64,000 bases of DNA from an uncultured Candidatus Rokubacteria bacterium (GCA_963789955.1 CAWBMV010000034.1:544001-608000); one strand, 5' to 3'; positions 1 to 64,000 are shown, counted from the first letter of the stretch. Notes: a model not told the origin generated them from the letters alone. Translations and numbers: made by a program.

Positions 1-308
1 TGACCTTCACCTGGCTCATGGGGCTGATGGGCTTCGCCCGCTCGGGCATCCGCCAGCACTGGCACGTCTACGGCGTCATGCGCGACAACTCGGTCGACGC
101 GGTCACGCCCGCGATCGGGTACGCGTCCAACATGATCACGGTGGTCACCATCGCGTTCTTCCTGCTCGTGCTGTTCATCTTCTGGCTCGGCGGACTCGGC
201 GAGAAGGGCAAGGCCGAGGCGCACGGCCACGCGGCGCCGGTCATCGCCGGCGGCAGCGACGCCTCGGCGGGGGAGCCGAGAGGGGGGCGGAGCCCCCTTC
301 TCCCATAA
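1..308 (+). CDS. C-terminal part (5'-truncated by window) of a cytochrome bd-like oxidase subunit, Nitrospira/anammox type
   Basis: Frame reads TFTWLMGLMGFARSGIRQHWHVYGVMRD..TP then a TM helix. I recognise this as the conserved C-terminus of Nitrospira-type bd-like (CydA-like) proteins. Cytochrome c genes follow. Confidence 0.7.
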   Translation, partial: TFTWLMGLMGFARSGIRQHWHVYGVMRDNSVDAVTPAIGYASNMITVVTIAFFLLVLFIFWLGGLGEKGKAEAHGHAAPVIAGGSDASAGEPRGGRSPLLP

Positions 309-309
309 A

Positions 310-1108
310 ATGCGACTTCCGGTCGCGGTGAAGGTCGGGGCGTTCGCGCTCGTCGTGATGGGCAGCTACACGTACTACGCGAACTCGATTCCGCAGATCC
401 AGTCGAAGCCTCCCGCAAGAGCTGTCGCTCGAGGGCGGCAACGTCACGACGGCCCAGCTCGTGAAGGCCGGCGAGGAGATCTTCCACACCAAGGGCACCT
501 GCGAGATCTGCCATCGCATCGGCCAGAAGGGAACGCGCGCGCCCGATCTCGCGGGCATCGGCTCGCGCGCGGCCAAGACGAAGCCGGGCATGAGCGCCAA
601 GCAGTACATCATCGAGTCGCTGCTGCAGCCGGGCGCCTACCTCGTCGAGGGCTACCCGAACATCATGCCGCAGATCGACAAGCCGCCGATCGCGCTCAAC
701 CGCTCCGAGCTCTGGGCGCTCACGGCGTTCCTCGAGTCGCAGGGCGGCACGGCCGACGTCAAGCTCGACGACATCCCGAAGACCGCGGGCGCGTCGGCCG
801 CCGGCGGCGCGCCGGCCGAGATCAAGCTGCCGGGCGACCCGAAGGCGGGCGAAGCCGTGTTCACGACGAAGGCCGGCTGCATCGCGTGCCACAAGGCGGG
901 CAAGATCGGCGCCTCGCCGGTCGGCCCCGATCTCTCGCAGATCGCGAAGATCCAGACGCCCGACTACATCATGAAGAAGATCCTGGATCCCGCGGGCTCC
1001 GGGACGGTCGCGGGCTTCCCGAAGGGCGTGATGCCGCCGATGTTCGGCCAGACCCTGACGGCGAAGGAGTATATGGACCTGGTCTCGTTCCTGCTGACGC
1101 TCAAGTGA
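310..1108 (+). CDS. Membrane-anchored diheme cytochrome c (frameshift near 415)
   Basis: N-terminal TM (310 frame) joins the 461..1108 frame, which has CEICH and CIACH and distal Met motifs (NIMP, GVMP). Confidence 0.85.
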
Positions 1109-1112
1109 GGGC

Positions 1113-1866
1113 ATGAACTTCCTCCGCTCGCGCTTCGCCCAGGCGGTCCTCGTCCTCGTGATCGCCTTCGTGATCTTCCGCTTCGGCATCCGGCCGCCGG
1201 CGCCGTGGAGCGTGCTCACGCTCTACATGACGATCGTGCTCCTGGCGGTGCTCGTGTTCGTCTCGTCCGACTCCGACTCGTGGCGCGACTTCATGCGGCC
1301 GATCCGCACGACCCTGGTCGCGCCCGACAAGAAATTCACGCGCCTCGCGCTCCTGGTCATCGTGCCGCTCCTGCTCGGCTACTACGCGTACACGCAGGCC
1401 GCGGCCAAGCCGCAGGCGCCGCCGGAGCTGCGCGCCGTCCATCCCGCGCCGCCCGCGTCGATCCAGTTCCGCGGCAAGGAGATCCAGATCACGGGGTTGG
1501 ACAACCCGCTGCGCAAGGACCAGGCGAGCTTCAAGAAGCACGTGGCGGCCGGAGAAGAGATCTACATCCGCAACTGCATGTACTGCCACGGCGACAACCT
1601 GGATGGGAAAGGGCACTTCGCGCACGGCTTCAATCCGCCGCCGGCGAACTTCCAGGATCCGGGCACGATCGCGATGCTCCAGGAGGCATTTCTCTTCTGG
1701 CGCATCTCGAAGGGCGGACCCGGGCCTGCCCAAGGAGTCCACGCCCTGGAACTCGGTCATGCCGGCGTGGGAAGACCGCCTGACCGAGGAGCAGATCTGG
1801 CAGGTCATCATGTATCTCTACGACGCGACCGGTCAGCAGCCGCGGCGCTGGGAGACCGCGCATTGA
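1113..1866 (+). CDS. Membrane-bound monoheme cytochrome c (frameshift near 1725)
   Basis: Three N-terminal TM segments, CMYCH, then PGLPKESTPWNSVMPAWEDRLTEEQIWQVIMYLY in the shifted frame; stop at 1866. Confidence 0.85.
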
Positions 1867-3315
1867 GGGCCACCGTCCTCGCGGCCGCCGTCGTCGCCCT
1901 CGTCGTTCGCCGCGCCGGCGCTCGTCGGCGCGCAGGCCGGCGACGCGAACGCCGGCAAGGCCGTCTACCAGCTCAAATGCGTCGGCTGTCACGGCGACAA
2001 GGGCGACGGCAAGGGGCCGGCCGCCGAACTCCTCATGCCGCAGCCCCGCGACTTCACCTCGGGCATCTACAAGATCCGGACGACGGCCGGCAAGGCGCCG
2101 TCCGACCAGGACCTCTTCCGATCATCACCGACGGGATGCCCGGCACGTCGATGCCGCCGTGGGCGGTGCTTCCCGAGAAGGACCGCTGGAATCTCGTCGC
2201 GTACATCAAGGCGTTCGCGGCGGACAAGTTCAAGGAAGCGCCCAAGAAGCTCGAGCTGCCCAAGGAAGTCGCCTCGTCGGCGGAGTCGATCAAGCGCGGC
2301 AAGGAGATGTTCGAGGCGATCGAGTGCAACAAGTGCCACGGCACCGACGGGCGCGCCGACGGTCCGTCGCGCGCCGAGCTGAAGGACGAGTGGGGCCATC
2401 CGATCGCGCCGGCCAATCTCACCAAGCGGTGGACGTTCCGCGGCGGCGCGACGCGAACCGAGATCGCCACGCGGCTCGCCGCGGGGGTGCTCGGCACGCC
2501 GATGCCCATCGTTCATCGACAGCGTCGAGAAGCCCGAGGACATCTGGCACCTGACGAACTACATCCTGTCCCTGGGCCCGGACTCGCCGCACTACGCGAC
2601 GCTGGTCACGGTCACCGCCGTGTCGGACGCGATCCCCGACGACCCGAACGCCGACTTCTGGAAGAAGCTCACGCCCAACAACATCCCGCTGATGGGCCAG
2701 GTGATCGTCGATCCGCGGAACTTCAATCCGTCGATCGACCTCGTGTCGGTGCGCGCGGTCTACAACGACAAGGAGATCGCGTTCCACCTGACGTGGGACG
2801 ATCCGACCCAGTCGACCGACGATCCCGCGAAGAAGCTGTTCGCCGACGCGATCTCGCTGCAGTTCCCGCCGCAGCCCTCGTCCGGCACCGAGCGGCCGTA
2901 CTTCCTGATGGGCGACGCCTCGGACGCGGTCTATCTCCTGCGCTGGGAGAACGGCAAGGGCGTGACGGAGTCGACCGCGAACGGTCCGGCGAAGATCGCG
3001 GCGATCCCGGGGGCCGAAGCGGGCGGCAAAGCGGTGTACGCGAACGGCCAGTATCGCCTCGTGATGAAGCGCCCGCTGGTGTCGAAGGACGCCACGCGCC
3101 CGACGTTCTCGCCCGCGGCGTTCATGCCGGTCGCGTTCCAGGCCTGGGACGGCGGAGCAGGGGAGAGCGGGACTCGGATGTCGCTGACATCATGGTACTA
3201 TCTGCGGCTGGAGGAGCCGCAGTCGGGCCGTCGTTTCGTCATTCCTCCAGTCGTAGCCATCCTCACATTGGCGGTGATGTTGCTCGTGGTGCGAGTTGCG
3301 AATAGACGGGCATGA
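1863..3315 (+). CDS. Diheme cytochrome c fused to an EB_dh/DOMON-type heme-b domain with C-terminal TM anchor (alternative NxrC-like architecture); several frameshifts
   Basis: Signal peptide, CVGCH and CNKCH, then ...VRAVYNDKEIAFHLTWDDPT...FADAISLQFP...VAFQAWDG... typical of EbdC/EB_dh domains, then a terminal TM helix. Confidence 0.8.
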
Positions 3316-3340
3316 CCCGAATTCAGGAGGATCAAGGGCA

Positions 3341-4042
3341 ATGCGTAAGGTAATCGGAACGCTTCTGGCGATCGCGCTCGTGACAGGCGTCGCCCTCGTC
3401 GCCAACCGCCCCGGACCGGCCGGAGCGCAGGGCGGCGGCACGATCGAGGCGACGGTGACGTATGCCGGGGCGCCGGTCGTCGAGAAGCTCAAGGTGAACA
3501 AGGACACCGAAAAGTGCGGGACCGAGGCGACGATCGAGAAGGTCGTCGTCGGCGCGAACAAGGGGCTGGCCAACGCCGTCGTGTCCGTTCCGGGCGCCAA
3601 GGGCGGCGCGCCGAAGGCAGTGAAGACGACGGTCGATCAGCACGGCTGCAAGTTCGTGCCGCACGTCAGCGCGATGACGCCGGGCGAGATGGATCTCAAG
3701 AACTCGGACGACATCCTGCACAACATCCATACGTACTCGACCGCGAATCCGTCCATCAACAAGGCCCAGCCGAAGTTCAAGAAGGTGATGGCCGAGAAGT
3801 TCGAGAAGCCGGAGATGATCAAGCTCACCTGCGACGTGCACAGCTGGATGCTCGGGTGGGTCGCCGTGATGCCGAATCCGTTCTTCGGCGTGACCGGCGC
3901 CGACGGCACCGCCAAGATCGAGAACGTCCCGCCCGGCAAGTACACGGTCGAGGTGTGGCACGAGACGCTCGGCAAGCAGACGAAAGAGGTCGAGGTCAAG
4001 GCCGGGCAGCCAACGAAGGTCGCGATCGAGATGAAGAAGTAA
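3341..4042 (+). CDS. Exported cupredoxin-like / carboxypeptidase-regulatory-like domain protein
   Basis: AGGAGG RBS, signal peptide, HNIH and CDVHSWM motifs, C-terminal VPPGKYTVEVWHE beta-sandwich. Confidence 0.75.
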   Translation: MRKVIGTLLAIALVTGVALVANRPGPAGAQGGGTIEATVTYAGAPVVEKLKVNKDTEKCGTEATIEKVVVGANKGLANAVVSVPGAKGGAPKAVKTTVDQHGCKFVPHVSAMTPGEMDLKNSDDILHNIHTYSTANPSINKAQPKFKKVMAEKFEKPEMIKLTCDVHSWMLGWVAVMPNPFFGVTGADGTAKIENVPPGKYTVEVWHETLGKQTKEVEVKAGQPTKVAIEMKK

Positions 4043-4063
4043 GAGCCAGGAGGCTCGGCGAGC

Positions 4064-4762
4064 ATGCTTGACTGGTGGCTGCCGGAGAACGTTTCGACCT
4101 ACGGCCGGGACATCGACTGGCTCTTCCACCTCATCTACTACATCACCGGCGTCACGTTCATCCTGGTCTTCGCCACGATGCTGGCGTTCCTCGTGATGTA
4201 CCGGGACCGTCCGGGGCGGAAGGCGCGCTACACGCACGGCAACACCACGCTCGAGATCGTCTGGACGATCGTGCCGGCGCTGATCCTCGTCATCCTCACG
4301 CTTGCTCAGCGTGCCGGCGTGGTCGAAGATCAAGATGACGATGCCCGCAGACGGACTTCGTCGTGCAGGTGACCGCCAAGCAGTTCAACTGGGAGGTCGA
4401 CCTATCCCGGCGCCGACGGGAAGTTCGGCACCGACGACGACAAGATGCTGCTCGACGAGATGCACGTGCCGGTCAACAAGGTCGATCCGCGTCATCCTGA
4501 AGTCCCAGGACGTCATCCACAGCTTCTTCGTCCCGCAGTTCCGCTTCAAGCAGGACGCCGTGCCCGGCCGCGAGATCCGCGCGTGGTTCGAGGCGACCAA
4601 GCCCGGGCAAGTACGAGTTGCCGTGCGCCGAGCTGTGCGGCTTCGGCCACTCGGGCATGAAGGGCTGGATCTACGTGCACACGCCCGAGGAGTACGGCAA
4701 GTGGGCCGCCGAGAACTTGACGGTCGCGCGGCGGCGCCCGCCGCCGAGCGCGACGATCCTGA
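4064..4762 (+). CDS. ctaC: Cytochrome c oxidase subunit II (frameshifted)
   Basis: Two TMs (LEIVWTIVP), DVIHSFFVP and the CuA motif CAELCGFGHSGM spread over shifted frames. No fused cytochrome c. Confidence 0.9.
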
Positions 4763-4786
4763 GGAGCGAGAGGAGAAAGCCAAGAG

Positions 4787-6578
<1,792 letters not shown>

Positions 6579-6593
6579 TCGAGAGGGCGACCG

Positions 6594-7425
6594 GTGGCCT
6601 ATCGTCTGGCGCTCGCCACCCTGGGCGCCACGTGTGTCCTCATCCTCTTGGGGGGACTGGTCACGAACACGGGCGCCGCGCTGGCGGTGCCCGACTGGCC
6701 GAGCACGTTCGGCTACAACATGGTTCTCTTCCCCTGGTCGAGGATGGTGGGCGGCATCCTCTACGAGCACAGCCATCGGTTGATGGGCGCGCTCGTCGGG
6801 CTGCTCACCCTGGCCCTGGCGGGGGCGCTCTGGCGTGAAGGCGGCCGGCTGCGGCGTCTCGGACTCGTCGCGGTGGCCGCCGTCGTCGCTCAGGGCGTGC
6901 TGGGCGGGCTCCGCGTCGTTCTCCTGCAGGACACGCTCGCGATCTTCCACGGATGCCTCGCCCAGGCGTTCTTCGCGCTGCTGGCGGTGATCGCGCTGCT
7001 GACGGCTCCGGGCGGCCGCGTCGCCGCTTCACCGGTCGAGCCCGCGCTGAAGGGCCTGGCGGTGCTCGCCGCCGTTCTCGTCTACGTGCAGATCGTGTTC
7101 GGCGCGCTCCTGACACACGCCGGACGCATCGACCTGCACCTGGCCGGGGCCGTTCTCGTGTTCGTCCTGGTCCCGATCGTCGCCGCGCAGCTTCGCCGGA
7201 CAGGCGATGCGGTGGCCGCGCCGGTGTCGCGACTCGTCGGCGTTCTGCTCGGCGTTCAGCTCCTGCTCGGCGTCGGCAGCTTCCTGGCGAGGTTCTCGTC
7301 GATCTGGATTCCGGGCGAGCAGCTGACGGTGCACGGCCCTGCCGGTCGCGCACCGGCTGATGGGTAGCCTGATTCTGGCGGCTTGCGTCGTCCTCGCGGT
7401 GAGAGTGAGTGTTGTCGCGGGGTTT
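6594..7425 (+). CDS. ctaA: Heme A synthase (COX15/CtaA). Frameshift near 7335; the last helix is in frame with ctaB, so the end is uncertain.
   Basis: GGLVTNTGAALAVPDWP, EHSHRL, QGVLGGLRV, HGCLAQ, AHRLMG motifs. Confidence 0.88.
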
Positions 7426-7566
7426 GTTGTAGCGGGGGCGGGTCGACCGTGCAGCGAGCCGTCCATGAGGCCGCCGGCCGAAGGGTTGTCCGCCGAAACG
7501 CGAGCCGGCTCGCGTCTCTGCAGGCCACCCTCGGTCGAGCTGGCGCGTCGCGGACCCCGCTACAAC
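7426..7566. repeat. 141-bp REP-doublet/MITE-like element with 12-bp terminal inverted repeats GTTGTAGCGGGG...CCCCGCTACAAC
   Basis: Perfect TIRs at 7426-7437 and 7555-7566. The right half is the reverse complement of the repeat unit at 47276-47341. Confidence 0.8.
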
Positions 7567-7587
7567 CGATGCGATGGGGACCTTGCC

Positions 7588-8514
7588 ATGACTCCACCCA
7601 CGCTCGAAACCGCGCGCGTCGGCGCGGACGCCGTCGTCGTCGGACTGGCGCGCGAACGCCTCCGGGTCGCCGCCGATCTGCTCGCCCTGACGAAGCCGCG
7701 CGTCGTCCTCATGGTGCTGGTGACAACCGTCGTCGGGTACTACGTCGGGCTGACGGGCGCGCCGGACTACGTTCGGCTCGTGCACCTGCTGATCGGCACG
7801 ATGCTGGCGGCCGGCGGCACGCTCGCGCTCAATCAGTACTGGGAGCGCGACGTCGACGCCCGGATGAATCGCACGCGCGTGCGTCCGCTCCCGGACGGTC
7901 GGCTCTCGCCGCTCGAGGCGCTCGTCTTCGCCACCGCCGTCACGGTCGCCGGCCTCGGCTACCTCGGCGCGTTCGTGGGAGGCCTGGCGCTGCTGGTGAC
8001 CGCGGCGACGACCGTGCTGTATCTCTTCGCCTACACGCCGCTCAAGCTCCGGACGCCGCTCTGCACGATCATCGGCGCGGTACCGGGCGCGCTGCCGCCG
8101 GTGACGGGGTGGGTGGCCTCGCGCGAAGGCTTCGGCCTGGGCGCCTGGGTGCTGTTCGGGATCCTGTTCCTGTGGCAGCTGCCGCACACCCTGGCGATCG
8201 CGCGTCTCTACCGCGACGACTACGCGCGCGCGGGTGTCCGTCTGCTGCCGGTGGTCGACGTCGACGGAACCTCGACCGAGCGGCAGATCGTCACCGGCTG
8301 CCTCGCGTTGCTCGCGGTCAGCCTGCTGCCGACCTTGATCGGCCTGGCGGGCCCGTTCTACTTCGTCGGCGCCTTCGTGCTCGGCGCGGCGTTCGTCGCG
8401 CTCGGCGCGCGTCAGGCGCTCGCGCCGTCACAGGGCTCGGCCCGGCGCGTCCTGTATGCGTCGTTGCTCTACCTGCCGATCCTGTTAGCGCTGCTCGCGT
8501 TCGACAAGGTATGA
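7588..8514 (+). CDS. ctaB: Protoheme IX farnesyltransferase (heme O synthase)
   Basis: LTKPRV, NQYWERDVDARMNRTRVRPLP, YTPLKLRT, GAVPGALPP, LFLWQLPH motifs. Confidence 0.95.
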   Translation: MTPPTLETARVGADAVVVGLARERLRVAADLLALTKPRVVLMVLVTTVVGYYVGLTGAPDYVRLVHLLIGTMLAAGGTLALNQYWERDVDARMNRTRVRPLPDGRLSPLEALVFATAVTVAGLGYLGAFVGGLALLVTAATTVLYLFAYTPLKLRTPLCTIIGAVPGALPPVTGWVASREGFGLGAWVLFGILFLWQLPHTLAIARLYRDDYARAGVRLLPVVDVDGTSTERQIVTGCLALLAVSLLPTLIGLAGPFYFVGAFVLGAAFVALGARQALAPSQGSARRVLYASLLYLPILLALLAFDKV

Positions 8515-8610
8515 CCAGCGACGCGCGGAACCGGCAAATCCTGCAAGATCATCCTGACGATCGTCGGGGCGCTCATCGTCTCGTCGTTCCTCGTCGGAAT
8601 TCGCTGGTGA
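8511..8610 (+). CDS. Very small single-TM protein (about 32 aa, one frameshift)
   Basis: ATGA overlap with the ctaB stop; reads MTSDARNRQIL..IILTIVGALIVSSFLVGIRW; its stop overlaps the next GTG. Confidence 0.5.
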
Positions 8611-9270
8611 CGACGCTCACCGTCGAGCGCCCGCGGCGGGCCAACGGACGCGTTCCGCCGACTCCACCGCCGACCGGCGGGGGCGACGGCTTCGAGCGCG
8701 AGCCGGGACCGCGCCGGCCGCTCCTCGACAACGTCCGGCTGGCGATGCTGTTCCTGATCTGCGGCGGAGGTCATGTTCTTCGGAGGCCTCGTCTCGGCGT
8801 TCCTGGTTCTGCGGGTGAGCGCCGCGCAGTGGCCGCCTCCGTTGCAGCCGCGCCTGCCGGTCGGCGTGACCGGCGTCAACACCTTGGTCCTGCTCGCCTC
8901 GAGCGTCGCCATGGTCGCGGCGATCCGCGCGCTCGAACGGCACGACTCGAGGGCGCTCGTGCGACGCCTGCTGATCGCCGGCGGGCTCGGCGCCGCGTTC
9001 CTGCTCGTGCAGGGCTACGAGTGGATTCGCCTCGTCAGCTACGGGCTCACGATGGCATCGGGCGCCTACGGGACGACCTTCTATACCGTGATCGGAACGC
9101 ACGCGGCGCACGTGGTCGCGGCGGTCGTCTGGGTCGGCGTCACCGTGATGCTCGCCGCCCGCGACCGTTTCCTCGACGGCCGGGCGGGCGCCTTGCGCGC
9201 GTGCGCGATCTACTGGCACTTCGTCGTCGCGCTGTGGCCGATTCTCTACGTGGCGGTGTACGTCGTATGA
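8607..9270 (+). CDS. ctaE: Cytochrome c oxidase subunit III family protein (copy 1; frameshift near 8765)
   Basis: LAMLFLI..E.MFFGGLVSAF, NTLVLLASS, QGYEW, FYTVIGTHAAHV, YWHFVVALW. Confidence 0.88.
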
Positions 9271-9494
9271 AGATCATGGCGGTGGCCGGGCTGGCTTCGA
9301 TCGCGACGCCGAGGGCGGCGCTGGCGTGCGCGACGTGCATCAGCTCGCCGTTCGGCGATCAGTCGTACAACTGGCCCTATCTCGGACTCATCCTGTTGCC
9401 GTTCGGTCTGATCGTCGCGATCGTCGGCATCCTCGGATATCACGCCTACTTCGGCGCCAAGGAAGACCCTCGGATCATCAAGGAGACGACATGA
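9267..9494 (+). CDS. Small membrane protein with ACxxC motif
   Basis: MKIMAVAGLASIATPRAALACATCISSPFG... plus one TM helix; ATGA coupling at both ends. Confidence 0.65.
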   Translation: MKIMAVAGLASIATPRAALACATCISSPFGDQSYNWPYLGLILLPFGLIVAIVGILGYHAYFGAKEDPRIIKETT

Positions 9495-10108
9495 GTCAGG
9501 CAGCCGCGATACACGGGGCGGTCGAGCCCGCCGAATCGCCGGTCACCCCAGAGAGCTGGGGAAAGCTCGGGATGTGGATCTTCCTGGCGGGCGACGCCGT
9601 CGGTTTCGGGACCTTGCTCGCCGGCTACGGCGCGATGCGGGCGACCAGCGCCGACTGGCCGTCGCCGTACGACGTCCTCGGCATCAACCTGACCGCCCTG
9701 ATGACCTTCCTGCTCATCTGCTCGAGCGTGACGATGGTGAAGGCGCTCGAGTGGCTCGGCAAGGGGGACAAGGGCCGCGCTCAGAATTATCTCTTCTATA
9801 CGGCGCTCGGCGGCGCGATCTTCGTGAGCCTCCAGGCCTACGAGTGGACGCACCTGATCCATCGCGGCCTGCATATCAACGGCAACCCGTGGGGCGCCTC
9901 GCTCTTCGGCACGTCGTTCTTCCTGGTGACGGGCTTCCACGGCTTGCACGTGACCGGCGGCGTCATCTATCTGCTCTCGATCCTGCGAGTCGTCGCGCGG
10001 CGCCCGTCGCCGGCGGCGAGCTACAACGCGGTCGAGATCGCCGGCCTGTACTGGCACTTCGTCGACCTCGTCTGGATCATGGTGTTCACCTTCATGTACC
10101 TCCTGTAG
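9491..10108 (+). CDS. ctaE: Cytochrome c oxidase subunit III family protein (copy 2)
   Basis: GKLGMWIFLAGD, TFLLICSSVTM, QAYEW, TGFHGLHV, GLYWHFVDLVW. Confidence 0.92.
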   Translation: MSQAAAIHGAVEPAESPVTPESWGKLGMWIFLAGDAVGFGTLLAGYGAMRATSADWPSPYDVLGINLTALMTFLLICSSVTMVKALEWLGKGDKGRAQNYLFYTALGGAIFVSLQAYEWTHLIHRGLHINGNPWGASLFGTSFFLVTGFHGLHVTGGVIYLLSILRVVARRPSPAASYNAVEIAGLYWHFVDLVWIMVFTFMYLL

Positions 10109-10120
10109 GGGGTCGAAGCG

Positions 10121-10447
10121 ATGGCGAGCGAGCACAAGCATCCGAACTACATGGCGATCTTCTGGTATCTCGCGATCCTCACCGTGGTCGAGATCGCGGT
10201 GATCTACCTGCCGCTGGGGAAATTCACGATCGGCGTGCTGCTGTGCGCCCTGGCTCTCACCAAGGCGACGATGGTCGCGATGTATTTCATGCACCTCAAG
10301 TTCGAGACGCGGACTCTCGGCCTGGTCGCCATCACGCCGCTCGCGATCGCCACCTTGCTGATCTTCGTGCTGCTGCCGGACGGATTCGCCGTCATGAAGC
10401 GGACGGCCGACGTCAAGGCGGCCACGACCGAGCCCGCGAAGCACTGA
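10121..10447 (+). CDS. Cytochrome c oxidase subunit IV family protein
   Basis: Three TMs; LAILTVVE and KATMVAMYFMHLKFE motifs. Confidence 0.88.
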   Translation: MASEHKHPNYMAIFWYLAILTVVEIAVIYLPLGKFTIGVLLCALALTKATMVAMYFMHLKFETRTLGLVAITPLAIATLLIFVLLPDGFAVMKRTADVKAATTEPAKH

Positions 10448-10478
10448 GTGCGCGGCCCAGACGCCGGCAGCGGGAGCG

Positions 10479-10847
10479 ATGGAATCGCAGCGACTGGCCG
10501 ACCGCGTCACGCGGGCCCTGGGCCGGGCGATCCGCTTGCGCTGTCCGCGCTGCGGGGCGACGCCGCTCTTCCGCGGCTGGTTCCGGATGGCGGAGTCGTG
10601 CGCGCTGTGCGGACTCCGGTTCGAGCGGGCGCAGGGCTACTTCGTCGGCGCGATCTACATCAACTACGCGGTGACGACGCTCATCGCGGTCGGCGGGTTC
10701 TTCCTGCTGTGGGGCCAGTTCGGGCTCTCCACGCAGGCTCAGCTCCTCGTGCTGGTGCCGATCGTGGTCGTGTTCCCGCTGTGGTTCTTCCGCTACAGCC
10801 GGAGCTTCTGGCTCGCGCTGGAGTGGTCGCTCAACAGCGAGCCCTGA
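10479..10847 (+). CDS. DUF983-family membrane protein
   Basis: CPRCG...CALCG zinc-ribbon-like N-terminus, two TMs, YSRSFWLAL. Confidence 0.75.
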   Translation: MESQRLADRVTRALGRAIRLRCPRCGATPLFRGWFRMAESCALCGLRFERAQGYFVGAIYINYAVTTLIAVGGFFLLWGQFGLSTQAQLLVLVPIVVVFPLWFFRYSRSFWLALEWSLNSEP

Positions 10848-10870
10848 CCGCCGCCGCGGCCTTCGGCCTC

Positions 10871-11591
10871 ATGATCCTGGTCGCGACGCCGGCCGGCGCC
10901 TACGAGGTCGCCGCCGTCCAGGACGGCGGCACGATCACCGGCACCGTGAAGTTCGTCGGCGCGCTGCCGAAGCTCGACCCGATCCCCGTCAGCAAGAACC
11001 GCGACGTGTGCGGCGAGCGCAAGGCGTCGGAGGCGCTCGTGCTGTCCGCCGAGAGGGGTGTCAAGGGCGGCGTCGTGCTGATCGCGGGCGTGGCGCGCGG
11101 CAAGAAGCGCGGCCGGCGACGTGGTGCTGGACAACAGCCAGTGCGTCTTCGTGAGCCACGTGACGGCGGCCGCGCTGACGGAGCGGGTGTCGATCCGGAA
11201 CTCCGACCCGATTCTCCACAACACCCACGGCTTTCGCGGCACGCCGACCGCGTTCAACGTCGCGCTGCCGACGAAGGGTCAGATGATCGAGGTCACGAAG
11301 TATCTCAAGAGCCCGGGCGTGATCCGCGTGCTGTGCGACGCGCATCCGCACATGTTCGCGTGGCTGATCGTGCACGACAGCCCGTACTTCGCCGTCACCG
11401 ACGACCAGGGCACGTTCAGCATCGGCGACGTCCCGCCGGGGACCTACAAGGTCACGATGTGGCACGCCGGCTTCCGGCCCAGGGGCGCCGACAAGGACGG
11501 CCGGCGGACCTATGACGAGCCGCGGACCGTGACGCGCGAGATCACGGTCGCGCCGAAGGCGACCGCGACGGTCGACTTCGAGCTGAAGTAG
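10871..11591 (+). CDS. Second exported cupredoxin-like / carboxypeptidase-regulatory-like protein (frameshift near 11108; start approximate)
   Basis: Paralogous to 3341..4042: NSDPILHNTH, CDAHPHM, VPPGTYKVTMWH. Confidence 0.75.
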
Positions 11592-11684
11592 CAGGCATTC
11601 GGTGGTGCGCGCGGCGAGTCGTCGCGGGGCGGGGGCCCGCCGGCCGACGCGCGCGTATAGCGCGTATAGATAGAGGGGGACTTC

Positions 11685-13592
11685 ATGTTCAAGCACATCT
11701 GCGTACCGGTGGACAACTCGGACTGCTCGAACCGCGCGATCGACCTGGCGGTCGAGCTCGGCCGATCGTTCGGCGCCCGACTCACGGGCGTGCACGTGTA
11801 CGCGGCGCGGCTGCACGACTACCGGTTCAAGCAGATGGAGTACACGCTGCCCGAGGAGTACAAGGACGAGAACGAGCTCGAGCGCCAGCGCAAGATCCAC
11901 GACTCGCTCATCGCGATGGGCCTGCAGCTCATCTCGGAGTCGTATCTGGACGTGATGGCGAAGAAGGCCGTCGAGGCCGGGCTCGACTTCGAGCCCAAGA
12001 TGATCGACGGCAAGCACTACAAGGTCCTGATCGAGGACACGCTCGCCTCCGACTACGATCTGGTCGTCATGGGTGCCCTCGGCATGGGCGCGGTGAAGGA
12101 CAGCCAGATCGGCTCGGTCACCGAGCGCTTCGTCCGCCGGGTGAGCCGCGACACGTTAATTGTCCGGAACGCCGATGCGCTGAAGGATCGGGAGGGCGCG
12201 ATCGTCGTCTGCCTCGACGGCTCGCCGCAGTCGTTCAACGGCCTGAAGCTCGGCATCGCGCTCGCGGCGGCGCTCCACCGGCCGCTGCAGGCCGTCGCCG
12301 TCTACGACCCGTACCTGCACTACGCGATGTTCAACGGCATCGTCGGTGTGCTGAACGAGAAGGCGTCGAAGATCTTCCGCTTCAAGGAGCAGGAGCAGCT
12401 GCACGAGGAGATCATCGACACCGGGCTCGCCAAGATCTACCAGTCGCACCTCGAGATCGGCCGCAAGCTCGCCGCCGACGCGGGGGTCGAGCTGGCCATC
12501 ACCTTGCTCGACGGCAAGTGCTTCGAGAAGATCCTGACGTTCGCCCGCAAGGAGCAGCCGTGGCTGCTCATCCTCGGACGGGTCGGGGTGCACTCGGACG
12601 AGCACGAGACCGATCTCGGCTCCAACACCGAGAACATCATGCGGCTGGCGCCGTGCAACGTGCTCCTGACCGGCGGCAAGTTCTACCCGCCGCTCGACGT
12701 GAAGGCCGAGGAGATCATCTCGTGGACCGAGGAGGCGGAGGCGCGGATGGAGCGGGTGCCGCCCCAGGTCAAGGGTGTCGCCCGGACCGCGCTCCTGCGC
12801 TACGCGATCGAGCAGGGGCACACCGTCATCACCAACAAGGTGATCGACGAGGCGATGGCGATCTTCATGCCGACGCGGATGGCCGAGCGGATGCAGATCC
12901 TGGCCGAGGACGTCGCGGTGGCCAAGCTGCGCACCGAGTCCCAGCCGGCGACGGCGATCTGCTCGATCTGCGGCTACACGGTCAAGGGACCGAACCCGGT
13001 CGTCACGTGTCCGGTCTGCAAGGCCGCCCCCGACAAGTTCCAGATCATCTCGAAGGAAGCGGTGGAAGCGATCGCGACTCAGGAAGGCGGCGTCGAGTCC
13101 GAGGAGTCGATGCCGGGCGTGCAGGTGAAGTGGTCGGCCGAGGCGCGCGACGCGCTGCGCGAGGTCACCGACGCCTATCTGCGGCGCCGCGCGAAGGCGC
13201 GGGTCGAGAAGTACGCCCGCTCGCGGAAGATCCCGGTCATCACCTGCCAGCTCGCGTTGCCGATGATCGAGGAAACGGTCGGCCGTGAGAAGCTCGGCGC
13301 CGGCTGGGACACGTTGCTCGCCAGGACGAAGTTCGAGCCGGCCGACATGCCCGCGGTCCCGTCGAGCGAGGCCGGCACCGGCTTCGGCTGGACCGAGGAC
13401 GCGACCGCGCGGCTCAATCGCGTGCCGGCCGGATTCATGCGCGACATGACGCGCGAGGAAGTGGAGCGTGTGGCGTCCTCCAAGGGCGTGACCGTCATCG
13501 ATCTCGCCGTCTGCGAGGAGGGGATCGGGCACGCTCGCGAGACCATGAACGAGGTGATCGCCGGGTACGTATCGAATAAGAAACCGCGATAA
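11685..13592 (+). CDS. Tandem universal stress protein domains fused to a rubredoxin-like domain and three PCP_red-like (BchB/ChlB C-terminal) domains
   Basis: MFKHICVPVDNS..DLVVMGALG..GSVTERFV; second USP IVVCLDGS..GSNTENIMRLAPC; CSICGY..CPVC; three W[T/S]xEA..L..VP helical repeats. Confidence 0.85.
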   Translation: MFKHICVPVDNSDCSNRAIDLAVELGRSFGARLTGVHVYAARLHDYRFKQMEYTLPEEYKDENELERQRKIHDSLIAMGLQLISESYLDVMAKKAVEAGLDFEPKMIDGKHYKVLIEDTLASDYDLVVMGALGMGAVKDSQIGSVTERFVRRVSRDTLIVRNADALKDREGAIVVCLDGSPQSFNGLKLGIALAAALHRPLQAVAVYDPYLHYAMFNGIVGVLNEKASKIFRFKEQEQLHEEIIDTGLAKIYQSHLEIGRKLAADAGVELAITLLDGKCFEKILTFARKEQPWLLILGRVGVHSDEHETDLGSNTENIMRLAPCNVLLTGGKFYPPLDVKAEEIISWTEEAEARMERVPPQVKGVARTALLRYAIEQGHTVITNKVIDEAMAIFMPTRMAERMQILAEDVAVAKLRTESQPATAICSICGYTVKGPNPVVTCPVCKAAPDKFQIISKEAVEAIATQEGGVESEESMPGVQVKWSAEARDALREVTDAYLRRRAKARVEKYARSRKIPVITCQLALPMIEETVGREKLGAGWDTLLARTKFEPADMPAVPSSEAGTGFGWTEDATARLNRVPAGFMRDMTREEVERVASSKGVTVIDLAVCEEGIGHARETMNEVIAGYVSNKKPR

Positions 13593-13728
13593 GCGCGGGC
13601 GAGGGGGTGGGGTGCCTCCCCGGCGCCGACTGCTTACCTTCGGGTGCGGTTGGTCTCCATGTTCCGCGTGACTGCGACCGCTGCCTACACGGCGCCGGGG
13701 AGGCACCCCCACCCCCTCGCCCGCGCTT
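13591..13728. repeat. Long near-perfect inverted repeat (38/39-nt arms, 61-nt spacer)
   Basis: 13591-13628 is the reverse complement of 13690-13728 apart from one G in a homopolymer run. Confidence 0.85.
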
Positions 13729-13778
13729 CCATGGATCCCGCGCGCTGCGCCCGCGTCTTCGACCACGGGTCGCGCCGT

Positions 13779-15212
13779 ATGACCGATACCTCGATCTCCG
13801 CGCGCCACGCGGAGCCCGCCTTGCCTGCGAACGTGGCTCGGCGGCGGCCGTATACGGCGTATTCCGTGTCGTGGAATTTGACGCAGCGGTGCAATCTCGA
13901 GTGCGCGCATTGTTATATGTCGGCGTTCGCGGGGGCCGATACGCGCGGCGAGCTTTCGACCGACGAGTGCCGGCGGGTGATGGACGAGATCGCGCTCGTC
14001 AATCCCAATGTCTTCCTGATTCTGACCGGGGGAGAGCCGCTGCTTCGAAAGGACATCTGGGAGATCGCGGGCTATGCCGCGGAGAAGCGATTCACGACGG
14101 TGCTCGGGACGAACGGCGTGCTCCTGCGCGAGCGCGAGGCGAAGGCGATGCGGACGCACGGCGTCCTCGGCGCCTCGATCAGCCTCGACTCGACCGACCG
14201 CGCCAAGCACGACGCGTTTCGGCACCTTCCGGGCTCCTGGGACGGCGCGGTGCGCGCCACGCGTGTCCTGACCGACGCCGGACTCGATTTCTCGCTCCAC
14301 ATGTCGGTGACCGACTGGAACGTGGGTGAGGTGCCCGCGATGATCGATCTGGCGCGGCAGCTCGGCGCCAAGGTGCTGAACTTCTTCTTCCTGGTCAGGA
14401 CGGGACGCGGCCAGAACCTCACCGACATCGACCCGGCGGCCTACGAGCGCATCCTGAACTATCTCGCCCGGGTTCAGGGTGTCGGCGGCGGACCGCCGTC
14501 GTTCGTGCGGTCATTGCTCGGAATGGGCGAGCGACGCCCGGCGGGCGGCTCGCAGGGGTTCGAGGATCCCTGGTCGACACCGGTCGGGCGGAGCGACGGA
14601 CTCCTGATCCGCGCGAAGTGCGCGCCGCACTTTCGCCGGGTCCTCTACGAGCTGAATCCGTCGTCGCCGCTGCTCCGCAACTACGCGCACGGCTCGTGTC
14701 CGGCCGGCAAGTACTACTGTCGCATCACGCCCGAGGGCGACGTGACGCCGTGCCCGTACATGCCGGTCACCGCCGGCAACCTGCGCCAGCACTCCTTCGC
14801 CGACCTCTGGCGCGGCGCGCCGGTGTTCGCCGACCTGCGCGATCCGAAGCTCGGCGGACGATGCGGCGCCTGCGAGTTCTCGAAGATCTGCGGGGGATGC
14901 CGCTGCCGCGCTTACGCGACGCACGGCGACTACCTCGCCGAGGATCCGGCGTGCGGCTACCAGCCGGGCGGGCACGGCGGCGCCTTGATCGATCTGCCGG
15001 CCTCGCTCACGTTCGGGCTGCCGATCGACTACCAGCTCGTGTGGGACGAGGACGCGCGCGCGCGCCTGCAGGCCATTCCGTCGTTCGCGCGGGGGATGGT
15101 CATCAAGGCGGTCGAAGCCTACGCGCGCGGGCGGGGCGACACGACGATCACGAAGGAGCTGCTCGCGGACGTGCGCTCGAAGTGGGGCTCGCGCTTCCGC
15201 GCCTCGTCCTGA
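13779..15212 (+). CDS. Radical SAM/SPASM protein (NirJ/AhbC/AhbD-like) with C-terminal PCP_red-like domain
   Basis: WNLTQRCNLECAHC, TGGEPLLR, SPASM CPAG..GDVTPCPY..CGACEFSKICGGCRCRAY..EDPAC, then WDEDARARLQAIPSFARGMVIKAVEAYA. Confidence 0.9.
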   Translation: MTDTSISARHAEPALPANVARRRPYTAYSVSWNLTQRCNLECAHCYMSAFAGADTRGELSTDECRRVMDEIALVNPNVFLILTGGEPLLRKDIWEIAGYAAEKRFTTVLGTNGVLLREREAKAMRTHGVLGASISLDSTDRAKHDAFRHLPGSWDGAVRATRVLTDAGLDFSLHMSVTDWNVGEVPAMIDLARQLGAKVLNFFFLVRTGRGQNLTDIDPAAYERILNYLARVQGVGGGPPSFVRSLLGMGERRPAGGSQGFEDPWSTPVGRSDGLLIRAKCAPHFRRVLYELNPSSPLLRNYAHGSCPAGKYYCRITPEGDVTPCPYMPVTAGNLRQHSFADLWRGAPVFADLRDPKLGGRCGACEFSKICGGCRCRAYATHGDYLAEDPACGYQPGGHGGALIDLPASLTFGLPIDYQLVWDEDARARLQAIPSFARGMVIKAVEAYARGRGDTTITKELLADVRSKWGSRFRASS

Positions 15213-15637
15213 TGGATCGGTTCCGCCTCGCGTCCCGCGCGTATCTGGTCTATGGCGTGGTCTACTGGATCGGCGGGCTCTATCTCGCCACGCAGGGCGT
15301 GGGCGTCCGCGGCGGACGCATGATGCAGGCGGGTGTCGCGTGGATCGTCATCGGACTGGTGCTGGTGGCGGCGATCCCGTATCTGCTCGCTCGGCGTCGA
15401 GCGTGGTTCGAGCGCTGGATCCTCTCGCGCCGCGACTTCGCGCGCGTGCTGACGGCGTTCATGGCCTTTCGGGCCTGGCACGTGCTGAGGGTGGCGCTCC
15501 GCCCGGAGACCGCGAGTATCGCGGCGCCCTGGGGCGGCGAGATCACCTTCCGTGCCGGCGCGATCGTCTTCCTGATCGTCACCGTGACCGCGCTGCTCCT
15601 GATCGGACGCGCGGCCTGGGCGAAGGAGGCTCCGTGA
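15212..15637 (+). CDS. Hypothetical membrane protein (4 TM)
   Basis: MDRFRLASRAYLVYGVVYWIGG...; overlaps the neighbouring stop and start. Confidence 0.7.
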   Translation: MDRFRLASRAYLVYGVVYWIGGLYLATQGVGVRGGRMMQAGVAWIVIGLVLVAAIPYLLARRRAWFERWILSRRDFARVLTAFMAFRAWHVLRVALRPETASIAAPWGGEITFRAGAIVFLIVTVTALLLIGRAAWAKEAP

Positions 15638-16579
15638 AGCGCTACAAGGACATCGCCGGCGACGGCGGCTCGAACATCGCGGGCCAGGTCGAGGCCCAGC
15701 AGGGCCGGCTGAAGAAGCGGCTCGAGTCGGTCCGGGCAATCGTCGCGATCGTCTCCGGCAAGGGCGGTGTGGGAAAATCGACGCTCACGGCGAGCCTGGC
15801 CTGCGCCTTCGCCCTCGACGGCTCGAAGGTCGGCGTGCTCGACGCGGATCTCAACGGCCCGACGCAGGCCAAGGTCCTGGGCGTGCGCGGCCGGCGCCTG
15901 GTCATCGCCGACGGTGTCGTCGAGCCGCCGGCCACGGACCTGGGCGTGAAGGTGATGTCGATGGACCTGCTGCTGCCGACCGACGCCGCGCCGCTCACCT
16001 GGGATGCGCCGGTGCAGGACGAGGCGCACACGTGGCGCGGCGCCATGGAGGCGAATGCGCTCCGCGAGTTCCTGGCGGACACCGAACTGGGGCACGCTCG
16101 ACCTCTTGCTGCTCGATCTGCCGCCCGGCACCGACCGGCTCGCGACGATCGCGTCGCTCGTCCCGACGCTCTCGGGAATCGTGGTCGTGACGATCCCGTC
16201 CGACGTGTCGCATCTGGTGGTGAGACGATCGATCACGGTGGCGGCCAACACGCGGGCGCCGGTGCTCGGGCTGGTCGAGAACATGTCCGGCCTCTTCGTG
16301 GGGCCCGACGCCTCCAGGCTCGCCGCGGACGCCGGGATCCCCTTCCTCGGCAGCGTGCCGTTCGATCGGGCGCTCGCCGTCGCCGGCGATCAGGGCGATC
16401 CGTTCGTCGCCAGCGCGCCGGAGCGCATGGCCGCGATGGCTCTCAGGCGAATTGCCGAGGGAATCCGCAGCCGCGCTGGCCCCGCGGCCGGTGTGATCGC
16501 GGTCGGACAAAGAAATCGGCCCCGGACAGAGCCGGGGCCGAGGCGTATCCGCGAGAGAGTTTTCTCTACTGGCAGTTGA
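15634..16579 (+). CDS. Mrp/ApbC/Nbp35-family P-loop ATPase (frameshift near 16090)
   Basis: SGKGGVGKST, DADLNGP, VMSM, WRG, DLPPGTD, VENMS. Confidence 0.85.
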
Positions 16580-17261
16580 TCTTCGGATCCGGGGTGTAGC
16601 CGGCCACCTTGTACGTCAGCACGAAGTCGTCAGCCCACGCCTTCGGCTTGATCTGGCCGAGCTTGGTCTCGCCGTCCCACGCGATGACGTGCGAGCCTTC
16701 GGCGAGCTGCGCGACGCTGGCCTTCCCGCGCAGATAGTCGACGACCACCGACTTCGGAACGAACACGGCGGCAGTCTCCATGACCGCCTGCTGCCCGCTC
16801 GCGGGCTCGGCCTTCAGCCAGCTCGCGATCACGGTGAAGCCCTCGAGGTTGGGCTCCTTGATCAGATCGTTCGTGGCCATCGAGCGCAGGAGGTGCGGGA
16901 CGTAGCGCGAGAACATCGACGAGACTCGGTCCTGGACACTGAGGCGTACGAACTCAGGAGCCGGCTGCTGATCGACGTTGACGTTCAGCGAGAGGTAGCG
17001 AATGTCGCCTTCGATGTGCTTGGGCTTGTAGAAGCCGATTCCTTCCGGCTTCACGTCCAGCCAGGGCATGCAGTGATAGACCTTCGCGTTGAGGTCGCGA
17101 AGAGCTCCCTGATACTTCTGGCCGAGCGCGCGTCCCTTGTCCGAAGTGTACCGGTCGGGCTGAAGCACCCGGTCGGTCGGCGCCTCGGCGGCCGAAGCCG
17201 GGTTGACAAGGAAGGTCAGGGTCGCGGCGGCGGCCATTCCAACGATCGCGCGTCCGAGCAT
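16566..17261 (-). CDS. Exported hypothetical protein
   Basis: Signal peptide ending ASAA, coding-like codon usage, no recognised domain. Confidence 0.75.
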   Translation of the reverse strand: MLGRAIVGMAAAATLTFLVNPASAAEAPTDRVLQPDRYTSDKGRALGQKYQGALRDLNAKVYHCMPWLDVKPEGIGFYKPKHIEGDIRYLSLNVNVDQQPAPEFVRLSVQDRVSSMFSRYVPHLLRSMATNDLIKEPNLEGFTVIASWLKAEPASGQQAVMETAAVFVPKSVVVDYLRGKASVAQLAEGSHVIAWDGETKLGQIKPKAWADDFVLTYKVAGYTPDPKINCQ

Positions 17262-17288
17262 TCGTGTTTTTCATGCGTGACACAGGTG

Positions 17289-17304
17289 GCATGTGTCGTG
17301 CCAG
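17289..17304 (-). promoter_or_regulatory. Candidate sigma-54 promoter (CTGGCACG-ACAC-ATGC)
   Basis: -24 GG and -12 GC separated by 10 nt, one mismatch to TGGCACG-N4-TTGC, 27 nt upstream of the 17261 start. Confidence 0.6.
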
Positions 17305-17423
17305 CCCTGGAGCGTCCCGTAAGCCTTTGGATCTTCGAGAGTCCCGGCGTAGCGCCAGGGATATCCCTGACGCCAAACTGCCCCCCGAACCGTCAAAAGG
17401 TGTCGGTGTGCCCTCAGATGGGC

Positions 17424-17678
17424 TTAACGCTCGAGGATCTGGTCCTGATTGACGGTGACGGCCTTGCCGAACCAGTTCTGGCTCTGAGCCATGGCGACGT
17501 CCTGGCGCGTCACGTTCGGCGAGCCGCCACTGTTCTTCATCGAGAAGTCGAAGTGCTCCTTCGACGCGAAGTGGCTCGTGTTCGACCGCCACGTGTTCCA
17601 CTCCTCGCCCGACGCGCAGCCGCCAGCTAGCAGGAGTGCGGTTCCCATCACGACTGAGCGCCAGTGCTTCCCGTACAT
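17424..17678 (-). CDS. Small lipoprotein
   Basis: Lipobox-like LAGGC, GGAGG RBS. Confidence 0.75.
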   Translation of the reverse strand: MYGKHWRSVVMGTALLLAGGCASGEEWNTWRSNTSHFASKEHFDFSMKNSGGSPNVTRQDVAMAQSQNWFGKAVTVNQDQILER

Positions 17679-17804
17679 GGCCAGACCCTCCTAGGGAGTT
17701 CGGACTGCGCGGTATCCTACAGTCGCTGGGGGAGCAGGTCAATCGGCCGTTCGTGCTAGACTTCCACTTACAACGTCGAGGAGAGGGGACTCGATCGCGA
17801 TCCT

Positions 17805-18689
17805 ATGGACGGCCTGAAACTCCACTCCCGCCCGGCTGGGCTTCGCCGACCGATCCTGATCATGGCGTTCGGCGGCTGGAACGACGCCGCCGAGTCGGCG
17901 ACGACGGCAGTCAAGTACCTGGGCACGTCCTTCCACGCCCAAAAGTTCGCCGAGATCGACCCGGAGGAGTTCTATCACTTCGGCCTTTCCCGACCGTATG
18001 TTCGCTTCAAGCAAGGCTCCGAGACGGAGCGCGAGATCACCTGGCCGACCACCGAGTTCTCGATCGCCCAGACGCCCGAGCTGGCTCGTGATGTCATCGT
18101 CGGGGTGGCCGTCGAGCCTCACCTTCGCTGGAAGACCTACTGCAACCTCGTCCTCGAGCTGGCACGGAGCTGTGACGTCGGCCTGGTCCTGACCCTCGGA
18201 GCGTTGCTCGCCGAGGTGCCCCACACCCGCCCTGTCCGGCTCTCCGGCAGCGCGTCCGACCCGGAGCTCGGCGCCCGCCTCGGGGTCCGTCCGACCCGGT
18301 ACGAGGGGCCGACCGGCATCGTCGGGGTGCTGAACACGATCTGCCGCGAGCAAGGATTCGCCTGGGCCAGCCTCTGGGCCAACGTGCCGCACTATATCTC
18401 GGGCATCGAGAATCCCAAGGCTACCCTGGCCCTCCTCCGCCGGGTCGCCCCGCTCGTGGGCGCCACCTTGGACACGAACGATCTCGACGAGGCCGGCAAG
18501 CAATTCGACACGAACCTGAAAGAGATCGTCGCCCAGAACAACAAGATCGCGAACTACGTCAAGAAGCTCGAGGCGCGCGATACCGAAGAGCCCGCACCGG
18601 GGGCTCCGGGAGGCCAGAGCGATCTTCCGCCGGCGGCCGAGCTGGTCGCCGAAATCGAGCAGTTCCTCCGTCAGCAGCGTCCGGAGTGA
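17805..18689 (+). CDS. PAC2 (proteasome assembly chaperone-like) family protein
   Basis: AFGGWNDAAESAT, IDPEEFY, EPHLRW, TLGALLAEVPHTRP, YEGPTGIVGVL, WANVPHY. Confidence 0.9.
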   Translation: MDGLKLHSRPAGLRRPILIMAFGGWNDAAESATTAVKYLGTSFHAQKFAEIDPEEFYHFGLSRPYVRFKQGSETEREITWPTTEFSIAQTPELARDVIVGVAVEPHLRWKTYCNLVLELARSCDVGLVLTLGALLAEVPHTRPVRLSGSASDPELGARLGVRPTRYEGPTGIVGVLNTICREQGFAWASLWANVPHYISGIENPKATLALLRRVAPLVGATLDTNDLDEAGKQFDTNLKEIVAQNNKIANYVKKLEARDTEEPAPGAPGGQSDLPPAAELVAEIEQFLRQQRPE

Positions 18690-19558
18690 CCTGGGCCGGG
18701 CTCCTTCTCGCCACGCTCGGCCTCCTTTTCACGGCAGAAGCTTCCGCCGCGGCCGAAAAGACCACCGTCGCCTGGCATCCTTCGAAACCACGGGTGGGTG
18801 ACGTCGCCTGGATCCTCGTGCAGGACGTGACCGACACCGGAATCGTCGAGGGCTCGGTCGACGGCAAGCCCCTGACGTTTTTTCCGTACGCGGGCGGTTA
18901 CGCGGCGCTGTTCGGTATCGATCTGGACACGAAGCCCGGCAACCATGCCTGGCGGGTCGGCGTCGTCGAGCCCGGGCGCGAGCCCCGAAGCGCACAGGGA
19001 ATCGTGAAGATCCTCCGCCGTGACTTCCACGTGGAGCGGCTGACCGTGCCGAACACGATGGTCGACCTCGATCCCGAGACCGAGCGCCGCGCGGTCGCCG
19101 AGGGCAAGCAGCTCGCGACGCTCTACCGCACCATCACCCCCGAGCGAATCTGGCGCGGAAAGTTCACGGCGCCGGTGGGCACGACGAAGGCGGGCACCGG
19201 ATTCGGCGCGCGCCGGATCATCAACGGCCAGCCGCGCTCACCCCACTCGGGCAACGACTACTCGGCGCCGAAGGGAACTCCCGTGATCGCGGTGAACGCC
19301 GGCAAGGTCGCTCTCGTCGGCGAGTTCTTCTTCCCGGGGCGGCTCGTCATCCTCGACCACGGCCTCGGACTCTACACCGCCTACTTCCATCTCGACACGA
19401 TCGCGGTCGTCGAAGGTGAGCGCGTCGAGCGCGGACAGACCTTGGGGACGGTGGGAGCGACGGGTCGGGCCACAGGCCCGCACCTGCACTTCGGGGCCCA
19501 GGTGGCCGGGGCGAGAATCGATCCCACGACCCTCCTGGGCCTCTCGCTGATCGACTAA
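18686..19558 (+). CDS. M23 family metallopeptidase
   Basis: HSGNDY, HGLGLYTAYFHL, GRATGPHLH. Confidence 0.92.
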   Translation: MTWAGLLLATLGLLFTAEASAAAEKTTVAWHPSKPRVGDVAWILVQDVTDTGIVEGSVDGKPLTFFPYAGGYAALFGIDLDTKPGNHAWRVGVVEPGREPRSAQGIVKILRRDFHVERLTVPNTMVDLDPETERRAVAEGKQLATLYRTITPERIWRGKFTAPVGTTKAGTGFGARRIINGQPRSPHSGNDYSAPKGTPVIAVNAGKVALVGEFFFPGRLVILDHGLGLYTAYFHLDTIAVVEGERVERGQTLGTVGATGRATGPHLHFGAQVAGARIDPTTLLGLSLID

Positions 19559-19854
19559 CGGCGCCGGCGCGCCTTCGCTTTCTTCTTGCCCTTGCGCTTG
19601 GCGGACGCCTTGGCTTTGGCCTTCGCCTTTTTCTTCGGACGGGCCTTGGCCTTCTTGCGCGCTTTTGCCTTCGCCTTGGGCTTCGGCTTCGCCGCCATCG
19701 GGGCGGCGGGTGCCGGTGGCGCCGGCCGTGGCGGTGCCGGCCGCGGGGGCGCGGGAGCCATCGGGGTCGGCGGCGTCATCGGGGCTGGTGGTGGACTCCA
19801 GGGCTCGGGCTGACCGAACGGGCGTTCCATCGTCTCCTCCATGTTTGTCATCAC
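19555..19854 (-). CDS. Small Pro-rich / Lys-Ala-rich basic protein (histone H1-like tail); true start may be 19830
   Basis: Low-complexity PPAP segment followed by KAKAKARKKAK...; GGAGG upstream of the MERPFGQ start. Confidence 0.6.
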   Translation of the reverse strand: MMTNMEETMERPFGQPEPWSPPPAPMTPPTPMAPAPPRPAPPRPAPPAPAAPMAAKPKPKAKAKARKKAKARPKKKAKAKAKASAKRKGKKKAKARRRR

Positions 19855-19919
19855 GTGGGGACGTTCACTCGCGTAGGTTCTACCCTGCGGTCGACGGCCT
19901 CACGAGCGCAAGAAAGAAA

Positions 19920-20940
19920 TTAAACCGCGATGCGCGCACGCAGCCGCGCGGCGTGCGCGGCGAGCGCCCGATTGGACCAGACGGTGACCGCCGACTGCGC
20001 CAGCAAGGTGCGCACGGCGCCGCGCGAGATCTTGATCGGCGTCTTCACGCTCAAGGGATTCGGATGGGCGGCGAGCTCGCGCCAAGGTACCCAATCCGAT
20101 CATGAGAGGCCACGCGCAGGCCAGCCGCATGCGCCACTCGAGCCGCGGGATCGCGAGCGTGTAGTCCCAGGCGACGTTGTAGTGCTCGAGCGCCAGCCCG
20201 ACCAGCCGCCGATACAGCGGCAGCGCGCGGGCCGCGCCCGCGGGCTCGAGCAGGTCGCGCGGTCCCAGCCCCAGGGCGGCCAGCTCGCGCGCCGGCAGGT
20301 AGCACCGGCCATGGGCGAGATCGCCCGGCACGTCGCGCAGGACGTTGGTGAGCTGCAGCGCCTTGCCGAAGCTGACGCCCTCCTCGCTCATCTCGCGAAG
20401 GGCCCAGTCGCCGAGCCGTTTGCGATGCGTCACGTGGAGCACCGTCCAGAACGGCCCGACGCAGCCGGCCACCATGTAGATGTAGTGATCGAGCTCCTCG
20501 AGTGTCTCGATCGCGGCCAGCCCGTTTTCGTCCTCGCCGGGGAAGCGCGTCAGGTCGAAGATCATCCCCGACGTCAACGTGGCCAGCACCGCCCGGACCT
20601 CGTGACGGTCGGTCGGCGTCAGGGCCTCGAGTCGAGCGAGCGCCTCGGGGAGCCGCTCGAGCAGCCGCCGCTCGGCCGCGTGGGTCTGGTGGGGCGCGCA
20701 CGCGCGAGCGACCCCGGCGACGTCGGCCGGCTCCCCACCGCAGGCCCGCCGCACCGTTTCCAGGTGGGTCAGGCGGTCCTTGCGCGCGACGAGCTTGGTG
20801 TCGGTGATGGTGTCGGCCGCGCGAGCCAGCAGATAGGCCAGGCCGATCGGCTCGCGCAGGGCGCTCGGAAGGACGGCAAGAGAAAGGTAGAAGCTTCGGC
20901 TGACCTGCCGCAGGAGATTGCCCAGCAGGTCGCCGCTCAT
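19920..20940 (-). CDS. Squalene/phytoene synthase family protein (frameshift near 20080)
   Basis: VSRSFYLSL, YLLARAADTITD, YIYMVAGCVG, GKALQLTNVLRDVPGD..GRCYLP. Confidence 0.88.
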
Positions 20941-20941
20941 G

Positions 20942-21238
20942 CTACTCGTGGTCGAACGGTCGCTTCGGTGGGCTCGGATCGTCCTTGGCCTTCTTCAGGC
21001 CCTCCTGGAACTTGCGGTCGAGCAGCTTGCCTTTCTCGCCCTCGGCGCGGAGCTGCTCCTTGAAGCGCTCCTCACGCTCGGCGGACTTGCTGCGAAGCTT
21101 GTCGAACGCGGCACCCAGGTCGTCGACGGACCGCGTCGGGGGCGGGGCCTCGTGCGAGATGATGGCCCGGAGCTCGGCGTCGAGCGTGAGCTTGGCCTTG
21201 CAGCACGGGCACTCGACGGTGAACGACGCGTCCGCCAT
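20942..21238 (-). CDS. Hypothetical protein (N-terminal CPCC, C-terminal coiled coil)
   Basis: Clean ORF adjacent to the synthase start. Confidence 0.75.
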   Translation of the reverse strand: MADASFTVECPCCKAKLTLDAELRAIISHEAPPPTRSVDDLGAAFDKLRSKSAEREERFKEQLRAEGEKGKLLDRKFQEGLKKAKDDPSPPKRPFDHE

Positions 21239-21285
21239 GGCGTCAAGCTAGCAGCGCGGCCCCAAAGGCGTCAAGCCGTGCGACA

Positions 21286-22212
21286 ATGCCGCCGATGGCC
21301 GATCTCGCCAACGAGTTTTCCTGGTCCCGAAGCCGGGACAACACCTTTCAGGAATGTCGGCGGCGGTACTTCTACCACTACTACGGCGCGTGGGGCGGAT
21401 GGGACGCGTCCGCGCCCGAGGACATCCGCCGTCTCTACATCCTCAAGCAGCTCGCGTCGCGCCAGATGTGGGCCGGGCGAGTGGTTCACGACGCGATCGA
21501 GATGGCATTCCACGCGTTCGCCGACGGCCACGAGCTGCCGATCGAGCCGTTCATCGCCGACGTGGTCGAGCGGATGCGCGGCGAGTGGCGCTCGTCGAAG
21601 GCCGCGCGCTACCGTGACAATCCCAAGACGCTCGCGCTGTTCGAGCACGAATACGCCATCGACCTGAAGCCCGAGGTGTGGCAGGCGCTCTCGCGCAACG
21701 TCGGCCTCTGCCTGCGTAACTTCTTCCGCCTGCCGCTGGTCGCGTCGATCCGCAAGACCTCGCCCGAGCACTGGTCGATCGAGCACTGGTCGAAGGTCTT
21801 TCAGTTCGAGGGGACGGCGGTGTGGATGGCGCCGGACTTCGGATTCTGGAACGACGACGGACGGCTGGCCCTCGTCGACTGGAAGACGGGCGGCTCGACG
21901 CCGGACGGCGCCGCCTTCCAGCTCGGCTGCTACGCGCTCTACGCCGCCGAGGTGCTCGGCGTGCCGCCGGCCAAGGTCGACCTGTTCGAGGCGAATCTGC
22001 GCGAGCCCGAGGTGACGCAGCTCACGTGGAGCGACGAGCGGCTCTCGGCCATCAAGGAGCAGCTCCGTCTCTCGGTGCGCTCGATGAAAGCGTATCTGGT
22101 CGATCCGGCCGCGAACGTCGCCGCGATCGCCGACTTCGAGAAGGCCGAAGACCTGAGAATCTGCAAATGGTGCAACTTCCGCGCGGTGTGCCGCCCGGAG
22201 CTCGGCTCGTAG
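21286..22212 (+). CDS. PD-(D/E)XK nuclease, AddB/Cas4-like, with a probable 4Fe-4S staple
   Basis: SWSR..ECRRRY, G..VHDAIE, PDF..LVDWKTG, QL..Y, C-terminal CKWCNFRAVC. Confidence 0.85.
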   Translation: MPPMADLANEFSWSRSRDNTFQECRRRYFYHYYGAWGGWDASAPEDIRRLYILKQLASRQMWAGRVVHDAIEMAFHAFADGHELPIEPFIADVVERMRGEWRSSKAARYRDNPKTLALFEHEYAIDLKPEVWQALSRNVGLCLRNFFRLPLVASIRKTSPEHWSIEHWSKVFQFEGTAVWMAPDFGFWNDDGRLALVDWKTGGSTPDGAAFQLGCYALYAAEVLGVPPAKVDLFEANLREPEVTQLTWSDERLSAIKEQLRLSVRSMKAYLVDPAANVAAIADFEKAEDLRICKWCNFRAVCRPELGS

Positions 22213-22246
22213 TCTCCGTCCCCATTCGAACGAACAGGAGAGCATC

Positions 22247-23038
22247 GTGAGAGAGAACACGCTGAGGAAGATCTGGGCGCGTGGTGAAGCGGTCGTGAAC
22301 GGCTGGCTGTCGATTCCGAGCTCGTTCTCGGCCGAGGTGATGGCCCACCAGGGATTCGACTCGCTCACCGTGGACATGCAGCACGGCGTGGTGGACTACC
22401 AGACCGCGGTGACGATGCTCCAGGCGATCTCGACGACGCCGGTGATTCCGCTGGCGCGCGTGCCGTGGAATGACCCGGCGCTCCTGATGAAGATCCTCGA
22501 CGCCGGCGCGTACGGGGTGATCTGTCCGATGATCAACACGCGGGCTCAGGCCGAGGCGCTGGTCGCCGCGTGCAAGTACGCGCCGCGCGGCTATCGCAGC
22601 TGGGGGCCGGTGCGCGCCTCGATCTACGCGGGGTCCGACTACGGGGATCACGCCAACGACGATCTGATCGTGATGCCGATGATCGAGACCGCCGAGGCGG
22701 TGAAGAACATCGACGACATCCTGCGCGTGCCCGGCATCGACGCGGTCTACGTCGGCCCGTCGGATCTCTCGCTCACGATGGGCTGCAAGCCCCGGCTCGA
22801 TCAGACCGACGCGCCGGTCGTGGAGGCGCAGCTGAAGATCGTCGAGGCGTGCAAGCGTCACGGTGTGGCGGCCGGGATCCACAACGGCACCGCCGCCTAC
22901 GCGCTCAAGATGATCGCCGCCGGCTATCAGTTCGTGACCCTGGCGAGCGACAGCCGCTTCATGGCCGTCAAGGGCGCCGAAGAGGTCGCGGCCGTGCGCA
23001 AGACCGGTGTCAGCGCCGGCAAGGTGCCGGCCTACTAG
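22247..23038 (+). CDS. HpcH/HpaI aldolase family protein
   Basis: GFDSLTVDMQHG, ARVPWND, ILDAGAYGVICPM, MIET, YVGPSDL. Confidence 0.92.
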   Translation: MRENTLRKIWARGEAVVNGWLSIPSSFSAEVMAHQGFDSLTVDMQHGVVDYQTAVTMLQAISTTPVIPLARVPWNDPALLMKILDAGAYGVICPMINTRAQAEALVAACKYAPRGYRSWGPVRASIYAGSDYGDHANDDLIVMPMIETAEAVKNIDDILRVPGIDAVYVGPSDLSLTMGCKPRLDQTDAPVVEAQLKIVEACKRHGVAAGIHNGTAAYALKMIAAGYQFVTLASDSRFMAVKGAEEVAAVRKTGVSAGKVPAY

Positions 23039-23052
23039 AGGTGCCCGTACCC

Positions 23053-23466
23053 ATGGGACTCGACGACACGAGCGTCCAGGGCTTTCTCGCGACGAAGGAG
23101 GTCGCGGTGCTGGCGACCCTGCAGGTCGACGGCGCGCCGCTGGCGATGCCGATGTGGTTCCTGCACGCGCCGGCGACGTTGACCATGATCAGCGTCGCGG
23201 ACACCCAGAAGGTGCGGAATCTGCGACGCGACCCGCGGGTGTCGGTCGTCGCCGAGGCGGTTACCGGCAGTGGCGAGATACGCGGGGTGACCGTGCAGGG
23301 GCGCGTCGAGTTCCTGTCGGACAGTCCCGAGCGTCGCGCGCTCGTCGACCGCTTCCACGAGAAGTATCGACGCCTCGAGAAGCTCTGGGACGGCAAGGCC
23401 ATGCCGGCGAATCGCGTCATGTTCCGGATCGTCCCCTCACGAGTGCGGAGCTGGGGGCTTGGATGA
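23053..23466 (+). CDS. Pyridoxamine 5'-phosphate oxidase-like (PPOX-class) flavin/F420-binding protein
   Basis: LATLQVDGAP..PMWF, KVRNLRRDPRVSVV. Confidence 0.85.
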   Translation: MGLDDTSVQGFLATKEVAVLATLQVDGAPLAMPMWFLHAPATLTMISVADTQKVRNLRRDPRVSVVAEAVTGSGEIRGVTVQGRVEFLSDSPERRALVDRFHEKYRRLEKLWDGKAMPANRVMFRIVPSRVRSWGLG

Positions 23467-24132
23467 TCTTGCCCGGCCGACGCCTGCGCCCGGAGACTCG
23501 CGGGAGCTGAACGGTCGATTCGACGCCGCGCTCAGGGCGCGGGTTCACCGGAATCTCGCCGGCTTCGCACGACAGCCGATCGCGCCCGACGGACGTCGTC
23601 CGGCTGCGGTCGCGGTCGTGCTGCTCCCCGATGAAGAAGGGCGCGCGTGCTTTCTCCTGACCCGGCGCACGGCGACCTTGCGCGCCCACGCGCGGCAGTG
23701 GGCGCTGCCCGGCGGGCGGATCGACGCCGGCGAGATCCGCCGAAGGCGCGGCGCTGCGCGAGCTCCGAGAGGAGGTCGGTCTCGGGCTCGAACCGAGCTC
23801 GATGCTCGGCCTGCTGGACGACTACGGCACGCGTTCGGGCTTCATCATCACTCCCGTCGTGACGTGGGCCGACGAGCACGTCGAGCTGACGCCGAATCCG
23901 GCGGAGGTCGCCCACGTGTACCGCGTGCCGCTCACCGAGCTCGACAAGCCCGATGTGCCGCGACTGATCACGATCCCCGAGAGCGACCGGCCGGTGATCC
24001 AGGTTCCGCTGCTCGTCGTCGCTCATCCACGCACCGACGGCCGCCGTGCTGTACCAGATCCGCGAGGTCGTCGTCCACGGCCGACCCACGCGAGTCGCCC
24101 ACTTCGAGCAGCCGACCTGGGCCTGGAAGTAA
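23459..24132 (+). CDS. Nudix hydrolase, CoA pyrophosphatase-like (two frameshifts)
   Basis: [43 protein letters not shown]. Confidence 0.85.
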
Positions 24133-24140
24133 TCGACGCG

Positions 24141-24207
24141 GTTGTTGAGCGGGGCCATGAGGCCGGCTTTGACCGAGGGGGGCCTGAGACAGACGCGACC
24201 CGGCTCC
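24141..24207 (+). repeat. Single copy of the dispersed REP-like repeat family
   Basis: AGCGGGG-CCATGAGGCCGGCTTTGACCGAGGGGGGCCTGAGACAGACGCGACCCGGCTCC aligns with 47276-47340. Confidence 0.8.
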
Positions 24208-24265
24208 GTCGGCAAACCCGATCGGCGACAACATGTATTCTCGTGTGGCTCAGGAGGGGGACTGG

Positions 24266-25047
24266 ATGGGCGTGCTCGATGGACAGGTTGCGATCGTCAC
24301 CGGCGCCGGCAGCGGGATCGGCCGGGAGACGGCGAAGCTGCTGGCGGCCGAGGGCGCCCAGGTCGTGGTCACGGGGCGGCGGCAAGGCAGCCGCTGGAGG
24401 CCGTCGTCGCCGAGATCGGCGCGGCTCGCGGGCGGGCGGCGGCCCGTCCGGTGGACATCGAGAATCGGGAGGCGGCGATCGGGCTCGTCCAGTGGACGGT
24501 CGACACGTTCGGCCGGGTCGACGTGCTCGTCAACAATGCCGGCTACTCGAGCCGGGCACGCTCGATCCGCTGGGTGCCGAAGGACGAGTGGGACGGGGTG
24601 ATCAACGTCAACCTGAACGCGGTCTACACGCTGACCCAGGCGGTCCTGCCCGGCATGATCGAGCGAGGCGGGGGCACCATCGTGACCGTGTCCTCGGCGG
24701 CGGCGCTGCGGCCCGGGCTGATCGGCGGCGCGCCGTACGGCGCGGCCAAGGCCGGCGTGCGGAACCTCATGGGCCACGTCCACAACGTCCTGCGCGCCAA
24801 AGGCATCAGGGCCACCACGATCATGCCGGGCGAGGTCGACACGCCGATCCTGTCGCGGCGCCCTCTGGTGCCCGACGACAAGGCGCGGGCGACGATGATG
24901 CAAGCAGAGGACGTGGCACGGGCGGTGCTCCTCTGCGCGACCTTGCCGCCGCGGACCGTGATCGAGGAGATCGTCATGAGTCCGACGATCGCGCGCGATT
25001 GGAGCGTGGACGTCGCGGTGGCGGCCCGCGAAGGGGGACCGGAATGA
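24266..25047 (+). CDS. SDR family oxidoreductase (frameshift near 24385)
   Basis: [17 protein letters not shown]. Confidence 0.9.
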
Positions 25048-25958
25048 CGGAGCAGAGCTCGTTCACGATCGTCGATGGTGGGCGCGTGACCGCGGTCGGC
25101 GAGGCCGAGGGCGCCGCGCTCGCGAAGCAGGCCGAGACGTCGGGCCGCCCCGTGGCGGTCGACCTCGACGAGCGCGCCGCCTATCTCGGTATCAGCGCCG
25201 CCGAGCGGGCGAAGGCGCTGGCCTCGCTCGAGGCGCCGGACTTCACCTTGCCCGATCTCGACGGCCGCCCGCATTCGCTGTCAGCACAGCGTGGCAAGAA
25301 AGTTCTGCTGGTCGCCTATGCGTCGTGGTGAGGGTGCCGTCTCGACCTGCCGGTCTGGCAGGGTGTCTACGAGGAGCTGCGGGGACTCGGCTTCACGGTG
25401 ATCACGGTGGCGATCGACAAGAGCGCCGATGACGCGCGGCCGTGGATCGAGGCGGCGAACCCGACCCATCCGTCGCTCATCGACACGACGCACGTGATCG
25501 CGGATCTCTACAACATCGTCAACGTGCCGACGATCCTCTGGATCGACGAGCGCGGCCGTATCGTTCGCCCGAACGACGTCGCGTTCGGCACCGACACGTT
25601 CACGCACATCACCGGTCTCCGGGCCGCCACGCACCTCGCGGCGCTCCGCGCCTGGGTGCGCGGTGAGACGACGGTCTTGCCGGAGGCCCGCATTCGCGCG
25701 CTGCAGTCGTTGCCGACCGACGACGACCAGCGGGCGCGCGCCGAGTTCGGGCTCGGCGAGTGGCTGTTCAATCGGGGACGAACCGAGGCGGCCGCACGCC
25801 ATTTCGCGAAGGCCGGCGAGCTGGCGCCTCACGACTTCACGATCCGACGCGGGACGATGCCCATGCGCGGGATCGATCCGATGGGCCCGCAGTTCCGCGA
25901 GATGCTCGGCGCGTGGGTCAAGGCAGGGAACCCTTACTATCGACCGTTGGCGGAGTGA
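25044..25958 (+). CDS. Probable selenoprotein: TlpA/peroxiredoxin-like thioredoxin-fold protein with a U-G-C motif (Sec at TGA 25329-25331)
   Basis: One frame reads APDFTLPDLDGRPHSLSAQRGKKVLLVAYASW-[TGA]-GCRLDLPVWQGVYEEL...VNVPTILWIDERGRIVR. TGA sits at the redox Cys position and a hairpin follows. Confidence 0.85.
25332..25367 (+). promoter_or_regulatory. Candidate bacterial SECIS element
   Basis: Stem CCTGCC (25346-51) / GGCAGG (25357-62) with a G-starting loop GGTCT 21 nt after the UGA. Confidence 0.7.
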
Positions 25959-25960
25959 CC

Positions 25961-26953
25961 ATGGGAATGCTCGACGGAAAAACAGCGCTGGTGACGGGGG
26001 CCGGACGTGGGATCGGGCGCGGGATCGCGCTCGCGCTGGCCGCGGCGGGGGCGAAGGTGGTCGTCAACGACCTCGGCGCGTCCTTGAGCGGTGAGGGCAA
26101 GGAGAACACGCCCGCGCAGACGGTGGTCGACGAGATCGTGAAGTACGGCGGGACCGCGAAGGCCAACTACGGCTCGGTGGCCGACTTCGGCCAGGCCGCG
26201 GCGATGGTGCAGCAGGCCATCGACTCGTGGGGCCGCATCGACATCGTCGTGCACGTGGCCGGCATCCTGCGCGACCGGATGATCTTCAACATGACCGAGG
26301 ACGAGTGGGACGCGGTGATCAACGTGCACCTCAAGGGCATGTTCAACGTCGTCCGCGCGGCCTCGGTCTCGATGCGCGAGCAGAAGAGCGGCCGCATCAT
26401 CAGCATGTCGTCGGTGTCCGCCCTCGGCGCGCCCGGGCAGCCCAACTACGCCGCCGCGAAGGCCGGGATCATCGGGCTCACCTGGTCCACCGCCAACGCG
26501 ATGGCGAAATACGGCGTGACCGTGAACGCGATCATGCCGAGCGGCGCCACCCGCATGATCGACTCGACGCCGCGCGGCCGGGCGGTCTTCGAGCAGACCG
26601 GCAAGTGGCCGAGCGAGCAGGCCGTGGGGACCGATCGTGATCCCGACAACGTCGCGCCGATCGTGGTCTACCTGTCGAGCGATGCCGCCGCGAACGTCAA
26701 CGGGCAGGTCTTCCACGCACGCGGCTTCGGCTACACCTTGCTCGCCCAGCCCCACGCGGTGCGCCACATCAAGCACCAGCGCCGCTGGGATCCCGAAGAG
26801 CTGACCAAGCTCTTCCCGGAGACTCTCGGCGGCAATCTCAAGCAGCCGCCGAGCATCGAGTTCGGTCAGAAGATCGACGAGCGCCCGGCCGACGAGTGGC
26901 GCGATCTCGGCGGCGGCCGGCGCTTCTGGAAGTCCCGGTACGAGGAGCCGTGA
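25961..26953 (+). CDS. SDR family oxidoreductase (3-hydroxyacyl-CoA dehydrogenase-like)
   Basis: TGAGRGIG, VVVNDLG, AGILRDRM, NYAAAKAG. Confidence 0.92.
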   Translation: MGMLDGKTALVTGAGRGIGRGIALALAAAGAKVVVNDLGASLSGEGKENTPAQTVVDEIVKYGGTAKANYGSVADFGQAAAMVQQAIDSWGRIDIVVHVAGILRDRMIFNMTEDEWDAVINVHLKGMFNVVRAASVSMREQKSGRIISMSSVSALGAPGQPNYAAAKAGIIGLTWSTANAMAKYGVTVNAIMPSGATRMIDSTPRGRAVFEQTGKWPSEQAVGTDRDPDNVAPIVVYLSSDAAANVNGQVFHARGFGYTLLAQPHAVRHIKHQRRWDPEELTKLFPETLGGNLKQPPSIEFGQKIDERPADEWRDLGGGRRFWKSRYEEP

Positions 26954-27432
26954 AAACAGTCCTGATGGTGTGCCACGCCAACACCGCTCGGAGCGTCATG
27001 GCCCAGCTGCTGCTGGAGCGGATGTTGGCGCGGCACGGCGCCGACGGCGCCATTCGTGTTCGGTCGGGAGGGATCGCGAACTACGCCCGTGACGGCATGA
27101 TCGCCTCGCTCGACGCGCGTCTGGCGCTCCGCGACGAGGGCATCCAGCTCGGCGAGAACGACTTCGTCTCGACCGACCTCCGCCGCCACCGCGATCACCT
27201 CGCGGGAGCGGACCTCATCCTGACGATGACCGTGCTCCAGAAGCAGATGCTGGCGGCCTTCGACGAGGTCCGCGACCGGCCGGTGTTCACGTTGCGGGAG
27301 TTCGTCGGCGAGGAGGGCGACATCGACGACCCGGCCACCCAGGGCGAGGACGTCTTCCGCGCTTGCCGCGACGAGATCAAGCGCTGCCTGGAAAAGTCGG
27401 TCCCGCGCTTGCTGGTGCTATTGTCGGGGTGA
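26950..27432 (+). CDS. Low-molecular-weight protein phosphatase family protein
   Basis: VLMVCHANTARS P-loop, ADLILTM, DIDDP. Confidence 0.85.
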   Translation: MKTVLMVCHANTARSVMAQLLLERMLARHGADGAIRVRSGGIANYARDGMIASLDARLALRDEGIQLGENDFVSTDLRRHRDHLAGADLILTMTVLQKQMLAAFDEVRDRPVFTLREFVGEEGDIDDPATQGEDVFRACRDEIKRCLEKSVPRLLVLLSG

Positions 27433-27469
27433 AGCGGGGGACCCCGATGATTGACGGCAGGGCCCGCGG

Positions 27470-30375
<2,906 letters not shown>

Positions 30376-30391
<16 letters not shown>

Positions 30392-30759
30392 TCCTGATCG
30401 TCGAGGACAACGAGAAGAACCTGAAGCTGGTGCGCGACGTGCTCCAGTACAAGGGCTACCAGACGATCGAGGCCGGGACCGGCGAGGACGGGGTGCGCCT
30501 GGCCAAGGCGCGAATTCCCGACCTGGTCCTGATGGACATCCAGCTCCCGGGCATGGACGGCATCACGGCGCTCGGACAGCTCCGCGCCGACCCGGCGACC
30601 CGGGCGATCCCGGTGATCGCGGTGACCGCCTCGGCCATGACCCACGACCGCAAGAAGATCATGGCGGCCGGCTTCGACGGCTATCAGAGCAAGCCGATCA
30701 AGGTGAAGGAGTTCATGGACGCGGTCCGCGAGATGCTCGATCGGCGGAGCGGAGCGTAG
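30376..30759 (+). CDS. Single-domain response regulator (DivK/CheY-like)
   Basis: ILIVEDN, LVLMDIQLPGMDG, AVTA, KP. Confidence 0.92.
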
Positions 30760-30765
30760 CGCGCG

Positions 30766-31890
30766 ATGCCCGAGAAGATTCTCGTCGTCGACGACGTGGC
30801 CGTCAACGTCAAGCTGCTGGCCGACCTGCTGGCGGTCAAGGGCTACACCGTCGTCACGGCGGCCAGCGGCGCCGAGGCGCTCGAGAAGATCGACAAGGAG
30901 CAGCCCGGCCTCGTCCTGCTCGACGTGATGATGCCCGGGATGAGCGGCTACGACGTGTGCCGGAAGATCAGACAGAACACGGCGACGGCGATGCTGCCGG
31001 TCATCATGGTGACGGCGCTCGATCCCACGCAGGAGCGGGTGAAGGGCATCGAGGCCGGCGCCGACGACTTCCTGACCAAGCCCATCAACCAGCCCGAGCT
31101 GCTCGCCCGGGTGAAGTCCCTGCTCCGGATCAAGCTGCTCCACGACGAGCTCGCCGACTGGAATCGCACGCTCGAGCAGCGGGTCGAGCAGCAGCTCGCC
31201 CAGCTCGATCGCCTCGAGCGGCTCAAGCGCTTCTTCTCGCCGCAGCTCGCCGAGCTGATCGTGAGCGGCGACACCGAGGATCCGCTGAAGAGCCACCGGC
31301 GCGAGATCACGGTGGTGTTCCTGGACCTGCGCGGCTTCACCGCCTTCGCCGAGACCTCCGAGCCCGAGGAGGTCATGGGCGTGCTGCGCGAGTACCACGT
31401 CGCGATGGGCCGGCTGATCCTCGAGCACGAGGGCACGCTCGAGCGGTTCACCGGCGACGGGATGATGATCTTCTTCAACGACCCGGTGCCGGTGCCGGAC
31501 GCGCCGGAGCGCGCGGTGCGGATGGCGGTGGCGATGCGCGAACGGGTCGACGAGCTGCTCGTGAAGTGGCACAAGCGCGGCTACGAGCTCGACTTCGGCA
31601 TCGGCATCGCGCAGGGCTACGCGACGATCGGCGCGATCGGATTCGAGGGCCGCATGGACTACGGCGCGATCGGCACCGTGACCAACCTGGCCGCGCGGCT
31701 CTGCGGCGAGGCCAAGCCGCGGCAGATCCTCGTCTCGCAGCGTGTGATGGGCGCGGTCGACGCGCTGGTCGAGGTGGAAGAGCTCGGCGGGCTCGCCTTG
31801 AAGGGCTTCTCGAAGCCCGTGCCCGCCTTCAACGTGCTCAGATTTTCCGGTTCCGTCCCGCCCAGTAGGGATCGCGCAGCAGGCGCTTGA
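30766..31890 (+). CDS. Receiver domain plus class III adenylate/guanylate cyclase
   Basis: REC (VVDD, LLDVMMP, KP); cyclase VFLDLRGFT, FTGDG, GTVTNLAARLC. Confidence 0.92.
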   Translation: MPEKILVVDDVAVNVKLLADLLAVKGYTVVTAASGAEALEKIDKEQPGLVLLDVMMPGMSGYDVCRKIRQNTATAMLPVIMVTALDPTQERVKGIEAGADDFLTKPINQPELLARVKSLLRIKLLHDELADWNRTLEQRVEQQLAQLDRLERLKRFFSPQLAELIVSGDTEDPLKSHRREITVVFLDLRGFTAFAETSEPEEVMGVLREYHVAMGRLILEHEGTLERFTGDGMMIFFNDPVPVPDAPERAVRMAVAMRERVDELLVKWHKRGYELDFGIGIAQGYATIGAIGFEGRMDYGAIGTVTNLAARLCGEAKPRQILVSQRVMGAVDALVEVEELGGLALKGFSKPVPAFNVLRFSGSVPPSRDRAAGA

Positions 31891-33367
31891 TGAGCTTGCC
31901 GGCGGTGTCGCGCGGAAAATCAGCGGGGAACGACACCTCCCGCGGCACCTTGTAGTCCGCCAGGTGCCGCCGCGCGAAGGCGCGGAGCTCGTCGGCCGTG
32001 AGCGCCTGATCGGGCCGGAGCTGCACCGCGGCGTGAACCCGCTCGCCCCAGTCGTCGTCGGGCACGCCGAAGACGGCCACGTCCTCGACGGCCGGGTGCC
32101 GGTGCAGGGCGTCCTCGATCTCGGCGGGGTAGATGTTGACGCCGCCCGAGATGATCATGTCGCGCTTGCGGTCGCAGAGCGTGTAGAAGCCTTCCGCGTC
32201 GACGTACGCCACGTCCCCGACCGAGTGCCAGCCGTCGCGCTCGGTTTGCCGTGTCGCCTCGGAATTCTTGTAGTACGCGTCGAACATGCCGCCGAAGCGG
32301 CGCACGTAGACCTCGCCGGGCTCGCCCGTGGGAACGGGCCGGCCGTCGTCGTCGAGCAGCGCGATCTCGATGTTCGGCGCCGCCCGGCCGCACGAGCCGG
32401 GCTTCCGCAAGACGTCCTCGGGTCTCAGGATGGTGTTGATCCCGAGCTCCGTCGAGCCGTAGAACTCGTAGAGGCTCGGCCCGAAGTAGGCGAGCGCCGC
32501 TTCCTTGACCCGCATCGGGCACGGCGCCGCCGCCACGACCAGCGAGCGCATCGAGGCGACGTCGTAGCGCGCCCGCACTGATTCCGGCAGGTCGACGATG
32601 CGCTTGATCAAGGTGGGCGCCATGAACGTGCTGGTGACCCGGTGCCGGTCGATCAGGTGGAGCGCCTGCTCGGGATCGAACTTCGGCATGACCACGACGG
32701 TCCCGCCGATCACCGCGGAGAAGAGCGCGAAGGATCCCGGAGCCGAGTGATAGAGCGGGCCCGCCACCAGATGCACGTGGCCCTCGTGGATCATGCCGAG
32801 CGCCTGCATGAAGGCGAGCGTGATCTGGGCATCGGATGCCGCGCGCAACGCGCCCTTGGGCTTCCCGGTGGTCCCGCCGGTGTAGATCATGGAGCCGCCG
32901 AGGCCCTGAGCCGGATCGACCGCCGGCGACTCGGTGCCGCCGCCGTCCAGTAGCTCGTCGAGACTTGTCGCCCACGGCCGGCGCTCGGCACCCAGAGTGA
33001 TCCAGAGACGTACCCGCGGGGCGTGGCTCCGGACCTCTCCTGCCATCGCCAGATACGGTCCTCCGACGAACGCCGCCACGGCATCGGAGTGCTCGAGGAT
33101 GTAGCCCACCTCGTCGGCCACCAGGCGGTGATTCATCGGGATCGGCACGGCGTTGGCCGCGCGGGTCGCGGCGGAAGCCAGGAGGTACTCGAGCGAGTTG
33201 GGCGCGTAGATGATGACGTGCTCGCCCCGGCCGACGCCCTGCTTGACGAGCGAGTTGGCGAGGCGGTTGCGCCGCTCCAGGAGCTCGCGCCAGGTCAGTC
33301 GCCGCTCGCCCTCGACCTGGGCGAGCGCGTCGGGCTTTGCCTGCGCGTGAATCGCGACGAAGTCCAA
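31838..33367 (-). CDS. AMP-binding acyl-CoA synthetase
   Basis: YTGGTTGKPKG, YGSTE, GD, DRKRDMIISGGVNIYPAEIE, GKL. Confidence 0.93.
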   Translation of the reverse strand: MDFVAIHAQAKPDALAQVEGERRLTWRELLERRNRLANSLVKQGVGRGEHVIIYAPNSLEYLLASAATRAANAVPIPMNHRLVADEVGYILEHSDAVAAFVGGPYLAMAGEVRSHAPRVRLWITLGAERRPWATSLDELLDGGGTESPAVDPAQGLGGSMIYTGGTTGKPKGALRAASDAQITLAFMQALGMIHEGHVHLVAGPLYHSAPGSFALFSAVIGGTVVVMPKFDPEQALHLIDRHRVTSTFMAPTLIKRIVDLPESVRARYDVASMRSLVVAAAPCPMRVKEAALAYFGPSLYEFYGSTELGINTILRPEDVLRKPGSCGRAAPNIEIALLDDDGRPVPTGEPGEVYVRRFGGMFDAYYKNSEATRQTERDGWHSVGDVAYVDAEGFYTLCDRKRDMIISGGVNIYPAEIEDALHRHPAVEDVAVFGVPDDDWGERVHAAVQLRPDQALTADELRAFARRHLADYKVPREVSFPADFPRDTAGKLIKRLLRDPYWAGRNRKI

Positions 33368-33439
33368 CCCGACTCCCGTTCTAGGCTCGCCTCGGACGGC
33401 GGGGCCCCAGCCCCGCGACGCCCTGCGGCTCGCAAGGCC

Positions 33440-34413
33440 TCACTTCGGGTAGAGGTGGCAGGCGACCAGGCGACCGGACTCGGGGAGTAGCTTCGGCTCC
33501 TCGCTCGAACAGCGCGGGAGCGCGTGGGGACAGCGCGGGTGGAAGCGGCAGCCGGCCGGCGGCGCCAGCGGGCTCGGCACCTCGCCGGTCAGGATGATCT
33601 CGTCGTCGCGCCGCTCGTCCGGATGGGACGGCAGCGCCGCCGAGAAGAGCGCCTGGGTGTACGGATGCTTGGGCGACTTCGAGACGGTGTCGGCGTCTCC
33701 GACCTCCACGATCTTTCCGAGGTACATCACCGCGATCGTGTGGCTCATGTGGGCGACCGCGGCGAGGTCGTGGGCGATGAAGAGGTACGACACGCCGAGC
33801 TGGGCCTGCAGGTCGCGAAGCAGGTTCAGGATCTGGGCGCGGATCGACACGTCGAGCGCCGAGACCGGCTCGTCGAGCACGACGACCTTGGGCGAGAGCG
33901 AGAGCGCTCGGGCGATCGCGATTCGTTGCCGCTGGCCGCCCGAGAACTCGTGAGGGAACAGATCGGCGGCGCGCTCCGGCAGGCCCACCAGCTCGAGCAG
34001 ACGCAGGACGCGCTTCTTGACCTCGGCCGACGGCAGCGACTCGTTGGTGACGAGCGGCTCGATGATGATCGAGCCCGACGCGCATTCTTGGATTCAGCGA
34101 CGCGAAGGGATCCTGAAAGACGGCCTGGACCGAGCGGCGGTAGGCGCGCAGGCTGCCTCCGTCGAGCGCCTGGAGATCCTGACCCTCGAAGCTCATGATC
34201 CCGTCGGTCGGCCGCTCGAGCAGGAGCACCATCTTGCCCGTCGTGGTCTTGCCGCAGCCCGACTCGCCGACGAGCCCGAGGGTCTTGCCGGGATCGATGG
34301 CAGAAGGAGATGTCGTCCACCGCACGGACGACCGCGACCTGGCGCGAGAAGAGCCCGCGCTTCACCGGGAAATGCTTGACGAGATTCTTGGCTTCCAGGA
34401 CCGGGCCGGCCAT
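33440..34413 (-). CDS. Peptide/nickel ABC transporter ATP-binding protein (OppF-like; frameshifts)
   Basis: [38 protein letters not shown]. Confidence 0.9.
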
Positions 34414-34419
34414 CGACGC

Positions 34420-35412
34420 TCAGCCCCTCACCTCGTCACGGGGGCCGACAGCCAGCAGCGGCTCGTCTGGGTGTCGGTGACGCCGGAACTCGGGCGGCGG
34501 CTCCGTGCGGCAGCGGTCCATGATCTTCGGGCACCGCGGGTGAAACGCGCAGCCCGGCGGCGGCGCCGACGGATCCGGCGGCTGGCCGTCGATCGCGGTG
34601 AGCCGCTTGCGACTGTCGCCGACGCGCGGAATCGACTCGAGCAACGCCTGCGTGTACGGGTGCGCCGGCGAGTTGTAGATCTGCTTGACCGGGCCCGCCT
34701 CGACCAGGCGTCCGGCGTACATCACCGCCACCTGGTCGCACATCTTGGCGACGATGCCGAGATTGTGGGTGATGAAGATCAGCGCCAGGTTGTGGGCGCG
34801 CTGGAGATCGCGCAGGAGCTTCAGATACTGCGCCTGGATCGTGAGGTCGAGGCTCGTCGTGGGCTCGTCGGCGATGAGCACCCGGGGCTCGCACGAGATC
34901 GCGATCGCCCCGACGATGCGCTGGCGCATCCCGCCGGACAGCTGGTGGGGATACTCGCGCACGCGTCGCTCCGGCGCCGCGATGCGAACGGCCTTCAGGA
35001 GCTCGGTCGCGCGGGTCCATGCTTTTCGCCGGCCGGCGCCTTCGTGCACACGGATCGGCTCGGCGACCTGATCGCCGACGGTGAAGAGCGGGTTCAGCGA
35101 CGCCATCGGGTCCTGCAGGATCATCGCGATCCGCTTGCCGCGGATTCGTCGCATCTCGGACTCGGACTTCTTCATGAGGTCGGCGCCCTCGAACATGATC
35201 TCGCCCGAGACGATCTTGGCCGCCGGCGGTAGCATCCGGAGCAAGGTGAGCGCCAGGGTCGTCTTGCCCGAGCCCGACTCACCCACGATGCCGAGGGTCT
35301 GGCCCTGGTCGAGCGAAAGGCTGACGTCGTCCACCGCCCGCGTCACACGGGTGCCGCGGGCGCTGACGTAGTGCGTCGACAGGCGCCGGATTTCGAGGAG
35401 CGGGCCGGTCAC
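34420..35412 (-). CDS. Peptide/nickel ABC transporter ATP-binding protein (OppD-like)
   Basis: GESGSGKTT, LSGGMRQR, ADEPTTSLD, HPYT, GCAFHPRC. Confidence 0.9.
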   Translation of the reverse strand: MTGPLLEIRRLSTHYVSARGTRVTRAVDDVSLSLDQGQTLGIVGESGSGKTTLALTLLRMLPPAAKIVSGEIMFEGADLMKKSESEMRRIRGKRIAMILQDPMASLNPLFTVGDQVAEPIRVHEGAGRRKAWTRATELLKAVRIAAPERRVREYPHQLSGGMRQRIVGAIAISCEPRVLIADEPTTSLDLTIQAQYLKLLRDLQRAHNLALIFITHNLGIVAKMCDQVAVMYAGRLVEAGPVKQIYNSPAHPYTQALLESIPRVGDSRKRLTAIDGQPPDPSAPPPGCAFHPRCPKIMDRCRTEPPPEFRRHRHPDEPLLAVGPRDEVRG

Positions 35413-36315
35413 AACTGGCGGAGCTGCGGGTCGAACTTTACGCGAAGCCAGTCGCCCAGAAGATTTGCCGAGAGGACCATCAGCATGATGCAGGAGCCCG
35501 GCAGCACGGTCAGCCACCAGTAGCCCGCCATCAGGCCCTTCTTGCCATCCGCCAGCATCAGCCCCCACGCGGGCTGGGGTGGCGGCACGCCGACGCCGAG
35601 GAACGACAGCGCCGCCTCGGCGATGATCACCTGACCGAGCTGCAGGGTGGCCAGCACGATCGCGGAGTTGATCACGTTCGGCAGGATGTGCTTGCGCATG
35701 ATCTTCCACTTCGAGCAGCCGGCGACGACGGCGAGGCGCACGAAGTCCCGTTCCCGGACGGAGAGCACCTCGCCGCGGATGACGCGCGCGTAGCGCGTCC
35801 AGTAGACGAGGGCGAGGATGATGATGATGTTGCTCGCGCTGGGGCCGATGATGGCCGCCAGGAAGATCGCGAACGTGAGGGCGGGCAGCGCGAGCCAGGC
35901 GTCGGTGAGACGCATGATGACCTGGTCGACCCAGCGGCCCATGTAGCCCGAGATGATCCCGAGCCCGGTGCCGACGACGCCGGCCACGATGATGACCATG
36001 AAGCCCGACGATGACGGAGATCCGGGCGCCGAAGATCAGCCGCGAGAGCACGTCGCGGCCGAGATGATCGGTGCCGAGGAGGTGATCGATGGTGCCGTTC
36101 GTTTGCCACGCCGGCGGCCGGAACCGGTCACCGAGCACGCCGACCTCGGGATTGTGAGGCGCGATCACGTTCGCGAAGATCGCCACCAGCAGCACGCCGA
36201 GGAGGATCGCGATCGGGATGGTCGGAAAGCCCTGAGCCCGCATGAAGGCCAGACGCGACGGGAGCGTCAGGATCACGGACGCGGAGCGGCTGTTCGCGGC
36301 GCTGCTACCGTTCAT
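35409..36315 (-). CDS. Peptide/nickel ABC transporter permease (OppC-like; frameshift near 36000)
   Basis: LGTDHLGRDVLSRL, HILPN, EAALSFLG, WGLM, NLLGDWLR. Confidence 0.9.
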
Positions 36316-36339
36316 GTGAGTCTCCAGTTCCCAGGGGCG

Positions 36340-37260
36340 CTAGCCCTCATATCTGATCCTAGGGTCGATAACCGCGTAGAGAATATCGACCAGCAGATTC
36401 ACGACGACGATCATCACACCGCCGAGCAGCACGGTCGCCTGCACGACCGGGAAATCGCGGAACGCGATGCCCTCGAAGAGCAGGCGACCCACGCCCGGCC
36501 ACGCGAACACGGTCTCGACGACGACCGCCACGTTGACCATGATGACGAGATTGATCCCCGCCAGGGTGAGCACCGGGATCAGCGCGTTCTTGAAGGCGTG
36601 CTTGGAGATGACCAGCGCTTCCGGCAGCCCCTTGAGCCGTGCGAGCTTCACGTATTCAGAGCCCAGGACCTCGAGCATCGAGGAGCGCGTGAGGCGCATG
36701 TGCGAGGCCGCGAAGACCCAGCCGAGGGCGATGGACGGCATCACCAGATGGAGCACCGTCCCGGATCCGGACGATGGAAGCCAGCCGAGGTAGACCGAGA
36801 AGAAGAGGATCATGACCAGCCCGACCCAGAACGACGGCATCGAGAGGCCGAGCAGCGCGAAGATCTTGCCGACGCTGTCCCACCACTGGTTGACCCGTAC
36901 CGCCGCGATGATCCCCGTCGGGATGCCGACGAGCAGCGAGAACGCCATCGCCGCGGACGCGAGCAGCAACGAGGCCGGCAGCCGCGAGAGATAGAGCTCG
37001 AAGACATCGGTGCGGTAGTAGAACGACTGGCCGAAATCACCGCGCACGAGATGCGAGATGAAGCTCCCGTACTGGATCCACAGAGGCCGGTCGAGGCCGA
37101 ACTGATGGCGGATTGCGTCGAGGTCGGCTTGGCTCGCGCCGGGCTCGGCGAGGAGGACGGCGGGATCGCCGGTGACGCGCATCAGGAAGAAGATCGTCAG
37201 CGACAGCAGGAAGAGCGAGATGAGCGCCAACCCGGTACGCTTGACGATGAACTTCTTCAT
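36340..37260 (-). CDS. Peptide/nickel ABC transporter permease (OppB-like)
   Basis: GDPA, GLDRPL, GDFGQS, RSSMLEVL..YVKLARLKG, ETVFAWPGVG, DPRIRY. Confidence 0.93.
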   Translation of the reverse strand: MKKFIVKRTGLALISLFLLSLTIFFLMRVTGDPAVLLAEPGASQADLDAIRHQFGLDRPLWIQYGSFISHLVRGDFGQSFYYRTDVFELYLSRLPASLLLASAAMAFSLLVGIPTGIIAAVRVNQWWDSVGKIFALLGLSMPSFWVGLVMILFFSVYLGWLPSSGSGTVLHLVMPSIALGWVFAASHMRLTRSSMLEVLGSEYVKLARLKGLPEALVISKHAFKNALIPVLTLAGINLVIMVNVAVVVETVFAWPGVGRLLFEGIAFRDFPVVQATVLLGGVMIVVVNLLVDILYAVIDPRIRYEG

Positions 37261-37342
37261 AGCGTTCCTATGTATGCCTCCTCGCTACCGGCTGCGGACC
37301 CGACTACGAGCTGGAGAGATGCGAGCGCCGAAAAGCGAAGGG

Positions 37343-37370
37343 ATTATGCCCGATTCTACTTCGGTGTCAA
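37343..37370 (-). promoter_or_regulatory. Sigma-70-type promoter for the ABC/acyl-CoA synthetase operon (TTGACA-N16-CATAAT)
   Basis: Near-consensus hexamers about 80 nt upstream of the 37260 start. Confidence 0.6.
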
Positions 37371-37483
37371 TGTCCTAGCGCGTCAACCAGGGGTAGATCC
37401 CGGCTGCCCGGCGGGTGAAAGGCCGTGACACTTTCCGGAAGCGTGGACAGAGGAACGCAGCTCGCGTGTAGCGTGTTATCTAT

Positions 37484-37520
37484 GACCGGTGCCGTCGCCT
37501 CCTGGGCGGCGGCACCGGTC
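37484..37520 (-). terminator. Strong hairpin downstream of the dehydrogenase operon (terminator-like, no U-tract)
   Basis: GACCGGTGCCGTCGCC / GGCGGCGGCACCGGTC 16-bp arms with one imperfect pair, 5-nt loop. Confidence 0.5.
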
Positions 37521-37535
37521 GTGAAGACGAGCCTC

Positions 37536-38516
37536 CTAGAGCAGGTCCTGCAGCTCGGGAATCACCCAGAGCGGCTTCCGCCCGGCTGCCACTCTCTCGA
37601 CGTTGTCGAAGGCGTTCCGAAACGCCTTGGTCCAGTTCTCCCACGTCGGTCCGGCCGAGTGCGGCGTGATCGTGATGTTCTCGAGGCCGAACAGGGGATG
37701 GTTCGCCGCCGGCGGCTCCTCGACCATGACGTCGAGCCCGGCCGCGGCGATCTGACCCGACGCCAGCGCGACCTGGAGGGCCGCCTCGTCGACGACCGGA
37801 CCGCGGCAGGTGTTGATCAGGATCGCGCTCCGCTTCATGGTCGCGAACTCGCGGGCGCCCATCATGCCGCGGGTCGAGTTGCTCAGGGGCACGTGCAGGC
37901 TGACCACGTCCGAGGTGCGCAGGAGCTCGGGAAAGAGCACGAAGCGGACGTCGAGGGCGTCCTCGGCGTGCTCGGTGAGGCGGACGATGTCGTAGTACTG
38001 AACGTGCATGTCGAAGGCCTGGGCCCGCTTCGCGACCTTCTTGCCGATGGTCCCGAGGCCGACGATCCCCAGGGTCTTTCCGGCCAGCTCGTAGGTCCGG
38101 GTCTGGGCGAAGTCGCCCACGCGCCACTTGCCGGTGATGACGTTGTGATGGTGCCAGGCGAGCTTCTTGTAGACGGCCAGGATCAGCATCAAGGTGTGCT
38201 CGGCGACCGCGACCGAGTTCGCGCCGCCGTTGTTGGCGACCGGCACCTTCGCCTGTCGCGCCGCCGCGATGTCCAGGCGGTCGTACCCGGCGCTGATCAG
38301 CTGGATCAGCTTGAGCTTGGGCGCGCCCCGATAGAACTCCGGGCCGAGGCTCTCGCGGGCGAAGCCCACCAGGTACTCGGCGTCCTTCATCGCGGCGGGA
38401 AACTCCGGCGTGCCCTGGTCGGCCACCTGCATCTCGTACTCGGCCGGGAGCATGGAGCGGGCGACGTCCACGAGCGCGGCCGGGAGCTTCGGGGAGAGAA
38501 CGATCTTGGTCGGCAC
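37536..38516 (-). CDS. D-isomer-specific 2-hydroxyacid dehydrogenase
   Basis: SAGYD, SVAVAEH, GIVGLGTIG, SLHVPL, INTCRG, LDV..EP, TPH. Confidence 0.93.
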   Translation of the reverse strand: MPTKIVLSPKLPAALVDVARSMLPAEYEMQVADQGTPEFPAAMKDAEYLVGFARESLGPEFYRGAPKLKLIQLISAGYDRLDIAAARQAKVPVANNGGANSVAVAEHTLMLILAVYKKLAWHHHNVITGKWRVGDFAQTRTYELAGKTLGIVGLGTIGKKVAKRAQAFDMHVQYYDIVRLTEHAEDALDVRFVLFPELLRTSDVVSLHVPLSNSTRGMMGAREFATMKRSAILINTCRGPVVDEAALQVALASGQIAAAGLDVMVEEPPAANHPLFGLENITITPHSAGPTWENWTKAFRNAFDNVERVAAGRKPLWVIPELQDLL

Positions 38517-38537
38517 GGCAATCTCCTTTCTCCGGTG

Positions 38538-38879
38538 CTACCGGAGCTTACGCATATCCTCGGGGAAGTTCGACGTGAACGAGTACGACTTGACCGTGCC
38601 GTTCGCGTTGAAGCGCACGGTGAGGTCCTTGGTGATCGTGTCGGAGCCGCTCCGCTGGGCGAAGAACCACCGCCACGTCTGGTCTCCGTTGTCGAGGCCG
38701 ACCTGATAGGGCTCGCCGAAGAGCGCAACCAGCGCGGCCTTGTCCGTAACGTTGTCTTTGATCTGCGCTGCGTTCGGCGAGGGAAACTCGTGGCCGACCT
38801 GGAGCGCGGAGCACGCCGACGCGACGAGAAGGACACCGAGAGCACCGAACCACACCCGCCTCAAGGCTCTGCCTCTCAC
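38538..38879 (-). CDS. Small lipoprotein, BamE/SmpA-like
   Basis: VASAC lipobox, T.KAALVALFGEPY, WRW, LTVRFNANGTVKSYSF. Confidence 0.7.
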   Translation of the reverse strand: MRGRALRRVWFGALGVLLVASACSALQVGHEFPSPNAAQIKDNVTDKAALVALFGEPYQVGLDNGDQTWRWFFAQRSGSDTITKDLTVRFNANGTVKSYSFTSNFPEDMRKLR

Positions 38880-40072
38880 GCCAGCGCGACGACGCCGGCG
38901 GCGGCGAGACGCTCGATCTCGCTCTTCGGCAAACCGAGCTCGGTGAGGATCTCCGCGGTGTGCTCGCCGAGCCCCGGGGCCGGGCGCCGGATCGTTCCGG
39001 GGGTCGCCGACGCCCTGACCGGGAAGTCGAGCATGCGCGCGGTCCCATAGCCCGGCTGCTCGACCGACGCCACCAGGCCGAGGTGCTTGACCTGAGGATC
39101 CTCGAAGACCTCGTCGAACTCGTAGATGGGGCCGGCGGCTACCTGCTCGGTCTCGAACCGCGAGACCCACACGGCCGTGGTCTCCCGTGACAGCGTACGC
39201 TCGACGCGCGCCTTGAACTCGTCGTGGTTCGCCACGCGCGTGTCGTTGGTCGCGAACTTCGGATCGCTCGCCAGCGCCGGCTCGCCGAGCGCGCGGCTGA
39301 AGCGTGTGTACTGGTCGGGGTTCATGATGACGACCTGGACCCAGCCGTCCTTGGTCCGGAACGCCTCGGCCGGCGAGAGATACGGGTTGCGGTTGCCGAC
39401 GCGGGTCGGCCGCTGACCCGAGTCGAAATAGTGGGCGACCGGATCGGGGAGCAGCGCCAGAGTCGAGGCCAGCAGGCTGACGTCGAGGTGCTGGCCCCGA
39501 CCGGTGCGCAGTCGATGGGCGAGCGCGGCGTTCGCGACACCGAACGCGAGGAAGGCCGCGGCGAGATCGGAGACCGAGCCGCCGACCTTCGTCGGGGGAT
39601 GCCCCGGCATTCCGGTGAGCGCCATGATCCCGCTCATGCCCTGGGCGATCGTGTTGTAGCCCGCGCGGCGGGCATGCGGCCCGTTCTGCCCGAAGCCCGT
39701 CACCGAGACGTAGACCGCGGACGGGTTCACCGCGCTCACGGCGTCGTACCCGAGCCCGAGCTTGTCGGCGACACCCGGGAGGAAGTTCTCGACGACGACG
39801 TCGGCGCGCCGGGCCAGCTCGAAGACGAGCTTGGATCCCTCGGGCTGCTGGAGATCCACGGCGATGCCGCGCTTGTTACGGTTGATCGCCGCGAAGGTCG
39901 CGCTCATCCCGTTGCCTCGCCACGCCCGTAGATCGTCGCCGCGGCCGGGCCGCTCGACCTTGACCACGTCGGCGCCGAGGTCGGCCATCAGGGTGGCGCA
40001 GTACGGGCCCGCGATCACGCGGGAGAGGTCGAGCACGCGGACGCCCTCGAGCATCATCGGGCGGTCAGCCAC
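38876..40072 (-). CDS. Class III CoA transferase (CaiB/BaiF)
   Basis: LEGVRVLDLSRVIAGPYC, LGADVVKVE, NRNKR, ENF.PG, APGLGEHT. Confidence 0.94.
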   Translation of the reverse strand: MADRPMMLEGVRVLDLSRVIAGPYCATLMADLGADVVKVERPGRGDDLRAWRGNGMSATFAAINRNKRGIAVDLQQPEGSKLVFELARRADVVVENFLPGVADKLGLGYDAVSAVNPSAVYVSVTGFGQNGPHARRAGYNTIAQGMSGIMALTGMPGHPPTKVGGSVSDLAAAFLAFGVANAALAHRLRTGRGQHLDVSLLASTLALLPDPVAHYFDSGQRPTRVGNRNPYLSPAEAFRTKDGWVQVVIMNPDQYTRFSRALGEPALASDPKFATNDTRVANHDEFKARVERTLSRETTAVWVSRFETEQVAAGPIYEFDEVFEDPQVKHLGLVASVEQPGYGTARMLDFPVRASATPGTIRRPAPGLGEHTAEILTELGLPKSEIERLAAAGVVALA

Positions 40073-40793
40073 GATCGAGGAATCCCTCCGTCATCGCGTT
40101 CACCTCCGGGATCCCGGTGCGCGCGATGGCGTTGATGCGAGCCTTGACCTCCGCCATCGCCTTGAACGGTTTCTTGGTCAGCGCTTCGGCGTACGCGCGC
40201 ACTTCCTTGGCGAGCGACGCCCCGGGCACGACACGATGGACGAGCCCCCACGTCTGAGCCTCGGCGGCGGAGTACCGCCGACACTCCATGATGATCTCCT
40301 TCGCGCGCGCGGGGCCGACGAGGCGCACGAAGCGGGTCGTCGAGGCGACGCCGAGCGGCACGCCGAGGTCGACCTCGGGAATCCAGAGCTGCGCTTCGGC
40401 GGCGGCCCACCGGAAGTCGCAGGCGAGCGTCAGACCCCAGCCGCCGCCGACCGCGTGGCCGTTGATCATCGCGATCGTCGCCTGCTCGAGGCCTTCCAGC
40501 ATCGTGTTGGCGCGCTCGAACAGCCGCCGGAACTGGCTCTTGCGCTGGCCGAACGCCTGGCGGCGCTCGTCCTCCGACATCGTCGACTTGAGCCCGGCGT
40601 CGGCGCCGGCCGAGAACACCGGCGGCGCGCCGGTGACGATGACGACGCGCGTGGCGGTGTCGTCACGCAGCTCCACGAACGCCGCGGCGAGCTCGGTCAG
40701 CATCGGATCGCTCAGCGAGTTACGGCGATCGGGACGGTTCAAGGTGACGGTCGCGATCGCGCCTTCACGAACCAAGGTGACGTTTTCGCCCAT
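40065..40793 (-). CDS. Enoyl-CoA hydratase/isomerase family protein
   Basis: LNRPDRRNSL, FSAGAD, INGHAVGGG..LACDFR, PEVDLG. Confidence 0.92.
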   Translation of the reverse strand: MGENVTLVREGAIATVTLNRPDRRNSLSDPMLTELAAAFVELRDDTATRVVIVTGAPPVFSAGADAGLKSTMSEDERRQAFGQRKSQFRRLFERANTMLEGLEQATIAMINGHAVGGGWGLTLACDFRWAAAEAQLWIPEVDLGVPLGVASTTRFVRLVGPARAKEIIMECRRYSAAEAQTWGLVHRVVPGASLAKEVRAYAEALTKKPFKAMAEVKARINAIARTGIPEVNAMTEGFLDRG

Positions 40794-40876
40794 GCGCGCG
40801 GACGGTATCACAGGCGGTGCCGTCTCGCATCTGGACCTTTTTGCGCAGCCTGCGGTGGTGAATTTTGCCTGGTGTT

Positions 40877-42106
40877 TCAGGCGAGGATGCCGAGCGGTTG
40901 AGTCGGCTTGAAGCCCGGGAAGATCGGGGCCGCGGGCACGCCGAGGTGGCGCGTCGCGATCTCGGAGAAGAGGTTGCGGAAGTCGGTGGTGACGGCGAGG
41001 TCGCGGCCCTCGAAGAGCTGGTGCCGGTCGAGGCCCGGCCAGCGGCCGTAGACGCGGCCGCCGCGAACGCCGCCGCCGAGGACGAGCATCGCCGTCGCGT
41101 GACCGTGGTCGGTGCCGCGGTTGCCGTTCTCCGCGACCGTGCGGCCGAACTCCGACATCGTCAGCACGACGACGTCCGACATCCTGTCGCCGAGATCCTG
41201 AGAGAAGGCCGCAAGCGCCGCGCCGAAGTCCCGGAAGCGGAGCGCGAGCTGGCCGCGCTCGGCGCCCTGACCGACGTGCGTGTCCCAGCCCTGCATATCG
41301 GCGAAGGCGACCTCGAGGCCGACGTTGGCCTTGATGAGCTGCGCGATCTGACGCAACGCCTCGCCGAGCGGTACGCGCGGATACTCCGCGCCGTTCGCCG
41401 GCGGAATCCGCGAGGCCTTGGCGCTGCGGAGCATCTTCACGGCGTCGAAGGTCTCACGCCCGGTCCCGTGCAGGAGATCGTGGACACCCTGCTCGTAGAG
41501 CGATTCGAAGCCGGCGCGCGCGGTTCCGTCGGAGCCGCCGCGGACGTCGAACCGATCGAGGGACTGCATCGAGATCGCGCCGACGTCGCCCTGGAGCGTT
41601 CGCGGGAGCGCGGGGCCGATCGCGACCGCGCGGAACGGCGTCGACTTCGCCGGCCGCGTGCCGACGGCGCGCGCGAGCCAGCCGTCCGGCGTGCTCTTCA
41701 CGCCGGGTGTCCCGGACTCCATGTAGTCCTGGGCATCGAAGTGCGAGCGTGTCGTGTCCGGGGAGCCGCAGGCGTGGACCACCGCGAGCGAGCGGTTCGC
41801 CCAGAGCGGCACGAGCGGCGCCAGGCTCGGGTGAAACGCGAAGAAGCCGTCGAGATCGGCGGCGCGCTCGCTCTCGCCCCGCCGCGGCGGCTGGAGCCCG
41901 ATCGAGGGCCGCACTCCGGTGTAGCCCGGGTCGCCGTACGGCGTCACCATGCTGAGGCCGTCGACGGCGCCCCGCTGGAAGATCGCCACCAGCACCTTGC
42001 CGCTCGCTTCCGCGGCATGGGCCGCGCGAAGCAGGAATCGAGGGGCTCCGGCGTAGGCGACCAGCGCGCACCCGCCGGCCTTCACGAACGTTCGCCGCGT
42101 GATCAT
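40877..42106 (-). CDS. DUF1501 family protein with Tat signal
   Basis: TRRTFVK, FQRGAVDGL, RSHFDAQ, GWDTH, SEFGRT..NG..GTDHG. Confidence 0.9.
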   Translation of the reverse strand: MITRRTFVKAGGCALVAYAGAPRFLLRAAHAAEASGKVLVAIFQRGAVDGLSMVTPYGDPGYTGVRPSIGLQPPRRGESERAADLDGFFAFHPSLAPLVPLWANRSLAVVHACGSPDTTRSHFDAQDYMESGTPGVKSTPDGWLARAVGTRPAKSTPFRAVAIGPALPRTLQGDVGAISMQSLDRFDVRGGSDGTARAGFESLYEQGVHDLLHGTGRETFDAVKMLRSAKASRIPPANGAEYPRVPLGEALRQIAQLIKANVGLEVAFADMQGWDTHVGQGAERGQLALRFRDFGAALAAFSQDLGDRMSDVVVLTMSEFGRTVAENGNRGTDHGHATAMLVLGGGVRGGRVYGRWPGLDRHQLFEGRDLAVTTDFRNLFSEIATRHLGVPAAPIFPGFKPTQPLGILA

Positions 42107-42120
42107 GCCCGGCTCTCCGC

Positions 42121-43809
<1,689 letters not shown>

Positions 43810-43817
43810 CGTGGCGT

Positions 43818-44420
43818 TCACTGTGGACCTCGGCGCTGCTGCTGACGCTGCTGGCGCAGCCGCTCGCGCTCCTCGGGTGGCATCTGCCGCCAGCGCTCGC
43901 GGATCCGCTCGCGCTCCTCGGGGCTCATCTGGCGCCAGCGCTCCTGGTTGCGGAGCACCCGATCCCGCTCCTCCGGGGTCATCGATTCCCACTGGCCGAG
44001 CCGCTGCTGGATGCGGTCTCGCCGGTCTTGTGGCAGCCGCTGCCAGCGCTCGTACGCCTTCTGCAGCTCTTGCTGACGCTCCTTGGGCAGCTCGTTCCAG
44101 TGCTGAAAGTCTTTGAGAATCTGCGCACGCTGGTCGGGCGTGAGCTGGCGGAAGCGCCGATAGTTCTGGCGCGCCGTCTCCCGCTCCTCCGGGGTCATCG
44201 ACTTCCAATGACGATAGTTCTCGAGGGCGCGCTGCCGTTCCTCGGGCGTGAGCCGCTGCCAGCGCTCGAGGTTGCGCTCGGCGATCGCCCGCTCCTCCGG
44301 CGTGAGCTTGTCGAGCCCCTGGATCGCCGGCGGCGGCGTTTGCCCCCAGGCAACGTCCAGGCCGCCAAGGGTCAGCATGACGCCCAGCAAGAGCAGCACC
44401 GGCAGGCCGCGGCGGGTCAT
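43818..44420 (-). CDS. DUF3106-like exported helical repeat protein
   Basis: Signal peptide, then repeated W/F-x-x-[LM]-[TS]-PEER units. Confidence 0.8.
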   Translation of the reverse strand: MTRRGLPVLLLLGVMLTLGGLDVAWGQTPPPAIQGLDKLTPEERAIAERNLERWQRLTPEERQRALENYRHWKSMTPEERETARQNYRRFRQLTPDQRAQILKDFQHWNELPKERQQELQKAYERWQRLPQDRRDRIQQRLGQWESMTPEERDRVLRNQERWRQMSPEERERIRERWRQMPPEERERLRQQRQQQRRGPQ

Positions 44421-44698
44421 CGCTCCTTTGCCTCGTTCGGAGCCGGGGTCTGGCGCGGCGCGGTCTCCGAGCTCGGCATCGACTCGAGGATCCTCATGCG
44501 CTCCAGAATCGGCATGCGCGTGTAGAGCTCGCGTTCCCGGTTGAGGTCGGTTCCCTTGAGCAGGTCGAGGTCGAGCAGCATCTGGGCGTCGGGCGGCGGC
44601 TGCACGGCGCCATCGGCGGCGCCCGACGAAGACGCCGCCGTCCCGCTTGCGACCGCCCCGAGCAGCCCCAGCGCGAGCCACAGGCGCGTCCGGCGCAC
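44417..44698 (-). CDS. Small exported hypothetical protein
   Basis: Signal peptide, MLLDLDLLK segment; stop overlaps the next ATG. Confidence 0.65.
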   Translation of the reverse strand: MRRTRLWLALGLLGAVASGTAASSSGAADGAVQPPPDAQMLLDLDLLKGTDLNRERELYTRMPILERMRILESMPSSETAPRQTPAPNEAKER

Positions 44699-44700
44699 GG

Positions 44701-45183
44701 TTAGCCCTGGCGGTCCGAGGCAAGGCCGTCGAGGTTGCGAATGACCTCGAGATCTTCGAGGAGATCGAGCCGCTCGACGGTGCGCAGATCTTGTAAGAGG
44801 CCGAGCTCCTGAGCCATGACCACTTCGTCCGGGCCGATCGGATCCGCGGGTCGGGACATCTCGCGACTGCCCCAGACCGCGACGAACAACAGGATCCCGG
44901 CGAGGCTCGCCGACAGCGCGACCGGCATGGGACGCCGCCACCAGCCCACGTGAGCGCGCCGCGCCTCGAGCTTCTCGCGAAGCTCGGCGCGATAGCGCGC
45001 CCAGTTCACCGTGGGCGGCTGCCCGATCGCGTGCGCGAGATTGCCGAGAAGATCCCGGAGCAGCTCGGTGTCCTGCTTGCAGTCCGGGCATTCCTCAAGA
45101 TGTCGAGCGACGCGCTCGCGCTCGGCCGGGGGGAGCTCCCCCCTGAGATAGGGCACGAGATCAGTATCGGGATGCCTTGCCAT
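44701..45183 (-). CDS. Zinc-finger (zf-HC2/ZAS) transmembrane anti-sigma factor
   Basis: H..., HLEECPDC, one TM, short periplasmic tail. Confidence 0.88.
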   Translation of the reverse strand: MARHPDTDLVPYLRGELPPAERERVARHLEECPDCKQDTELLRDLLGNLAHAIGQPPTVNWARYRAELREKLEARRAHVGWWRRPMPVALSASLAGILLFVAVWGSREMSRPADPIGPDEVVMAQELGLLQDLRTVERLDLLEDLEVIRNLDGLASDRQG

Positions 45184-45184
45184 G

Positions 45185-45748
45185 TCAGCGCTTCTCCACC
45201 GTCTTCTTCAGTGTCGCGAGCGCACGGTGCAGGTGGACGCGCACGGTCGCCTCGGAGCATTTGAGCACCCGAGCGATATCGTACGTCGCCATGTCCTCCT
45301 GCACTCGGAGCAGCACCGCCGCCCGCTGGCGCGGGGCCAGCCGATCCACGGCCGATCCCAACGCCTTCAACGTTTCCTCCCGGCTGAGCTTGTCGACCGG
45401 ATCGTTGACCGGCGCCGGCTGCCGGTCGAGAATCGTCTCGGCTCGGTCGTCATCGTCATCGCGCACCCAGAGCTTCCACCACTTGTGCTTGCGCTTGTGG
45501 TCCAGGCACAAGTTGACCAGGATCCGATAGAACCACGTCGAAAATTTCGACCGCCCGCGAAAGCTGCCGGCGGTCTCGTACAGCCGGATGAAGGCCTCCT
45601 GCGAGACGTCACGCGCGTCCTCGGCGTTCCGGAGGATCGACCAGGCGAGACGATACGCTCGCTCCTGATACCGCGACACGAGGAGGTCGAACGCCGCCTC
45701 GTCTCGCCTGGCCACGCGCTCACAGAGCGCTTCGTCCGCTGGCTCCAC
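45185..45748 (-). CDS. ECF RNA polymerase sigma factor
   Basis: AFDLLV..YQ, DARDVSQEAFI, FSTWFYRILVNLCLD, region 4 IARVLKCSEATVRVHLHRA. Confidence 0.93.
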   Translation of the reverse strand: MEPADEALCERVARRDEAAFDLLVSRYQERAYRLAWSILRNAEDARDVSQEAFIRLYETAGSFRGRSKFSTWFYRILVNLCLDHKRKHKWWKLWVRDDDDDRAETILDRQPAPVNDPVDKLSREETLKALGSAVDRLAPRQRAAVLLRVQEDMATYDIARVLKCSEATVRVHLHRALATLKKTVEKR

Positions 45749-45815
45749 TCGCCTGTTGTCCCTTCGTCCTTCACCTTGTCACTCCCGACCATCGTGCGGC
45801 AAGTGTTCCCGGCTG

Positions 45816-46433
45816 CTACCGACTCCGCTCGTCGCGCGCCAGCTCGCGCTGATCCTGACGAAGGTCGCCGCGGTCGTCACGCCGATCCCGCACGTCCTCC
45901 CGCAGCTCCCGCCGGTCACTCACGAGCTCGCGCCGGTCCTGACGGACCTCGTTGGTCCGGCCGGCCTTGATGTCCTGGTTCAGCTCCCGGCGGTCACCCG
46001 CCAGCTCGCGCCGATCCTGACGGACCTCGCGATTGTCGCGCCCGAGCTCCCGCCGGTCCTGGCGAACGTCCTGGCGGTCGCGCTTGACGGTCTGATCGTT
46101 TCGGAGGTCCCGGCGGTCCTTGTTCAAATCGCGCCGGTCGTCGCGCCGGTCGCGCACGTCCTCGCGAAGCTCGCGCTTGTCGCCGCGGATCTCCGCGCGG
46201 TCCTGCTTCACCTCGCCGGTCCGTCCGGCCTTCACGTCCTGACTGAGCTCCCGGCGGTCTCCCGCCAGCTCCCGGCGATCCTGGCGGATATCGCGGTTGT
46301 CTCCGTGCAGCTCCCGGCGATCCTGGCGTACATCCTGCCGGTCCTGTCTGACCCGCCCGTTCTGGGCGTCGGCGGCGCCGTAACCCAGCGCCAGCACTAC
46401 CGCTCCGATGGCCATCGTCGTCAGAGGCTTCAT
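45816..46433 (-). CDS. Exported Asp/Arg-rich heptad-repeat protein
   Basis: GGAGG RBS, signal peptide MKPLTTMAIGAVVLALGYGAADA, then repeated D-R-R-[ED]-L-x-x heptads. Confidence 0.8.
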   Translation of the reverse strand: MKPLTTMAIGAVVLALGYGAADAQNGRVRQDRQDVRQDRRELHGDNRDIRQDRRELAGDRRELSQDVKAGRTGEVKQDRAEIRGDKRELREDVRDRRDDRRDLNKDRRDLRNDQTVKRDRQDVRQDRRELGRDNREVRQDRRELAGDRRELNQDIKAGRTNEVRQDRRELVSDRRELREDVRDRRDDRGDLRQDQRELARDERSR

Positions 46434-46483
46434 CGGTCCCTCCGTCTGCTCGGAATCTGACCGCTTAAACCACTGATTGATTG

Positions 46484-46509
46484 GACGCATGGCGTATCCG
46501 ATCGTTTAC
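46484..46509 (-). promoter_or_regulatory. Candidate ECF-sigma promoter GTAAAC-N16-CGTC
   Basis: AAC (-35) and CGTC (-10) with a 16-nt spacer, 50 nt upstream of the first gene of the ECF operon. Confidence 0.6.
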
Positions 46510-46572
46510 GGCGGAGGTCCCCCAAAGGGGTCCGTTTCCGGACGCCTACGGACCCTTCGGGGGGTGGTATCT

Positions 46573-47276
46573 TCAGATGGCGAGCAGGGTGCCGGTGATG
46601 TGTCCGGAGGCTTCGCGGGCGAGCACGGCGATCGCGTCGGCAACCGCCTCGACCGGCACCCAGCCCTTCCGGTCGCTGTCCGGCATGGCGGCGCGGTTTG
46701 CAGGGGTATCCATGGTGCTGGGCAGCACGGCGTTCACGGTGATCCCGTGGGGGTGCGTCTCCTGGGAGAGCGCCTGGGTGAATGCGATCGCCCCGGCCTT
46801 GGCGACCGTGTAGGCGATGAAGCCCCCGGCCGGAGGCACGACCGCGCGGGAGGCGACCACGACGACCCGGCCGTAGCGGGCACGGATCATCGCGGGAACC
46901 ACCGCCCTGGTGACGCTGAAGACGCTCGTCAGGTTGAGATCGAGCATGCGCTGCCACGTCTCGAGCTCCGTCTCGACGAGCGAGCCTCCGGCGAAGCCGC
47001 CGACACCGGCCACGAGGATGTCGATCTTGCCGCGCGCCGCGACGACACTCTCGGCGAAGGCGGTCATGGCCTTGACGTCGATCACGTCGACGGACTGCAC
47101 GATCAGGCGCTGGCGGTCCGCGGCGGCCACCCGCTGGGTCAGCCGCTCACGCTCCGCTTCGACGGCGTACGGCACGGCGACGATCGCGCCGTCGGCGAGG
47201 AGCCGCAAGGTGACCGCCTGTCCCAGCGCCCCGGTCCCGCCGGTGACGACGGCGACGCGCCCGGCGAGGCGGTCAT
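46573..47276 (-). CDS. SDR family oxidoreductase (start codon out of frame by one base)
   Basis: DRLAGRVAVVTGGTGALG, YTVAK, NAVLPSTMDTPANR. ATG at 47276 fits if one G is missing. Confidence 0.85.
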
Positions 47277-47406
47277 TGTAGCGGGGACCGTGAGGCCGGC
47301 TTGGACCGAGGGTGGCCTGAGACAGGTGCGAGCCGGCTCCGTTGTAGCGGGGACCGTGAGGCCGCCTTGGACCGAGGGTGGCCTGAGACAGGCGCGGCGA
47401 AGCTCC
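47276..47406 (+). repeat. Two tandem 66-bp copies of the REP-like repeat
   Basis: TTGTAGCGGGGACCGTGAGGCCG(G/C)CTTGGACCGAGGGTGGCCTGAGACAGG starts at 47276 and 47342. Confidence 0.9.
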
Positions 47407-47470
47407 GCACGCCCGATTGTCTCGGATGTGCGTTCGTCGGCTCGGGACGGTTCACGGTCATTCCGATCAT

Positions 47471-48353
47471 TCAGAGCGGACGACATGATCGCGGAGCGCT
47501 GGATCTCGTCGTAGCGGACCTTGCTGACGTCGAACTCTTCGAGGTTCTCGCGCAGCTTCTTGAAGGTCTGCTCGAACGAGGGCAGGGTCTTGCGCGCGCG
47601 CGTGAGCGGCGTCGTGCGCGCGAGCAGATAGTTTTTCACGTAGGGGTGGTTGATCCCGCGCTTCTTGATCTTCGCGACGGCGACGCCGAGCGCCGCGTCG
47701 GCGGCGCGCACCATGTCGGCGCGCTCCGTCCTCGAGTCGAGGCCCTTGGGCAAGGTCTGCTTCAGGAACTTGTCGACCCGGCGGAGGATCGGCGCGAAGG
47801 CGCCGCCGGCGAACCGCTTGTTCTCTTCGTAGAGCAGGCCGAGCGTGATGAAGTGCGGCGCCTCGAACTGCGCGGCCCACTTCTCCTCGGTGGTGTCGGG
47901 ATCGTCCGTGACGAGCGCCCGGTACATCCGGATGACCTCGAGCGACTTTTCCTTGAGGTTGTGGGCCTTCTCGACGTTGAGGGGCAGCACCTCGAAGAGC
48001 ATCTCCGGCTCGACGACCAGAATGACCGGGATGAAGTCGGCCTTGAGCTTGTCGAGGACGGCGCGGCGATGATTCCCGTTCGGCGTCCAGTAGACGCCCG
48101 GCCGCGGCGAGATCGCCACGATCGGATCCACGAACCGGTCGAGACGCTTGATCGACTCGGTGAGCCGCTTGACGTGCGTCGGCGAGAGATCGCGCTGATA
48201 CGGGCTCGCCTCGCACTTGGCGCGGGGCAGGAGACCGAAGATCTGCCAGTGATCGCCGACGGGCTCCTGGTAGACCGCGAGAACCCGCCCGCCGTCTCGC
48301 TCGATCTGCGAGGCGAGCGCTTGCGCCGCTTTCGAGGGTTCTTGGTCAGCCAT
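47471..48353 (-). CDS. ParB/Srx N-terminal-domain protein (3' end uncertain)
   Basis: PYQRDLS..HVKRL..SI, DPIV, TPNGNHRR, LNVEKAHNLKEKSLEVIRM. As written it reads through into the repeats; a TGA at 47471-73 is one base out of frame. Confidence 0.75.
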
Positions 48354-48380
48354 GGCTCTCGCTCCTGCGTCGGGCGTACG

Positions 48381-48981
48381 TTAGCAAACCTTGCGGAGGA
48401 GAACCATCCACTCCTGCCCCTGCCGCGGTCTCACCGAGCGCGGCGCGTAGGCGCGCTCGATGCGAAACCCCGGAGCGAACAGGCGGCGCACTTCGCGCTC
48501 GGAGACCGGAAAGGGCGGGCCGGCGGCGCGCCGCCGCATCGGAAAGAAGCACGCCAGGAGCCAGCCGCCCGGCTTCAGGATCGCGCGCATCGTGCGGACG
48601 TACTCCGCGCGCCGCCGGGGTTCGATGGCGCAGAAGCACGTGTACTCCCAGATGCCGTCGAAGGCGTGCCCGTAGTCGAGGCCGAGCGTGAAGAGGTCGC
48701 GCTCGACGAACTCGGCGGTCACGTTGTCGGTCTTGGCGAGCGCGCGCGCCTCGGCGAGCGCGGTCGCGGAGAAGTCGAAGCCGACCGCGGCGTAGCCGCG
48801 GCGGGCCAGGAAGCGCACGTCGTGGCCGCGCCCGCAGCCCGGCACCGCGACGCGGCCGGGCGCCGAGCGGCGTGTGATCCATGAACTCGACGAGCGGCGG
48901 CGTCGGCTGGCGAATGTCCCAGCCGTCCGCTCCGCGCGCGTACAGATCGGTCCAGAAATCCGACGTGCTCACGCTGGCCAT
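48381..48981 (-). CDS. Thiopurine S-methyltransferase-like SAM methyltransferase (frameshift near 48860)
   Basis: FWTDLY..GWD, VPGCGRGHD, EYTCFCAI.P..R..Y, GPPF. Confidence 0.88.
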
Positions 48982-49613
48982 GAGACTCCTTCGAAATCCT
49001 CGACGGCGCGCTCGGCGCCGGCCGCGCGAAGCTCGGTCTCGGTGTGGGCGGTGCTCACGCCGATGGCCCGCATGCCGGCGCTTCGCGCGGCCTGCACGCC
49101 GACCACCGCGTCTTCGAAGACCAGACACTGCTCGGGCGCGACACCGAGCCGGCCGGCGGCGAGCAGGTAGACCTCGGGATCGGGCTTGCCGTGTCGGACG
49201 TCCTCGGCGGCCACGACGACCTCGAATCGGTCGCGCAGGCGCGCGCGAGTCAGGAGCGTGTCGACGTCGTGCCGCGAGGCGGAGGTGGCGACGGCGCGCG
49301 GCACGCTCCGCGCCGCGAGATCGGTGACGAACTCGGCGACGCCGCGAACCAGCGCCGGCCCGCCGCCGGCGAGCCGCCGGTAGTGCTCCTGCTTGCGCGC
49401 CGCCAGCCGCTGCGCCTCGGCCCACGACGTCTCGCGCCCCAGGAGCAACGGCACCGCCTCGACGCTCGGGCGGCCGATGGTCAGACGCCAGTAGTCGGGC
49501 TCGGCGGGGACCACGCCCAGCTCGTCGAGGAGCGCGCGCCAGGCCGCTCGATGGTGCGCTCCGGAGTCGATCAGCACGCCGTCCATGTCGAAGATGACAG
49601 CGCGCGTCGCCAC
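48969..49613 (-). CDS. HAD-superfamily phosphatase (beta-PGM-like)
   Basis: FDMDGVLIDS, ATS, GKPDPEVY, VFEDAVVG. Confidence 0.92.
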   Translation of the reverse strand: MATRAVIFDMDGVLIDSGAHHRAAWRALLDELGVVPAEPDYWRLTIGRPSVEAVPLLLGRETSWAEAQRLAARKQEHYRRLAGGGPALVRGVAEFVTDLAARSVPRAVATSASRHDVDTLLTRARLRDRFEVVVAAEDVRHGKPDPEVYLLAAGRLGVAPEQCLVFEDAVVGVQAARSAGMRAIGVSTAHTETELRAAGAERAVEDFEGVSWPA

Positions 49614-49615
49614 GC

Positions 49616-50245
49616 CTACCGGAGCCGGTAGAGGGGAGCCAGGGTGCGGAACGTCTCGAGCGCCGCCGAGCGGTACTGCGCCTCCGTCCAGCGCGCCGCC
49701 TCGTCGGCCGACACCGCCCGCCCGAGGACGAGCTGACCGTCGCGGGTCCGCGTGAGCTCGTCGGCCAGCTCCTCGAGCTTCTCCGGCGTGAAGTCGGCCA
49801 GCGGTGACGCCGGCTCCTCGTCGTGCTCGTTCTTGAACCACGCGAGATGCTTCACCCGCCGGAGCACCGGGCCGACCTTGGGCGCGTGCTTCTTCCACGT
49901 GCTCGCCCAGCGTCGCTTGTCGGCGTGCTCGGGGCCGATCTCGAAGAGAAAGCGCACGCAGTGACGCGAGACGGCGACCTTGAAGTGGCTGTGCTTCTTG
50001 TAGCCGCGAGCGTCGGGGCCGAAGGCGACCCACGTATCGTCCGGCGGGTTCACCGTGCGGCGCGCGTGCTGGGCGACGTGCGCGAACACTTCACCGCCGA
50101 CCGAGCGACCGACCGACGACGCCAGGCTCTCGCCGAACGCACCCAGCTTCGGGCGCACGCGCGCGCGGATCTCGCTCATGCGCGGTTTGAAGCCCTTCAC
50201 GTCGAAGATCCTGAAATCGCCTGCGACGAACGCTGGGGACGCCAT
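49616..50245 (-). CDS. DUF1054 (YktB-like) protein
   Basis: RVRPKL, HVAQHARRTVNPPDDTWVAF..RGYKKHSHF. Confidence 0.85.
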   Translation of the reverse strand: MASPAFVAGDFRIFDVKGFKPRMSEIRARVRPKLGAFGESLASSVGRSVGGEVFAHVAQHARRTVNPPDDTWVAFGPDARGYKKHSHFKVAVSRHCVRFLFEIGPEHADKRRWASTWKKHAPKVGPVLRRVKHLAWFKNEHDEEPASPLADFTPEKLEELADELTRTRDGQLVLGRAVSADEAARWTEAQYRSAALETFRTLAPLYRLR

Positions 50246-50403
50246 CGGTGCTCTCCTCGGGCTCAGAGGTCGACGGATCCGTCGAGAGTGGAGTCGGTCG
50301 GGTTCATCGCGAAACGAACCGATGATCGACCGTCGGCGCATGGACGTCAACTACGTTTTGCGGTGCCTCGATTGCTCGGCGGTGTGCGACCGCGAAGGTT
50401 ACT

Positions 50404-51558
50404 ATGAACGGTGACGAAAATGAGCGACGCGTGATTCGCGTCCTGCAGCTCTTGACGGCCACGGCGCTCGGCGGTGGTCCGCGCCAGGTCTTTCATCTCG
50501 TTCGTCACCTTCCCGGCGAGGAATTCGAGATCTCGGTCGCCGGTCCGTGGGATGAGCGGTTCGCCGCGGATCTCCGGACTCTCGGCATCGAGCTCGCTGA
50601 CGTCGCCGTGGACACGCTCCGTGCGTTCCCCCTGACGCTCCGCCGAGTCGTGCGCCTCATTCGCGATAGCCGTGCCGACGTCGTTCACACCCACGGCAAG
50701 GGTGCCGGCCTCTATGGTCGGCTGGGCGCGAAGCTGGCCGGCGTGCCCTCGGTGCACACGTTTCATGGCATCCACTATGAAAACTATTCCCGCGCGGGTC
50801 AGAACGCGTATCTGGCGCTCGAGCGATGGCTGGCCGGCCTCACCCATACCGTGATCAATGTGTCCGAGACACAGGAGACCGAAGCTCTGCGTCTGGGCGT
50901 GGCCCACCCAGGGCACAGCGCGGTCGTCGTGAACGGGATCGATGTCGACGAGCTGAACGCGCGGCCGGCCAGCACGCGAGCCCAGCTCGGGTTGACCGAC
51001 GACGACCAGGTCGTCGGCTGTGTGGCGCGGCTCGATCCGGTCAAGAACCACAGGGCTCTCGTCGATGCGCTCGCCCTCGTCCGCGAGCGGCATCCCAAGG
51101 TCGCGCTCCTGCTCGTGGGTGAAGGGCCGGAGAAAGGTCGGATCGAACAGCGCGCCGCCGAGCGGAACGTCCGCGTCGTCTTCAGTCCCGGCGCGATCGC
51201 GTGGAAAACCAACCCGTACTCGAGCTGCGACCTCTACGCCACCTCATCGTCAAAAGAAGGACTGCCGCTCGCCCCGCTGGAGGCGATGGCGTGTGAGCGC
51301 GCCGTGGTCGCGACGGACGTTCCCGGTCACCGGGACGTCGTGGATGAAACGACAGGCGTGCTGGTGCCACGAGAGGACGACGCGGCGCTGGCCAACGCCA
51401 TCGAGTCGCTCCTCGACGATCCGGCCCGGCGCCGGCGGATGGGGCAGGCGGGACGCCGCCGCGTGCTGGAGAAGTTTACGGTGCGGACGATGGTCGAGGA
51501 GACCGCCGTGGTGTACCGAGCGGCCGCAGCGTCTCGAAGGGTTACTCGTCGATCGTGA
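50404..51558 (+). CDS. Glycosyltransferase family 4
   Basis: GGGPRQV, VHTH, HTFHG, VVNGID, ARLDPVKNH, EGLPLAPLEAMA. Confidence 0.92.
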   Translation: MNGDENERRVIRVLQLLTATALGGGPRQVFHLVRHLPGEEFEISVAGPWDERFAADLRTLGIELADVAVDTLRAFPLTLRRVVRLIRDSRADVVHTHGKGAGLYGRLGAKLAGVPSVHTFHGIHYENYSRAGQNAYLALERWLAGLTHTVINVSETQETEALRLGVAHPGHSAVVVNGIDVDELNARPASTRAQLGLTDDDQVVGCVARLDPVKNHRALVDALALVRERHPKVALLLVGEGPEKGRIEQRAAERNVRVVFSPGAIAWKTNPYSSCDLYATSSSKEGLPLAPLEAMACERAVVATDVPGHRDVVDETTGVLVPREDDAALANAIESLLDDPARRRRMGQAGRRRVLEKFTVRTMVEETAVVYRAAAASRRVTRRS

Positions 51559-51748
51559 GACGGGGCGTCGCCGCGACGCCGAAGCGTCGCAGGCAGTAGA
51601 GGAGATCGCCGACGCAGCCCGTGCAGAGCCTCCCGGTACGCTCCTTGTCCGCCAGCGGCCAGGTTCCGGCGAGGCAGGCTTCGCGTAGCTGGCCGATCGT
51701 CAGGTTCGTGCAGTAGCACAGCAGCATCGACTCGACCGGCTCGCGCAT
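51542..51748 (-). CDS. Small BFD-like [2Fe-2S]-binding protein
   Basis: LCYCTNLT....TGRLCTGC matches the BFD CxC...CxxC spacing; TTGACA lies upstream. Confidence 0.65.
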   Translation of the reverse strand: MREPVESMLLCYCTNLTIGQLREACLAGTWPLADKERTGRLCTGCVGDLLYCLRRFGVAATPRLTIDE

Positions 51749-51847
51749 GCTCATCTGACGGCCCGACCACCGTACCGTGTCGTTTTCGGGGGTGTCAAGC
51801 CGCCGGGAGCAGGCGGCCGCGCGAGCCGGCGATGTTACAATCGCGGA

Positions 51848-52801
51848 GTGACTGATCTTTCGCTCGTGACGGGCGGCGCCGGCTTCATCGGTTCGCATCT
51901 CGTCGAGCGGCTCCTGGCGGACGGCGGTCGCGTCCGCATCCTCGACAACTTCTCGAGCGGCGCCCGGACCAACCTCGCCTTCGCGTCCAAGTACCGCCGC
52001 CAGCTCGAGGTCGTCCGCGGGGACATCCGGAATCTTTCGGTGGTGCTCCGCGCGGCGCGCGGCGCGCGCGTGATCTACCACCAGGCGGCGATGCGCTCGG
52101 TGCCCCGCTCGGTCAAGGACCCGCTCGGCGCCAACGACAACAACGTCAACGGCACCCTGAACGTGCTCGAGGCCGCGCGGCGCTGCAAGGTGCCGCGGGT
52201 CGTCTACGCGTCGTCGTCGTCGGTCTACGGCGATCGGCCGGAGCTCCCCAAGCGCGAAGATCAGCCGCCGGCGCCGGTGTCGCCCTACGCGGTGTCGAAA
52301 GCGGCCGGCGAGCAGTACGCCGCGGCGTGGACCCGTCTCTACAACGTCGAGACGGTCGGGCTCCGCTACTTCAACGTGTTCGGTCCGCGCCAGGACCCGA
52401 AATCCCAGTACGCGGCGGTCATCGCGCGCTTCATCCAGTGGGGCCTTCGGGGCCAGCCGCTCGAGGTGCACGGGGACGGCTCGCAGTCCCGGGACTTCAC
52501 CTACATCGACAACGTCGTCGAGGCCAACCTGCTCGCCGCCAAGGCGCCGGCCGCGGCCGGCGAAGCGTTCAACGTCGGCTGCGGAGAGCGCGTGAGCCTG
52601 CTGGACATCATCGCGAGGCTCGAGGCGCTCCTGGGCAAGAAGCTCGAGCGGCGTCATACGCCCACGCGCGCCGGCGACGTGCCGCACACGCTCGCCGATG
52701 TCTCCAAGGCCAAGCGGCTCATGGGGTACTCGCCGCTGGTCAATTTCGACGAAGGGTTCCGGCGGACGGTCGAGTACTTCAGGTCGTCGTCCAAGCGCTA
52801 G
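51848..52801 (+). CDS. NAD-dependent nucleotide-sugar epimerase/dehydratase (WbpP/VipB-like)
   Basis: TGGAGFIGSHL, SVPRSV, YASSSSVYG, PYAVSK, LRYFNVFGPRQDP. Confidence 0.93.
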   Translation: MTDLSLVTGGAGFIGSHLVERLLADGGRVRILDNFSSGARTNLAFASKYRRQLEVVRGDIRNLSVVLRAARGARVIYHQAAMRSVPRSVKDPLGANDNNVNGTLNVLEAARRCKVPRVVYASSSSVYGDRPELPKREDQPPAPVSPYAVSKAAGEQYAAAWTRLYNVETVGLRYFNVFGPRQDPKSQYAAVIARFIQWGLRGQPLEVHGDGSQSRDFTYIDNVVEANLLAAKAPAAAGEAFNVGCGERVSLLDIIARLEALLGKKLERRHTPTRAGDVPHTLADVSKAKRLMGYSPLVNFDEGFRRTVEYFRSSSKR

Positions 52802-52813
52802 GAGGATCGTCCG

Positions 52814-54305
52814 ATGCGGCACCTCGCCAAGCTCCTGCTCGTCGCGCTCGCCCTGCTGCCTCTCGCGTCTCCGGCCGCGGCGCCCGCAGCAGAATCTGGT
52901 GGTGCAGGCCGCGACCGAGCCACCCGGCCTCGATCTGACGGCGACGCCGGCGTCCGCCACCGCGGGCGTCGTCTTCTACAACGTGCAGGAGGCGCTCGTG
53001 AAGGTCGACCGCCACGGCAAGCTCGTGCCGTGGCTCGCCGAGAAGTGGCACACCTCGGACAACAAGAACTACACGTTCTTCCTGAAGAAGGGCGTCCGCT
53101 TCCAGAACGGACGCGAGATGAAGGCCGCCGACGTGAAGTTCGTCTTCGATCGGGCGATGAACCCGGAGACCAAGCACCCGGCGGTCAAGCAGTACGAGGT
53201 GATCGCCGACATCATCGTCAAGGACGACTACACGCTCACGTTCGCGCTCAAGACCACCAACGCCAATTTTCTCCTGACCATGGCGCGGCAGGGCTCCGTC
53301 ATCTATCCGCGCGAGGCCGTCGACACGCTCAAGAGCGAGCCCATCGGCACCGGGCCTTACAAGGTCGCCGAGTGGGTGCGCGGCGATCGGATCGTGCTGG
53401 CGAAGAACGCCGACTATCACGTGAAGGGGCTGCCCAAGCTCGACCGCGTCACCTACCGGTTCATCCCGGACCCGAACGCCGCGCTCGCCGCGCTCAAGGC
53501 GGGTGACGTCGACGCCACGATGTTCGGCCTGGGCCCGGAGCACATCCCGGATCTGCAGAAGGACCCGCGCTTCCAGGTGATCGTCGGCGAGACGACGAAC
53601 GACGTCATCATGTCGATGAACAACTCGCGCAAGCCGTTCACCGACGTGCGGGTGCGCCGCGCCGTCACCTACGGGATCAACAAGCCCGAGGTGGTGAAAG
53701 GCGCGATGTTCGGCTTCGGCCGCGTGCTCGGGACCAACGTCGATCCGCTCAATCCGTATTTCGTCGACATGTCCGGCGCCATGCCGTACGACCCCGCGAA
53801 GGCCAAGAAGCTCCTGGCCGAGGCCGGCTACCCGAACGGGTTCGAGGCCGTGCTGAAGGTTGCGCCCCAGTACTACTACACCGTGCGCACCGGCGAGGTC
53901 CTGGCCGACCAGCTCCAGAAGGTCGGCGTGAAGATCAAGATCGAGCAGATCGAGTGGGGCCAGTGGCTCTCGCGCGTGTGGAAGGACGCCGACTACGACC
54001 TCACGATCATCGGGCACGCCGAGGCGTGGGACGTCGCCAACTACGCGAACCCGAAATATTACTTCCGCTACGACAGCCCCGAGTTCCAGAAGATCTTCCA
54101 GGAATCCGAGGTCACCGTCGACGACAAGGCGCGCCGCGAGCTCTACGTGAAGATCCAGAAGAAGCTCGTCGAGGACGCGCCGGTCGTGTGGCTGTACATC
54201 CACCCCCGGCTGGTCGTGACCAAGAAGGGTCTGCAGGGCCTCTGGAAGGATCTGCCGGCCGGTGCCGGCGTCAACGATCTCTCCGAGGTCTCGTGGGTGA
54301 AGTAG
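52814..54305 (+). CDS. ABC substrate-binding protein, family 5 (frameshift near 52888)
   Basis: Signal peptide, PWLAEKW, FFLKKGVRFQNG, PIGTGPY, PFTDVRVRRA, YDPAKAKKLLAEAG. Confidence 0.92.
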
Positions 54306-54325
54306 CCCGGACTTCAAGGCTAGGC

Positions 54326-55270
54326 GTGCGGCGGTACATCGCCAGGAGGGTCGCGGCGTTCGTCGCGACCCTCTTCTTCGTCTCGGCCCTCGTGTTCGTC
54401 GTCGTCCGCGTCCTGCCCGGCGATCCCGCGCTCGTGATCATCGGCCCCGAGGGAAGCCCCGAGGCGGCGGCGCGCCTGCGCGAGGCGCTCGGATTGAACC
54501 GGCCGATCCTGGTCCAGTACACCGAGTGGCTTACGCGCGCGGTCCGCGGCGATCTCGGCGTCTCGCTCCAGTACGACGTGCCGGTGGGGCGCCTGATCGT
54601 GAGCCGGCTCCCGGTGACCTTGCCGCTCACCCTGATGGCGGCCGCGCTCATGGCCTCGACGGCGATCCCGCTGGGGCTCTACGCCGCGCGCCGTCACCGC
54701 CGCGCCGGCGACTACGTGGCGATGGTCGTCTCGCAGATCGGGATCGCGATTCCGGGGTTCTGGGCCGGTCTGCTCCTGATCTTGCTGTTCTCGGTGCATC
54801 TGGGCTGGGTGCAGTCGGGCGGCTTCGCCGGCTGGTCGAGCGGAGTCTGGCCGGGGGTGCGCTCGCTGCTGCTCCCGGCGATCGCGCTCGGATTTTTCCA
54901 GATGGCCGTCCTGGTGCGCGCCACGCGCTCCTCGGTGCTCGACGTGCTGCGCGAGGACTACGTGCGCACCGCGCGCGCCAAGGGGGTGAGCGAGCTCTCG
55001 GTCCTCGCCAAGCACACCTTGCGCAACGCCTTGATCCCGATCGTGACGGTGGCCGGCCTGCAGCTCGGCCAGCTGATGGCGGGCGCGATCATCCTCGAGT
55101 CGGTGTTCGCGCTGCCGGGGCTCGGACGCCTGGCCCTCGGCGCGATCACCGCGCGCGATCTGCCGGTCGTGCAGGGCGTGACGCTCTTCGTCGCCTCGAC
55201 GATCGTGCTGATCAACTTCGCGGTGGATCTCCTGTACGTCGTGCTGGATCCACGCATTCGGTATGAATAG
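54326..55270 (+). CDS. Peptide/nickel ABC permease (OppB/DppB-like)
   Basis: PGDPA, GDLGVS, EDYVRTARAKG, ESVFALPGLG, DPRIRYE. Confidence 0.92.
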   Translation: MRRYIARRVAAFVATLFFVSALVFVVVRVLPGDPALVIIGPEGSPEAAARLREALGLNRPILVQYTEWLTRAVRGDLGVSLQYDVPVGRLIVSRLPVTLPLTLMAAALMASTAIPLGLYAARRHRRAGDYVAMVVSQIGIAIPGFWAGLLLILLFSVHLGWVQSGGFAGWSSGVWPGVRSLLLPAIALGFFQMAVLVRATRSSVLDVLREDYVRTARAKGVSELSVLAKHTLRNALIPIVTVAGLQLGQLMAGAIILESVFALPGLGRLALGAITARDLPVVQGVTLFVASTIVLINFAVDLLYVVLDPRIRYE

Positions 55271-56092
55271 GATGCGGCGACGGCCGCTCCGGCACCTCAC
55301 GTTCACGCTCGGCGTCGCGATCACGGCGCTGCTGATCGTGACGGCGGCGCTGAGCCTCGTCTACACGCCGCAGGATCCGCTCGCGATGTCGATCACCGGC
55401 CGGCTCCAGGGCCCGTCCGGCGCGCATCTCTTCGGCACCGACCAGTACGGACGCGACATGCTCTCGCGCGTGATGACCGGCACCGTCATCTCCATCGCCG
55501 TCGGCGTGATCGCGGTCGGCATCGGCGCCGCCATCGGGATCGTGATCGGCATCGCGAGCGGCTACGTCGGCGGCTGGATCGACGAGGCGTTCATGCGGCT
55601 GGTCGACGCGATCCAGGGCTTCCCGGCGATTCTCTCCGCGCTCCTGTTCGCCGCGGTGTTCGCCCCCGGCATCGTGATCAGCATGGTCGCCATCGGCATC
55701 GCATTCGTGCCGGCGTTCGCGCGGCTGACCCGCGCGGGCTTCCTCGAGCTTCGCGCGCGCGAGTTCGTCGTCGCGGCCCGCGCGCTCGGCGCGCGCGACC
55801 GGCGGCTGATCGCGCGCCACATCCTGCCGAACACGCTGGCGCCGCTCATCGTCCAGGCGACGACGAGCTTTCCCGATCGCGATCCTCGCCGAGGCCGGAC
55901 TCGCGTATCTGGGTCTCGGGACGCAGCCGCCGCATCCGTCCTGGGGGCTGATGCTGCGAGAGGCGCAGAGCTTCCTGTCGCTGAACCCGTGGTTCGCCGT
56001 GTTCCCCGGGCGGCGCGATCGCCCTGACCGTGCTGGGGCTCAATCTCCTGGGCGACGGTCTGCGCGATCTGCTCGACCCGAGGACGGTGTGA
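55263..56092 (+). CDS. Peptide/nickel ABC permease (OppC/DppC-like; frameshifts)
   Basis: FGTDQYGRD, HILPN, EAGLAYLGLG, WGLML, NLLGDGLRDLLDPR. Confidence 0.9.
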
Positions 56093-56268
56093 CCCTGCCG
56101 TCGCGCGCGGACGGAATCGACTCGGGAAGTCGAAGACTTCCGCCTCACGGGCGCTAAGAAGATTGACTTTTCTGGAAATATGTCGGTATCGTAACGGTTG
56201 GTCTTGGCGCGGCCTGGTGGGAGTGTGGCGAGTCAGTCGAAGCGGCACGCCGTGGAGAGAGCACGACG

Positions 56269-56697
56269 ATGAAGGTTTACAACACGTCCTTCACCCTGGC
56301 GACGGACGAGCGGACCGAGATCTCGGATATCACCAAGCTCGTACGCGACTCGGTCCAGCAGTTCGCGGTCACCACCGGTATCGCGCTCGTCAACACCCTG
56401 CACACGACCTGCGCGCTGTTCGTCAACGAGTTCCAGAGCGCGCTGATCGACGATCTGCGATCGCTGATCGAGAATATCGTGCCCGAGCGCGACGGCTATC
56501 GCCACGACGACCCGCGGGTGTCCGATTGCGAGCGCGGCAACGCGCACTCGCATCTGCGGGCGGCGCTGCTCGGGCGCAACATCGCGGTCGGCGTGAACAA
56601 CGGCGAGCTGACGCTCGGCCGCTTCCAGTCGGTCATCTTCGCCGAGCTCGACGGCCCGCGGAAGCGCGAGATCAGCATCCAGGTGATCGGCGAGTAG
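56269..56697 (+). CDS. yjbQ: YjbQ (UPF0047) family protein
   Basis: HTTCALFVNE, Y.HDD, NAHSHL, LGRFQSVIFAELDGPR.R. A TTGACT-N18-TATCGT promoter-like site lies at 56163-56192. Confidence 0.9.
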   Translation: MKVYNTSFTLATDERTEISDITKLVRDSVQQFAVTTGIALVNTLHTTCALFVNEFQSALIDDLRSLIENIVPERDGYRHDDPRVSDCERGNAHSHLRAALLGRNIAVGVNNGELTLGRFQSVIFAELDGPRKREISIQVIGE

Positions 56698-56918
56698 CGG
56701 CGGCTAGCGCTTCCTCGCGACCGCCGGCTCGATGTCCGAGCCATCCGCCGCGACGCGACCCTGAACGACCTCGAAGTGCTCCAGGACGAACCTCAGCGCC
56801 GGCAGGCGGTCCCGCAGCGCCGCGACGTATCGAGCCCCGTGCCGTCCGAGCGGATGTAGTCGCGCACCGCACGACCCCGCCGCGATCCGTCATCGCACCA
56901 CACGTCGCATGGTCACGG

Positions 56919-58754
56919 TCATCGCGATGCCTCGAACTGCAAGTGGTAGAGCCGCGAGTACGTGGGGCTCGACTCGAGCAGGATTGCATGCGGCGCGACG
57001 GCCTCGATGCGGCGATCGTTCAGCACGACGATCCGATCGGCGTGCAGGATCGTCGAGAGGCGGTGGGCGATGACGATCGAGGTCGAGCCCACGATCACCC
57101 GGTCGATCGCGTCCTGCACGAGCCGCTCGGACTCGCTGTCGAGCGAGCTCGTGGCTTCGTCCAGGATCAGGATTCGCGGTCGCCCGACGATGGCCCGGGC
57201 GATCGCGATGCGCTGGCGCTGGCCGCCGGAGAGCCGGACCCCGCGCTCGCCCGCCACGGTGTCGTAGCCGCGCGGGAACTCGGAGATGAACTCGTGGGCG
57301 TTCGCGGTCCGCGCCGCCGCCATGATGTCGGCGTCCGTCAGATCCTGGCGACCGTGCACGATGTTGTCTCGGATCGTCATGTTGAAGAGCACCGCGTCCT
57401 GCGACACGACGCCGAAGAGCGCCCGGTAGCTGGATTGACGGAGCCGGCGGATATCCCGCCCGTCGATGGTCACGACGCCCTGCCGGGGATCGTAGAATCG
57501 CAAGACGAGATCCGCGAGCGTCGACTTGCCGATGCCGCTCGGTCCGACGACGGCGACGATTTCTCCGCGCCGAATCTCGAGGTCGATGTTGTCGAGCACG
57601 ATGTCGTCGTCGCCGTAGCCGAACGTGACGCCGCGCAGCGCCAGACGGTCGCGGAAATCCGCGATCGGCTCGGTGCCATCCGCGACATCGGGCCGCGTCT
57701 CCAGCAGCTCAATGACGCGAGTGGAGCTGGCCAGCACCGACTGGATCTCCACCCAGGCGCTGCCGAGCCGGCCGATCTGCACGAGGATGACGCGGCCGAC
57801 GTACATGAACAGGACGAAGGCCGGCGCACCCATCCGGCCCTCCAGGAGCGCCCACGCCCCGACCAGCACGATCGTCGCCTCGACCATGTAGTTCGCCGCG
57901 TTGCGCGCCGGCTCGTTGATGTGCTTGTAGAGGCCGTGGCGGACGCGCAGGCGCATGAGCTCGCGCAGCATGCGCCGGGCTCGGCCGACCTCGAGCGCCT
58001 CGACGCCGAGCGCCTTGACCTCGCGGATGTTCGCGAGCACCTCGTGGAAGTGCGCGAGGAGGCCGCCGAGCATCGACAGATCTGCGCGGGCGAGACGGCG
58101 TACGGGCCCTTTCACGAAGCGCGTGATCCCATAGTGCGCGATACCGGCGCCGGCGGCGGCCAGGACCAGATACGGGCTCGTGCGGATCAGGAGGAAACCG
58201 TAGACCGCGATCAAGACGGGCGCGGTGACGACACTGATGATGACCACCTCGAGCGGCGCGGCGGTCGAATGCGCGTCGGCCTCGAGCCGCGACACCAGCT
58301 CGCCCGTGCGATGGCGCTTGAAGAACCCGAGCGAGAGGCTCAGCAGGTGCTCGAACAGCTGCGCCTGGATGGCCGCCATCGTGCGCACGCGAATCCAGAG
58401 CCCGAGCAGGTAGTTGCCGAAGTCGGCGGCGCTCTTGAGGAGCCCGATCAGCACGTACGCGCAGGTCAGGACGATGATTGCGCGCTGGGGGCTCGCGGAG
58501 CCCGTGACGCCCAGCCACTGGAAGACCGCGGCGCCGAGCGTTCCGAGGTTCAGGTTGCCGAAGCCGACCCGCGGCGGGGCGGGGCGGGCGGCCAGGCCGC
58601 CGAGGGCGAGGTCGAGAATCGGCGCCATGATCAGCGGCAGCAGACCGGCCAGGATCGTCGCGACATAGCTCAGGACCAGCAGCACCACGACCGCCCGCCA
58701 GTGCGGCCGGACGTACGTCCGTAGGAGGCGCAGGAGGCGGCGGAGGTCGGTCAC
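56919..58754 (-). CDS. ABC exporter, fused TMD-NBD (MsbA/PglK-like)
   Basis: TM domain, GPSGIGKST, LSGGQRQR, LDEATSSLD, IAHRLST; sits in a glycosyltransferase locus. Confidence 0.92.
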   Translation of the reverse strand: MTDLRRLLRLLRTYVRPHWRAVVVLLVLSYVATILAGLLPLIMAPILDLALGGLAARPAPPRVGFGNLNLGTLGAAVFQWLGVTGSASPQRAIIVLTCAYVLIGLLKSAADFGNYLLGLWIRVRTMAAIQAQLFEHLLSLSLGFFKRHRTGELVSRLEADAHSTAAPLEVVIISVVTAPVLIAVYGFLLIRTSPYLVLAAAGAGIAHYGITRFVKGPVRRLARADLSMLGGLLAHFHEVLANIREVKALGVEALEVGRARRMLRELMRLRVRHGLYKHINEPARNAANYMVEATIVLVGAWALLEGRMGAPAFVLFMYVGRVILVQIGRLGSAWVEIQSVLASSTRVIELLETRPDVADGTEPIADFRDRLALRGVTFGYGDDDIVLDNIDLEIRRGEIVAVVGPSGIGKSTLADLVLRFYDPRQGVVTIDGRDIRRLRQSSYRALFGVVSQDAVLFNMTIRDNIVHGRQDLTDADIMAAARTANAHEFISEFPRGYDTVAGERGVRLSGGQRQRIAIARAIVGRPRILILDEATSSLDSESERLVQDAIDRVIVGSTSIVIAHRLSTILHADRIVVLNDRRIEAVAPHAILLESSPTYSRLYHLQFEASR

Positions 58755-59347
58755 TGGCGCAAGGTCACGAGGCGGTCGCGAGGCACGCCCCGGGCCGTCA
58801 GCGCCGCGACATGCACGTCCGGCTTGTCGAACGTCGCGACGACGATCGCATCGAACTCGTGCGGAGCGAGCTCGCGTACGTCGCGCACTTCGAGCCCCAG
58901 GAAGCGGCGGCCCGCGTGGCCGTCAAATACGGCGATCGGCTCCAGCCCCAGCTCGCAGAGCGTCAGATAGGCAAGCTCCGCGGCGTCCTCGGCCCCATAG
59001 AGCGCGATACGCTGTGCGTGGCGGTTGGCAAGCTCGGCCATCGCGTCCCGCAGATGCGCTCTGGTCCGGCGATACAGATGCAGCGAGTGCGCCATGTACT
59101 CGTACGTCAGGCGGGATTTCTCGGCGATTCCTTTACCGGTCAGCAGGTAGCGGAGTCGCTTGCGGACCGCCGGCTTGCGCGGAAAGCCGCCGACTTTGAC
59201 GTAGCCCTTGCGCATCAGCCGGCGCAGGTAGAGGTTGGTCAGGCCGACGGCTACCCCCAGCCGCTGCGCGAGCGCGCGCTGGGTCAGCGGCTTTCCCTCA
59301 CCGATGGCGATCAGGATCTCGAGCTCACGCTCCGCTTGACGTTCCAT
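58751..59347 (-). CDS. MarR-type winged-helix regulator (EPS-locus associated) with C-terminal Rossmann-like domain
   Basis: TQRALAQRLGVAVGLTNLYLRRL..KG, YLLTGKGIAEKSRLT, IALYGA. Confidence 0.85.
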   Translation of the reverse strand: MERQAERELEILIAIGEGKPLTQRALAQRLGVAVGLTNLYLRRLMRKGYVKVGGFPRKPAVRKRLRYLLTGKGIAEKSRLTYEYMAHSLHLYRRTRAHLRDAMAELANRHAQRIALYGAEDAAELAYLTLCELGLEPIAVFDGHAGRRFLGLEVRDVRELAPHEFDAIVVATFDKPDVHVAALTARGVPRDRLVTLRQ

Positions 59348-59355
59348 ACGCCTGC

Positions 59356-59370
59356 GTTCAACATTTGAAC
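59356..59370. promoter_or_regulatory. Palindromic operator GTTCAA-N3-TTGAAC over the -10 region of the regulator promoter
   Basis: Perfect 6-bp inverted repeat 8 nt upstream of the ATG; minus-strand TTGACA at 59387-59392. Confidence 0.6.
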
Positions 59371-59658
59371 AAATGGCCGGTGACCCTGTCAAGGTTGGCG
59401 CGCATCGGGGGTCGTGCATATCGGGTATGATCTGGACACGTTTGCAGCTCTACACCTCCAGCGGCGAGTTTTAGCAGCGTCAGCCGCATAAACGAAAAAA
59501 GGCGCACCTGGCGGCCGCGAGGGTGGCACGAAACGAACATGAGTTTTGGACTACATTAAGACGCATCGTGAAAATCCCGGTCTTGATGCTGCCGCGCACC
59601 GCCAGCATGCTCTGGACGAGTGCGGGTTTCTCGATGGCATGTCACGAGAGCGAATTTC

Positions 59659-60516
59659 ATGAGTGAATCGAAAAATACTGTTGGTGAAATTCCCACGGAG
59701 CGCTTGCGCGAATATGCGACTGGTGCGAACTGGTACCACACCCTGGAGCTGCGGCCCGGAATCCAGACGGACGGCGTCTATGAGCATATCCCGTATCTCA
59801 AACATTACGGGCTGCCCGAATCGCTCGCCGGCCAGAGCGTGCTCGATGTGGGCGCGGCGGACGGGTTTTTCGCTTTTGAATTCGAACGCCGGGGTGCTGC
59901 GAGTGTGCTGGCTCTGGACAATAACCGCTTCAGCGGTGAGCTGACGACCGAGGTTTCGCCCAGCCGCAGGGAATCTTACGTCGATAAGTACAAGGGCATG
60001 TTTCAAAAGAACGTCGCCTTCGCGGACGTGTATGAGTCACTGGGCGTTCCGTACGGCCACCAGCTTCTGGCGATGATCGCGTTGCGCAAATCCCGCGTGC
60101 AGTACAAGACACTCGACATCTACGAGCTTGCGCAGCTCAAGAAAAAATATGACTTTGTGTTCTGCGGCGACCTCATCGAACATCTGAAGAATCCGCTTTG
60201 GGCGCTCGAGAATCTTGTGGTCGTCACCGGCAAGCGCTGTGTCGTGGTGCTCTCCAGCGCCCGGAAAGACCGGCCCGGGTTGTCGGTTCTTTCGCGCGTG
60301 TTGAGTCGCGCGCTGGGCTTACCGTACACACGGAAGGCGGTCGAGTACGTGGGCAACGAGGGCGGTGGCTCGTTTTTTCATTTTTATCCCGAAACCTTCC
60401 GGCAGGCGCTGCTCGCCTCGGGTTTCAAGCGCGTGGAGATTTTCGATGAGTTTGACCTGCCCAACCGAAAGCACGGGTTCGACAACTTTCATGTGACGTA
60501 TCACTGTTGGGTGTGA
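59659..60516 (+). CDS. Class I SAM methyltransferase (DUF1698/CmoB-like)
   Basis: WYHTLEL, VLDVGAADGFFAFEFERRGA, DLIEHLKNP. Visibly more AT-rich than flanking genes. Confidence 0.85.
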   Translation: MSESKNTVGEIPTERLREYATGANWYHTLELRPGIQTDGVYEHIPYLKHYGLPESLAGQSVLDVGAADGFFAFEFERRGAASVLALDNNRFSGELTTEVSPSRRESYVDKYKGMFQKNVAFADVYESLGVPYGHQLLAMIALRKSRVQYKTLDIYELAQLKKKYDFVFCGDLIEHLKNPLWALENLVVVTGKRCVVVLSSARKDRPGLSVLSRVLSRALGLPYTRKAVEYVGNEGGGSFFHFYPETFRQALLASGFKRVEIFDEFDLPNRKHGFDNFHVTYHCWV

Positions 60517-60524
60517 GCTCCGCG

Positions 60525-61052
60525 ATGCAGGTGCCACTGTTTTCCATCGTCACCGCGATCCGGGACGGTCTGGATTTTTCATGGAGACCGCACCGACCAT
60601 GCTAGGCAACCCCATGAACATTCGAATGGATCGTCGGCGACGACGGCTCAACCGCGCCGCTCGACGAGTACGTGCGCGCTTTGCATGACCGCCGCATCCG
60701 TTATCTCCGGAACGAGCACTCGTTTTGGCAAACGAAAAGCCTGAACCGCGGCATTCGCGAAAGCCGGTCGGATTGGATCGTGCGCGCCGACGGCGATGAC
60801 CTGATTCATTCACTCCGGCTGGAGCTGACCGCGGCCGCGATTCGAGCAGGTGGCAAGAATCGGGCGCGCCTGTTCTTCTTCGACTACGATGTGACAGATG
60901 CGGAACGTCGTCTCCTCGGACTCGTCACGGACGGCGATCTGCGCAAGGCGATCCTGTGCGGTGTCGCCCTGGCCGAGCCCGTCTCCGAGGCGATGAACAT
61001 CACCGCCGACCAGCGCGCACGCGCCGTCGAGTTCCTCGCTCACTTGAATTAG
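60525..61052 (+). pseudogene. Chimeric remnant: GT2 N-terminus, CBS-domain fragment and an unrelated C-terminal tail
   Basis: PLFSIVT..EWIVGDDGST..RIRYLRN..SLNRGI..RADGDD (GT2) runs into RRLLGLVTDGDLRKAIL..VSEAMN (CBS), then ITADQRARAVEFLAHLN*. Confidence 0.7.
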
Positions 61053-61060
61053 GCGGACAG

Positions 61061-61888
61061 GTGGTCGGATCAGACGAGACTTCCGGAGCTCGCCCGTCGC
61101 CGCCGACCGTACGTCGAGTGAGCCGGGCCGAGCTCCATGAGTCGATCGATCGCTACTACACCGCCTACTATCGCGACACCCTCGGAATCCCCGACTGGAG
61201 TGTGCTGGTGGAGCTTCGCCGCCATGAGGAGCTCCGCGAGCGTGGGCGCCTGGCGCGTCTCGAGGCGCTGCTCGGCGCCGGCGGTTTGCGGGGCCGTGTG
61301 TTGAACGTGGGCTGCGGCACGGGCGGCTTCAACGTCGCGGCGTCGGCTGCCGGCGCCCGCGTGGTGGGCGTGGACGCCGATGCGGACGCCATCGCAATCT
61401 GCGCGCTTCGGCGCGACGCGGGTCTTGGGTTTGCGCGCGCGACGGGCGAAGCGCTTCCGTTTGCCGACGGCGCTTTCGACCTCGTGCACTGCTTCTCCGT
61501 GATCGAGCACGTCGCCTCGGTGACCGTCACGATCCGAGAGATGGTGCGCGTCACGCGGGGAGGCGGCGCAATCTACGTGCACACGCCGAACGCCTGGTCG
61601 CTCTACGAGGGCCACTACAAGCTCTTCTGGGCTCCGTTCCTGCCGAAGACGCTGGGGCGTGTTTATCTCAAGCTTCGCGGACGCCCGGTCGCCTATCTCG
61701 CGACGCTCCGTCGCCTGACTCGCGGCGCCATCGTGCGCGCCTTCGCGGTGGCGGGCGTGAGGGACCTGACCTTCTACGACGACGACCGCCCCCGCGAGAC
61801 GCTGAGCCGCCTTCGCGCGCTGACGGGCGTCTACTATCGCCTATCGGGTGTGACGCCGTACCTCGAGCTCGTCGCGAGGAAACCGTGA
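61061..61888 (+). CDS. Class I SAM methyltransferase (start approximate)
   Basis: VLNVGCGTG, GEALPFADGAFD, SVIEHV, TPN, YEGHY. Confidence 0.88.
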   Translation: MVGSDETSGARPSPPTVRRVSRAELHESIDRYYTAYYRDTLGIPDWSVLVELRRHEELRERGRLARLEALLGAGGLRGRVLNVGCGTGGFNVAASAAGARVVGVDADADAIAICALRRDAGLGFARATGEALPFADGAFDLVHCFSVIEHVASVTVTIREMVRVTRGGGAIYVHTPNAWSLYEGHYKLFWAPFLPKTLGRVYLKLRGRPVAYLATLRRLTRGAIVRAFAVAGVRDLTFYDDDRPRETLSRLRALTGVYYRLSGVTPYLELVARKP

Positions 61889-63207
61889 CGTCCGGCGGGG
61901 CGCGCCCCGTGCTCTTCGCAAGCGAGTACTATCCACCCTTCGCCCCAGGGGGCGCGGAGTGGACGAACGCCGAGTGGGCGAAGGCGCTGGCGCGCCGCGG
62001 CCAGCCGGTCGTCGTCGTGACGCCCAACTACGGCGCGTCGCGCCGCGAGACCTCGGCGGGTGTGGAGGTCGTGCGCGTGCCGTTCCCGCGCCTGCCGTTT
62101 CTGATGAAGCGCCGGTCGGGGCAGCTGGAGGTGCCGGCGCTCGTGCACCGGAACCCGCTCTGGAACCTCTACTTTGCGGCATGCGTCGTCCTGATCGCGT
62201 ATCGCCGGAGCGCTCGCGCGATTCACGCCCAGGGCAAGGGCGCGCTCGTCGCCTCTCGGCGCGCGGCGCGGGCGCTGGGGCTGCCGGTCCTCGCGACGAT
62301 CCGCGATCTCGGCCTGATCTGCCCCCTCGGCTTCTGCACGCTCTTCGAGCCGTGGGAGACGTTCGATTGCTCGTTCCGTCAGTACACGACCAAGTGCGTC
62401 ACTTTCAGCCTCGCGCACTATCATCGGCCGGCCGGCCTCGTCCGCCGCGCCTGGCTCTGGGTCTCGGTCCGGCTGGCCTGGCTCGGGCACTTGATGCGGC
62501 AGCGGGCGCTGCGCCGCGTCGACGCCGTCGTCGGCGTGAGCCGCGGCATTCTCGCGGTGTATCCCTCGCGCATCGTTCCGGCAGGTCGACGGCACGTGGT
62601 CTACCCGCTCCCGCCCTCCAGCGCGGTCCCGACCGACGACGACGCCACGCGGATTCGCGGCGCGCTCGGTATTGGCGGCGGCCCGCTGGTGCTCTACGTG
62701 GGCAAGCGCTCGCTCGGCAAGGGAACACCGGTGCTTCTGCAGGCCCTCGACGCGGTCCGCGTGGCCGTCCCCGGCGTGCGATTCGCGTTCGCGGGAAAGG
62801 GCGAGACCGAGCTGCCCTCCCGCGATGACGTCCACGCCCTGGGCGTGCTCGACCACGCGCAGCTGTTCCCCCTGTATCGCGCCGCCGACGTCGTCGTCGC
62901 CCCGTCGATTTGGCCCGAGCCGATGAGTCGCGTTCTGGTGGAGGCGATGCACTTCGGCCGCCCGGTGGTCGCCACGTTCACGGGCGGCTCGCCCGAGGCC
63001 GTCGAGGACGGCGCCACCGGGCTGCTCGTTCGGAAGAACGATGCCGGGGTGCTGGCCGACGCGATCATTGCGCTCCTGCGCGATCCCGCGCGCCGCGAGC
63101 GCATGGGCGCGGCGGCGCGGGCGCGGCTGGCGGCGGTGTTCAGCGAGGACAAGATCGTCGCGTCGCTCCTCGATGCGTACGCGGCGGCCGGTCGGAGGTC
63201 CGCGTGA
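61885..63207 (+). CDS. Glycosyltransferase family 4
   Basis: EYYPP..GGAE, KG, PSIWPEPMSRVLVEAM, GGSPE..DGATG. Confidence 0.92.
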   Translation: MTSGGARPVLFASEYYPPFAPGGAEWTNAEWAKALARRGQPVVVVTPNYGASRRETSAGVEVVRVPFPRLPFLMKRRSGQLEVPALVHRNPLWNLYFAACVVLIAYRRSARAIHAQGKGALVASRRAARALGLPVLATIRDLGLICPLGFCTLFEPWETFDCSFRQYTTKCVTFSLAHYHRPAGLVRRAWLWVSVRLAWLGHLMRQRALRRVDAVVGVSRGILAVYPSRIVPAGRRHVVYPLPPSSAVPTDDDATRIRGALGIGGGPLVLYVGKRSLGKGTPVLLQALDAVRVAVPGVRFAFAGKGETELPSRDDVHALGVLDHAQLFPLYRAADVVVAPSIWPEPMSRVLVEAMHFGRPVVATFTGGSPEAVEDGATGLLVRKNDAGVLADAIIALLRDPARRERMGAAARARLAAVFSEDKIVASLLDAYAAAGRRSA

Positions 63208-63857
63208 TGTCGCGGGTCAAGGGCTACCTCGGAACTTCGTACCGCCGCCGGCTCATCGACGCCGACCTCGAGGCGGTGAAGGGACGCCTCGCCGGCCAGG
63301 TCCTCGACATCGGCGGCGGACGGCGACGCGGCAGCTTTCGGGCTCCGAGCGACGCCCGCTGGGTGGTCGCCGACGTGTCGCACGCCGGAGGCCCTCACGT
63401 GTGCGCCGACGTGCAGGCGCTCCCGTTCCGCGACTCCACGTTCGACGCGATCAAGATCACCGAGGTCCTGGAGCACGTGCCCGATACCGCCGCGGCGCTG
63501 CGCGAGTGCCGTCGCGTGCTGCGTCCGGGCGGCCGCCTGGTGGCGACGGCGCCGTTCCTCGAGCGCTTGCACGGCGATCCCAACGACTACGTCCGCTACA
63601 CCGACGCCATGTGGCGGGTTCTGCTCGCCGAGAGCGGGCTCACTGCCGACTCGGTCACGCCGCAGGGCGGCTACTTCACCCAGCTCGCCGGCATGCTCAG
63701 GTTCCTCGTCCAGCACGCGCCGATCGGTCTTCGTCACGTGGGCTATGTGCTCTTCCCGCTGCTCGATCTCCTGACGCGGATCGACCGGCTGGCGAGCGTG
63801 CGCCACTCGGAGCTCGCGTCGTTCGTGGGCGGCTACCTCATCATGGCCAAGCGCTGA
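63207..63857 (+). CDS. Class I SAM methyltransferase
   Basis: VLDIGGG, LPFRDSTFD, EVLEHVPD, RVLRPGG, PF..HGDPNDY.R. Confidence 0.88.
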   Translation: MSRVKGYLGTSYRRRLIDADLEAVKGRLAGQVLDIGGGRRRGSFRAPSDARWVVADVSHAGGPHVCADVQALPFRDSTFDAIKITEVLEHVPDTAAALRECRRVLRPGGRLVATAPFLERLHGDPNDYVRYTDAMWRVLLAESGLTADSVTPQGGYFTQLAGMLRFLVQHAPIGLRHVGYVLFPLLDLLTRIDRLASVRHSELASFVGGYLIMAKR

Positions 63858-63860
63858 CCG

Positions 63861-64000
63861 ATGCGCATCTGCACCCCACACTGCGGGGTCGCTCCCGAGA
63901 CGACCTCGGGCGGAGAGACCTACGAGCGGGAGATCTTGACGCGGCTCGGACGCGCGGGCGTCTCGATCGACATCATCCTGGCGCGCGGCAAGCCTCATCC
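63861..64000 (+). CDS. Probable glycosyltransferase, N-terminus only (truncated by window)
   Basis: MRICTPHCGVAPETTSGGETYEREIL..L...G.. resembles a GT4 start; locus context supports it. Confidence 0.55.
   Translation, partial: MRICTPHCGVAPETTSGGETYEREILTRLGRAGVSIDIILARGKPH

Follow-up and report, generated by a model that had tools for sequence, protein, structure and literature searches.

A co-inherited gene set carrying PCP_red domains accompanies a bd-like oxidase subunit in Methylomirabilota and may supply it with heme

In the genome of a soil bacterium of the Rokubacteriales, four genes follow one another in the order tandem-USP protein, radical SAM/SPASM enzyme (rSAM), small membrane protein, and Mrp ATPase. 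Together with a fifth gene, which encodes a CxxC-PCP_red protein, they are a conserved, co-inherited set that tracks a bd-like oxidase subunit rather than the aa3-type oxidase. By "the window" we mean the whole stretch of 64,000 nucleotides that was analysed (GCA_963789955.1 CAWBMV010000034.1:544001-608000). The observations on this module concern its domain content, gene order, co-occurrence, motifs, and folds. As their explanation we propose, with confidence somewhat short of even, that the four genes and the CxxC-PCP_red gene form a dedicated heme supply line of the OR-N (bd-like) oxidase. A literature search for a description of the module found none.

Gene order and linkage

The gene order is kept in 55/55 long relatives, and the USP and rSAM genes are adjacent in all 55 inside the Methylomirabilota, so that the linkage whose conservation the earlier note named as a check is conserved. 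The overlapping stop and start codons that it described for the membrane protein and the Mrp ATPase are also real (TGATG at 15210-15214 between rSAM and membrane protein; GTGA at 15634-15637 between membrane protein and Mrp), and the USP and rSAM genes do not overlap. Outside the phylum, the linkage holds for the USP-rSAM pair, which is adjacent in 19/23 long loci among the matches listed, but not for Mrp, which adjoins the pair in 2/23 of these loci; a CydA-like gene likewise adjoins it in 2/23. These metagenome loci are mostly of one Nitrospira-like group, with the taxon judged from likeness, and are not a survey of phyla. Homologues of the USP protein were searched for in viral contigs and in plasmids, and none was found. 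For 30 bins, contigs of relatives from one sediment metatranscriptome cover 30/30 and those from another cover 24/30, and such contigs do not show transcription.

The tandem-USP protein

The first gene (11685..13592, plus strand) encodes 635 aa with the domain order USP-USP-PCP_red-rubredoxin knuckle-PCP_red-PCP_red, as seen with Pfam (Usp twice, E 3.9e-37), in an AF2 model (pLDDT 90.1), and with Foldseek, in which the best matches of the model are the tandem USPs Rv2623 and TTHA0350 (E 2e-16). The protein shares two USP domains, the fold, and the ATP motif with the tandem ATP-binding USPs Rv2623 (3CIS), TTHA0350 (3AB8), and UspE, whereas its long helical inserts with conserved His and Arg in both domains, as well as its tail of PCP_red and rubredoxin units, set it apart from them. 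The ATP-binding motif of USPs is G-2x-G-9x-G(S/T). It is exact at residues 130-144, where G130, G133, and G143 are intact in 112/112 alignment rows, and a second copy at 298-313 has a ten-residue spacer.

The insert of USP domain 1 (residues 41-97; 11805..11975, plus strand) carries H44, R47, F48, E52, R69, and H72 and is modelled as helices by AF2; in the rows of alignment A2, H44 is conserved in 103/106, R47 in 99/106, R69 in 105/109, and H72 in 105/108. The insert of domain 2 (residues 209-265; 12309..12479, plus strand) is a pseudo-repeat of the first, with H212 (119/119 rows), F216 (119/119), Q236, H240 (119/121), and Y252. Across both inserts, conservation of the four His residues and both Arg residues is 93-100%. 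Cu, Fe, or Zn are possible alternative ligands of the His pairs.

The rubredoxin-like CxxC..CxxC that the earlier note had read in this protein was recovered as RUBY_RBDX (residues 426-452, E 1.9e-8), with C426xxC429 and C442xxC445 encoded at 12960..13040 on the plus strand. This knuckle (PF21349) occurs in 23% and 47% of the members of two Atlas clusters and is missing in many homologue representatives. Some of the USPs have an extra N-terminal domain, which has a weak PNPOx_N match under the cut-off (23.8 bits) and no match in the PDB.

The radical SAM/SPASM enzyme

The second gene (13779..15212, plus strand; Pfam Radical_SAM, SPASM, and PCP_red) encodes an AhbD/NirJ2-like enzyme with a C-terminal PCP_red unit. 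We adopted the ATG at 13779 as its start codon, which is uncertain because of indels at 13787-13848. Among the NCBIfam models, AhbD (TIGR04545) gives 299.9 bits, NirJ2 (TIGR04055) 298.9, TIGR04053 260, and NirJ 193.7; the AhbD and NirJ2 cut-offs of 500 are thus missed by 200 bits, and NirJ identity was rejected against a cut-off of 515 (TIGR04051). Nine relatives score 246-341 bits against the AhbD-type models. Tetrapyrrole models are ahead of peptide-maturase models by more than 100 bits, and the best PDB sequence match is PqqE. The motif CX3CX2C is present in 73/73 homologues, and the AhbD auxiliary-cluster motif CX2CX5CX2CX17C (PMC10114771, section 7), at residues 362-392 in the window, is present in 72/73. 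Judged by its sequence, the enzyme belongs to the AhbD/NirJ2 neighbourhood, with which it shares the radical SAM/SPASM fold, both Cys motifs, and the best-scoring models, but from which its score of about 300 bits against 500, its C-terminal PCP_red unit, and its fixed USP partner distinguish it.

The NirJ/Ahb-type assignment of the earlier note agrees with this placement and with tetrapyrrole-gene neighbours elsewhere. In two metagenome loci, the gene behind USP instead encodes a nearer-canonical AhbD, which in L129 scores 459.5 bits and has a PCP_red tail of its own and in L157 scores 383.8 bits on a cut gene, and in two others (L131 and L194) the rSAM-PCP gene is followed by a HemY over its cut-off. 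In a further locus, L160, a module-type rSAM directly adjoins an AhbD of 499.9 bits, which fits a job different from that of AhbD. A tree of the catalytic part only, with 32 rows and no characterised AhbD as a reference among them, has a well-supported Methylomirabilota/Manganitrophus-like clade that stands with Nitrospira-like and AhbD-like clades on an unresolved node.

The membrane protein, the Mrp ATPase, and the CxxC-PCP_red protein

The third gene (15212..15637, plus strand) encodes a membrane protein of 141 aa that is conserved in position and has no Pfam or NCBIfam match, falling in unnamed Atlas clusters only. The four transmembrane segments of the earlier note can be seen as hydrophobic stretches by eye, but two of them pass a crude hydropathy window.

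The fourth gene (15634..16579, plus strand) encodes an Mrp/ApbC-type P-loop ATPase, which has about 286 aa in relatives; here, one surplus base at 16082 splits the gene and another at 16470 lengthens it. The base at 16082 is absent from the contigs of close relatives in 3/4 runs, the fourth of which barely covers the site, and from GTDB relatives; a pseudogene reading was rejected on these grounds, and the frameshift is probably an assembly error. Both pieces match PF10609 (87 and 96 bits), with the deviant Walker A GKGGVGKS, and their best NCBIfam models are MrpORP and ApbC. The earlier note was therefore right about an Mrp-like P-loop ATPase, but the closeness to BchL that it suggested is at most distant: the N-terminal piece scores 22.6 bits against a cut-off of 345 for TIGR01281 and 19.4 against 394 for TIGR01287 (BchL/NifH).

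In Mrp/ApbC proteins, a CxxC after ENM binds the bridging cluster. This CxxC is absent in 49/73 loci, including the window, and present in 24, and ApbC-style cluster transfer is therefore doubtful here. The module ATPase thus has the P-loop and the PF10609 match of the Mrp/ApbC/Nbp35 proteins, but differs from them in forming its own clade (39% identical to the housekeeping paralogue of the same genome), in this deletion, and in its pairing with PCP_red proteins.

The fifth member, the CxxC-PCP_red protein, is encoded elsewhere in the genome of the window and directly behind Mrp in other genomes, its gene starting 20 bases or less from an Mrp end in 13 of the 15 cases found. Eleven of the 15 proteins have a CPF motif, which we take to resemble heme-regulatory motifs. 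A structure search with the N-terminal ribbon of one model (L122) gave no clear match (Z <=5.3).

The PCP_red units

According to the earlier note, a helical unit of about 45 aa occurs three times in the USP protein and once more at the end of the radical SAM enzyme, and resembles the C-terminal domain of BchB/ChlB. Profile searches bear this out: PCP_red is found three times in the USP protein (E 7.8e-27, 93.5 bits against a cut-off of 32.5) and once in the rSAM enzyme (residues 422-465; 15042..15173, plus strand; E 4.3e-14, 52.7 bits, or 56 scored singly). Scored singly, units 1 (12723..12854) and 3 (13389..13520) of the USP protein, all on the plus strand, are over the cut-off with 44.5 and 45.4 bits, and the divergent unit 2 (13131..13250) is just under it with 30.6 bits. 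Our own PCP profile gives the three units 66, 48, and 75 bits against 4.9 for the best of 300 shuffles, and is not independent because it was built from relatives. In a profile search of the whole genome, PF08369 has five matches, all in this set, and the number of units in homologues varies from 1 to 6.

The modelled unit of the CxxC-PCP protein (L122) matches 2KRU (Z 9.7, rmsd 1.4 over 55 residues) and 2L09 (Z 6.8), and the USP model shows the same helix pattern as this three-helix fold. A structure search also matched the unit, at Z 5-6, to numerous AAA+ lids and to two lid-like domains that stand alone, a score that is middling for helical units; a profile comparison with the lids of sigma-54 activators gave a probability of 3%, and 1/30 shuffles scored higher. 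A remnant of DPOR was considered and rejected (TIGR01278, 66.2 bits against 490, covering the last 50 positions only). The module proteins therefore share with DPOR subunit B (BchB/ChlB; PF08369; 2KRU, 2L09) a PCP_red sequence over the cut-off and its modelled fold, but they have no DPOR catalytic domain, and here one to six copies of PCP_red are joined to USP, rSAM, and zinc-ribbon proteins. As described in the accessible part of a DPOR cryo-EM paper, the L-protein contacts BchB. That the PCP_red units of the module dock on Mrp itself is conceivable, though on balance we doubt it.

The oxidase client and co-occurrence

The operon is headed by a CydA-like gene, probably OR-N, which starts before the window and of which the 3' end lies at 1..309 on the plus strand (PF01654, E 1.3e-17); at full length (L101:16540-18309) it encodes 589 aa. 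It is accompanied by cytochrome c genes (310..3305, plus strand; identified by Pfam and from relatives' loci), which are frameshifted in the assembly, and flanked by cupredoxin-like genes (see also PMC3578206). A crude hydropathy scan gives the subunit 12 membrane windows, one of them N-terminal, and OR-N1/N2 have 14 helices. The CydA-like gene with cytochrome c neighbours is what the locus has in common with OR-N oxidases, as far as these are described in the accessible text on them (Murali et al., bioRxiv 10.1101/2021.01.16.426971; TO_1 of Ca. Manganitrophus). For most Nitrospirales and Nitrospinota, the OR-N complex has been proposed to serve as the terminal oxidase, and its expression in Ca. 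Manganitrophus is high; the text accessible to us, that of Murali et al. included, describes no accessory or maturation genes.

The earlier note had assigned the module to the upstream oxidase complex. The upstream oxidase inside the window is an aa3-type heme-copper oxidase, which is not the one that the genes follow; they track the CydA-like subunit at the head of the operon. In 201 Methylomirabilota genomes, rSAM and CydA-like occur together in 107, rSAM without CydA-like in 10, CydA-like without rSAM in 11, and neither in 73; the corresponding numbers are 107, 14, 11, and 69 for USP and 100, 7, 18, and 76 for CxxC-PCP, with the CydA-like threshold at E 1e-30, paralogues among the matches, much of the signal coming from one shared island and from related genomes, and the draft genomes being incomplete. 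The CxxC-PCP gene co-occurs with CydA-like even though in the order to which the window belongs it lies on another contig or locus. Among the 55 genomes of families f5-f12, 14 have an aa3 COX1 without CydA-like, and of these one has rSAM, one CxxC-PCP, one Mrp, and four USP; six have CydA-like without such a COX1, and five of them have each module gene. The COX1 threshold in this comparison misses broken genes, including that of G000 itself. A link to the aa3 oxidase was rejected on this basis. In family f10, Mrp and CxxC-PCP have 0/14 matches, and USP and rSAM are present in two of its genomes. In G046, G056, G098, G122, G030, and G115, the USP block has moved, and rSAM has remained on the contig of the CydA-like gene, either next to it or at a distance of 3-13 kb. 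These observations suggest that the CydA-like subunit is the likely client of the module.

Two pairs of neighbours have been detected as proteins in Nitrospira marina, namely a USP of 699 aa with an rSAM/SPASM protein of 460 aa, and an Mrp-like ATPase of 306 aa with a PCP protein of 257 aa (PMC8115632, supplement 4); we matched these look-alikes by annotation, length, and order only.

A possible heme supply line and its alternatives

Five genomes were searched for heme genes, G000 being 87% complete and the other four 98-100%. AhbA/B (PF17805) was found in none of the five, and no AhbC (TIGR04546) exceeded the cut-off in them, which is a further difference from AhbD; an AhbD of the siroheme route was rejected on these grounds, and didecarboxysiroheme, one of the substrates named in the earlier note, is for the same reason an unlikely one. 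HemE and ferrochelatase are present in 5/5, and in G000 the genes hemE-hemH-hemY form an operon; coproheme should therefore be available. A ChdC-like gene was also found in 5/5, irrespective of whether the module is there (in four of them it is short and scores 42-48 bits), and heme b could therefore be made without the module.

On the supply-line reading that we tentatively prefer, the radical SAM enzyme would act like AhbD and convert coproheme by decarboxylation into heme b; the heme would then sit on the His/Arg inserts of the tandem-USP protein, which would pass it on in an ATP-gated step. Mrp and its CxxC-PCP_red partner might service the iron-sulfur clusters of the radical SAM enzyme or power the hand-over, and the PCP_red units could be docking points that gather the module proteins. 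A more specific version, in which OR-N has its own heme made by the radical SAM enzyme, the USP is an ATP-gated heme chaperone, and PCP_red is an AAA-lid-like docking tag for an ATPase of the MinD/Mrp/NifH class, also in DPOR, we consider unlikely. CtaA/CtaB are maturation factors for aa3, and NirJ is one for heme d1. Together with HemW, these are functional analogues (PMC10114771), in that tetrapyrrole-handling genes end a respiratory operon and are inherited with the client; unlike them, the module has USP, Mrp, and PCP parts without sequence homology to these factors, and its client is the uncharacterised OR-N family.

The strict tracking of CydA-like and not of aa3, which needs heme b too, would also be expected if the radical SAM enzyme made a non-standard heme, further decarboxylated or cleaved at a side chain, for OR-N only, with USP, Mrp, and PCP proteins carrying and inserting it, which is the heme-modifying idea of the earlier note. 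Its own clade below the AhbD/NirJ2 cut-offs, its coexistence with a near-canonical AhbD (L160) and with ChdC-like genes, and the synthesis of the N. marina look-alike under air, with no induction at low O2 (38/43/44 against 32/18/27 spectra; PMC8115632), point the same way. However, a nearer-canonical AhbD can replace it behind USP (L129 and L157), the AhbD motifs are intact, the accessible OR-N literature reports no unusual heme, and the tree leaves the relation to AhbD unresolved, so that we regard this product as rather improbable. If, on the other hand, the enzyme were an ordinary O2-independent coproheme decarboxylase, an AhbD-type back-up of ChdC for all hemoproteins that travels as a passenger of the island with the other genes loosely attached, the motifs and pathway genes would fit, as would a review according to which the coproporphyrin pathway should use an AhbD-like enzyme when oxygen is absent (PMC10114771) and, among the matches listed, the Nitrospira-like loci, where the USP-rSAM pair is found at a distance from oxidase genes. 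The USP-rSAM adjacency inside and outside the phylum, the loss of the unlinked CxxC-PCP gene together with the island, the retained PCP_red tail, and again the lack of low-O2 induction in N. marina make this quite improbable.

Equally improbable, in our estimate, is a regulatory module, in which the USP would sense ATP, heme, or redox state and control the oxidase through PCP_red contacts and Mrp, with the radical SAM enzyme as a chaperone and not a synthase, for which HemW is a precedent (PMC10114771). The intact ATP motif, the variable number of PCP units, the optional knuckle, the CPF motifs, and the CxxC loss in Mrp would suit such a role, but Pfam found no DNA-binding or kinase domain in 28 USP homologues, the SPASM cysteines are fully retained, and in N. 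marina the level of the look-alike USP does not follow O2, whereas four other UspA proteins increase (PMC8115632). Slightly less probable still is a metal site or protein cross-link in the CydA-like subunit, with the His-rich USP and the CxxC proteins delivering copper and the SPASM enzyme modifying the protein and not a tetrapyrrole. One bd-like subunit has a proposed copper site (PMC8115632), the CydA-like gene is bordered by cupredoxin-like genes, SPASM enzymes often act on peptides, models of this type match at lower scores, and PqqE is the best PDB match; against this stand the lead of the tetrapyrrole models, the HemY and AhbD neighbours, and the lack of any tie to the copper-dependent aa3 oxidase.

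Implications

If the enzyme is an ordinary AhbD, what remains of interest is that heme b synthesis without oxygen has a conserved set of partners. If the module is a maturation set for OR-N, it would name the genes to be co-expressed for an active OR-N enzyme and the cofactor to be sought, and a long-standing question in nitrifier bioenergetics would become testable. It would also give PCP_red its first function beyond chlorophyll synthesis, and a USP a ligand-carrying role.

Gene Set and Its Conservation

The product of the USP gene (window 11685-13592) combines a pair of Usp domains with three PCP_red units and a knuckle of rubredoxin-like type, and a fourth PCP_red unit forms the C-terminal end of the radical SAM/SPASM gene (rSAM). 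Scored one by one, three of these four units exceed the Pfam cut-off, and USP unit 2 is slightly below it. The earlier note had described both the repeats and the CxxC..CxxC of the USP protein, and Pfam matches in both proteins and the knuckle bear it out. It had also claimed overlapping stop/start codons; these do join the rSAM, membrane-protein and Mrp ATPase genes, but the Mrp frame is itself interrupted by one extra base at 16082, missing in close-relative contigs from three runs and also in GTDB relatives. The named homologues nearest to the window are those of Rokubacteria/Methylomirabilota. Because 51 of the 66 gaps against the related locus L004 over window 3300-11700 are single-base, with many one-base indels in the assembly, the broken frames are probably long-read errors. 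The linkage of the genes is conserved: the order USP-rSAM-membrane protein-Mrp is kept in 55 of the 55 loci with at least 7.5 kb downstream, out of 80 fetched. A 231-aa protein with a signal-like N-terminus (window 16566-17261, minus strand), whose place behind Mrp is kept in many relatives, has no match in Pfam or NCBIfam.

The genome's only other PCP_red gene is located on contig C1 (L102:9724-10236, minus strand). Its product, a CxxC...CxxC-PCP_red protein of 170 aa, has an NPxETQ stretch that is invariant as well as a CPF motif. In the window's order this gene is located apart from the operon and, though unlinked, disappears along with it. Because, across loci L001-L128, 13 of 15 genes of this type begin at most 20 bases from an Mrp end, we count it as a fifth member of the module. 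A putative zinc-finger gene reported in PMC3578206 within the conserved NXR/bd-like cluster may or may not be the CxxC-PCP gene.

Which Oxidase the Module Tracks

Upstream of the module, a CydA-like gene (589 aa, PF01654; L101:16540-18309, ending at window 309) comes first. Cytochrome c genes and a cupredoxin-like gene follow it, then an aa3 block that includes CtaA and CtaB, then DUF983 and another cupredoxin-like gene. The aa3 block has the CydA-like and cytochrome c genes on one side and the module on the other (window 1-11591 and L101:16540-18309); relatives conserve this order, and the stretch is strongly frameshifted in the window. Pfam gives the two cupredoxin-like genes (3296-4042 and 11121-11591) a carboxypeptidase-regulatory-like label; both contain a C-x-x-H-x-x-(x)-M run, which resembles that of type-1 copper cupredoxins, and they reappear next to CydA-like genes.

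We searched 201 genomes of the phylum, at least 70% complete, with each protein, and matches were found for USP in 121, CydA-like in 118, rSAM in 117, the Mrp clade in 112, the CxxC-PCP N-terminus in 107 and the window COX1 in 104, at thresholds that let in CydA paralogues and overlook broken COX1 genes. All six are missing from genera g6 (0/14) and g10 (0/6). Co-occurrence with the bd-like oxidase, which the earlier note had proposed as a check, is evident: counted as both/first only/CydA-like only/neither, it is 107/10/11/73 for rSAM, 107/14/11/69 for USP and 100/7/18/76 for CxxC-PCP, in drafts that are incomplete, from kin that are non-independent, and with linkage accounting for part of the pattern. 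The two oxidases come apart in families f5-f12 (55 genomes). There, 14 genomes have COX1 without a CydA-like match, and rSAM, CxxC-PCP and Mrp are each present in one of them and USP in four; of the six with CydA-like and no such COX1, five have each module protein. By co-occurrence, the proposed link to the upstream oxidase thus points to the CydA-like enzyme and not to aa3. In three genomes (G044, G047 and G060) the CydA-like gene and the cytochromes that go with it adjoin the module directly, and the stretch examined contains no COX gene; where the USP block lies beside aa3 genes, as in some genomes, rSAM remains on the CydA-like contig. A second CydA-like paralogue (~55% identity) is also flanked by module genes.

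Mrp and CxxC-PCP share a contig with CydA-like paralogues in two genomes (G026:C12 and G063:C21). Neither USP nor rSAM gave a match in G026, which is 96% complete; therefore the USP-rSAM and Mrp-CxxC-PCP pairs can separate. In two Methylomirabilota genomes, TAT-type molybdoenzyme alpha subunits of ~1150 aa, Nxr/Nar-like by appearance (L082:3517-6987 and L100:6557-10009), adjoin the module and a CydA-like paralogue. At loci L090 and L099, genes resembling those of alternative complex III subunits, judged by N-termini alone, stand back to back with USP and rSAM.

Beyond the Phylum

Named USP homologues occur in Ca. Manganitrophus, Nitrospinota, SAR324, Mariprofundaceae, KSB1 and Chloroflexota, and Atlas clusters are chiefly from Acidobacteriota, Pseudomonadota and Nitrospirota; OR-N enzymes are reported from several of these groups. 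Among the 80 metagenome matches listed, 23 loci are at least 15 kb long, mostly from one Nitrospira-like group; rSAM-PCP directly follows USP in 19 of them, and CydA-like, Mrp and CxxC-PCP are each nearby in just two. Therefore USP pairs tightly with rSAM, and Mrp with PCP, and Rokubacteriales unite both pairs in a single operon. The proteome table of N. marina (PMC8115632, supplement 4) has counterparts, matched by annotation, order and length only: a 699-aa USP adjoins a 460-aa rSAM/SPASM, a 306-aa Mrp-like ATPase adjoins a PCP protein of 257 aa, and another PCP protein, of 159 aa, lies two genes away from a bd-like subunit. The pair at locus L143 is of comparable length (699 and 461 aa).

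The Proteins

The USP model is a tandem USP (pLDDT 90.1, pTM 0.66) with a long helical insert per domain. Conservation across alignment rows is 93-100% for H44, H72, H212, H240, R47 and R69, and the domain 1 ATP-motif glycines occur in 112 of 112. In each insert the two His are spaced by 28 residues and have Arg and aromatic residues nearby; they would fit a putative heme or coproheme site and may instead form a metal site. Because homologues carry one to six PCP units and the knuckle is optional, the conserved part is the core with its His inserts, together with PCP unit 1. Three homologues (P0132, P0181, P0197) have an extra 250-350-aa N-terminal domain, with a weak PNPOx_N match in one.

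The earlier note was right to place the ATPase in the P-loop class, as it is ApbC/MrpORP-like, but by profile scores it is barely BchL-like. It is distinct from the genome's housekeeping paralogue, and at 49 of 73 loci its CxxC has been lost. PCP proteins of three forms occur as its neighbour (CxxC-PCP, multi-PCP at L074-type loci, and the 257-aa N. marina protein), which favours the predicted PCP-Mrp contact, although actual docking of PCP_red on Mrp is still rather doubtful. The structural match of a modelled PCP unit is strongest to 2KRU (Z 9.7). Weaker matches (Z 5-6) are to AAA+ lids and to free lid-like domains found, in complexes, at the N-termini of replicative polymerase subunits. In one family a multi-PCP protein with a conserved helical end domain separates the membrane protein from Mrp (L074:15049-15897); at L131 (1378-3540) such a protein is fused to rSAM.

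Proposed Role and Its Rivals

The best models for rSAM are AhbD (299.9) and NirJ2 (298.9), each 200 bits below cut-off. The AhbD auxiliary motif, as defined in section 7 of PMC10114771, is present in 72 of 73 homologues; the tree does not fix the relation of rSAM-PCP to AhbD. Two arrangements count for plain coproheme decarboxylation: USP followed by a nearer-canonical AhbD (L129, L157) and rSAM-PCP followed by HemY (L131, L194). The L129 enzyme (4999-6396; 459.5 bits), behind USP, has its own C-terminal PCP_red and forms a second rSAM lineage with this tail. Against plain decarboxylation counts L160:3796-6305, where rSAM-PCP has a near-canonical AhbD (499.9 bits) at its side, both behind USP. 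Production of a special heme is, on balance, unlikely. In five genomes tested, AhbA/B were not found (0/5) and AhbC gave no match above cut-off; HemE, ferrochelatase and a ChdC-like gene were present in 5/5, with or without the module. A short ChdC/chlorite-dismutase-family protein (G000:C6:469039-469674; 211 aa, 42 bits) is found in the window's genome, and its putative coproheme decarboxylase activity bears on the role of rSAM.

A generic anaerobic back-up seems improbable; in PMC8115632 the N. marina USP, rSAM, Mrp-like and PCP proteins were all detected, with no significant rise at low O2. We give as little credence to a sensor or chaperone without synthesis, and slightly less to the making of a metal site or protein cross-link. 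The likeliest reading, held tentatively, is that the module supplies heme specifically to the CydA-like, probably OR-N, oxidase. In such a supply line, rSAM would convert coproheme to heme b, USP would capture the heme and hand it over under ATP gating, Mrp and CxxC-PCP would supply clusters or a power stroke, the PCP units would act as tethers, and the membrane protein might be the anchor.

No publication describing the gene set was found in the literature searched, subscription journals being mostly outside it; this covers the available parts of PMC8115632 with supplements 1, 2 and 4, bioRxiv 2021.01.16.426971 (whose supplements, with OR-N operon details, may mention these genes), bioRxiv 2021.11.15.468770, PMC12022308, PMC13474568, PMC12342949, PMC3578206, PMC10839748 and PMC10114771. 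The module is real, conserved and apparently undescribed. It is assembled from known families and would belong with the oxidase maturation factors.
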